Positions 1-64,000 of a stretch of 64,000 nt of DNA are shown here, piece by piece. The position numbers were made by a program, and so were the translations under genes. The stretch is from Klebsormidium nitens (taxonomy: Eukaryota; Plantae; Klebsormidiophyceae), in assembly GCA_000708835.1 (NCBI GenBank), contig DF236982.1, positions 62,001-126,000 on the forward strand. Direction: 5' to 3'. The notes beneath the pieces were generated by a model. It did not search any database. It was not told the DNA's origin and saw nothing but the letters and a program-made list of their open reading frames with translations. The first letter of the stretch is position 1; every line of letters begins with the position of its first letter.

Positions 1-1069
1 GTCGTAGTGATTAGAAACCCCGCCTATGGTTAGAGCCAAAACGGCTTTTCTGTACGTAATTCGCAGAGTTGGCTCGTGAGTGCAGGATTAGTCTCTATCG
101 GTGCAATGATCCACCTCTTTGTTAACGTGGACGGGCGTTCGTTTTGTACTACTTCTGAACAGCGGCTACTGTTCTCGAGCTCGAGCAGATCAAAAGGCAA
201 ATTAAACCAGTCGGACCAAACGCAGCGGCTACTATTTTCGAGCTCGACCAAGTTTGGATGCCCATTTGAAACCAACCGGACCAAGTGTCCCTTCTCGAGG
301 AAGTTGCTTTACGTCCCTGAAGTTTCTAATCAAGTTTGCACACGGGCTTTGGTGGTGCCCTCTTCCAGCGACCTGCATCATAGTTCGAAGCTTCAATGTC
401 AAGCCACCTTCTGGCGTACGCGAACCAAATTAAGCTCGATTGGGCTTCGCTAGTGTCTCGCGAGACTTACGGACGGAAAGTTCCAAGAAATCAGAACGGG
501 GAAGCACATTCTCCGCAGATAAGAAGTGCAGATGCTGTATTATGAGGAGAACCCTTGCACTTGTTCAATCGTAGATTGGTTGGGGATCGTTACGCAGGTT
601 CTAAAAACTGAAGTACGAAGATGGAGCAGCTGCAACGCGAGTACAGCTAGGTTCTTCCTGCCAGCTCGTAGTCAGCGCTCCATTATGAACGAAGTGATGC
701 GGGGCAACGCGACACAGACAATTTTGTTTGTCGAAGGAGGTCTTTTACTCCAGGTCTTGCTACCATTATCCCGAAGATCACGATCTTCGGGATCTGTGCT
801 CGACTCTTGTCGCGCGCATGAGTAGAGTTTGAATAGATGGAAGAAGCAGACATCCGACGCAATGCTTAAGAAATCCATAGAATCAGTTGCGACGTTGGGC
901 TTTGTGACAGAAAAACACACTACAACTAACCTACTCCAACCAATTCCATCCGCAATGCTCAAAGCAGTTTGGGAAACCGAAGAATGGTCACGGCGGGCTC
1001 ACTGTTTCCCGGTCGCTTCTTTCAGCCTCGAGGTGATGGCGCTCTTGGGTCCCGGCATGTCCTTGTCCA

Positions 1070-1830
1070 CGAGCTCGTGGGGCATCGTCATAAGTTCGAA
1101 TACCGGTTTGAAAATGGACTTCTGCCCGGTACAGGAGAGCGGGAAAACGGGTTAGTAACAAGTCCCTTCAGATTTGATTCGATCTTGAACACCGGCCACT
1201 TCTACTTGGGACAGAAGAGCAGAAAAGACGGTTAGTCACGAGTTCATGGGGCGTCGTCATGATCTCGATTTTACGGCCGGACTTAACTTCTGCCAGCCAC
1301 AAATGAACAGGGGAATTGGTCAGTAACAAGCTCCTGGAGCGTCACTACCGGTCAGGAACGAGTCGTTGGGGGAAGGTTACAATATTGAACACCGGCCGGA
1401 AGAACGACTTCTACCGGGCACAAAACAGCAGAGAACCGGTCAGCGACAAGCTCCTGCGGGTCAGTAACGAGTCGTCGCGGGATGGTTATAATGTCGAACA
1501 CCGGTCGGAAAAAGGACTTCTGCCGGGCACACAAGAGCAGGGGAAACGGTCGGTAACAAGCTCCCGGGGGATTTTCCCTTCCTCAAATACCGGCCACTTC
1601 TGCCCGGTACAGAAGAGCGACAAGGTTGGTAACGACCTTCCGGGGCATCGTCATGGTTCTCGTACACCGGCCGGCAGAAAAGGGTAAAGGAACCGGTCAG
1701 CAACAAATCCCCAGCGAATTGTTGTTTCGGCCTGTATGCTTCTTATACAGGCCGAAAAAAGGACTTTTGCCGGGCGCAGGAGAGCAGGCAGACGGGTCAG
1801 TAACGAGCTCCCGGGAGTTTGCCACGAAGA
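1070..1830. repeat. Degenerate tandem repeat, about 7 units of ~90-130 bp
   Basis: Core 'acttctgcc(c/g)gg(t/c)acag(g/a)agagc...cggtcagtaac(g/a)agctcc' recurs near 1118, 1199, 1286, 1408, 1517, 1597 and 1763. No single frame stays open across the array. A 13-bp-stem hairpin sits at 1725-1757. Confidence 0.8.
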
Positions 1831-2055
1831 CCGGAAGGGAGACCTTCTCCTTTACTCTCCTCTATGTAAAGAGACCGCATCGCAGAGTCCGACAGAGAGG
1901 AAGCAGCGCCTTCGCACCCTTTCGAAAGGTAGGCGCGTTGACAGCTCGACGAATCCGCAGAGGATTTTTGATTGGAGTCGGAAAGGAGTGCACTTGGAAA
2001 GACTCCATCAGAAGAAGAAGTCCGTTCAGACCCAGTTGGAAGAAGTTGGGGCCAT

Positions 2056-4695
2056 TCAAGGAAGAAGGGAGCGTTCCCATTGTGTTAACCATCCGTTAAT
2101 AGAGTGTGGATCGGGGTGGAGAAGGTTGCGCGCCCATACAAGGTGACGAAGAAAAGAAGCACAAAGTTGAACCAGTTTGACTGCTCGGAAAAGATCGTAC
2201 TGGACCGCATCTGCAAGCGACGGAGAAATGGAACGAAACCTCCTCGCCGCCTACAGAGAGAAATTGTGCATTCACAAGGTGAAGCGCACTCACACCGAGA
2301 CTGCCAAGGCAGAAATAGGTGAAAGCTCACCCACAGCGTGATCGTTCAAAGCTGGACCGCTTTCGACATAATCCGACCAAAGAAGGAGCACATCCGGAAT
2401 ACTAAAGTGGAGCGGATTCACACCCGGCCAACTGGCACTCGGGAGCGCATCCCACCTTGACGACGTCCCGCAGGAGGTCTCGCTCCAGGAACTCCTGCCC
2501 CAGCGACGCCACCAGCTCCGGCTCGTCGATCTCCGGCACCTCGTGCGCGCGCCGCTCCTTGTTCAGCCTGCGCGCGCACACACGTGACGTCAGCACTTAC
2601 TCAGTTGCTCACGTGGCCTTTCCGGCCCATCTCTTGAACTCCAGCGGGAGTTTGTAAACTCCTTGTGATGCTGCGACCGATCTCCGGCACCTTGTGCGCG
2701 CGCCGCTCCTTGTTCAGCCTGTGCGCGCGCACGTGACGTCAGCATTCAAGCGGTTGCATTCGTATTTTGTGGACCCTTTTCCAGCCTCCTTTGGCGCGCG
2801 GCTGCGACCGATTCCCGGCACCTCGTGCGGGCTCCGCTCCTTGTTCAGCCTGCGCGCGCGCGCGCGTGGTGTCAGCATTCAAATCGATTGCTCACGTCAG
2901 TGCAACGCCCTTCACTCAGAGCCTCGCGGAGCTTGTAAACACCTTCCAGCCATTGACGCTGCGATTGGCCTCCGGCACCTCTCCGTGTTCAACCTGCGCG
3001 CGCACACACGCGACGTCAGCATCCAAGCGGTTGCTCACGTCAGCTTACAGGACATCCCGCCAAGTTGTATTACGTGACTAGTAGTGCCGGTCCGTAACGC
3101 TGCGATCAATTCCCGGCATCTCGTTGCGCGCCGGTCCTTTTAAGGAGGCTTCCGCTCGGAACGTCTCGAGTGCAATGAATTCTTTGTTAGAAGAGACATC
3201 CAGCAATGTAGTATGTTATGAAATTCACCCGAAAATCACAAAAACAGTCATCAAACCAACCTTTTAAAAGATGAATCTTCCCTCACGCGAGCACAGCAGA
3301 GGCAAGGGAAAGGTAAGGAGGACAGAGCGCGCGAGCGCGAGAGCACAGTGTCTGGAAAGAGAAGAACTGGGGCCGCGAAGCAGAGGCGAATGTGCGCGCA
3401 CACAGATGGTGAGCAGGAAGGGAAACGAGGAGTGAGAGCCCGCACAGCAAGCGGAAGGAAAAGAAATGCGCGCGCGCGCGCGCGCGTGGGGGGCGTACCG
3501 CGGCCTGATCTCCGGGTTCTTCCCCAGGTTGCGCCCCACGATCCAGCCCGCCAGGAAGAAGCCCGACGCCACTACGCCGAAGAGGGGCCAGATGGGCTTC
3601 AGCTGCGGGGAGAGGATATATATGATGTCGGTTCTTTCAGCTTTCCTGCTCCTCTAGTTCGACGCGGATTGCTTCATTGAGTGAGGCAAATGTGCGCTGT
3701 CTGGCGGTCGGTGAATCCTTCAAGCGCGCTTGACAAGCACTCCAAGAATGGAATAACCGCCATCTTGTTTGCCACGTCCATATACGAAGGAAGGTTCGTA
3801 CACGGACCCGGATTTGGCACCTCATCGAGCGTCGTTTTACGAAAGTCAACGAATTTCGCGGGAGGCTACTTAGAAAGTGGAAAAATACAATCTTCTGTAA
3901 TATTGAATTGCTCGATGAAGTTCCTTCTCCCACTCAGGTCAAATTTTCTCAGCTTATAGGCAGGTCACACCAAAGGTCATGCGAGCGATGTCACCAAAAA
4001 AACAAAAGACTGGTTTCTACCATCTCGTTTGGTTTGAAGGCATCACATCTGACTCGATTTCAGAATCTTCTGCAAATCTGGTGATTCTCAATTGCCCTTG
4101 CACTGCCATACACTTTTTGAATGCTCTATTGCAGCACGAGAACCCAGGCGTGAGGAGGCGAGATCGTCGCATGTATCGCAAACAAGGTTCTTCTGCTCAG
4201 CAGTTTAGACGAAAGCTTATCAGACAGAAATGGTGTATTACCAGAAGGCATGCAATCGAAGGCCGCCAAACACATTTCGCTGATCTCGCATACAGTTGTT
4301 CGACGAGTTTTGCTGGACCCTTTCAAATGAAGGGAAGAGTCAATTGTCCGTTCATGGAACGCTGCATGCACCCTCTCCTCCTCACGTTGGACGCCAGCAG
4401 CATCTATAGGTCAAAATTCATCACCTGTCTTCAAAGAATCTGCTGGGGCATCCAGGAAATTATGACCACCACAAATCCTCCTCTTTCACAGACGCAGAGA
4501 AGACTTAAGCCTCCACTTTTGACTCGAACCCCGGCCTCTTACCTCCTTCGCCAGAATCTTTCTCAGGAGAGGCAGCCGGGTGACCGGCGTCAGCTTCTTT
4601 CTCTCGTGCATGAACTCCCCGCTAGCTTCCCCCGAGGGCGGGTCTGGGAAGCCGCAGGGCGCGCGCGGGTGGTCCGCATTGCGCGAATCCGCCAT
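2056..4695 (-). CDS. B12D / NDUFA4 (COXFA4)-like small mitochondrial membrane protein, paralog 1
   Basis: Phase-consistent GT-AG exons 4695-4543, 3602-3499 and 2567-2456, plus a tentative last exon 2250-2056. Translation ...LPLLRKILAKE/LKPIWPLFGVVASGFFLAGWIVGRNLGKNPEIRPR/LNKERRAHEVPEIDEPELVASLGQEFLERDLLRDVVK matches the B12D pattern (xPLF-TM helix-RN...NPE(I/V)R..K..R). Family assignment is from motif recall. Confidence 0.75.
2527..3135 (-). repeat. Intronic tandem copies (~145-150 bp period) of the exon-3 acceptor plus exon 5' part of B12D paralog 1
   Basis: 'gatctccggcacc(t)cgtgcgcgcgccgctccttgttcagcctg...cacgtgacgtcagca' occurs in the true exon (2527-2595) and again at ~2679, ~2810, ~2970 and partially at ~3100, with progressive decay. 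Confidence 0.85.
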
Positions 4696-7302
4696 TGCTC
4701 CAGCACTCTGATGCAGATTTCTTCTCAACCTTCTTCACCGGCACAAGCACGTTTTCCCTTGATAGAAGGTCAGCATCTCAGTCCCCGTGGATGTCCAACA
4801 GAGCAAAAAGAACAGACTTTGGACCTGCGCCGAGAGCGCGCGGTGGTTTTGAAATGGAGCCTATCGCAACTGTCGTATGAGGTCTCAGCTTGGGATTTTT
4901 GTCTGGCAACTATCGCTTGCACCGAGGGCTGCTTTATTTTTCAAGTCGTCTTCGTGCATGGTGTCTGCGTCAGTGAGTCTGCGGGGCTTTCCAACCGCAG
5001 CCCTCACTCGGTCAGAAGGGAACAGTCCGACCGATGACGGACTAATTTAGGTATAATAAGAGCCAGGTATACAGTAATAAGCTCCAACTAACACTGAAAC
5101 CCTAACCCCACAATCTACCTGCTCCGCACCCGTGCCCACCATAACCCCCGAACGAACCCCACCCGTCCCAGGCTGGCGAGATTATTATACCTGCCGCTTA
5201 TAATTCGCAAATAAGTCCGAGCTGTCCGACCGGATAGTAGCCTCCTGAGATAGCTCGCGCCGTCCTGAGACAGCTCGCGCGCGCACTTTGGCGCTTGCCG
5301 GTAATGCGGAACTTCCTCCCTCCAGGAGCATTTAGAGAGCATGAACAGATTTCAGAGCACACGATTAGAACACGATTAGGTCCTAGAGTTCAAGAACTAG
5401 CGATCCAGACAGTGGAGCCGCGTTTCGCGGCCGGGCGCGCGCACGGAGCGAGTAGGGCGCGACGTGGGCGCGGGTGCCACGCGCTCGCGGGCGCGGCGCG
5501 TCATTCCGGTGCCCACAACCGGGGCCCACGTGGCGGTATGGCAGCAGCGGATGAGAGAATCTCAACCACTCGAGATACTGCACGTTCAGTGTTCAACGGA
5601 GGACGAGAGTCCAGGTTGGGAGGGACTCACAAGACTCAGAGCTGAGACGAAGGACAAATCATGATGGAAACGTGCCGGTACAGATCACGCTCATTGTGCA
5701 TGCACGCAAGCACGTCGAGAATCGGCTACTATAATAAGCGAGTCTTTCAGTGCTATGGAATGTTTCATCGAGCGACTCACGTGAATGGGCTGGGTATACA
5801 TACCTACTCATTCTCCTAGCGTTGGGTTGTCAACCGGATTCAAGCGGTGAAAAGGAAATGATGAACCGATCCTCGTTGCGGCAAGGCATGTGACGTACAT
5901 AACTTTCTCAGAACTGCGTTCTTGTCAATCTCGTCCCAGAGCAACATCTGATCAAGAGGCTTGGCAGTTGATTCAAAGATACGAAGGGACTGGTTGAATT
6001 GAATCTGCAAACCTACAAGCCATGGGCTCGACACGTTGCAGTTGATTGTAAACGCTGACACATTTGACCAGGATACAGACTGTGATATACATTGGATTAG
6101 AAATTTCAGTAATTCGGACGGCACAATGAACCTGCGGTGCCATGAACAGACCTGATTCCATACAGATCGTTCCGCACGATTTCAAATTGATGAGCATATG
6201 GCCGAAAGTACGATGGAAGAGTACTAGACTCGAAGCAAAAATGATAAAAGCGTCTTTCATATTAGCTCATTGAATCGTACTGCGGTGGTGCAATCCATGC
6301 CACAATCATAACCACAGAAACATGCCGCTTGTTTGATCATCGAGCCAGCCGTACTACAGTACTACTTCTGACACGAGGCACGAAGGGCAATTGTCACCGG
6401 GGGGCGAAAGTTCTCGTGCAAACTAGTGTGAGAGGGAAAAGAGCATGAATGCAGTGCGTCGATCCTGACCTGTTCTTTCCAATCATAGTCCGGCGCGGCA
6501 CCGGCCTCTTGGTCTGCTCCGCTTTCCTTCGACGCGTAAATGCTAATGCGATGCACTGTTACTTACACGTGAGCTCTCTATCGAATGGTAATACCTATTG
6601 TCTATCGGTATTACGTAACGCATGAACTATATAACCGAATGCACTGTTACTTACATCTGTGCTGTCCGTCGAAGGTTGTTGGCCTGCCTGTCGCTGCAAA
6701 GCAAACCGAGCGAATTTCTGTAACTACGTTTTCTCGCCCGTGCACGAGGCCATTTCTAGAAACGGCAATGACGTTTGACTGCCTGATGCCGGCGATCCTA
6801 GTCGGAAGTCGCCGCCGTCAAAAACCGTCTAGATCGCTTCTCTAGATGTTTTCGTGGCAGCTCTTGTTGTGAAGCACACGAGCAGTTGTCGATTCGGAAG
6901 TCTTTTTGACGGTTCAAGCCGCGCCACCCGTCTTGGAAGTCTTGTTCGGTCGGTGAATGTGGGCGGGGGCGCACTTAAATCAGACGAACCTCCGCGATTG
7001 CGGGAACTGCTTTTACGATTGCGCGCCGCCCTTGATTGACCTGTAGAACGACGCTCCAGCGGTCAGCGTGGCCGCTTTCGTTGGCTAAGTACTACTCTTT
7101 TTTGTTTTGTTTTTTACCGTGCGAAGTCTCTTTCCATTTGTGAAGATGAAGTTCTCCCTTTCACGGAATTCTTGTTCAGGCTGCAGCCAGACTTTCCGGA
7201 AGCAGCCATCTAGAAGTGCGACTTGCGATTGTCACTCCTGGCAGGTAAATCCGCTGAAGCACAACTTGTTCTCCACGGCTGTTTGCGTGCGGCAATCTGA
7301 AC

Positions 7303-9768
7303 TCAGTTCAAGAGCTCTGCGTTCCGTAGGAGAGACGGTCTCTGGACACCGACGGTGTTATGGTGTCGAGCATCCAGATTAACCGCACCCAACACCTAGT
7401 AACAGACCAGTTTCTTTGAGACAACTCACTTTCGTGAGCCCTTTCAAGCATAGCAAATTGGATTCGCTTATAATAGGAACATGTTTTCTGCGAGCCCTTT
7501 TAGTTCTTATCATAGGATCGCAATGTGTGAAATAGATTGGTCACTCAAAGAGGCAGAGCAGCTGACACCGAAACAGAGCGACTCACTCTTTGGCAGCGTT
7601 TTCCCTCATCTGCACGATTACTGGATTTTCCTTGTACTCGAATTTGCTGGGCATCGCCTGGAACCACAGAATGGGCGCAAACATGGGGTTCTGCAAGAAA
7701 GAGAATGAGTACACCGGTCAGATCGACGGTTCTGCAAACGGAAGTCGGTTTCTACTTCGAGAACTCAGGATGGGCATTAGCAAGGGTAGAGAAGGGCTTG
7801 AGAAGTCTAGGCTGGGAAGAAAAGTGCTTGGGGTGACCAGGAGTTGAAAAGAAAGAGCTTGGAGCAACTGAGGATAGGCAAGAGGAGGATTCTGCGAAGC
7901 AATGCAAGAAATTCAAAAGGCAAAAAGATCTGAGATTAGTAAGGTTGGAAAGAAAGAGACCTTGGGAAGACTAGGAGTTGGGGGAAAAGGACCCCGAGGG
8001 AAGTAACGGCCTGCGGAAAAGTGTTTCGGGGGAAGTGAAGACACCTTGAAGCAACTAGACAGTGGCGTAAGGTGACTGAGACTATAATCTGGGGAACTAG
8101 AGTGGGGAGAAAACACCCACCCGAACAAAGTCCCGGAGGAAAGTTTTCTTGAGGTGGTTCTTGCCCAACTCTTCCATGCGGTCCGGGTCTTCGAGCTCGG
8201 CAACTCCTGTCGAGCGCGTGGTCTTATTCAGCCTAAAGGCAGCGAGAAGAGCGGTTTACTTTGTCAGTGAGCCTCGAGTTTCGGGTCAAATTGCAGCGAT
8301 GATCTATGTGAACCACCACAGAAGCAGCACAAGCGCTTGACTGAGACAAGCAATGGAATCTGCAAGGTGAGAGAGTGCCTTTAAAACTGAGCAAACTTGA
8401 AAGCAGGGAAAGAATACGAGGCAGAGGATTGTTGGAGTGCAGCTTTGTGAAAAGGTTTTGTCGAGCCACATGGTAGGACACAAGCAAGCAGGCAGTTTTT
8501 CCATTTATGATTTCTTGTGGAGTCTGGAGCAGCCTTTAACACTGAAGTCTTCTGGCCAGTTCTCCAACTTGGTTCGCTAGGTCAAAGTCGATCTGAAGGT
8601 CTTATGGAGGAAAATGGTGATTCTAAAGTTCCAAGGACTGTTACTCAAGCAGTCAAATCACGTTCAGCTGAAAGGTCACTTTCTGGGATGGACGTTCCCT
8701 CTCATCCGCTTTGCAACATCTTCGGAGCTTACAACTGCGGCAATATCTTCAGGTCCAAAGGCCGCTCGGCAGATTGAGTCGGAGTTTCCCTCACCTGGCT
8801 CGAATCTCAGGGGAGCCCAAAAGCTCCCTGGCACAGATCCAGCCGACCATTCCAATGGCGGCACCCATGGCGGCAAAGAGGGGGATGATAGGGACCAGCT
8901 GCGAAGGAAAGGAAAGAGGGTCAGGGCCGCAGCTACATCGAAATGCATCGTGAGAATACAACTTCGTAAAGTAGCGAATAAACTTTCATTTCCAGCTCAT
9001 CCAGTTTCGAATGCCCTAGTGCAACTTCCGAGCTTGTTAGCTGCTCAATCCGCTTGTGGGTTTCTGTGGGGTCAGAACTTCATGATAAACCAGAGAAGGG
9101 CAATCTTGTTTTCTAAGGGAGCAAAGCGGGCAGGCGACATCTTGGTGCTCACCTCCAAACGCTCTAAGTTGGCTTATGCACAGAAGTTGACATAGAGAGG
9201 CGGTTGGAAGGGTGCTTTGCAGTCAGACTTCTCATTGAGTCGCTTTTTGCTACACTGATGTGCACTACCTATTGCACAACCTGGGAAGTCGCACCACCAA
9301 CGGGATAGGGAAAGATAGAAGCAGAGTCTTTTTGCTGAGACCAGAAGTTACTGCTTCCAGATACAGACCTGATGATTGAGACTACGAGGGAATATTCAAC
9401 TGTCTAGCTGGAGAGAACCCTTGGGTTTCAAAATCATCCAGAGGTCTCGCCAGCTTCCCAAAAGGCTATCTTCCTTTCATTTCACTCTATTGTGCCCCTC
9501 TCCATTACCCTTTTCAAATCATGGCAGCAGATGAACGCCTGAGGCCCTTTGAATGGACCGTGACTCCATCTCACAAAAGGATACAAAGAATGCTTCAACA
9601 GCTTCTCTTCAATCCACCACTCTTCTTAAATGAGACAGCTGTCGGCGTGCGCACCTCTTTCTTCAGCACGTGCCGCAGGATCGGCAGCTTTGTGAACGCC
9701 ACGCCGCCCCGCGTCTCGTGCAGGAACTCGCCACGTGGCCTCCCCTGAGTGGACGGGTTGGTCGCCAT
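7303..9768 (-). CDS. B12D / NDUFA4-like protein, paralog 2
   Basis: Exons 9768-9655, 8898-8795 (104 bp), 8232-8121 (112 bp) and a tentative last exon 7395-7303. Exon 2 and 3 lengths are identical to paralog 1. Translation MATNPSTQGRPRGEFLHETRGGVAFTKLPILRHVLKKE/LVPIIPLFAAMGAAIGMVGWICARELLGSPEIRAR/LNKTTRSTGVAELEDPDRMEELGKNHLKKTFLRDFVR. Confidence 0.75.
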
Positions 9769-10223
9769 CCCTTGACTGTCGGTCACGTTTTACTCCTGGC
9801 GGATTGACAGTCGTTTGACCTGCTGCTTGCTGATGCTGAGCGATGACTGTTGGCTCGAATGAACTCGAAGGAAAGCTGTCTGGATTCTCTGCAGACGCGG
9901 TGAAAAGCAAATGCCTGCATCCTAAATACTCCAAAGCTTTGCTTGTCTCCAGAATGCTGATCCACGGATGCACTCTTGGTGCTGCTGGTTCAGGGCCGGC
10001 GCTGGTTCTTCGTAAAGAAGGCGACTCGCCCCTCCGAAGGAACCAGCGCCGACCCTGAACCAGAGAGACTCAGCTGATGATTGGCGCCCAAGCGGAGATC
10101 GAACCAGGAGAAAGAGACGAGGCGATTGTCATGCACGGAGTTTTGCGCTGGTTGACGATGGGGTCTCGGGACTTGACAAGCTTCCTCTTTGAAATCTGGA
10201 CTTACCGAAGGCTATGGGGAAGC

Positions 10224-11410
10224 GTACGTAAATAACCATCAATGATAGGTACACGTACACGGAGGTAATTGGCCCGACGCAAGAGGTCATAATACCTACT
10301 TCGCCAGAAAACGTACTTTTCACCTGGAATGGCGCAGGCGGCAGCACCTGCGGTGGTGTACCCTATTGTACTTGCACTCTTCCAGAGTCCCACTTTCGCA
10401 GATCTTTAACCCAGCTTGAAAGTCCACCAACCAAAGATGCAGATCAGTAATCAGCTTCGAAAGCTGCCGTTTGCCACAGTAACAGCTTCGCCTTCTGCTT
10501 TCAGCTGGTTCGCGAGAGTAGAGTAGAGTCAACCGGCCCTACCTATTCCAATCGTAGGTACGTAGGGCGCACACCCCTTCAACCCTGACACCATGTCAGT
10601 TTGACTTTCGTCCCCACTGTCTGAAGACTCACACTGAGATCTACATGAGATGCGACTGAGCTGGACTACGTTATTCCGGGTTTAGTACTGTTCAGTACTA
10701 GTACCGGCTTTGCCACGTGAGCAGTTTGATTGGTGCGCAGAGCTGCCAAATCATCGCTCCCTATATGATGCGCACTTCCTGAGCACTACGTTGCTGTACG
10801 TTCCGAGGCAGAGTCTGTACCCTCTAGCTGTTGGATACCGTACCTTGTCACAGGCTTGTGATACAGCCGGCCAGCCTAGCGCTGCGCAGCTTTCGCGGGT
10901 TCTAACCAGAGCCTAGTGCATGATGGGGTGTTGTCACTGTCAGAAGTCAGAATCCGTCTGACAAACCCTGTCAGACCACGTGGTGTACTAGCAACCGTCG
11001 ATAAAATTCTACAGCCAACCGAGCCGCGGCGATCGTCCAGAGGTTTCAGCAGGCTAATTTGCATTGATAATTTGCAAACCAGCCTCCAGGCCCTCAGTGT
11101 TTTACGTACTGGCCCTGCATGGGGCCGGGCAGCATACCGTATCGAGAACCTGTCGAACGCGCGCATTATAGGACCTACCCACTGCCGGTACTTGCAATTC
11201 CGGCTACGGCCTTGTTGACAACCCAGGCTCCAGCTAGCACATGTCCACTTATTACGTCACAATTGTCTTTCAAGGGAGCAGAGGGCCCTTAGCTCTTGCT
11301 ACGACAAGCCACAAGGGGCCCGTGCTAGCAGTTGCCACCGAGCCGATACAGCAGGCTGTACCGGCACTCTTAAGGTTTTAGTTGAAACCAAACCATGCCG
11401 CGGTAAGTAC
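10224..11410. promoter_or_regulatory. GTAC-dense intergenic block upstream of B12D paralog 2
   Basis: About 18 GTAC tetramers counted by hand in ~1.19 kb, against ~4-5 expected at uniform composition. A regulatory role is inference only. Confidence 0.3.
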
Positions 11411-11756
11411 GCTTGAACAGCCGCTGGCACCTGACCGCCAGTATAGACATTACAGTGCAACGCCTTTCCACCAACCAATTACCGCAAACTCATCGCACCT
11501 AGTCCCCCATTGAAGAGCCCCCTGAAGTGGTAACGCTTGATGGTCAACCGGACAAGAAGCCTAGCCAGCCACAAAGTTCTCCAACACATGTGTTATAGTA
11601 CTTTCGGACACTTGGAGTGGATCGCGGGACTCGACATGCTGACGGTACTGTGGGCTGCGTCCTAGGGCTCCGCATAAGTCCATGGCATGCAACATCAAGC
11701 ACCTATACGCCATCATTGCCGCGCTCATATGATCTCAAGTACTCACACATGATTCC

Positions 11757-14700
11757 TCAGGCCAAAAAGATGGGCGTCCGAGAGGAAGCGCTCGGCGCTT
11801 TTGCGCTCCCTCTGCTCTTGCTAACCCCTAGCTGCGGGAGACCTTTATTGAGGCCCTCCAACAACACGCACGCCTTGCACCACCTCTGACTGGAGATGTA
11901 CCCGCAACGCTCGCACGTGCCCTGTTCCGGCATCTTGGCCGTCAGCGAGAAGCGGAACTCCTCGGCGGAACGGATGATGTCGAGGATCGCTTGCGGCCTA
12001 CGAAAGAGCACATTGGCTGGTTCACTTACTGCAATAAAAGTTGAGGCCTGGCTGCTAGATACGACGATTGCGTTCAGAAGAACGAGCTATGGGCTCCATC
12101 TAAGATGGCTGTTCTTGGAGCCAATGACGGATGGCCGTTTGTCAAAATGGCATTTCGTAAAAAGATGGAAACACCCGGGGTGGACGAATGAGTCGGCGTC
12201 GATACCGTACGAAGCCTGCTGTAGCTGCTCTAAACCTTTAGAGCTCGTGCGGGCACGAAACTTCATTCTTCCTGATGAACGAAACGCGAACGCTCAGAAG
12301 CAGTGGAGACTGCTCACCTGATCGCCTCTAGGTCTTTGACGTACTCACGAGCGAAACCCCGGTAAGCATTTGGGGAGTATATACCTGCGTCAAAGCGACC
12401 AGCAAATAATCACCGCATGCATGTGGGGAGAGCGTGACTCGCTTCGTTCCTTTCCTCTAGGAACGGAACGATGTGGGCGGATCTTACTGCTTCAAAAGGG
12501 GTCTTTTACTAGCCAGGCAACCAAGCATGAGAACGTGAAGGATCATAAGCATTGCCCGCTGTTCTCATGTGTGCAAGCGCCGCCTGTGAAATCTGGCTAA
12601 GGAGCAACTCGCATTCCATTGGAGTTGCAGGGGAGCTTTCTGACGACACGGACAAGTTCCACTGTCCGTTTCGCACGCGCTTTAAATCGAACGCCTCAGC
12701 ACGCAAACGAGAGAGGGTAATTGGCACGAGCAAGTAATGGTCTGTGGAGAGGCAAACTGAGCATTTTCAAGAAGGCCTTGATCACAAATCTCCTTTTGTA
12801 TATTCTCGATAGATTTGCACACAGGGAACAGAAGCGAGTGAATAAAGAAGGAAAAGGACACTGGAAGTAGAGGAGCTCACATTCGGTGGAGAAGTAGTCG
12901 AGCTTCTTGAAGTAGGCGTACATCACAATCTCCTTTTCGTACGTGTACTTAAACGGTTTGCTACGAGGGAGGGCCCCGTCGTCTCCCGTCGAGATCGCCG
13001 CGCATCGGCTGAGCCTGGCGACACGAAGAAGGTCGATCAAAGGCTTGAGCGGTTTGGTAACAGGTGTCAAACGTTCAGAACAATCTCAATCTGTCGTGAT
13101 TTTCAACACAGCCGACCGTTCTTTACAGGTACGTTGTCCCTCAGCCCAATATCTGAGGGCACTCTGCCTGCGCGCTTAAATCGTCACACGGTATGCTGGT
13201 AATGAGTCGACGTATGCTTGAACGACAGCGGACGTTGAGCTCGACAAATCGAAAGGTCGTCGTGCGTCGGCTGAGCCTGGAGATACGTCGACGGCGGATG
13301 GGTTCCATTAGCGGTTCAGTGGCGGGTGTCGAAAATGCAGTTGCTTAACTCTGCCTTTAACCGTGGGGTTCGCCACGCATCGGCTCTGCCTGGCGACAAT
13401 ACGGAGGCCGATCAAAGTCGTTGCCGATTTTTGAATGGGTGTAACGTTCTCCCCAAACCCTCGATACCAAACCCCAAACTCTGCCAAAAGCATTTCCGAA
13501 TCCCAAAACCCACCTGGCGATGTCGCCCCGCAAAATGTTGAGCAGCACCGTCTCTGCCACGTCATCCGCGTTGTGCCCCGTGACCATCTTGGTCGCGCGC
13601 AGCGCCGCGGCCCCCCGGTCGAGCGCCTGCCGCCGGAACACCCCGCAGAAGGTGCAGTTGTTCTTACGCCCGATCTCGCGCACGATCTCGTCCATCGTCC
13701 AGCCGTAGAGCTCCTTGTACGAGACGATCTTCAAGGGAATGCCGTACTGTAGAGAACAGAGAATTGCAGCCTAAGATTTTCATGTTCGTGTGTTAGGTCA
13801 ACCCTGGTTTGTGTCAGGTTTCGCCACGATCTCGTTCATCGTCCAACCGTAGAGCACTTTGTACGAGACAATCTTCAAGGGGATGCTGTACTGTACAAAA
13901 CAGAAAACCGCGGCCTGGAATCTTCATCTTCGTGTGTTAGGTCAATACTAGTTTGTGTCAGATTTTGCGCGCAACATCGTCCATCGTCCAGCCGAAGAGC
14001 TCTTTGTAGGAGACAATCTTCAAGGAGATGCCGTACTGTAAGGAAGCGGAATGAAGTTCGATAACGCACTCGTTGTTGGAACAGTTGCTCCCTCCGCAGA
14101 CCGAGGTCATCCCGACCGGAAAACGTGCCCGATTTGCACTAAACCACCAAAACAAACATGATTCTGATACCGGTAGATAAGACCCCTCTCACCTGCTCCT
14201 CGTTCCTTTTGACCGTCTCCAAGGAGTCGTCTCGGTACCCAGTGATGCCTTCGTCGATGGACAGCAGGAAAAGGTCGAGCCCGTAGCCGTGCCGGTCGTT
14301 CAACAGCTTCATTATGTACGCCAGCACCGTCGAATCTGGTGCACGAGCAGAGTACTATGGTTATAACTGGAGGTTAAGTTCAGTTTAATCATAAACAGCG
14401 TCCAAGCCGGCTGAAACCTAGGCACGCAGTAAACACTCCCCTGTTTTTCACAGCGTCAAAGTTGGCTGAAAGGAGGCACGAACTGCTTCCAAAATGACCG
14501 CCAACACCGTCGAATGTGGTCCACGAACGGAGAAGAAAGAGTCACACTCACACGCAAACGTGTCCTTGTTGATACAGACATCAGAGCCGGCCGACAGCAG
14601 AGACCGGGGCGTGAAGGGAATAGCGCATCTTGTGCCGTTGTTAGTCAGTGCTTCTCTGATGAGTAGATAGATCAGCATTTCAATCTTAGGGAAGTATGAT

Positions 14701-16407
14701 CTGACCGACAGATAAGGCTCCCGTGACTTGCTGACGTTCCAGAAGACCTGGCTTGTGATAGTCAATACAGACTTGCGGCCAGCTACCATACAGCGCTCTA
14801 CTTTCGTAACTCCCTGCTACTGACAATCTTCCCTGCCAAGCTCTCGCTTCAATATGGTCATATAACAATAACTGGTGATTTGTGGAGAAAGCTGCAAACC
14901 TCTGCCACTTGATGGGTTTGTCACAGTTCCGCATGCGTGGGGGAAAAGGATTCTGACAGGAATCTTAGAAGAGAATAATAGGATACACCTGCTCTTCATT
15001 GCCGCACACACAATCACAGCATGAGTTGGCTGCTCTTGGATAGCCTAACCAAAAGTCACGATGACCACCCCAGCTTTTCAAGCTAACCCAGCTCAGAAAC
15101 GAAATCAACTTCAGGTCGACACCAAACCCAAGTCGGTGATGAAACAGACTTCATATCCTTCGAAATTGTGTGATTCCGCAAGAAACTTTACTTGAACCAA
15201 GTAGGCAAACCAGAATATGCAGAAGGACAAACCTTTGCCCCCGGATGCCCCGATTGCAACCCTGTCCCCCCGTTTGAACAGCCGGTTGTCAATTATTGTG
15301 CGGTGCACTTCATCCTCAAATGCGGCAAAGAAGCAGTCCTTACATACCTGGGAGTAACAGAAAAGACTGAAGTTTGAGCAGGGAAGAACCGAACCAATTT
15401 GGCTGAACAGGCGTTTCTACGAAGGGCCAGGGTAGCCAGGGGAAACAGACTTGTTTTCAGAGGTCAGTCATGATCAGATGAATAGTGATTCGGTGGGTAG
15501 AGTCGGATTTCGGGTAGGTAGAAATAGAGACACAAACTGAGAGAAGAGAAGCAGTTAAAAAGAAACGGTGTTATCGAAGGGAGATCGACCCTGAAGATAA
15601 AAGAAACGATGATATCAAGGAGCTGGGTTCAAGCATGACTGGTAGGAGAGATTCTGGGAATCGGGAACGTCTGAGTCCACACAAACTGGCTCCCTTCCGC
15701 AAACAGATAACTGTAGTCACAGGGGGGACCGCACATGCCCTGTAGACTTCTAGTTACCATGTCGGTTTCAGAATGCACAAATTAAATGATGAAATTCTCC
15801 AGATACTGTTCTACACCTTAGCTGCACAATCAACAAGAAGAGGAAGGAGAGAAACAGCTACTTGCACGCAACTTCTGCAGCTGCTTATGATTCAGAAAGA
15901 AGAAAGTAATCCCTCAACAGAGATTTTGAAAACAATCAACAGCTCGACTCAAGCTACTGAGACGTGGATCGTGAAATAGCTGCTTGTGAAACTCTTAGCT
16001 CCACTTGTTTTGAGGCACCACTGGCATCCGTTGTACTTTTTTCTTCTTCCTCTTTCCTTTCAATCAGTGCAGTGACTGAAGTCCCTGTTTTTACACATTG
16101 ATCCCTTTTAGAAAGTCGTTGCTGCTGTTCAAAAATTTTCTTTCTTAATGAGCAAACACACCACCAATTCATCGAAAGCAAAAAGTTGTGTACGTAGGGG
16201 CTTGGGCATCACACGTTGGAAACATTTTTAGAAACGTCAAAAACTGCAAGTACATCATCCCTTCCGTCTCGGCAGGAGCCATCATTCAAAACATTCGTAA
16301 AGAGACCAAAAGACACAAGGCTGAGACAAGCTGTTTACCTGCTGGTGCGTTTTCGGCCTGCGCAACACGGCGCGTCTTTCATCGCAAAGTACACACTTTC
16401 GCACCAT
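11757..16407 (-). CDS. CTU1: Cytoplasmic tRNA 2-thiolation protein 1
   Basis: Seven phase-consistent exons: 16407-16339, 15347-15233, 14335-14193, 13746-13514, 13014-12881, 12384-12318, 11997-11757. Motifs: N-terminal CxxC...CxxC, PP-loop [54 protein letters not shown]-terminal [14 protein letters not shown]. Confidence 0.96.
13822..14045 (-). repeat. Two decayed copies of the CTU1 exon-4 acceptor plus first ~25 codons
   Basis: True exon starts [23 protein letters not shown]. Copies at ~13822-13895 ([24 protein letters not shown]) and ~13968-14045 ([25 protein letters not shown]) are each preceded by CAG. Confidence 0.9.
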
Positions 16408-16806
16408 CGCAGTTTGCCCAAGCGTGGCTGAACCAACCTCTCCTCTGTTTTTGTGCAAGGGCTCAATTGGCCTCAACCACCTGGATGCCTGACAATCTAG
16501 CTACAGACAATTAAAGTGTCTTAGATAAAAGTGTAAAGCACTTTACTGCGGAGAGCCAATCAACCATAATACTAGATGAACAGTTCTGAATCAGGTAGCA
16601 AATGCTCCCTCTCTCTAGTTCCTAAACCAACATCGAACCCATTTATACCATGCCCCATTTGTGATCTAACGTGTGGTCTCCTACAGTCTACTCCTAGTGC
16701 AGGTTTGCGATTGGGTTATCTAATAGAGCCGTTACCGATGTTTAGAGACCTTTACCGTTTACAAACTTGAACGTGACGGTGACACAACTCCCGAGTACTC
16801 CTGGAG

Positions 16807-16828
16807 GCAGCAGGCTGCAGCCTGCTGC
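16807..16828. promoter_or_regulatory. Perfect 22-bp palindrome in the CTU1/ValRS bidirectional interval
   Basis: gcagcaggctgcagcctgctgc equals its own reverse complement. It lies between the divergent ATGs at 16407 and 17067. The sequence is certain; a function is not shown. Confidence 0.4.
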
Positions 16829-17066
16829 ATGAGACATTGAGAATCGTCAAGTCGGCATTGTGTTCTGTGTGCTGCGGGGGTTGAAGGGGCTGGCGAAGCG
16901 CTCTTCTGCAGATAGGGCACTGGAAGAGTTCAGCCTTTGAGTTCCTTCTAAACCGGGACATTCTGTTCCATGTCATCTGGCATTCTGTTTCAAGGCAAAT
17001 CAGAAAAAGCTGTTGGGGGAAGCCGGCGAACTTTGTGTCGCTAGTAGGGCCGGCCATACACAGGAG

Positions 17067-20000
17067 ATGGCGTCTCTTGATGGGGTTAGTGATTGCTGAC
17101 CAATAGCTCCAGAATGGGCGTACTCGTCATTCCGCCTTCCTCATTGATTTTGTATGTAGTAAGCAGATCATTGGCCGGCAATTTTGATTGCACGTCTGCG
17201 CTTGGGCTGTTGTGCATCACTTTTGCAGTTCTGTTTCTTTTTTGTCTGCCACTCCTAATGAACAATGAAGTGGTTGTCAATGAAGGGGTCTGTAGTGTTG
17301 GCCAGGGTTTTTGTCATTGTTTAACCACGTAGCCTTACTTGAAGCAGGATAATGCATCTGTGCCATGCACAGAGATCCAAAAACAAAAATCAGGGAGTGG
17401 TGTTTTATTTGAACCTCTTCAGAGCTACCTGGCTCTCCAAGCATTTGCAACTTACTGCATCTTGACCATCTCATTGACTCCTTCACTTGATGACCATAAT
17501 GATTTATTGCTCGAGGTAGGCAGAAAATTCAACAAAAGCAGAGACTGGTCTAGTCGATGCCACCTCCGCAAGAAACAGGCCGCTAACAAACCCAAGCACG
17601 TCTCATCATTGCTGAATTTGCAGGCCAACGGGGCAGCGGAGGCGGCTCCGCTGCCTGAAAAAATGGCGGCTCTGAACTTGTCCGCCGATGCGGCGCCCCC
17701 TGCCCCCGCGTCAGCGAACGCACCTAAAGAGGAAGAAGACCCGGAGAAGAAGAAAAAGAAGGAAGAGAAGGTGGGGCGCATCGCCAGACTGTACTTGTCG
17801 AAGACATTTCAGAGGAACACACCTGATGGATCCAGAGTGTCAGGGCGAGACCTTCTTATGCTTCTTCGTATCAGTCTGGGGCAAGATTGAGGGGCTTTCA
17901 GAGGCCATTCTGTCAGACGTGCTGACAGAAGCTTACCAGCCTTGTGCACACAGCCTGTCAGTTTCATCATGGAAATTTTCTTTGCCATATTCAGCACGGC
18001 CTCTCATGATCGACTTTGACAGCGGCGCAGGCTTTTTCCAACAGTCTCTAAGATTTTGGGGACAGGCCCTCAGTTCTTTAGACCGCCTCCCAGTCTTCTG
18101 GAACGGAGCCTCAGCCAAGATCGGACCACTTAGAAACTTCCAGGCAAGATGCTCTATTAACTCACTGCCGAGTCTCTGATTTTTAGCAGCTTCTGCAGGC
18201 AAGAGAAAAGGAGGCAAAGAAGGCGAAAGCCGCAGCCAAAGCGGCGGCAGCCAAGGCATTGGAGGATGCCAAAGTGAGTCGCCTTCCAACCAAGTCTCCT
18301 TGCCATCCAGTATTACTGGCAGGAGCACCAGTATCGGAAGCCTCTGCCTTTCTTAAAGCCCTGGGTGTTGAATCTGTAATCATCTTGTTTGCTGTTAAGC
18401 ATTTGGATGAGCGAGACGTTTACGTCTGTTTTCAATTTTCACATGTTTTCAAAACCAGGAAAGGCAGCGTACAGGTAGACCCCCAGAAAAGGCAGGTTAG
18501 ACAATAGCTAGCAGCTAGTACCTCAACTACGCATACGATTGCATTTTGGATTTGACCCGCTCAGGGCAAGGGCGGCGCCGATGGCAACGCCAAAAAGGCC
18601 GACAAGAAGAAGAAAGCCGGCCCCACGGAAGGAGCCCTCCAGGCGGACTCGACAGACCCCCCCACAACACCAGGGGAGAAGAAACAGCTGGCACCTGCAA
18701 TGGCCCCCGCTTTCAATCCCAAGGCAGTGGAAGCCTCGTGAGTAGATAGAAGTCTACTAGTATCTTGCAGTCTGTTGCCTGCTGTCTCGTGATTGCATGC
18801 CCCGTTTTTGGTTTCCTTCAATCCTGCTTTCCCGGTCGCCGGGAGCCTGCTAACGGAATCTGTGTTTTGGCTCTCATTCTCTTGCTTCCTTCCATCATTG
18901 AAACGGTGTTTTTGGTGTTCGAAGGGGCGAGTCTCTACTCTCTTTGCTCCGAAGGAGGATGTGCGTTTTCCTTATTGTACTGAAAATTCGCTGTCTTAGA
19001 TCACAGCTGTGTTAGTATGCGCCCCTTTCTTCGGAACGGATTTGTGACAGATCCACGAGCCGGACAGTGACGTTTTGAGCGGCCGAGTGACGTCACTTCC
19101 TGCCATCTTCTGCAGATGGTACGAGTGGTGGTCCAAGTGCGGCTTTTTCGAGCCCGACCTGAAGAGCGACAAGCCACCCTACGTCATCGTGAGCACATCC
19201 TTCTTGCTTATCTGCTTTCTCTCGTTGTGTTCTTTTTTCTCGCTGCAGTTCTTGAGTTGCAGCGTAGTAAGGAGATAGCGCTCGGCCAAGCGCAGCGATC
19301 TCTTGCGTCAAGGCCGTGTTTCATCTTGTTTGACCGTTGTTTGGAGATCGCTCCTCCACCCTAAAGACTGCGTTCCGGTATAGTGGGACGTACGAAAGTG
19401 TCGCATCGGTGTCGAAAGGGCTCTGTGTGGTAAAGGGTACTTGGTCAACCTCCTCTCCCCAAAGCGCTCAGCCGCTCTTTAACCTGGACTCAGGCGATCC
19501 GGTTTTCTCTCGAGCTGCAAGTGCTCGAACGCATGATCAGCTCGCGGACACAAAGAGATGCACAATTTCTGGCCTCAGGATACTTGTTGTGCATTTCAAT
19601 CACTTTCTCATACTATGAGAGCGTTTGAGATCTCAAGCTCTCTCTTTTTCCGGCCAGGTCATCCCGCCGCCGAATGTAACCGGAGCTCTGCACATCGGCC
19701 ATGCCCTGACGAACGCCATCCAGGCAAGCCCGTCCGCAAAAATTTGGCTTCTTTTTCTTACTACTACTCTAGTTCACTTGCAATTGTTGGTATCTGGGCA
19801 CCATTTTTTCTTAGCTTCAGTGTTGCCATTCACAACGACCCCGTATTCATTGTCTCTGCGGCTGCAACTGGAGGTGTTTCGTCTAGATTCGACGGCTTTC
19901 TCATAGCCGTGAGGGGTTCCGCTTTGTTCATGCTCCATAATGAAGTAGGACCCCTAGTAACATCTGCCTGACCCATGTGACCAAAACCGCCGTCTTGTAC

Positions 20001-23000
20001 TGAAAGCCCCACGCAGTCCCTAACCTCCAGGCCATCCCGTAAATTCAGCGTGTGTTGACACGTGGCTGCCTTCCATTTGCAGGACACGATCGTGCGGTGG
20101 AAGCGGATGAGCGGCTACAACACGCTGTGGGTTCCAGGCACCGACCATGCGGGAATTGCTACTCAGGTGGGTTGCTCCGTTGACCGGACTGCTCATTCTG
20201 GACTAGTAAAAAAATCTGGAGGCGCATGCAGCCATTAAACGCCCTTCCCTCAAGTCTTTGTCTCCGTTGACTTCTTTCGTCCACATTCTGTTGTGGACTT
20301 ACCCTTCATCTGTATCGGTTTGTCGTTGTCAGACTTACCGCTCGAACCTTCCAGCTTTCCCGCTTTGCCGTCTAAACAAAGTGTACGATCTCATCTTGTT
20401 GCCAGTGATGGTCGAGAAGGAGCCCACGAACGCTAGGCTCCTTGCAGCAATTGAAGCCTCATTCAGACCATGCCCAACCGCCCTTCCAAGTCAATCTTAA
20501 ACCTCCGTAATATCTCGTCCTCACCTTCATTAACGATATCTGGCCCGCTACATGAGGCGACGGGGATGGATCAAAAAGATTTGTTGGAATAGGACTTGGA
20601 AGTTCAGGCTTTTGAGGAAAAGCCCCCAGCTCGCTGGAATTGGTTCATCCTCCAGCGCATACTCTACTGCATCCTTAACCCGCCAGCTGAACCTTGTTTC
20701 TCTAGGTGGTGTGAACAAGAAGCTAATGGAGCGACGCATAATTTCTCGGTAACCGTACCCTCGTGCATCCTTAACCCGCCTGCGTAACCCTGTCTCTCAG
20801 GTGGTCGTGGAGAAGAAGCTGATGAAGGAGCGGCACATAACCCGGCACGACCTGGGGCGGGAACAGTTCGTGGAGGAGGTGTGGAAGTGGAAGAACGAGT
20901 ATGGCGACACCATCTTCGGGCAGCTGCGCCGGCTGGGCTCCTCCGTGGACTGGTCGCGCCAGGTACGCTGCACGGCCAGATTCTCAGAGGGTGATAAAGA
21001 TCTCGATTTTTTGTATCCGGATTAGCTATACCGACTTCACTATCGAGCGGTCGATTGGGTCCTGGCATTGTTTGCGCATCTGGCATAAGTGGACTCTACA
21101 GAGAGGATCTCAGATTTATCGGTTGGTCTGAAGGGAGTTGCTGCCCAAGGTGTTTTTAAGGGCATGTCCGACCAAGTAAGCGCTTGTTTTTCTGCTTTCA
21201 AACGCCTTGTTGACTGGTATACAATGCCACACTTCGCGAGTTCTCTGGTATGCCTTTGTGTCCGTCCGAGATTGATACACGTGGGAGATGGTGTCTCCGT
21301 CTGATTTCCAATTTATCACTTCGAACCGCGGCTTCCGCTTTGGTCGAGGTGGATGAAGTCTTGGTGAGACCCCAAAACAATAAACACGGAAGACACGGTG
21401 CCTCGGAGACCTTATTTTCCACAGACTCCTTTACCCTGCAGTGCCTCACGGAGAATGAGAAATTTTTGAAGGAGGCTTTAGTGCTTAAGTACCAAGAAGG
21501 CCTCATGTACGGTCTGGTCAACTGGGACTGCTTCGTTTTTTTTTGAACTCCAAATTCCAATACCCGACTGACTTTACGACCCCGAGTTTTCAAGATTTGA
21601 AAGGCAATATTTCTGAAACATAAAAGCCACGGAAGCTTATCAGACCTCATCAGGTCTAGTGCTTTACAATGGACGAGAAAATTCCCGAACGCCGTCAGGA
21701 GGCCGTTGTGCGCATATTTCAAGTAGGGCCCATCTACCGCGACAACCGCCAACCTCTAACAACCGCAAAGTCTCAAAACAGAAACTTCGAAACGATGAAC
21801 TTTTTCCCTCTTTCTACCGCAGTGCTTCACGATGGACGAGAAGCTCTCCAACGCCGTCAAGGAGGCCTTCGTGCGCATGTTCCAAGACGGGCTCATCTAC
21901 CGCGACAACCGGCTCGTCAACTGGGACTGCGTCCTCAAAACCGCCGTGTCCGACATCGAAGTCGACTACGTCGAACTGACCGGGCGGCAGAAGCTGCGCG
22001 TGCCGGGTTACGGCGATAACCTGGTGGAGTTTGGGGCGATAACCAGCTTTGCTTACCCGCTGGAAGGGGGCGAGGGGGAGATTGTGGTTGCGACGACGCG
22101 GCCGGAGACGATGCTGGGCGATACGGCGGTGGCGGTGCATCCGGAAGATCCTCGGTAAGTTTCGTTCTTTTGGTTTTCTGGTTTTCAATATTGGATACTG
22201 GGATAGTCTTTATTGGCTTGAGCAAGAACTTTGAAAGAACTCATCTGGAACATTGATGAGATAAAAAAGGCGATGACGTTGAAAACTTCGTTTGACAAAT
22301 GTCTTCGCCTTTTTGCTAACCGAACTCTTGCTTCTCTAGCGCTTTTTGTGTGGTTCACAACTGCAAAAGTCTGAAAGGGCAACATTCTGATTGAAAGACT
22401 TGCGTCTTCCGGCAGGCCGAGACAGGATTCCGACGCTTGAAAGACGTTAAGTCAACCGGAGCGTTCATTCATGACGGTCAGAGATGATCAGGGGAACCAA
22501 CGCTGTGCATTTCGAAGACCCTCGATGAGCGGGGCTTGCTTTGCGGACTTTGTACCTGCGACCTTTCCAGATTGCTGAACTTTCTGTTCGAACAATAAAC
22601 AAACGAGGGTTCTCTGTTTTGGTTAAGACAAGACGCCGGGGTCGATGCAGATCGTCGGTGAGGGGCCATTGTGAATTGCGTCTGTACGCTTCCTTCATAG
22701 TTGTTGTATTTTCAAACCACTTTCCATATACGGTTGGCTCTTAAAAAACATGGGTGCACCTTGTGCCGCTGCATGAGCCATACATAACAAGCTTTTCGCG
22801 TCGCCTCACCGAATTTGTCTGTTGGTGTGATAATCGAGACCACGAATGCGCGGACGGTTCCCTTTTGATATCCAATGCTCGATTCCAGCTGCAAGACGAA
22901 GCGGGAAGTTGAGGAAGGCTTTCAATAGCCCTTCGCCGACACGATCGACCCTCTTCTCCCCCCCCGTGCCGCACATCTTCAACCTTTTGCTTCCCCTCAG

Positions 23001-26000
23001 GCACGCTCATCTCCACGGCAAGTTCGTGGTCAGCCCTTCAAGCCCCGAGCGGCATTTGCTAACAAAAACTTTTCGTTGCTGTTGCAACCAAGCCGAAGCT
23101 CAGATCAGAACGACTAACCCACTTCTTTCCCGCTCAGATACGCCCACCTACACGGCAAGTTCGTGGTTCACCCTTTCAACGGCCGCCGCCTGCCGATCAT
23201 CTGCGATGCGGAGCTGGTTGACATGGCGTTCGGGACCGGCGCCGTGAAGATCACCCCCGCGCACGATCCAAACGATTTCGCCGTGGGGAAACGGCACAAC
23301 CTCGAGTTTGTCAACATGCTCACGGATGACGGATTGGTGAACGATGCGGGCGGGCCGGAGTTTGCGGGGAAGAAGCGGTTCGAGGTGCGGGAGTTGCTGG
23401 TCGCGGCGCTGCAGGAGAAGGGGCTCTATCGGGGAGTTGCGGTGAGGGCGTGCTAACCTTTGCTTCATTCAAAGCCCCTTTCATGTACTCATGACCAAAT
23501 CTAATTTTCTAAATCCTCGTCTTTCGAGAGATTATATTGCGGATAAGGCATAGAACTGTCTCCGGTTGTAGAGTAGCTGGGTCATTTCGGTCAACTGGCG
23601 GAAGTTTACACAAAAACCATGGATGTTTAGAATTCAGGCTGAGTAGTTTGATAGATTACGCAACAGGACCAGTTTCCTTGCTTTCAGGGCAACGGGACGG
23701 ACTGTGCTTTTCTGAGGCACATTGCATTGATCCCGGGATGTGTCGTTTGCAGCTCTCCTGACTCCAAGCTTGTTCCGCGACCTTGGACGTAATAATTTGG
23801 ATTTGATAGGCCGTTTTATGACGTTATGCGCTTCGCTTTTCTGAGCCCCCAACACTCCTCTTGCAGCGCTACTTATGAAAACCTGTCTTTTAACACTGTC
23901 AGCCCTGTCTAGGAACTTGTCACTTTTGAGGTTTGTGTACGTTAAACGAACTTCATATCGCGAAATTCGTCCTGCAGGACAACCCGATGCGGCTGGGGAT
24001 CTGCAGTCGCAGCAAGGACGTGATTGAGCCGATGATTAAGCCGCAGTGGTACGTCAAGTGCGACGACCTGGCGAAGGCGGCGTGCGACGCGGTCCGCAGC
24101 GGAGAGCTCGAGATTGTGCCTCCTGTCTTCAAGGACGTCTGGTTCAGGTGCGACGATACCTCATTTGTTTTTCTGGGTTCTTCAGTATGCGTGTCCGGCC
24201 ACTCTCTTTGCTTCTTCTGTTCGTTTCTGGGGAGTAACAAACCTTAGATAGCTCATCGAGAAACCCTTGACAACGTATCGCAATGGTGATTCAACACACT
24301 CATCTTCCGAAGGCCGCATTTCATCTCGGGCAAGACGCCACTAGCGTGACACTTTCTGCGCCATCGTGGGCATCCTGCTTCTCTGCAGAACATGCCCGGC
24401 CCGCAATGGGCTTCATTTAATGTGCTTTTGCGTGTTCAAAACTGGCCTTTTCGCTCGATCTGGAGCCCGACAGTTGTACGCCGAGACACGTCAAAAGGCC
24501 CATGCAGGCGGATCGCAGAACTCCGCGATGGTCGAAATCGCAGCGCTACCGTCCGATTCCAACATAAGGAGTCCAGTCTGCAAGGTTTAGGCAGGGGGTC
24601 GCAGATTTTGGCAGGACCGGTTATTTTACGGGTTTTAGACAAACCGTGTCTGACCAACTTCTAACAAAAGATCTCGAGCGTCCATTTTTTGACGTCAAAA
24701 TCTGAACGGCAGCGCTGCGATTCTTGGTCGTCCCCCAGCCTTTTCGTGGTTTTGCGGTCCGCCTGCATGTCCTTGGTTACTCAACCTCACATTTCCTTTG
24801 CCCAGGTGGCTGGAAAACATTCGCGACTGGTGCATCAGCCGGCAACTGTGGTGGGGCCACCGCATCCCCGCCTGGTACGTCACCCTCCGGGCGGATTCCG
24901 GCAAGCTCCTAACGGAACAGAGTGACCGGTGGGTGGTGGGGCGGGACGAGGCTGAGGCGCGTGCGGCCGCGGAGGCGAGGTTCGGACCGTCCGAGATTGC
25001 GGAATTGACGCAGGTAGATGTCGATGTGGTTTCTTCAGCTATTGCCTAGAGGCGGAGCGAAACAGCGTACAGGTTTTCCAATTGGTCCTTACCTACTTAT
25101 TCCAACCCCTAGCGAGCCCAACGAACATCGGTACGCGATCAACAGGTCGAGTTGAGCCAGGTTGAGATACACAGATCGGCGCAGGATGACGCATTGAAAG
25201 CAAGAGTTTGGATACAATCCTACGCATTGTGCACCTTAGCCCCCCCAAAACCCCGCTTGACCCCACGCGCTTTTGGGCACTGACCCATTTCAGCCTAACT
25301 GTATCTTAACCTGAATTCGATACTGCTCTGGCGCAGGACCCGGACGTTTTGGACACGTGGTTCAGCTCGGGGCTGTTTCCGTTCTCCGTGTTCGGGTGGC
25401 CGGACGGAACGGCGGACCTGGCCAAGTTTTACCCGACGCAGCTGCTGGAAACGGGGCACGACATTCTGTTCTTCTGGGTGGCGCGAATGGTAATGATGGG
25501 GATGCGGCTCACGGGCAAAGTACCGTTCAAACAGGTGAGGAGCCGTTCTCAGGGAGTCCGCCGATTGATTCAGCACTGTTTGGTAGTATGCTCTCTGAGT
25601 TTCGTTTGGGATGTTCCGAGCGTGGAGAAGTGGTTCGAAGATTGCTTCTGAGGTGTCTTTGGGTCTGCGGCGCAAAGTGAAGGTGCCGATCGAAAGAGAC
25701 AAGTGCCGTTTTCTTGACGAAGTTGTTCTTGCTCATGTGCTTTAGTGCTACGCAGTATACTGTTTGACCCTCAAGTGCTCTGCTTGTGGAATTATTACTG
25801 TTGGTCATGTAATTGTGAACGCACGCACTGCGTGCATAGGCGTCATTAACACCTCAGGCTTTACCTTGGAATGAGAAAGTTCAACTTCAAAAGTAAGCGA
25901 GTCTTAGTGATTCCGTCTACATCACTCTCTGTAAACCCAGTCAACCAATTTCCCCAGGTGAACCTGCATGCAATGGTGCGCGACTCGCACGGGCGCCGTA

Positions 26001-29000
26001 ACCTATCCTAACCGACCCTCGTAACCCTTATTAACCAAACCCCCCCATATGGCGCGCAACGTGCACGGGGGCCGTAATCCATCCTAACCGACCCTCGTAA
26101 CCCTTTGTTTACCAAATCTCCTACCTGCACGTGATGGATGGACCTGGGCACCGTAACCCATTCTAACCGCCCCTCGTAACCCATTTTCGCCAACCCCCCC
26201 CAGGTGTACCTGCATGCGATGGTGCGCGACGCGCATGGGCGCAAGATGTCCAAGACGCTGGGCAACGTCATCGACCCGCTTGACGTCATCGAGGGGATCA
26301 CCCTGGCCGAACTGCACGCGAAACTAGACGCGGGGAACTTGGACCCGAAGGAGGTCGCGACTGCGAAGAAGGGGCAATCTGAAGACTTCCCCAACGGCAT
26401 TGCCGAGTGCGGCGCTGACGCGCTACGGTTTGCGCTCGTGGCATACACGACGCAGGTGGGAAGGGGCTTTGTTTTGGTGCTTATCCCTTTTGGTTTCGTT
26501 TCTTGGGCGGTTTGTGACGCAAAGGAGGAAGAAGAGTCTTTTTGGTAGAGCACAAGCGGCGAAACGGTATGGTCAAAGAGGCGGCGAGTTCAGCTTTTCT
26601 CAGATTTACTCTCGCTTCCTACGCGTTTGGATCCTCATCCTGCCCGCTTGTAAGCACATGAAGCGAACACAGTATTTTGCTTCATATCGCCTCTTACTTT
26701 CTCATAAGATCTTGTTACTTCAATCTTTGCAAACCTCTGGTTCCTTATGATCGATTCTTGGACCGTCAAAGGCTTCTCCCATTCAGCTGCTTGGTTCAGA
26801 CCCTCCGAAGCTTTGTGCTTCAGTGACCCCCAGATCGTTTGTTTTCCGGTCAGTCAGCCCACTCATTGCACTTCAAAGCTTCAGTCCTCTGAACCCGTGG
26901 ACTCAATGTTGCGACCCTTTGAAGCGACAAAACCCCTTTGAATAACCTCTTAGGTCAGCGTTCCAAAAACCCGTTGCAGGCCCGCGACATCAACCTCGAC
27001 ATCCAGCGCGTGGTGGGCTACCGCTTATGGTGCAATAAGCTATGGAACGCCACCAAGTACGCGATGATGAACCTGGGGCCCGACTTCGAGCCGTCGGCGA
27101 CCCTGGACGTGGAGCAACTAGAGATGGGCTCACAATGGATCCTCAGCATGCTCAACCGGGCGGTTGCGGGGACCGTTGAGGCGCTCGAGAAGTGGGAACT
27201 CTCAGCAGGTGGGCATCAACGTTTTAGGGTGTTCAGGCTCCTAAGGTTTCAGGGTTTCGCGGTGAGATGGAGAAGTAGGGATTGCTCTGTATGCTCAGGA
27301 AGGCAGTTGCAGAGACTTGGAGGCGCTCGAGAAGTGGGAACTCTCAGCAGGGGGGTATCAGGACTAAAGGCTTTTGCTTTTCTCGAGGTTTTGTTTCCCG
27401 GGATTGAAGGAGAAGCGGGAGTTTGTACGTATCTTTAGAAACGAGTTTGTTTGCACGGGGTTCTCCTGCTTGTCTTTCACTGGGACTGAAACAGCTCGTT
27501 GTCAAACTGGATCGGAAAATCTTGCCATTCCGGGCGGAGAGGACTCTGACTTACTTTCTTGATATTTTCATCTGGCAACCATTTGCAGCACGTGCGATTA
27601 ACCAAAGTGTGACGAAAAACATCTCTCGAGCGAACCTTTTTGTCACCTCGCCACAAATTAGCTCCTTTGTCGTAGAGACTAACAACCCAGAACCGTTTCT
27701 GTGCAGCGACGACCATTGTGTACGACTTTTGGCAGTACAAGCTGTGCGGCGTCTTCATCGAGATCATCAAGCCGATCATGCAAGGCAGCGACGCGGCCGC
27801 GAAGCGCCGCACGCGCGATACGCTCTGGATTTGCCTAGAGGCTGGCCTGCGACTGCTGCACCCCTTCATGCCCTTCGTCACGGAAGAGCTGTGGCAACGC
27901 CTGCCGAAGCGCGCCGGGGCGGCAACGGCGCAATCGATTATGGTGAGCACTTTCGTTGAATTTGGCGGAGAGCACTTTGTTTGATTGGCGGACCGATGTC
28001 GGACGTTTCGTCAGGCTTAAAGGGGAACTTTGGGTTTTGAAAAGGCTCTAAGCACTTTGTCATGGAGGAGCTGTGGCAGCGCCTGCCGAAACGCGCGGGG
28101 GCGGCCGCGGCGCCGTCTGGGAAAGCTTTGGGACTGAGCGAATAATTGTTTTGCGGAATTGCAATTGCTCAAAGCGTTGAACCCGACAGATTTTGCGTGC
28201 TTTTCGTCTCGGAAGAGGTTCGGCAACGCCTGCCGAAACGGGCAGACTCGCCGCATTGCCTTCAAGCATGGTGAGCACTTGTTCTAGACTGGTGTTCTAG
28301 ACTGGCGGAGCACTTGTTCTAGATTGGTGTTCTAGACTGGCGGAGCACTTGTCCTAGACTGGCGGACCGATGTCGGCTGTCTCATCTGAGGTTACATGAA
28401 AGTTTGGGTTTGAAACAAGCTCTAAGCGTTTGGTCGCAAAAGACCTCTGGCAACTCCTGTCAAAACGGGCAGACACCACCGCAGCGACGTCGAATCTGGT
28501 GAGTTCTTGGGACATTTTGCGTGTCTCCGAATTATGCTTCGTAATCGGTTCCAAGAATTGGATCTCGAAACGCTCGTCCATGCATCATCATCCCTTTATG
28601 CCCTCTGTCACGAAAGAGCTGTGGCGAAACGGGCTAGATTCGCCGCAGCGCCATCGGTCATGGTGAGCACCTGGTTTCAATCACCGAATTCTGCAGTTTG
28701 GAGATTGAAAGTACAGTGCTCTCCTATCACGTGGGTTACGGGACTTATGAAATGCTGGGACTTGAGCACGCCGTTGTCACAGGGGCTGTGGCAAAGGCTG
28801 CCGTAGTGCATGCCACACAGGTATTCTGCAGTGCCGGCTGCAACAAGAAGCTAAACGTATTAACGGATCCACTACGGATTACAGGCTGGAACTAATGACA
28901 GTACCCAAAGTTGAGTCTACTGTTGGGCCTGCCAACATATGGCTCGCATCAAAGCTAACCAGATGTCCTGACAAGCCACTTATTTGAGGTTGCCGCCGTC

Positions 29001-31093
29001 CGGACAATTGAAGGGTAGTGCCGTCAATTCTCCGGTCAAAATTTAGACGATTGGCAGAAGTTCGCGACCGCATCTGGTCGGAACCACATTTATCGATGAA
29101 ATCCGGGCTGCGGTGACGCCACCATTGCTGGTAGCTCTTTGGGACATCTACCGGAATCCAAGTTCAGAACGCTGTTGCACGCTTGAGTTCTCTTCACGCT
29201 CTTAGTCGAAAACGAGCGACGTTCGAAAACGACGCCTGCGCCTCTTTTCGCGCGCTGTGGCGGCAGCGGGTCCGTTGATTGCGGTAGCAATTTTGGAAAG
29301 TGGCAGTTTGGCGAAGGACGTTGGTAGTGAACTTTCAGCTCTTCGATCCCCGAGAACGCTTCGTGTCGTTCGCCACACAGGAGCTCTCGCAGTGCCCACA
29401 AAAGCGTGCAGGGGCACTTACCGTATGATGCATTGAAGCCTCTTCGTTCTTGCGAAATTGGACAAGAAGATATTGAAGAAACATCATACAGCAGAAATGC
29501 GGATCAAGAACCACCCAAAAAACGAATCCCAACCGGCTTCTTGACACGTGGCAGGTGTCAGAATACCCACGCGTCGTGCCCGGTTGGCACCGCCCCCAGG
29601 CGGAGGCGTACATGGCTCTGGTGGACGGCGCGGTACATACCGTCCGGTCCCTGCGGGAGAAGTTCAAGCTGGAGCCCAAGGCGAAACCCGCGCTCGTGCT
29701 CGTGTGCAAGACGGAGGACGCGCGACAGACGCTGCAGCTCGGGGCGCAGGTATGGCAACTACTTTTTATCGTTTCGATGCGACATTGAACTTTCTGTCGC
29801 AGACTGCATCAAGTAGTCACGGTTGCCTTTCGTAAGCAATTGCGCTGTGCCGACGTCTTGGAAGAGCCGCGCTCACATTGCTCGGAGAATGTTTCTGGTG
29901 ACAAATTGCAAGCTTCTTTCGTGTCTGGGTGGTGATTTTCGCTGCAATCTAGCAAAGCAAACGTTTTTTACATGTTCAAACAGCCACATGTGCTCGATAT
30001 GACTCCACCTCTGAGTAATGTGTGACGCTGTTTTTTAGATGGGAGCTCTGAGTCCTTAAAATCCCTAAAACCCCACAACCCTGAAGTGGGCGAAGGGATC
30101 CTGTGACGAACATTAGGACTTTGGCCTCCGCTTCGGACGTCCGGGGTCCTCGGCCCGTCCGACATACCTCCCGCAGCTTACATTCATAACGTAGCTCACA
30201 CTCTTTCGTAAAGTTGCTGCAAGCGAAACGGAAGTCGTCACGCACATTTGTGCATGATCCTAAAGCCTCGAAGAATAGAACCCTAAAACCCCCGTTTTTG
30301 TGCAGGACGTCCGGACGCTCGCCTCCGCTTCGGACGTCCAGGTCCTCGGCGCGTCCGGCGAGCCCCCCGCGGGCGCCGCGGTGGACATCGTCGACGAGAA
30401 CATCCAGGCGTACCTCGTGTTGGAGGGCCTCGTGGACGCGGCCAAGGAGATTGCCAAGCTGGCCAAGCGCAGCGACGAGATCAACAAGTGAGCAAACAGG
30501 GCCTCTGCAGCAGATCTTTCTGGCCATCCAATGGGAGTGTAGTGGTACCTTTCGCGTAAAATGAGGGTCTATATGGGCCTTCTCAGTTACTTCCTTCGCA
30601 TTCAGCGGGACTTCTTGGATGCACAGAGGTAGTTACCGTGAGCGAAAGAGTCTCGACCATCTTCCGCAAAAGGCTTCTGATTCCGAGCAGTGTCGCCAGA
30701 CTTTGGGCAAGGATTCGCTTCTGGGGCGCCTGTGGTGACGGCTCATTATGCAGCCTGCGAAGTGGTTCAGCGAAGCGCATTTCACTTGTGGCGGTGTGGC
30801 GCCAGCTGACGTCAGCTAAGGGAGGAGCCCCCACCAGCTGCATTCCCTGCACTCGTTGAGATTCGGTCCCGCTGGTGCGTGTGACGTCAGTTCCCTGACG
30901 TCATCTGCTCTTCTTGTATTGCAGGCAGCTCGAGGCGCTTGCCAAGAAGATGGCTGCCCCCGGTTACCAAGAAAAAGTCCCCGCAAACGTCCAGGAGCTT
31001 GACGCCAGTAAAGGGGACAAGCTGCGCGAAGAGCTCGACACAATTGCGATCGCACGGCAGAACTTCGAAAAGTTATCGTCCGCGGGTAGCTGA
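17067..31093 (+). CDS. VARS: Valyl-tRNA synthetase, cytosolic type, ~19 exons
   Basis: Exons approx. 17067-17084 (tentative), 17624-17770, 18199-18273, 18565-18737, 19116-19188, 19658-19723, 20083-20166, 20801-20962, 21823-22154, 23138-23441, 23978-24148, 24807-25014, 25336-25533, 26204-26455, 26981-27209, 27706-27942, 29555-29749, 30306-30488, 30925-31093. Motifs: [98 protein letters not shown]. Confidence 0.97.
25950..26203 (+). repeat. Tandem branch-point/acceptor echoes before the ValRS KMSK exon
   Basis: 'ccccaggtgaacctgcatgcaatggtgcgcgactcgcacgggcgc' at ~25952 copies the true exon start (cccccaggtgtacctgcatgcgatggtgcgcgacgcgcatgggcgc). 'ctaaccgaccctcgtaaccc' units recur three times at ~75-bp spacing. 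Confidence 0.85.
28045..28800 (+). repeat. About five decayed copies of ValRS exon-16 3' end plus donor, with an internal ~35-bp tandem array (28275-28380)
   Basis: 'gaagagctgtggcaacgcctgccgaagcgcgccggggcggcaacggcgcaatcgattatggtgagcac' is re-echoed at ~28060, ~28215, ~28440, ~28600 and ~28770. Several copies keep 'atggtgagcac'. Confidence 0.85.
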
Positions 31094-32278
31094 AACGCCC
31101 GCCCGGGGGAATGAGGGCGCGCTTTGACCACGGAAGCAGTTTTGAATTTCGACGAGGAAGGTGTTACCTTTGGGCGAGATTGATTGTTGCATCTTCGGGG
31201 AAGGGGGCGACGGTGCTGTAATGCCTCTGTTGGCTGCCTAGTTGGTTGCAGGGAACCATCTCAAAATGCTCCTGCACGGTCGACACCTTCACAATCATTC
31301 ACCGTACTTGCGCGGTCTTCGCCGCTTTTCTGCAGTTGCTAGTCTGGACCGAATGCATATCGAATGATGTTGCATGTATGTATGAATATGATTGTGGCCG
31401 CAGTCATTTGCTTTGTACTATGCCGGCGGGCACGGAGGTCTTCAATCAGTGCGGTTTCCCTAGCTTCGGCCGGTCAATGACGCATCTGACTCCGTTGCGC
31501 CCTCTCAATGAATGCACCCCATTGACACCCTCATTGCAGCCTGGCATGATTCCTCACTCGTCACCATCATCGATCGAGTATACGAATGTAGGCTTGTGCT
31601 TAAGTTATGCACAGCCAGCTCAATTCAAATGACTGTCATTAGCCCATGTAGCAGGCTACTTTTGAGCATATGCCTATTGCTTTAATTTTGGCACGTGCAG
31701 GTACTGCAAACGCGGCTTCAACGTCCCCGCCTATAGCATGGTGCCTGGTCGCCCAGCGCGCGACGGTCCCATTGAACCGTCATGCCAATTCACGATAACG
31801 GGCACGTAATTAAGTGAATGACAGGCTTCAGCGCGCTGCAGCTAGGTTATAGGTCGCAGCCCAACTCCGCTGACCGGAAACTGAAGTGGGATAATTCAGA
31901 CAGTGGCCAGGGCAGAGACAGAAAAGTGCCGATCAACCGCTTGCAGAGGCTGCAACCGTACGATGAGTCCACGCGGCAACACGTGATTGGAACTTGAGCT
32001 CCGCAAACCGCGACGACCTTGTGAACCTTTTGATTGCTCATGTCACTTGTTTTCGCAGATGCTGACATATAAAAAACATAACATAACCAACTACTCTATC
32101 TAGTGCTGAATCCGGACTACCTAAATTGCGTGCAACATGACGGTTAAGGCTGCAAGGTTAGTGGGCAGCATAAAAGTATAGTCCGCTTCAAGCACTTGTG
32201 GGCTTCGACGCCTACGCGTGTTACTCGCATTGCTGTACCAATTCTTCAATTTTGCAGCATCTTAATTCAGCTTACAAC

Positions 32279-35200
32279 TCAATACCAATATTGCATGGCT
32301 TTGCAGAAGTCCCCGTCGTGGCAATGCACATTTCCCAGCCCGCGCCGTATTCTCAAGATGTCCAGGGAAAAGGTTGACAGGCTACTTGACAGGAAAACCG
32401 TCGACAGGCTGCAAATCGCCTTGTCCAGCATAGACAAGATCTGCAAGAAAGAAGCAGTGATGTTACAACTTACTCGCATGGTCCAAAAATATCTCCTCTA
32501 AGAGACGAAACCTTGATATTGCTTCGATTAGATGTATTTCCATGGCGGATAGTGTACAAAGTATTCCTTACTCGAATATACTTCAAATCAAAACCCCAAT
32601 ATCGATCGCGCTGTTCAGTGAGGGAAGAGACACATGACCTCCCGTTTTGAAATGCACTTGATTAAAATCACGCCTGTTGACACGATCCTGATTATGATGC
32701 GGAGAAAACAACCGAGCTTGAAAGCCACTGGCTATTTCGGCGTTTTCATTTTCACCACTCATGATCTGAAGCCCTTGTGTTAGACCGGGCGCGACCCGAA
32801 TTCTGCGAACTTGACAGCAGTTCGGCATGAGCACCTTTACCGTATTTGAACAGCACGAAGACCTCTCTCAGATGATTGGCCTCCTCTTCTCGATTCAATA
32901 ACCGGAAAACAAATAGCCGACGTCCCTATGCTTTCCCTTGTTAAAGCGCCTTTTCTCCCGCATGATTGAAACGAGTTGAGTAGAGACTTACCAGAGTATC
33001 CTCGTTCCAGTTTGCGCCAAACTGGTTTTCGAGGACGTTGTTCCACGACGCGGCAATTGTGTGGTCATTGTCTAGAACAACAATGGGCACTTGCACAAGT
33101 TGCCTGTGGAAGGGAAAAAGTGGGCGATCGTTGAAGAGGGCGTCAGGGGACCTGTTCCCCCTCAGGCGACGAGAGAGCGCCCCGGGGTGCCCGCTTGGTC
33201 GCAGACGGCCACTTTTAAGATGGTATAAGGGCCGTCATAAACCCCCGGTATAATCGGTTGTCAAATACAGATCTTGGGCAGGGTTGAAAGCAAATTCTAC
33301 GAATATGTCAGTGCCAGGTCGGAGAGCGACAGCCGGAGTACATATGTCTCGACCGATCGCCGGCCACTCCAAGGGGGTAGAAGCACGTGGAATGGCGATG
33401 TGAAGACTTTGTCCCTCAGGACTCATATGCACGACTGTATCTTGAAAATTTGACGCGCTAAGTCTATAGAAAGGCACAACCCCGTCAGCCGAAAGCCGTC
33501 AGCTTGAGAGGAGACAGGTTGCGCAATTTGACAGAAATCGGGATCGCACGTTTTGGAAAAAGTGTTTGCTTGTTGCGCTCTTCCTTAGTTTTGGGCTGGA
33601 AGCAGCCGCTCAATCGAGAAAGAAGGTGCGATGCATAACCTCAATGCTTGACAGCACAGCGGCGTGGCGAACTTGAGAAGCTGAATATCAGGCGGGTCCA
33701 ATTCAACAGCAAAATTCGCTTCCTTATCAAACAAATTCGGAACACTTATATCGCAGCATTTCTTTCTATCTTCTTTCTTGTTCTTCTCTCTCACTCTTTC
33801 TGAATGCAGAAGGCGTCCCGAGATCACAAAATTACCTCTCGGCTTCTAAAGTGATTACTTCCGGGAACTCTGCAGCTTCAATTGAAGGCCTTAGGGAGCT
33901 TTGTCGACCTGATGCCAAGGAAAATCAGACTGATTTGAGTCGAAAACAAAAACTCAAAGGTTGCTTCGAAAAGTGCTGTAGCAAGACGGGGTCGAGAAAG
34001 CGCATGGCATCGCACCTGAGCAAAGCTAACTCGGGAGGGCTCGCATTGGTTGCAGCAAACACAACCTTCATCTCCGGGTGTACTAGGAGCGTGGCTCGTA
34101 TGCACAGACCAACGTCCGTGATAGACGGCATTAAACTGCGCAGGGAAAACACAATTGAAAGAGCGGGCCACTTCATTTTCAGAGGTTTGAAGATTCACAT
34201 ACACAAGGTGCGAACCTTGCCTTGAGAGTCTGAGACCTCTACTAGGACGAGCGGACGGTCCTGGAGAGTGCTGCAAGCCAAGAGTGCTCAAGAGACTCAG
34301 AATGCGTGGAAGGAGAACGTGGACCAAATTCCCACTGTTTGGACACTCCCACTTATAGAACCCTGTCGACCGCGCGCGGGCCCGGGTCGGTAAGTCCGAC
34401 CGGGGGGTCCGGCCTGAACTTGCGAAACTTTGTACCCGGTAGGTTGTACATTGTACCTGCACCGCTAACGGCTGTAGCAAGAGGTACCGGGGAAGTGCCG
34501 GTACTTTGCTGATCCCCAAGTCAGTGCGGCCAGGGAAGCTACATTCTAGGTGCGCAGTCCAGAGTACAAAACGGTGGGGGGTTTGGAAAGGCCCGAATCT
34601 GGTCCACGTTCTCCTTCCACGGCTTCTCTCAGAACGGACGACACCTCCAGCTCGGTGGTTTGACCCACACCGAAGAAACAGCAAGCGTTCGCCCAGAACT
34701 CGACCTCTGCCAGACTAGTAGCCCATGATCCAGGCGCCCGACGATCCCTCGAACTAATCCTGACGCCTGCGCAGTCGCTTTGAAGACACAAATCAAGAGG
34801 CCGTTCGTGCGCCAGAATGTGGTCCCGTTTCCAAGGAAGGGAGGTACGAATCAGTCCCTTAAAGATTTTCAACGTCTGAAGACTTTAAAGGCTGCTTCCT
34901 TCCTCTCCGAATCGAAACAACCAGTTTCGAAGAAGACACACAAGAGGTGCGCTCACTGATCAAATTCAAAAAAGTCGCCCCGCCGGATGTGTATACTCAG
35001 GAACGGGATCGCTCCGAAAAACGCGCGGACGAAGTTCCGCGCCGCGACCATGATCGCCTCGTTCGGCAGGACCGCGGGCGCGCAGTTCTGAGCCGTCAGA
35101 TTGCCTGCCGACGGCAAGGACGAACGATCTGACGGCTGTAGAAGCCGAGCTTTTTTGCTGCGACCCGTGCTCTGCAATGGGCGCCAGGAGGCCCCCTCGA

Positions 35201-37598
35201 AGACGATGCCCGCTTTTCATAGGATTCAAAAATCGGTTTTCCAGGTGTGCAAACTTCCAAGAAGACAAATCAACAAGCACAGAGCTCGGATAGACCCGAC
35301 CGACAACGAGGGAAGGCGGCATACTTTACCTGATTGGAGATTCCAACTGTTAACGATTCCGGTACTCTGCAGAGGTCAGAAGAAAACATTTCAAAGGAGG
35401 AACCAGCGTCTCAAATGACCGGTTAAATGTGAGCAAGAAAAACCCAAGAGTAATCTGTCGAAGTGCGCGAACGAAGTTGTGCAGATACCGACTGGCACCA
35501 ACAGTGCTCAACGTTAAGCGTGCAAAGCTTCAGTCCAACAAGCCTTCTGAACAAGCATCCCCTTCTATATACTGGAAGAGAAGCGACCAATAGCTACAGA
35601 TTTTCTTCATCAATCAGGAGCAAGTCTGAGTGGTTTCGATTCTAAACTTACCGTCCAACGAGCAACAACGCGCGCGCTATCCCCTCGCTCCTCTTCTCTT
35701 ATGTCAATTCCGTAAGGGTCACCGATCGCGAGAACGCCGACGTCATGGAGGGGGGCGTAACGGTCTTGGACCTGTTTTAACGTCGTGATGGCCCCAAACT
35801 CTAAGCCCCAATCGGGGTTGTCCTCATCTTCGTGATAAGCAAACCCTTGTTGGTCAAAGCGCTCCGCCATTTCAACCCGGGACAGGCAATCGGCTTGGAG
35901 GCAGCGAATCGTCACGTTCTCGTTGTGACCTTGCTCACGGTATTCCTGCACGTTGCAATGTACAGCTATCTGCATCAAACTTTGCCATTGGATTTTCACA
36001 TCTCTGAGCAGAGTTCCTGATTGCTGACCATAAGATTGGAGAGTCGACCATATCCGACGGCTCAAGGTTGGAAAACAAATCTCGAAAGTTGGAAACTGGG
36101 GTGGGAAGTCTGACGAAAGACCCGTATCAAGTCAAAGTTGAAAGGATATCGTAGACAATGAATGAAGCGGGACGAGAAGATGGCGCAGAAAACGAATGAA
36201 GAATGACAAGAAGCCGAATGCCTTACGACGTCGTACGAAGTCCATCCCAAAATGAACTGCCTTCACTCTTTGGCGCAATTTGCGGTCTCCAATACCGTAC
36301 ACAAACCGTAACAGCGAGCTCTGCTTAAAAGCTAGCCACAAGAAACCTTTCATCTTGCGGAGCCCTTCCTAGCGCATGCCTCCAAGGTTCGTGGTAATAG
36401 CACCAGCCCTTACATTTGCAAGTGCTGCGATTGCTTTTAAATATCGAATCTCAGAAATTTGGCGAAACAGATCAGCGCCTCACCTCAAGGGTCAAAATGA
36501 TAGGAACTTTATCGCTGTTCGCTCGTTGACTCTCGGGCGTGAAGCACCGTTTGACCCGTGGCATGTCAAGAGCAGTCGTGTAATTAAACTGAAAGTCCTC
36601 TTGGGGCCAGATCAGGGTACGGCCTAGGAGTGCACTTATTGTCATGAACTTCATGTGGCAGATGAGTCGGTTGGTGAATTTCCCCATCAGGCACCACGCT
36701 AGCAAGTACTTGTCAGGCCGTGGGTTCCATTCAAGGCTGCAACCAAAACAGGCCATTGCTCAGAGCTGAGAAAGGCTTCAAAAAAGCCAGTAGTACATAT
36801 CATTGAAGTACTGTTCTTGACTTTGAAAGCTTGGGAAAAGGAAGGATGGAGTCCCGTACCCGGGAAAAGTAAGGATGGAGTCCCGTACCCCGACGTAGAC
36901 TTGTTTGCTGGCTGTGAATGGTCATTCTTGGTGCTTGGCCCGTGCTTAGACCCAGTGTTGTTGTACCCTTTTAGCAGATGGCAAGGAAGGTGCTGCATCA
37001 CTGAAGCGCAGCGCAAAAACGGCGCTCCAGAAAAAAACTGTGCCAACAGACCTCAACTCTGATGAGGGATAGTGGAAGGTCGCACAGCTGACATGTTTCT
37101 CAGTGAATTGGAGACTAGCATTGGTTCTACTTTCCTGTCTTTCTCTATCTGGCTGATCTGTTGTCATTTGTCATCAACCCCCCCCCCAGTGCCTGGGGCT
37201 AGCCCATCATTTCAGCAGATTCATAGCAGTACGGAGTGAGAACAACAAAAGCCTCACCTCTTTCGAACCCTCTTCTCTTCCTCTTGGGTATCGTTGTATG
37301 CCCCTCTGCACGTAGTACTGACATAGTGCTCTGGATTCTCCACGAGCTGCGGTTGCGGTAGCTGCGGTTGCGGTGGTAACTTCAGAGGAACATCAGGGGG
37401 AGAGTGAGCCACAATCTGGAAAGGCGTGCAATTGCAAATCACGGTGCGCTCTACTTGCTCTGCCAGCTTAAACTGGCCACTGTCGGTTCGGAGCACGAAT
37501 CCAACCGATAAAACGAGACAGATGACCAGGACTAGCAGAGCCGCTATAGTGGTGCAAGGGGGTAGCAATGCAGATCTCATGATGGGAGTCTTTCCCAT
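32279..37598 (-). CDS. Plant-type O-fucosyltransferase family (GT68-like) type II membrane protein
   Basis: Exon 1 (37598-37258) has an N-terminal TM anchor and Pro-rich stem. Later exons give LEWNPRPDKYLLAWCLMGKFTNRLICHMKFMTISALLGRTLIWP, VLAIGD, FLSIHIRRGDF, VVFAATNA and SMLDKAICSLSTVFLSSSLSTFSLDILRIRR (last exon 32440-32279). These match the GDP-fucose O-FucT fold motifs (HxRRxD; STFS). Exon phases are consistent. Confidence 0.85.
34306..34620. mobile_element. MITE-like element in an O-fucosyltransferase intron
   Basis: Terminal inverted repeats gtggaaggagaacgtggaccaaattc (34306-34331) and gaatctggtccacgttctccttccac (34595-34620) are 25/26 complementary, with weaker subterminal complementarity. 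There is no coding capacity and I see no clear TSD. Confidence 0.6.
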
Positions 37599-38908
37599 TG
37601 CCAATCTTTGAGGATTCAACACGCGTTATTGCCTACAAAGGTCGGCTAGCTGCATTATCTAGCGCTGTCAATAGACTGAAACATGAATCTGGTATATGGT
37701 GAATGATCGCAGGTGGATATTGGCCTGGAGTGATGCCAATTTGCCGACAGAGAATCCAGTGTGTTTGTTGGTTCTCAAACTCTTGACATTTAAGGTAGAA
37801 ACAATCTGCACCAGAGTTTGCTTTCCTCTTCATTGCGGCAGCTCAAGTGCACGGGCATCACACTGAACAGTGCCCAGCATGAAGCGGAATCAAACAGAAG
37901 ATCGAGACGAGATGGGACGGAGCAACTCTCCTTACAAGTTACAGAAGGGAACAGCGCTCTCCATTGAAATTGGACTGCTGTCAGTGTAGTTGCCAAACCC
38001 TAAAATTTGAGAAAAGAGCGAACCTGAATTACGGCGCTGCAGAGGGCGCCTTCAACGCCAACTAGGTGCGGGCGAACCTGCTGCGGGTGTGGCGCCAAAA
38101 GCCTGGCAACGTTACATAGCGTGATCTGACATATATATAGATCTGACCGTACATCAGAATTCGACGGCCAGGGTTGCGAGTCGTGTCGGCTTCTGGTACA
38201 GTTATCGCACGCATTCACCGGTCAATCTTTTCCGGGGTTTTCAGCAGTGTGCAGTCTGCAGCAGTCTAGTTGCTAGGGCTAGAAATGGCGGGCATCCTGA
38301 GGGAGCATCATGAACTTGGTTCTCTCTTCAGCCTTCACAGGCTTCAGGCGTGAAACCCAAGGACGTTCGCAGTATTTCAATGGCGTGATCCGTGGGTTTC
38401 TATCAAATACTGCTTGCGTGGCTCATCTAGAATCCTGGGAGCAAGCTGATCAAGATCTTTGGATAGACTTGCCTTTCAGCTATTGTCGGAGGCGTACCGA
38501 GCGCTTTGCATCGGCCATGTGTCCTCGGATGTCGGACGTATACTGGCGGTAGTGTGCATCTTCCTTTGAATGCTGGTGCTGCTAATCAACATTCAGTTGG
38601 TAATGGTGCTCTTGATTGGGCTTGGTGAGGACAGCATTGCTTCGAGATAGGAGTCTGGCAGCAGTCTGTATCCTGTGCTCTTTTGAAAGTGGTCACCTGT
38701 TCTAGAGAAGATAGAGGAACTCGCTTTCCAGATCTCAGGTGTGCAAGATCTCACTGAAGCATCTAGATCAAGGAAGGTCTGCTAGAAGCACTACTTCTGC
38801 TGAGATTGCGACAAGGAAGCTCCCGTGCCTAGTTTCTGCGGGTACGGGAGCCCTCAGGTGGACGAAGGAATCTTCAATGTTGACGGGGGGTAGGTTGGTA
38901 TCTGTTTG

Positions 38909-45549
<6,641 letters not shown>

Positions 45550-46969
45550 CTTAGAACCAGCCATTGAAAGCACCTAAGTGCTCCCCAGATGAACATAACG
45601 AGAGGCGTCGGATTTGACGACTCTTTATCATAACTGTAGCCTTGATTCGAAGGTGCCCGGCGAGACCGAGGCGGCAATAAATAGAGGACTACATCACAAT
45701 TCGAAAGACTCCATTAAGCTAGCCCTAATCTAGATATGGTCAATGGGACGACGCGAGGTATGGATCTGTCAATTTAGATACCCCATTGAGAAGCAACGCG
45801 ACTATTGAATCAACGTTAATAAGCTTTCATGCACGTGAGCTGAAGTTCTCTTGTGTGAATTGAAGGATTGAGATTCATGCAGTCCAGCCGTCAATTGCAA
45901 CTGCCGCATGAGATGTGACTTTTGCGAATCAGGACCGTACAGGCTGCCGCCGCGTACATGGCATGCTACCGTTTTAACTCGACACAGTGATGGGATAAGC
46001 GCCGTCCCAGGAGAAATGTCGGATATATAGTCAGATGCATTTATAAATGCCTTACATGCACTTCCCAAGCTTACTAACTTTCTAAGCTTTTATCCACGAC
46101 TCAAGACAGATACACTGAACGCAGTAACAGCGATCGCCGTGTCCGACGTCTGAGTCTTAACGTGGCGGCAGCCGCGTGTGGGGCCTGCAGCGCAATTAAG
46201 CTGCCGCCTCAACATATATGTTCAGAACAGGGCGCCCCCACCTACCAATCCATGATGTGTGTTGCAATGTCGCACATGGTACGTAAGTGTATGCCTCATC
46301 CGCGTGGACCTCGCGCGGCGGAGGTACATACCGTTACATATGACGGTACGTTATATGTCTAATTATCAGTACTAACCATGTGCAATGTGAAGTCGGAGCC
46401 GGCATGATAGCCGGCACACTGTCCTCGAAATGGTTCTACAACTCAAAGCAGCCAATTGACAACAAGTCGCCGGCGTGAAGATCTAACCACGTCACATTTG
46501 GTACCAAATTTCGTTCTTGTGTGGGTGACTTTTCAAGTAGTCATCGAGTATATGGCTCTCTGCTAAACAATTCCTTCACAAAAAGAGTCTCTGATGCCAA
46601 CATTCTTAACGTGCCGGAACGATGTTTTTGACCGGATTGAAGACCAATGTTAAGTAGACGTTATTGGATTGAAACATACAGCCGATAAGTTTCTCGCTAT
46701 ACATAAACCCGCCCCTAAAAACCCGCCCCCTAAGGCATCGTTCCTCCTTTGACTTGAACCAATAAGAGTCAAACTCGGAGTGATAGAGCAAGGCAACTTA
46801 GTGGAACTCTCGTCCTACAACAAAAACCTGAAAGCCATGACCACCAAATATTGTATCGGTTGTCAAGTCGGCCCTCAAAAGTAGCAAATCCCGTTCCCCT
46901 CAAAACTTTCTAGCCTCAATTACGAGCACTTACTGCCTAACAACTCTTATTCAATCCACGAGCTCCCTT

Positions 46970-49900
46970 CTAGCCACCAAAGGTCATCGTGCCAGCCGTC
47001 CCCGCCAGGCTCCGCGCACGAGCAATCCCGCCACTAATTGCCCGTGAGACTTTCTCGGTGGCATCGTCGTCGTTTCCAAGGTACGTCCGGTTCTCCAGCG
47101 CCTCGACGATGGGCTCCCCTGCCGCCATCCCTAGTTTGCCGATCAGCGCGCCCTGGATCATGCTCCGGGTGCCGGGGAGGAGCTCCGACTCGGAACTGGT
47201 CGCCAAAAGGTGGGCCTGCTTCAAAAGCAACTGCGGCGACAAACGGGGAGTCAATCTTTGATTGCCGGGTCTGAGAGCGCCCCAAAATGGCGCTACACTA
47301 GTATCTGAAAATAGTTTAGATAGTAGTATGGATTAGAACCAATCGCCAGATCAGGGGCCTGATTTAGGGGAGCAGCGTTAACTGCGGCGACAAAAAAGAG
47401 AAAGGAATCTGATAAATTGGCCTTAGGAGTCAGCGGCCCCGAATGGGTTGCTTTGGTTTCGTGATGCGGGTCTGACTCGGAACTGGTCGCCAGAACGTGG
47501 GCCTGCTTCAGCAGCAACTGCGGCGACACGTGGAGAGTCGGCTTTTGTTCAGTGGTTTTAAAAGCGCCCGCGAAATGCGTCCTTTTTGTTTAAGATGTTC
47601 GTCTGAATTGGAACTGGTCGCCAGCACGTGGGCCTACTTCAGAAGCAACTGCGGCAACACAAAGAGAGACAAATCTAAAGAAGGCGGTTTGATCAGTGCC
47701 GTCGAAAGCAAAGATTTGGTTTCGTAAATATGGGTTGTCCGTAACCCAATGTCGGGCGACAAATTGGAATTAGTGCCAATGGTTGCCAGAGATAAGACCG
47801 GAATCTCGAGCAACCGAAAGCACCTGGCGTTGCGCAAAGCTGGCTTTCCCTTAAAACCAGAGTGACTCGCGTGAAGTCATCTCACAACCAACAAAGTGCC
47901 ATGCGAACAAGATGAATAGGTGGACAGTCGAGAGAACTTTGCTGCTTCGAGCGTCTACAAGGCATCCAGATCAAACGATAAGAACCCTTCAGCTTAACCC
48001 CCCCATCTGATGCGCGTACCTTTTCGATTAACGCGAGATGCAATTCAGGTTAACCCTTTATCCGTGTTTAACCAACTCAACATCCTGTCAGAAAAGCTCC
48101 TGCGTACCGGATTGATCTCGGGGTGGTTCTCCAGCTGCTGCAGGGCGCTCCGCTGGTCTTCGGTGAGGTCGGAATCGGAACCGGAACCGGTGTCGGGAGC
48201 GGAACGGGAACGCTCCACGCTCCGGGAGCCGCCGCCCAGGAAACCCGCGGCCGCGCTGCCGGCTTTGCCGATCGTCGACTCGTTCTTGACGCGATCGAAG
48301 CCCGCCTGATAAAATAGAAGCAGAGGACGGCTTCGCTTTGAGATGTCAGTCTACTTGAATACAAGACGAGATGCGTTTGCTGTGAATCACAAAAGCAGTG
48401 GTGCGTGCGTCCTTTTACCAAACAACGCCGCTATTTGCGATCCAGAACGGAAGATTTGCCACCTGCTAACCAAGGAAATCCTCTGTAAATACTGTAGTCA
48501 CGCCCATAGTGTTTCGCTATTCTTCGGGCTCAGACGTTCAGACAAGCACGTTCTGTAAGCCCAATCACCATGAGGGACCCGTCATATCCATCTCCAAACT
48601 GGACTGAAGAACCCAGATCGCTAACTCGAAGCCTCAGCTTGGATCATAGAAGAAAGATCCGAGATTCCATTGAGCACCTGCAGAGAGTCCTGCCACGTGG
48701 CACCGCTGTTGAACGCGTCGAGCGCTCCGTGGATCGCCTGCTTGGCGGCGTCCTTGGCGAGCGCCGTCCCGGTCTTGGCGGCCCAGCTGCCCGCCTTTCC
48801 GGCGGCCGTCTTCAGCATGTCCAGCAGGCCGCGGTCGCCGGAAAGCTGCGCCGCGGCCGCGAGCGCGCTCGGGGCGTCGTCGCCCGCGAGGTACGCCAAG
48901 CGCTGTAGAGGAGGAGGGGCGTGAGGTTAGTATGAGAGCGAGAGACAAGCTATTAAAACCGAAGGGACAGCAATCCTCACGAGGGAAAAACGTTCGTGTT
49001 CAGTCAGATGTGACGGTTCCACCACTTGTAGAGAAGGTTTGCAGATCCGAAGAGGCTTGGTCTGCTCCCAAAACCAACCTCGGGGCGAGAAGTGCAATTT
49101 CAAGTGGGCGGATTGGAGAAGGAGCTTGAGTTGACTCACTGATCAGAGTTGATATGCAATCTGCTTGCTATCAATCTGTTACTTTGATTCTTCAGCGAGC
49201 ACGTGCGCTCCGTCCAGTTCGCACTCTTCAGCAAGTGGCACGCCAGGGACCCGATCGATGAGTTTGCTGAAAGAAAGGAGGCTTTCGACATACCGCCAAA
49301 ATCCGGCTTCTAGTGTCGGCCATCGAAAACCTAACGAAACGAAAGATTGCAAATAATTCTTCAGCGGCCTCAAGAGCCTCGCCTGGTACGCCAGCCCGAT
49401 CTTGGCGTCGTCAGTTGTCCTCTGCAGTTCGGCGACCAGGGGGATCCCCCGGGGCCCGGCCACGGCAACTAGGTTGGCGAGCACGACGTTGCTCTCCGCA
49501 GCCTTGGCTTCGATGTCCCGGTTGCCGATCAGGCTGCCAACTAGGTTGAGGCCCGCCCCGGCGCCCCCCATGAGAGCGCCCGGTAGGCCGCCGCCCATAC
49601 CGCCCTGTAGGATCCCCATGCCGACGTTTGCGATCCCGCCGAAGATGTCGCCGAAAAGACCTGCAAACCGACGAAGAAAGGCGCGGTGACTTAGAACTAG
49701 GCGTGAGGAAAGAAGCAGACACCAAAACATGGCGCCGTTTGCGATCCCGCCGAAGATGTCGCCGAATAGACCTGCGACCGACAGAGATAGGAGGTGGTTA
49801 AGAACCAGGCTTGAGGAGGGGATTGATACGAAAAAAGGGTAGTGCATGGAAAAGTCGCCGGAAAGACCTGCGAACCGACGACGAAAGGGGGTGGTTCTGG

Positions 49901-52900
49901 AACTAGGCTTGAGGAGGGGTCCAAACGGACAAAGGGCTGCGCATGGAGAAGTCGAGGTGGAAACAGAAGCCCGTGGGAAGGAAAATAAAAAGCCTGTCGT
50001 CGGAAGAAAGAAGCAGGGACGAGAGCGGGAAATAAAGACGGAGAGGCCGTGGTTCGAAAAGAAGCCACAGTCGGACCCGCTACACAAGTCGAAGTATCTG
50101 CTGCTGAAAGAAAGCAAGCCGCAGAGGAATAGAGTCAGTGCAGACAAACTTGCGTGTAGATTTAGATCTCCATTTCAGATTCCTTAAGAATTCATACAGG
50201 TTATCATTGCTTCAAATGCCGAACGAGGGCGAAATACTTCTAAGTCCGCGAATTTCCCCGTCCAAGTTCCATCGACCCGCAAAGCACAGATCAAGCTGTG
50301 CTTCAACAAAGCAATTTGCAAATATACGACACTGCATGCACTGTTGACAGAACGGTGCAATCCCTATCGAATAGGCTTTAGGCAGACTGAATCTATGATA
50401 CAATGGGTCACGTGAATGAGGCTAGAACCAAACCCGTTTCCCCACCTCTGTCCCCGGTCGCGACCGCGGCCGCGTGCAGCCCCTCCACGCCGCCCAGCGC
50501 CGCGATCTGCGCGAGGGCCTCGTTTTTGGCGGCGTCGCGCACGGCGCCCCTCTCTTCCGCCAGGAACCGCACGATCTCCGCGCCAGCAGGGCCCACCGTC
50601 GCCAGCACGCGATCGACGGACGCCTTTCCGCCGGACGCCCAACTGATGCCGTCCGAAAGAGCGCCCAAACCAGCCTGCTGGAGCGTCGCGGTGACGTCAT
50701 CGGGGAGGCCCGCGCGCGAGCCGCGGGTTTGGGGTGGCAGCCCGAGGTCCGCCTGGGGATGAGGGGTCAGGATTTGGGTTTGATGCGGTTAGGAGCGGTT
50801 AGGAGTTGGTTAGGAGCGGTAAGTTTCAACACGGCTGGAGTGTGTTTGGGGCGCTGCGCGTTCGGGGCCAGCCCGAGGTTCGCCTGAGACTAGGAAAAGG
50901 AGAGTCCGAGAATTGGGTCAATGGGAGGGAAGGATGGCTTCAGGGCGGAAATGGACAGAGGGTTGAGAAAAGGTAGGGAAACTGTGTCAAGGGCCTCGAT
51001 CAAGTTACTTCGACGTGGAAGCCAAAAACAGCAAACAACGTCTTTCACAAGACAGCGCGCTAGCCTGGACGATGGGAATAAGGAGGAAAGGGACAGGAGC
51101 AGATGCAATCAGAACCTGAGTCAGGCAAACGTTCTGTGATGGAAAAGAGAATCAGGATGTTTACCAGAAATGGTGGTCTTCAAAAAGTCGTCTCGGTTGA
51201 AGGACGAGAAAGTTCCCGGCATTTGGGACAAACGAAGAGGAGTGGGGCGAACAACCAAAACGTCACGAAGACAGGGGACGCACTTTGAGTTTGTGACGGG
51301 CCGGGGATAAAAAGCCAAGACAGATAACGCTATTAGAAGGATTAGACCGTCGTTCGAACGAGAGCCAAAACGTATTGGAGTAGATCGAGAACGAAAGGTG
51401 AAGGTTCTATGAAAGGAGGGGACGCGTAGGAAAAGATCGAATTGAGCAGTCAAGAAGCAAAGAGACAGGGAGGGGTGAGCGCCGAGGGAGAGTACGTAGC
51501 TGGTATTTGATGCCATGACCATAAGGAAGCTCGGGAAAAAAGGCTGGCTTTGCGGAAACGTTGAAGCACTCGCACAAGTTTTCGGCGAGCTTTCACTGCG
51601 TTTTTGCTCCGCTTGGCAGCTTTGCCCGTGCTTTGCCCAGATTGTGGACTCCAATGTTGATTGGATAAAAAAGTCCGGTTGGACACGATACACTCAAAAA
51701 TGAATTGGGTAACAGTCCCCCTTCGAAGTACTCACCCCAATCGCGTTCTCGAGGTCGTGCAGGTTCTCGTCGACTGCCTGCATCTCGGGTTCGGCCGCCG
51801 CTACGTCGGCAACTAGAGCGACGCCTCCCAGCTGAGCCAGTCCCTGCGGTTGAACGAACGAATGTGATAAGCTGGAAAATCGACTGTTTTGCGGTTGGGA
51901 GAGATAGACATCGGACAACTAGATCGACGCCCCCCAGCTAAGACCAGCCTTTGCAGAACGAACGAATGTATTAAGCTGGAAAATCGACTATGCTGCAGTT
52001 GGGACAGGAAGACATCGGACAACTAGATCGACGCCCCGGCCCCCTGCTAAGAACAGCCTCCGCCAGAGGAAAGCCGAGTCTAGCCGTAACATTCTGAAGA
52101 GACACATTCTATGACTCGCACCTGGCTAAGCCCCCAGACGTCTTTTCATTCACTTAACTTCTTTGTGTCGAAGCCAAAGAGACTGTCAACTGGTCTGCAT
52201 TGACATTGCCACTCTTTGCAGGTCAAAGGCCTTGTAAGCGAAACACCATATCAACACAGCCTTTTGACCGCTCGTTGAGGGGCTGCCAGTTCAATCCAGA
52301 AGATCAAACCCTTCAGCAAAACCAGTTTCGGAGCATCACAAGTCTGAATGTCAGGGCTCGTTAGCTCTGATTGTCCAAATCTGGAGACCCCACCTCAAAG
52401 AGCAAGCTGATCCTGACTCTACGGTAAACCTAAGACTACAATCAGAATCGAAGTAAAAATGAGAAATGAAACTTAGGATGATGTAAATATAAAATCAAAA
52501 AGAATCAAAGCCAGAGCTCGCTAGGGTACCTGGGTGAGCGCGTCAAAGTCGGCCTGAGTGTTCAGACCAAAGGCAGCCGCAAGGGGCGAAATCAGGCCGC
52601 GAGTCGCACGGGGCCCAGTAGTACCATTGACTCTGGCAAGGTTGACGTCATCGCCGAGAAGAGATGCAGCAGCGTGCACCGCGTCTAGACCACCGATCGC
52701 TGCCAGCTGGCACACAGAGACGGAAAAGCAATGAGAAGGGGTCCCGAACTTGTGCATCACGACAGAGTGGCCAAGAGTGCACTGCAACAGAGTGGCGGTT
52801 AGACTTCTACAAATGTGGCAAAGGGATAGGGGCCCCCCATCTCTGGGGAGTTGCAACGAGCAAGCAACCTGCTTTGCAGTGTCAAAGCAAATGTGAATGA

Positions 52901-53543
52901 GACAAAGCACAAATGCAGCGGTGAGAGCTCTTAAAGAAGCCTTTGCAAGCCCTCTTACAGGGCTCCAACTCAAACCCATTAGCTCCTGACCTCAGCAGAC
53001 TGCGCCCTTGGGCAGATTCAATCAGCAGACTGAGCCCTTGGGCAGATTCGATCAGTGCAGGCATCTCACCCCTTTGTACAGATCATTGGTTTCCTTCTGG
53101 CTCCCAGATTTGCCCAATTTCGCCATCCTCGTAACAACCTCCAGGCCCCTTGCGCCAGATGCCGCCAGCAGCCGCGTCAGGTGCATTCGGGGCGCGTGAT
53201 CCAATGTGGGGCCGCCGCGTGTGGGGGCGCTTGAGAAGTCCCTTGCCGAGGTGGGGGGAGGACGTGCGGAGGGCTTGGAGGGAACGTAAGGGGGACGCTC
53301 AGGGCGACTGGGGTCTCTCGCGCCAACCTCCCGACTGCCACCTTCCCTTGTAGGGGGGTCTGCTGGCAGGTATTGGGGAGCCCATGCGCGCGCCCCCCTG
53401 GAAGACGATGTTGCGGCCCAGGGGGAGCGGTCGCTCTTGATTGAACGGGAAAAGGCGGTGGGATCAAACTCGCGGAAGAGGCTCCCGCTGTCGGTGAGGT
53501 CTCGGGGGCTCGACCTCCCGGGGGTGGACGCGTTGAACGCCAT
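46970..53543 (-). CDS. Uncharacterised ~675-aa Gly/Ala-rich helical-repeat protein
   Basis: Eight phase-consistent exons: 53543-53070, 52706-52530, 51843-51736, 50752-50446, 49660-49383 (GC donor), 48902-48678, 48305-48108, 47230-46970. About four internal repeats of LAxxGGxxxLxAAAxxxGD. I recognise no known family. Confidence 0.75.
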
Positions 53544-53888
53544 TGCTGGTGTGGAGCTCAGCGCAAGGAAAGTGGGCCGAATGCGGTGTTGAGATACGGG
53601 ACTCAGGATATAGGGACACGATGGTAGCTGGCGGCGGGTGTTTGGTCAATGCGATGCTTTGCTAGGGAGCTTTGTAGCGTCTGGGGCTGAGATGTAGGGA
53701 GTGGCAAGGTGGACTCTTATGCCATTGACAATTGCAGCTTGCAAACCGTTGTGGACAAACGTTTGCTTTCTAGAGCCAAAGAGCCAAGGGAAGGGGAAGC
53801 AAAGGCGGCTCCGATTGGCACTACCTGTTTGCCAATCTTGCCTTCAGCGACCGCAGCTTGTAAACCACTTTGAACTCTGAAGCATCAG

Positions 53889-54950
53889 GTACTTTCTCAG
53901 GTACATAATGCATCGCTCGAGTACGTTAGTCCTTCGATCGAACTTCGAAGCCAGCTCAGCTCTAGTGTGAGGTGAGTGTGGGCACTTTGAGACAGGAAGC
54001 CCTCGTCGAAGCTTGTACGGCCTAGCTGAAGCAGACTCCCTAGTAGTAGTAACAGGTACCTATGACAACCGTAAATGAGATTGCTCCTTTCATATCCTGG
54101 TACGGTGTACCTACCACCAAAAACGGGGACCCACCGTTGGAGCACCAGACTCAGTACATACCTTATACGGTGTTCAACTGTAACCCGCAGCACTTACTGC
54201 GGCTCCAACGGTGTCACAAGGATGGTAGGATTGCAACCATGAAATGGATGCAATCCTGGATATTAAACCCAAACTTCAAAGTTCAGCCCTTGTGTACCTA
54301 TTCTATGCTCAGCCAATCCGTGCAGAGGAGATGACTCCGCACCTGACAGTGCTACTACCGTATGTACCGTCCTGACTCCCGACTCCTCAAAAACCTACAC
54401 AAAGTTGAAAGTATCCATCATGCACGTCAGCCGCCGAACGTCGCGCCGCATGCCTCGAATCGCGATGTTTGCGCACGCGGCCCTGCGGATAACAGTGGCC
54501 GTCATCCGGGATTTCAGGTGATTAAAAGTATGTGCCGTACAGGTTGCGCCGTTAAAACGCAAACCTCAGTCTTGCCGTCGATGGGCTCTGAAAGTTCTTA
54601 CTCGCCGTCCAATCTCAAGAGTACGATTATTAGTCGAACAGGCACACGCGGCTTCGGTCGACGGTCGACCATCGTGGTCACAAAGATGACGACATGTCGT
54701 ACGGTCTCGAACGTACAACAACGGTACGGGTTCGAATAGGTACTGTACCAAGTAATACCAACTACCTGAATACGGTACTAGCCCGGGCCCCGCAGTGCGC
54801 ACCGCGCTGCCGCGTAGCCTCCACTCTACTCACTGTACTCAGGTACCTAGCTAGGTAGGTAGTACCAATGAGTTTGTGTTTCGGGCTCCGCCAATCGAAG
54901 TCGTGACTGTGACGATTGCATGTCAGGCTACCACGCCCGTTTTGTACTTC
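53889..54950. promoter_or_regulatory. GTAC-dense, palindrome-rich block in the divergent interval between the helical-repeat gene and the metacaspase
   Basis: About 22 GTAC in ~1.06 kb (hand count, ~4 expected). 12-bp inverted repeat 54132-54143/54202-54213 and 14-bp palindrome tacctagctaggta at 54844-54857. Confidence 0.35.
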
Positions 54951-55221
54951 GCGTTATCTTTTGTCAAAAAGTATGTATTGTATATGTAGTGTCGAAACCC
55001 CCCTCCCCCGACGTAACGCCAACCATATAACAGATAGTATGCATACTCGACTGGCACGTTCAGACTGCGTAACGTCCTAGGGCGACCCGAAACCAGTCTG
55101 CGGCCCTTCAACAGACTGCCGAAGATAACGCGATAGAGTGACTTCTGTTACACAGTGTACACAAGAAGAGCGTACATGGTGTACTCTTGACACGTGGCCT
55201 GACTCTAGGAAAAATGCGAAA

Positions 55222-55298
55222 TGCTCTCTAGTGGGATTTGAACCGTCGACCCTCTGCTCTCATATCCAACGCTCCTACCATTTCGGCCAATAACAAAC
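55222..55298 (-). pseudogene. Decayed tRNA-like sequence (tRNA pseudogene or tRNA-derived SINE head)
   Basis: Minus strand has A-box-like TGGCCGAAATGG, B-box GGTTCAAATCC, a 3' acceptor-like arm TAGAGAGCA and a downstream TTTTT. Acceptor, anticodon and T stems carry mismatches, so no isotype can be assigned. Confidence 0.6.
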
Positions 55299-56564
55299 CA
55301 ACTCACAAAAGGTCAATCACAAAATATACACACAATACAAGAAGCCACGAGAGCAGATTGAAACCGTCGATAGACATCGACGGTTCACGCCGCTCAAGGG
55401 TTCACCTAATGCATTCTCCGACTGCAAAACGTACGCGTAATCCGCGTACATGTGCAGTACTCCATAATCTTGCGAAATGTACAGACTTGATGTGTAAATG
55501 CGCCCTTTGGAGCCAAATCTCTCCCTCCTTTCAGTCAGCCCCGCCTCTTATCTTAGTCTGCCCTCTTATCTTCCCTTATCTGCCTATTCCCACTTTTCTC
55601 GCCTCTCCGTTCTCCCGGCGTTTGGAGTAGGGGCCTGTGTGGCCGCGCTGGCATGTACGGCAGGTGGGTATTCTGCAGGTAGTACCTAGTACCCTTTCTG
55701 AGGAGAGCTATAGCCTATAGGTATATAGGCTCCGCCAGCAACACTCCGAAGCAGGGGTCGGCATATAATATTGACGGGGTCGGCTTGAAGCCGGGTACTC
55801 TGGCTTCCAGTTGGATTATCAATTGTTATCGGCCATTTCTCCCGGCTTCAACCCCGCCCTCTCCAGGTATGGGTCGGCTTTTCAGCCGGGTACTTGTCGT
55901 TGCCGTCGGCTTTTGGAATTTCCACCCCGCTTCGGCCGGCTTTTGCCGCATGCGACTCCTGGGACTGCAATGGCAAGGGTCCCAATCCAGTCACTCTGGA
56001 GTCTGGATCAAGCCGCTTTGGTACTGAGAGTAAGCTTCACATACCTACCTAGCAGCTTCTGACAGACTGTACTTACTTCTCTGTCGTTTGCAAACTGGTC
56101 ACCCTTGTCCTGCATTCGTGCCTAGGTAGCACCGTGCACCCACCTAGGCACGTCAGTCAGGATACCATGAGATGCTGTGGCGGCCGGACAAGTGTGAAGA
56201 GCCGAAGTGTTGCTATTTACAATGGTTCACCGTACAGATAGTAACTCGAAGACGACAGCAACTGCATAATGCAGATGAGTTCAACACTCTCTGCAGTGTT
56301 CACACGGGGACCAAGGATGATGGCATGCTTCAGCTTGGCAGCTGCTAGTCGCCAACCGTGTCTTTATGGCTTCCTTCTTCAGTGATCGCCAAAGTTGACC
56401 CTGCTAAACAGGACCTTCGTACAAACCTCAAATCCTTCCTTTCTCCAGCTAGCGGCTTCTGACAGCTAAATACCTAGCAGCATACTCCCTCCAGGCGAAA
56501 TGTTTCCTTGACAAAAGCCCCCTTCCTATTTCCCCCCCTCCCACTGTCGCCCCCTGCTGACGTC

Positions 56565-59500
56565 ATGCCAGGTCTCATCTCAGCTCGCAGCATTGGGTCG
56601 CGCGACCTGGCGGCGTCCGTCAATGGCACAGACGGATTGGGTGAGGGCCTGGACAAGCTCGGAGCAAAATACAGGGGCCGGCGCCGGGCCCTCCTTGTGG
56701 CTGTGAACTACGTACAATCTGACCGTGGGGTGCCGCGCCTCTATGGGTGCACGAAGGACGTGGAGTTGGCGCGTGAGCTGCTGACGAGTGTGTATGGCTT
56801 TGAGGAAAGCGACATTATGGTGAGCACCATGGATGTCTGCTCTTATCCAGGGGAAGCTGTGGCGTGTGTAAGAAAGATGAAGGTCAAGAATCTTGAGCTG
56901 GTGCAACGGCAGCAAACACTATTCTCGAGTCTGAAGACTGATTCCATCAAAGTTGGCGGCGGCGTCGCCCAATATCCTAGCAAGTGTTTGGTATTGAAGA
57001 GGAGCCTGAGGGCTGAGGGATCCTTGTTGTGAGTGCTTGCATTGGCCTGGCTGCTGGCAATGAGCAGCCAATTACGAGCTCAAAAGCTAGCTCAAAATGC
57101 CATGCCTGTAAGTCTTGGGGGTTGCAGGCTGCTGAATTGAGGGTTCTGCAAATGCATTGAGGCTCCCTAAAGGAAGCCAGTGAAGACCAGCAGATGGCAC
57201 TTAGTGCAGTCTGGCCTGCAGTATGGAGCTGCACTCCAGCTCGCTGGAGACTTGTCGAGGCTTGCAGCACTGTTTATCCTGGTTCTAGGGTATTTTCACC
57301 CATGAACACAAAGAAGGAGTGGTTTACATTCAAAGCTAGTCTGAGCATAAATAGATGCAGTCTCACCACATTGTCCTGTTTGAAGGATGCTCAGCTGGGT
57401 GTTGGAAGGAGCACCGTTCTCAGCAATGAGTGCAGCTCAAAACGCTGGTGAAGCAGTCAAGCAGTGCTTTGAAGATACAAACGTGTGTTACCTCCTGTAA
57501 CGCTGCAGGTGTTGGCAGATGCGGGCCCCTTCTCGCGGCCGCATGCGCTGCCAACAAAAACCAACATAGTGCAGTACCTGAACCAGCTCGTTGAAGAGAG
57601 CGAGGAAGGTGACACTGCATACTTCCACTATAGGTGAGTTCTCGACCAGAAGATGGGAATGTGAAGAGGGGAGGATAAGGGCCCTGAGCTCGTGAGAGAC
57701 ACATAAGAAGGAAGCCACAGGAGAGCAATCCTGCTTGAAAATGGATGGAACTTCCAGGCGAACAGTTGACTGTAATCATACTTATAGAAGCTCCATTGGG
57801 AAGTTGCTTGCTATCACAATTGGTGCACCCAGGTTCTGCAGATTACAGCACCTGTGCAAAAGAAGAGTCTCATTGATACAAGGCTGCTATTGTCGTGCAT
57901 TTCCATCCCACGGTGTCAAAGCAGGGGTTATGACTTCGCCGTTTTAATGGTATATGTGCAACATTGTCTGTGCCTCAAATGTGTGGTGATGTTGCAACCG
58001 TTTGGCTTGGCTGACTTCAACTTGCACCCTGTGGTATTTTTGCTCTCAGATTCTGACACAGCTTTTTTTCTCCGGATCTGCAGTGGCCATGGCGCTCAGG
58101 TAGGGCCTCTTACCTACAAACATTTCACTTGGAACGAAACCGCAGTCACCATGTTGATATGCATGCAAGCATTAGGCATGCATCCGTGCTAACTGCATGT
58201 GACATCTGATGCTGTGCGAGTTAGCCTGGTCTCCTTGCTTCACAAGAGAAAGGTTTGTATGGATTCTCAAACCACGCAGGTTCCTTTACTCTTATTAGCA
58301 ATGGACCTGCCAGCATTCTTTTCGCCAAGTAGTGTTCCAGCTTAAATTTGCTCGCATTGACGACTCTGCTTGGACACAACCAGATTCCTGAGCGGATCAT
58401 ACAAAGCCTGTCAAAATCTCGGTTCCAAAGTTCAAAGCCTCAGCAGTCAGCATTCAGGCATTTTTCAAGTTGCTTCTCTTGCAAGCGTCTTAATCTGACT
58501 GGTAGCTCCTTTTGGTCCAGCATTATTGGCCACAGCAGCAGCACAGCCTTGACAGTTGTGTTGCAGATTGAAGAGTCTTCGAGCAATCCACTTTGATCTG
58601 ACGCAGGAAGCTTGTCTTTTGCAGCTTCAGCGAGAGCACAACCTTCAGACCTAGATTTTGCAGCATTTGAATAAACCCGCAACTTATTGTGATGCAGGCT
58701 CCAGACTCAACCGGCAAAGAATGGGACGGGCTGATGGAGGTCCTGTGCCCTTCGGACATGACGGTGTCCGGACCGGACGGCTTCGACAACTACATCGGAC
58801 AGGAGGAGTTCAAGGACCTCATTCTCAACTTCCGCCGGGGGGTGTGGGGTGTGGTCGTTCTAGACTGCTGCCACTCAGGGGACGACTCTCCGGGTAACTC
58901 GCTGCTCTCTTTGTCGACAGATGTCTTGTTTTTTTTTTGCCCGGTTGTCTGAGTCTTGCTCAGCAAAGAATCACTGGCTACGTATCAGCATGTGAAGCGT
59001 TGCCTTTAGTCTGGTCTCAAAGCTGGGAAAAGGGACACCTGATGTGAGGTTTGGAGTGTCAGAAGGACTTGCAGAGCTCCGTGTCTCGTTGTGAAAAGGT
59101 GTTGGACATAAAAGGGGAATATAAAGATATACGAAAGGATGACAGATTGGTTTAAAAGAACAACGGTGCTTGTCTCTCCTGCCTTTGCTTCGTGTCACTT
59201 GCAAGGTCTCTGCAACTCTATCTATGCATTCTCTGCACCTGTCCTGGCCTTTAGGTTGCAGCATAGAAGAATGCTCCAAACGTTAGCTTCGCTTCCATGT
59301 GGCCAGCCGTCCAATGTTTCCGATCATCTTGATGTTGTTGCCTGTCCGGGCCGCGATCTAAACGACGTCATCCAAACTGCTCTAAGGCTGAACTCGAAGC
59401 GTACTCGTTCGCCTCCAGGTTCCGGTTCCGGTCATCGCGGGCTTCCGGAGGAGTCCGAAGACTCCCCGCCCTTCCGCAACCGGAAAATCAACTTCATGTC

Positions 59501-62500
59501 TCCAAGCGAGCAGGGAGGCTTGACCCGTGGCCCTGACGCCCCTTTTGGATCCAACTCCCAATCGGCGGGCCTTCTAGACGCGCCGGGCGACGTCGCTGAG
59601 ATTCCGGTCATGTGGTCCGCTTGCGGGTGAGACCAGTACGGACTTTGCAGAACCTTGCAACGTTGGTAAAACCTGTTTCTGAATGCAGAATCAGGACTGT
59701 GTGGTAAGTTGGTTTGAGAGGAACCGCTATCTGCGTGATGCGAGCCGTTCCAAATGTGCTTTCTGCTTTCGTCATCGTCCCACTTGCCTCGGCATCCAAT
59801 ACTGTAACGCCCAACCCATCAATGGCGCACCCAGAGCTGTTTACCTTTCCACTTGCATCGGGGTGTGTTGATTCACATTTTGAGAGCAGTCGGAGAAACA
59901 TCCATTTGTAGCACACCGCAAGCAATCAGTTGGATTCTAGACAACTTAAGAGGCCCAACTTGTAACAGGACAAATACTTGCCTTGAACGGGTGTGGTTAA
60001 TAAGTTGATTTTGATGGGCACCAATGCGGAGCAGGCACTTTTCTGGGGTTGCCTTCTGAGTTCGAACTTCTTTCTCATTATCACTTGAGCTTGTATGATT
60101 ATCATCGAGACTCATTAAAAATCACCCCCCTGGCAGGGAGTCTCAGACGAGCGCCGACGCGAACATCAACGGCGGCCCCGTGGGAGCGTTCAGCCACTTC
60201 TTCTACGGGACGCTCCTCGCTGCCGGGGGGGACACCGCCCGCCTCTCTGACGTCATGAATGCCGTCAAGGGGGGCCTGAAGAAGGGCCGGTTCACACAAC
60301 GCCCCATCTTCAAACTGAAACACGGAAGTGGTCGGGAGGTCCTACCGCTCGTCCCCCCCCCGGGAGGAAGCTTCACCCGGCGCGCTCTCCCGCGTGTCCT
60401 GTCAACGGCGAACCCGAGCACGGTGACGTCACGTCGTGACGACAGCCCCTTGGGAGAGGTGGACACGACGGCGGTGGTGCGCAAGCTCGAGGCGCAGAGC
60501 GGGTTGGCGCCCGAGGACTTGCAGGTTTTGGAAAATCCACCGAACGGAAAACGTCGGGAGCCGATACTGGAGTGGAAGACAGGTGTGGCGCCGCCAGGGG
60601 CCAGTGGAGAAAAGGACGCCCCGCCAGGGGCGGCGCTTGACTGGGACGCCTCTCAGGTACGCTCGCGTTGCTCTCGCAGATTTTAAGGCTCTAATCTCAA
60701 CCATCACAACACGCCTGCCCCGACCCGTACCGAGCGAGCGCTGAAACTGGAAGTGTCTCAGGCGGAACAGTTGACCAGAAGCAATTGAATACACGTCAGC
60801 GACGAATGATGCTCCCTGTACAAACGCTGATTCCAACATTTGTCTCAGAAGTTTGCACTCGGGCAATATGATGGTCCAGTACACTTTGCTGGACCAGAGA
60901 GCTCCTTCATCGGAAGCGATTCTCCTGCCCCGTAGGGCATCTTATCGTTAAACATGTCCGGTTCGAGAAGCAGAGAAGCGGTTTCCATCTTCTCAGCAAA
61001 AAGGATCTACGCACAACCAAACCAATATTCGGAACGTTCTTCCAGATCTACGCTCGGGCGCTCGCGGCCGGAGGGTTTAAGGGTTTAAGGGCGGCCGCCC
61101 AGCTGGCGGGCGACGCGGCTCTGCTCGAGATCCTCAGCCGGGGGGCCTTTCGACGGCTGTCAACGGACACCGTCCGCGACCCCGCCAGCGCGGACTTCAC
61201 GCCGCGGGGGGTCCCTGTAGACCTGCTGGAGACCCCCCCGGGAGACGGCATGGCGGCGGAGCGGGTCAGCGCATATCTGCAGGTGAGAGGGGCGCCCTTT
61301 CCGGGCCGTTTGCCAAAATGCCTAGCTTCGAAAGATTCTTAGATGTTCTCGAGAAAGAGTGGGCGTGTTCCAAGATGAACGTGAGGATATGGTTTAGGAG
61401 ATCACAGAAGGAGTTAGCGTTTCCAGTAATTTGCTGGCTATTGTCGGCCTTGGATTCACAAACAACCGGTTGGAGGATATTCACTTCGAGAAATCTTTCA
61501 ATTCTGCATACAACATCTGGCCATTCTGATCCGGCCAGAACTTTTTCATTCCTGATCAGTTCTGCACAGCAGTATACAAACAATCGACGTTCGCAGAGGT
61601 GATGTGCTTTTTGCCTCCCCACATGGAAGCTGTCTCTAATTTTTCTCCCTCACGCTTCGTTTCAACAGAGAGTGCTCGCCGCGGTCCCCGGCGCAAGCGG
61701 CTCCCTCGACCAGGCACGTGCCGTCCTCTGGGAAGAACTTCGCCGTCTCGGGGGGGAGGCCTGCGTGGCTGCCGGCACTCCTGCGCTCGACACCCCCGCC
61801 AAAGACTCGCCCGACATCAACTCCACTTACGCTGCGATCTACTCACTGATCGCCCCGCTAAACAACCCCATGCTAGTTCGTTCCGCTCTGGGCGTTGTTA
61901 CGGGGCTCGCATACGACCTCGACTTCTGGGACGCGTATGACGCCGCGACAGCGGGGAGACCGCCGCCCGCGGACGTTCCGGCGGAGATCCGGCCGGTCGG
62001 GTCAGCGAACGACGGAAGGGGCGACGGTACGGCGGCCGGATCGCCGACCGGTTTTGCGAACGGATCCGTCGACGGAAACGCTTTGGCGACCAGAATGACC
62101 GCCGGAAGGAAGATTACCAACCCGCCCCCGTTTCTCGCCTGGGACGAGGAACTGGGTGCGAAGGTGGCGGCGTATAATGACTTCGTCGCTAAGTATGCTG
62201 GGTGAGGCTTCGTTCTAGACACCCCGTACTGCATAGATAGACTGATTGATCTTCCTTTCGAGCGTTGTTGCCTTTCCAATCGCTACTGTTAGAGATTCGA
62301 GTTTCGGTACCGTCCACGTGTTGGACTTTAAAATAACGCGACTGTCATAGCTCCACCACTCGCGCTTTCTCTTCCATATGCTCTCGGTTGATGCCCTTCA
62401 AGTCCACGGTGAAAACAAGTTCACTCCTTGACGCCCCGCTGAGAATTGATTGAAATCCCCAGTTATGTCTTCTACAGCTCAGAAGCAAACTGATTGGACA

Positions 62501-64000
62501 GTCAGCCCCTGACAGATTTTGACTGTAACAACCCCTTTTCCGAGTCCGAGCATCAGGTTGAAAAGAGTCTCTCGAGCATCAGTACGGGTATGCTGCAGAG
62601 ACAAAAAGTTTTAAAACTATTTTTTGCCCAACCGCGTTCTTTGAGCTCACCATGACTCACGTCGTCACCACTTTAAGCTGACAATTGCGGTCGTTTGTGT
62701 TCCCAGTGAGATCGACGAAGACGCCGCCCGCCGTTCTCTCGTTGCCTCCCTGATCGCCGAGAAAGGCGGCGCGGGGCTCTGGTTCGGCGAGATCATGGGC
62801 CGCACCGCCGTCCCCCCCTGGGAACCTTCCACGGGGACCGACCAGATGCGCACGCTGGGTTCTAACGTGGGAACCCCCGTCGTAGGACTGGTCGGAGAAC
62901 ACCCCCGGGAGAAACAACTGCTGGGGACGATGCTCGCGCTCACCGGGAGCATCCAGGGCGTGCAGGTCGGTTGACCGTTCCATTCTCCGTTGCGGTTTTT
63001 CCTTTGCGGCATGAGGTCGGACAGATTGCTGATTTTGTCGTCTGCCTGTTCGTTTGCGTTGGGTTTTGTTGAGTGGAAAGATTCCTCTTGCGAGTAGAGA
63101 CTGCTGCCATCGATGGGAATACACGGGCGGTGGGAAAGGTCGAACAAGACAACGTACGCTCAGGCAACAGATCCAAGAATGTATGGTCGACCGAAAATGT
63201 TGATCTTCGTACTGTTGGAGAAGCAACCGCGGAGTATCTTCGTAGCCGCTTTGAGGTGTGCATCAGAGCCGTCAAATGCAATAATCAGCTCCCACATCAA
63301 CCTCGCGTCGAAACAGCTGCTACTTGTTTCTGCAACGCTCCGGTTAACCTCCGCGGACTGTTTCGGAAGCTTTCAGGCGCTTCGTAGCTCTCCCAAGAAG
63401 ATTGACAGCTTGAGAAGCGGCCCTCGACTCTCAAAACCTTCCAAGCATTTCTATCGAGTTATTTTGATCTGGATTCTGCCGCCATCCTAATGCGTGTATT
63501 AGATGCTTCCTCTTCGTCAAAATGAGGATCAGCATCCTTTCTCGACCCTGAACTTCCTTGACCCGTCGTCCCCCCACAGGTGGGCCTGGACATCGCCCAC
63601 GCCGCCCGCTTGGGGTCCCTCACCGAGCCCGACCGCCAGCGGCATTTCGGTTCGCTCCTGGCCCTCTGCCGGCCCGAGGCAAGCTCCCGGGAGCTGCTGT
63701 CCGCCACGTGGCAGCTCATTGGCCTTGAGGTCTTCCTTCGGACGCCCGGAGGCGCGTCCGGCAGCTCCCCCCACCGCTGGAACGGCGACACCGTGGCGGG
63801 GCTGGTCGCGTACGTGAGCGCCGCGTCCGGAAATTCGGACGCGGGGGACGCGGCGTCCGAGCTCGTCCGGGCGACGATCAGACGGGACGAAGAAGACGAG
63901 TCTGCGCTGGCGGCGGACTTGTACGGACTGGCGGGGCCGCTCGGGTGGGAGGTCGCGCAGCAGATTGGCGCGCTGTCGGTTGGCACGCGGGGGGGGTCGG
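56565..64000 (+). CDS. Atypical metacaspase (peptidase C14B) with a C-terminal extension of at least ~590 aa; 3' end lies outside the window
   Basis: Exons 56565-56819, 57509-57633, 58084-58099, 58698-58893, 59419-59626, 60137-60656, 61046-61282, 61669-62201, 62707-62965, 63580->64000; all junction phases match. Motifs: RALLVAVNY, LYGCTKDV, YFHYSGHG (catalytic His), EVLCPSD, LDCCHSG (catalytic Cys), SACGESQTSAD, GAFSHFF. An upstream exon is possible because the ATG sits in acceptor-like context. Confidence 0.88.

Follow-up and report, generated by a model that had tools for sequence, protein, structure and literature searches.

A giant metacaspase gene and an orphan gene that encodes a helical-repeat protein constitute a conserved head-to-head unit in Klebsormidium. 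The pair was found three times, always in the same orientation: in the window (the whole stretch of 64,000 nucleotides that was analysed, from Klebsormidium nitens scaffold DF236982.1), at a paralogous locus of the same scaffold, at a distance of 82 kb, and on a contig from a JGI metagenome. What is new here is this recurrence of the pair, in three copies, as a divergent unit. Moreover, the tail of the metacaspase carries a b-helix element that resembles part of the repeat of its neighbour. The reading that we prefer is a Klebsormidium-restricted divergent pair in which, judging from the sequence, this element is truly related to the b-helix of the partner and not a compositional coincidence; its probability is estimated at roughly 0.5. 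Two gene models were corrected, among them that of the partner. The locus is arranged as follows.

46970..53543, minus strand: partner gene KFL_000330160 (GAQ79570.1), revised model of 8 exons and 675 aa
53544..56564, no strand: divergent intergenic region, 3,021 bp between both start codons
56565..64000, plus strand: metacaspase gene, annotated product of 1911 aa, running past the end of the window

The start codons lie at 53543 (partner, minus strand) and 56565 (metacaspase, plus strand), and the measured spacing agrees with the head-to-head layout, with ATGs some 3 kb apart, that had been described in an earlier note on this DNA. The peptides quoted in that note were each located where it had put them, and the partner is without a protease domain, as it had claimed. 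It had suggested a check of microsynteny in related genomes; the linkage is kept in all three head-to-head pairs. The paralogous pair consists of a gene for a 645-aa partner and a 1923-aa Peptidase_C14 gene. Across the copies the exons of the pair are 73-92% identical in DNA and the introns and spacers are unalignable, the 3,021-bp spacer of the window having counterparts of ~2.5 kb and ~1.3 kb. The dN/dS ratio is 0.2-0.7 in every exon of both genes (0.2-0.6 for the partner and, with conservation exon by exon, 0.2-0.7 for the metacaspase), and both genes are under purifying selection. In addition, the order of the pairwise identities is the same for both genes (K2-J > K1-K2 > K1-J, where J is the metagenome copy). 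In K. nitens the two copies have different neighbours, a kinase gene in one case and a FAD_binding_3 gene in the other, so that the duplicated stretch reaches no further than the partner. The data support the view that this pair is a conserved unit, inherited and duplicated as a whole and restricted to Klebsormidium. The three loci are not independent of one another, and adjacency that is kept after a two-gene duplication is expected anyway and is no proof of cooperation. Small local duplications of exon starts are still visible at the locus.

The exons of the partner and the elements recognized within its product are listed below; slashes in the peptides that follow mark exon junctions or putative cleavage points.

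53070-53543, 52530-52706, 51736-51843, 50446-50752, minus strand: partner exons 1-4
49383-49660, 48678-48902, 48108-48305, 46970-47230, minus strand: partner exons 5-8, the last including the stop codon
53121..53186, minus strand: a-half of repeat unit U1 (MHLTRLLAASGARGLEVVTRMA), from the alignment of nine units
52647..52706, minus strand: b-half of repeat unit U1 (LAAIGGLDAVHAAASLLGDD), its first residues TNDLYKG lying at 53070-53090 in exon 1
51781..51843, minus strand: degenerate lone b-like copy R2 (GLAQLGGVALVADVAAAEPEM), kept in both other copies
50446..50620, minus strand: repeat unit U2, a-half and b-half within one exon, ending in GDRG
49515..49660, minus strand: glycine-zipper-like stretch of ~48 aa, flanked by conserved Arg (GDR/GLFGDIFGG...SLIGNR/D)
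49383..49490, minus strand: a-half of repeat unit U3 and start of its b-half (NVVLANLVAVAGPRGIPLVAELQ...IGLAYQ)
48813..48902, minus strand: b-half of repeat unit U3 (RLAYLAGDDAPSALAAAAQLSGDRGLLDML)

The revised coding sequence is open, with six GT-AG introns and a GC-AG intron 5. The junctions NDLYKG/LAAIGG, ALTQ/GLAQLGG and LAYQ/RLAYLAG have proper splice sites, the last with the GC donor; each exon has a conserved counterpart in the paralogue and in the metagenome copy, and the protein match P0002 is 99% identical to the partner exon query. The architecture comprises three 60-aa helical-hairpin repeats (each an a-half and a b-half), a degenerate extra b-helix and the glycine-zipper-like stretch. 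The repeat has a period of ~60 aa with two long helices, and G, AAA and GD are invariant across the nine aligned rows. AlphaFold2 predicts U2 as a helical hairpin (pLDDT 83), for which Foldseek gave no match (best PDB entry at E=3.8); the model of the full-length partner had a pLDDT of 35 and was left out of the fold search. Ankyrin repeats, which are 33-aa helix-turn-helix-loop units, were considered on basis of the pattern LH.AA..G...LL..GA and rejected: no Ank family matches at E<=1, and the period is ~60 aa, not 33.

The partner is an orphan Ala/Gly/Leu-rich protein of ~650-675 aa (A 16%, G 14%, L 11.5% in the window copy), without homologues beyond Klebsormidium, whose repeats clearly point to growth by internal duplication. 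A search of 1.84 billion representative proteins gave as homologues only the partner itself and the metagenome copy; word-index searches returned only the paralogue and the metagenome copy, and two metagenome scans were blank. A 4392-aa 'VCBS repeat' match (P0004, E=1e-9), a bacterial Ig/cadherin adhesin, was discarded as an artefact, because nine near-identical copies of one 8.6-bit match sum up to that E-value. Pfam, NCBIfam and PADLOC yielded only sub-threshold, chance-level matches for the partner and the exons of the metacaspase tail, and every look-alike in the ESM Atlas was under chance level. The suggestion that the helical element belongs to an unnamed family is in line with these results. 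In 24 RNA runs next to none of the sampled words were found and the contigs of four of them miss 47700-53650, which does not imply that the gene is silent.

The metacaspase gene is built as follows.

56565-56819, 57509-57633, 58084-58099, 58698-58893, 59419-59626, plus strand: metacaspase exons 1-5
60137-60656, 61046-61282, 61669-62201, 62707-62965, 63580-64000+, plus strand: metacaspase exons 6-10
58084..58099, plus strand: 16-nt micro-exon with the catalytic His (S-GHGAQ), the surrounding 35 nt being 94% conserved with the paralogue
58698..58893, plus strand: exon with the catalytic Cys (DCCHSGD)
61046..61141, plus strand: b-like motif of the metacaspase tail (IYARALAAGGFKGLRAAAQLAGDAALLEILSR), residues 441-472 of the 10-exon model

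This 10-exon model is open over 923 codons and every intron is GT-AG. Exon 61046-61282, which had been assigned to the tail from the sequence, is bounded by a CAG acceptor and a GTGAGA donor; its reading frame is in phase with the caspase domain. The His/Cys dyad is intact (SGHG at residue 127 and DCCHSG at residue 188). Peptidase_C14 (PF00656) is the sole precomputed Pfam match on the annotated 1911-aa product and is also found on the 1923-aa paralogue; exon 1 alone scores 16.8 bits against it, under the cut-off of 21.4 bits. Metacaspases of type I have an N-terminal prodomain, those of type II a long p20-p10 linker, and in type III p10 precedes p20. The protein encoded here falls outside all three types, because it has no prodomain (it starts ~35 residues ahead of the p20 core), its p20-p10 linker is ~70 aa, and p20 (SGHG, DCCHSGD) comes before p10 (QTSAD). 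It shares these p20 and p10 motifs and Peptidase_C14 with types I-III and differs from them in its tail of ~1500 aa without known domains, of which the part past the end of the window was seen in the metagenome copy only.

For the motif in that tail, the comparison of GLRAAAQLAGDAALLEIL with ALAAAAQLSGDRGLLDML gives 11/18 identical positions, as reported before, and the pattern AAA.{2,4}GD occurs four times in the six-frame translation of the 64 kb, 4/4 of the matches inside the locus. It is quite possible, if short of an even chance, that the neighbourhood is conserved and the motif nevertheless a chance likeness of Ala/Gly/Leu-rich amphipathic helices, in which case it would be silent on interaction and the genes may be functionally unrelated. 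Both proteins are in fact Ala/Gly-rich, the partner to the extent given above, and the motif was chosen post hoc with many sequence windows scanned; when a whole genome is scanned, neighbouring genes are expected to yield about one match of this strength by chance (an estimate). Against this, an HMM built from the partner alone ranked the same tail exon first among the ~2000 six-frame ORFs (self excluded) at each of the three loci, with 14.4 bits (E=0.003; runner-up E=0.17) in the window, 15.2 bits (E=0.0016) at the paralogous locus and 12.6 bits (E=0.01) at the metagenome locus. The score was reached by 0/1000 shuffles of the metacaspase, both uniform and window-wise, and that of a whole-unit model by <=1/1000. 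All six positions that are invariant in the partner repeats recur in the tail motif, and the matching positions are exactly the invariant repeat columns. The tail motif is almost unchanged across the three metacaspase copies, and its exon is one of the two best conserved of the tail.

The resemblance does not extend further, which again favours coincidence. The match spans ~30 residues, half of the repeat unit and the b-half only; the unit HMM detects no a-half beside it. The profile-profile comparison that the earlier note had named as a refuting test was not significant (hhalign P=0.05, probability ~1%), and the HMM of the full-length partner scores 0-4.4 bits on the metacaspases (empirical p 0.003-0.05). 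A second shared block (VLATVGPAGAEIVRFL versus LYGLAGPLGWEVAQQI) had also been put forward and was not recovered (-2.8 bits with the unit HMM); read as an a-half, against LYGLAGPLGWEV, it was marginal at best (E ~0.1 in one locus). A long collinear Smith-Waterman alignment of the window pair scored 112 versus 57+-9 (p ~1e-4); the idea that the tail is a long homologue of the partner was rejected, with p ~0.03 for the metagenome pair and ~0.9 for the paralogous pair minus the motif. Of the helical repeat that both proteins were said to share, its helical character and its excess over composition, as measured by the shuffles, stand; what may be shared is half a repeat and not a domain. We consider the motif real at the level of sequence and weakly above chance, and a physical link between the proteins a lead to test.

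If the tail element and the b-helix are related, as we prefer to think, an ancient local duplication between the two neighbours would be the simplest origin. We tentatively extend this reading to the mechanism that we hold to be the likeliest, though in itself rather doubtful: both genes would be co-expressed from the common spacer, the tail of the protease would pack its single b-helix against the hairpins of the partner, and the partner would thereby be recruited as substrate or regulator of an Arg/Lys-specific protease. The same motif statistics are equally compatible with a relic, in which a local duplication long ago, or the transfer of an exon from one neighbour to the other, made the tail helix and the partner repeats true relatives, which now serve as structural helices of two independent proteins without mutual contact. 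That the genes adjoin each other, that internal duplication has clearly enlarged the partner and that the locus still shows duplicated exon starts are in keeping with such an origin. Between the two genes, however, no common intron position, no trace at the DNA level and no similarity beyond the motif were found, the intron positions relative to the motif differing by 4-5 codons. Sequence alone does not separate the relic from docking, and we regard the relic as unlikely.

More unlikely still is a relation of protease and precursor, in which the Arg/Lys-specific metacaspase would cut the partner at GDR/G (the ends of U2 and U3) and NR/D and release the glycine-zipper segment of 48 aa, which would then act on membranes, in a manner akin to pore formers that are activated by proteases; the shared helix would at most assist in docking. 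U2 and U3 carry GDRG after their b-helix in 3/3 copies, and the Gly-rich segment, which is highly conserved and has GxxxG-type spacing, lies precisely between two conserved Arg and is without Arg or Lys in both K. nitens copies; furthermore, caspase-like proteases that adjoin pore-forming substrates are known in bacteria (10.1101/2021.06.07.447441). However, a run of 48 residues free of Arg and Lys is about what the size and composition of the protein lead one to expect (estimate ~41), and in the metagenome copy a Lys interrupts the segment. The Kyte-Doolittle hydropathy of the segment (~1.0-1.2) is under the value for a classical membrane helix, of which the partner has none (top 19-residue hydropathy 1.56), and the glycine-zipper and gasdermin families of Pfam do not match the partner; both the cleavage and the membrane action are putative. 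A complete streptophyte-algal module of cell death or defence, in which the lone metacaspase helix would recruit the partner by completing or competing with its hairpins and cuts at GDR would release a membrane-attacking glycine-zipper fragment, is highly improbable. If true, it would parallel in a eukaryote both the coupling of EAD type and the pore formers that proteases activate, with parts that have no homologues elsewhere.

Beyond a few plant and yeast cases, little is known of what metacaspases cut and what regulates them, and we know of no described partner for any algal metacaspase. A protease gene that was kept beside one orphan through a duplication and a species split provides a concrete candidate partner, whose binding, cleavage and co-expression can be tested directly in a relative of the land plants that diverged early. 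If the shared helix docks, the coupling principle of the animal Death fold and the bacterial EADs would reach into the plant lineage with unrelated parts. If it is a coincidence, an ordinary lineage-specific gene pair and two corrected gene models remain.

Several known systems invite comparison. The head-to-head NLR pairs of plants consist of two NB-ARC/LRR genes, whereas no NACHT, NB-ARC or LRR domain was detected in either gene here. Bacterial and fungal gasdermins with caspase- or subtilisin-like neighbours (10.1101/2021.06.07.447441) resemble the pair in that a protease adjoins a possible, non-enzymatic substrate with a candidate membrane-active part; they differ in that the predicted structure of the partner is helical throughout and no gasdermin family matches it. 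Cleavage and pores are purely conjectural in our case. With the amyloid signalling motif pairs (HET-S/NWD2, PP, sigma and the bacterial BASS; PMC5485727, 10.1101/2020.01.06.895854) it has in common the adjacent genes and a motif of 20-30 aa, of which one protein has a single copy and its neighbour several. Those motifs are beta-forming and terminal and lead from an NLR to a membrane-targeting effector, whereas the present motif is internal and predicted to be helical. The Death-fold adaptors (CARD, DED, DD, PYD) offer a parallel in the proposed recruitment of a caspase-superfamily protease by a shared helical element; their fold is a six-helix bundle of ~90 aa, whereas we have a modelled hairpin of two to three helices and a protease with one helix, and no Death-fold family of Pfam matched any exon or the partner at E<=1.

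The earlier note knew of no described equivalent, but an analogue has been described in the effector-associated domains (EADs) and the Death-like domains of bacteria (PMC7159879, PMC8195603). Small and for the most part helical, these domains occur in duplicate, on a core protein and on the effector encoded by the adjacent gene; the effectors include caspase-like peptidases, and homotypic contacts have been proposed to couple the two (PMC7159879, PMC8195603). No EAD or Death family and no NTPase, vWA-MoxR or GTPase core was detected at the pair, Peptidase_C14 being the sole family match. EADs are whole multi-helix domains with solid profile support that occur in operons with an NTPase, vWA or GTPase core, whereas the pair consists of eukaryotic, intron-rich, divergent genes without an NTPase that may share half a repeat, with borderline statistics (E=0.003 in the window, hhalign P=0.05). 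What the pair would have in common with EAD1-11 of prokaryotic conflict systems (Kaur, Burroughs, Iyer, Aravind) is a small helical, non-enzymatic and lineage-specific element carried by both neighbours.

The genetic link between the metacaspase gene and its divergent neighbour, a helical-repeat gene that lacks a protease domain and is here called the partner, is real. The head-to-head layout that the earlier note had placed at about 3 kb was borne out, the start codons lying 3,021 bp apart and facing away from each other. The elements on which the argument turns are as follows (window positions unless the scaffold is named).

46970-53543 (-), partner gene
56565 (+) and onwards past the window end, metacaspase gene
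58084-58099 (+), metacaspase micro-exon of 16 nt
61046-61282 (+), metacaspase tail exon with a motif (tail residues 441-472) resembling one helix of the partner repeat
DF236982.1 181150-208555, paralogous locus, about 82 kb from the first, where the partner paralogue KFL_000330240 and a Peptidase_C14 gene (1923 aa) form another head-to-head pair

When a tail exon was used as query, it hit an ORF of 70% identity on a metagenome contig (JGI, 105 kb), on which both genes could be matched exon by exon in the same head-to-head order, with introns that could not be aligned. The search with the partner led to KFL_000330240 (645 aa, 76% identical after alignment), whose module is inverted with respect to the first. 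On the far side of the partner, the window locus has a protein kinase whereas the paralogous locus has a FAD-binding protein. The kinase gene (38909-45549, (+) strand, annotated as 1058 aa, Pkinase / PK_Tyr_Ser-Thr) lies past the 3' end of the partner and outside the duplicated unit. When the loci were compared, exons were 73-92% identical at the DNA level and introns and spacers gave no alignment; dN/dS was 0.2-0.7 in every metacaspase exon, including the tail, and 0.2-0.6 in every partner exon. Moreover, the order of pairwise identities is the same for both genes, with the metagenome copy nearer to the second than to the first K. nitens copy. Thus, judged from these comparisons, both genes are real, constrained and inherited together. 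This recurrence does not amount to proof of cooperation, since a duplication carrying both genes gives the same picture. Contigs from four RNA runs left the partner uncovered, and an Rfam search of the window matched no family.

The two K. nitens partners show a synonymous divergence of 0.18-0.24 in exons 4-6 (48678-50752) versus 0.75-1.0 in exons 1-3 (51736-53543). This contrast points to the 3' half having either undergone gene conversion with the paralogue or been held by strong constraint on codons.

The metacaspase model comprises 10 exons within the window, all GT-AG, with 923 open codons, and contains SGHG, DCCHSG and QTSAD. The catalytic His resides in the micro-exon (T GGC CAT GGC GCT CAG), which is flanked by a CTGCAG acceptor and a GTAGGG donor and lies within 35 nt that are 94% identical in the paralogue. 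The assignment of exon 61046-61282 to the metacaspase tail was confirmed, as it follows in frame after ...DWDASQ. The annotated product of 1911 residues has Peptidase_C14 as its sole Pfam family and fits none of types I, II and III; its last ~900 tail residues, as read in the metagenome copy, hold no further copy of the motif and no Pfam domain. DNA conservation with the two other copies also extends over about 150 nt upstream of metacaspase exon 2 (57356-57508), which the best splice model leaves out; this stretch may represent an alternative exon or an element conserved within the intron.

A partner exon used as query retrieved from the representative protein library a 726-aa protein, 99% identical, which is GAQ79570.1 / KFL_000330160 and is placed on scaffold DF236982.1, of which the window spans bases 62001-126000. 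Our revised model has 8 exons with an open frame, encodes 675 aa, and is 76% identical to the paralogue. The splice junctions assumed previously all carry suitable signals: AAAGGG/GTGAGA and CCAG/CTGGCA for NDLYKG/LAAIGG, CAG/GTACCC and CGCAG/GGACTG for ALTQ/GLAQLGG, and CTACAG/CGCTTG for the acceptor before RLAYLAG. Intron 5 is GC-AG, its donor after LAYQ being GC rather than GT (49381-49382, (-) strand), with GT at the equivalent position of the metagenome copy. The annotated protein carries 14 extra residues because the annotation skipped this GC donor and continued to the next GT; a second insertion, after GDRG, derives from a duplicated acceptor region. Two stretches of the public model (residues 357-393 and 486-499) are therefore probably intronic, and the true product has some 675 aa rather than 726. 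Local direct repeats of three families, with 70-94% identity (47145-47668, 49617-49775 and 51852-52037), duplicate the acceptor region and first codons of exons 8, 5 and 3, respectively, within the preceding intron. Since every repeat copy aligns to one and the same site of the paralogous locus, the additional copies seem confined to the window locus; they may be alternative acceptors or decaying duplicates.

The partner has no match in Pfam, NCBIfam or PADLOC, and the ESM Atlas gave nothing exceeding chance. Among 1.84 billion representative proteins, an exon with one motif copy found only itself, one exon-sized JGI metagenome ORF and a 4392-aa bacterial adhesin, likewise from JGI. The last match (E=1e-9, 93-aa query) was rejected as an artefact, because its score sums nine identical internal repeats that each match at 8.6 bits. 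The protein holds three units of ~60 aa, each with an a-half (h-L-A-x-x-G-x-x-G-x-x-I/V-V-x-x-L-A) and a b-half (..L/I-A-x-L-G-G-x-x-x-h-x-A-A-A-x-x-x-G-D), plus one degenerate b-like copy. Given a nine-row alignment, AlphaFold2 predicted that one unit forms a helical hairpin (pLDDT 83; residues 2-22 and 29-55 helical, with a short third helix), for which the best Foldseek match in the PDB had E=3.8; the whole-partner model was unusable (pLDDT 35) though all-helical. Directly after unit 2 lies a conserved Gly-rich stretch of 48 aa, bounded by GDR/G and GNR/D, the hydropathy of which (1.0-1.2) does not reach that of a classical membrane helix.

The peptides on which the earlier note had built a shared helical domain are all present at their positions. 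A motif HMM was trained on partner b-halves only (K. nitens and the metagenome copy) and run against the 2083 six-frame ORFs of the window, where the metacaspase exon came directly after the three training copies (14.4 bits, E=0.003; runner-up E=0.17). At the two other loci the metacaspase exon took the same rank, with 15.2 bits (E=0.0016) for the paralogous pair and 12.6 bits (E=0.01) on the metagenome contig. When the spliced metacaspase was shuffled 1000 times uniformly and 1000 times window-wise, no shuffle reached the real score, and at most 1 in 1000 did so with a model of the whole 60-aa unit. Aligned in nine rows, the partner units and the three metacaspases all keep G, AAA and GD. The likeness itself stands beyond shuffling, but as a domain it shrinks to a single helix with borderline statistics: hhalign of three-sequence profiles gave at best P=0.048 and a probability of ~1%. 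The tail resembles only the b-half of the unit, and the metacaspase intron lies 4-5 codons off its place in the partner repeats. The claimed second block did not hold up, and a long collinear alignment of partner and tail (112 versus 57+-9 in the window copy) was discarded, with p ~0.9 for the paralogous pair once the motif was removed. We give about even odds that the motif is a true relative of the partner b-half, because it was picked post hoc from a whole-genome scan in which, by our estimate, about one chance match this strong is expected between neighbouring genes.

Sequence alone is insufficient to choose among the readings of this likeness. The mechanism that we place first, at a probability of roughly one in four, is docking: the lone b-helix of the metacaspase tail would pack on the partner hairpins, which would bring the partner to the protease as substrate or regulator. 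Coincidence is quite plausible, if short of an even chance, given the chance match expected genome-wide and the Ala/Gly-rich composition common to both proteins; the shuffles speak for a likeness beyond composition. A relic of local duplication, without contact between the proteins, appears unlikely. More doubtful still is a variant overlapping with docking, in which the protease would cleave behind the conserved Arg of the GDRG sites and so release the Gly-rich segment; its statistical support is weak, as a run of 48 residues devoid of Arg and Lys is about expected.

If docking is true, the pair would be a variant, not seen before, of an already known design principle. The view that no equivalent had been described has to be abandoned, as prokaryotic conflict systems contain one (PMC7159879; PMC8195603). 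There, the small and mostly helical effector-associated domains and bacterial Death-like domains occur on both a core protein and the effector encoded by an adjacent gene, caspase-like peptidases included, and their homotypic contacts have been proposed to couple core and effector (PMC7159879; PMC8195603). Pairs of amyloid signalling motifs (PMC5485727; 10.1101/2020.01.06.895854) and gasdermin-protease neighbours (10.1101/2021.06.07.447441) are likewise analogues in layout. None of them is a family match: the Klebsormidium pair lacks an NTPase core, a Death fold, a beta motif and a gasdermin fold.
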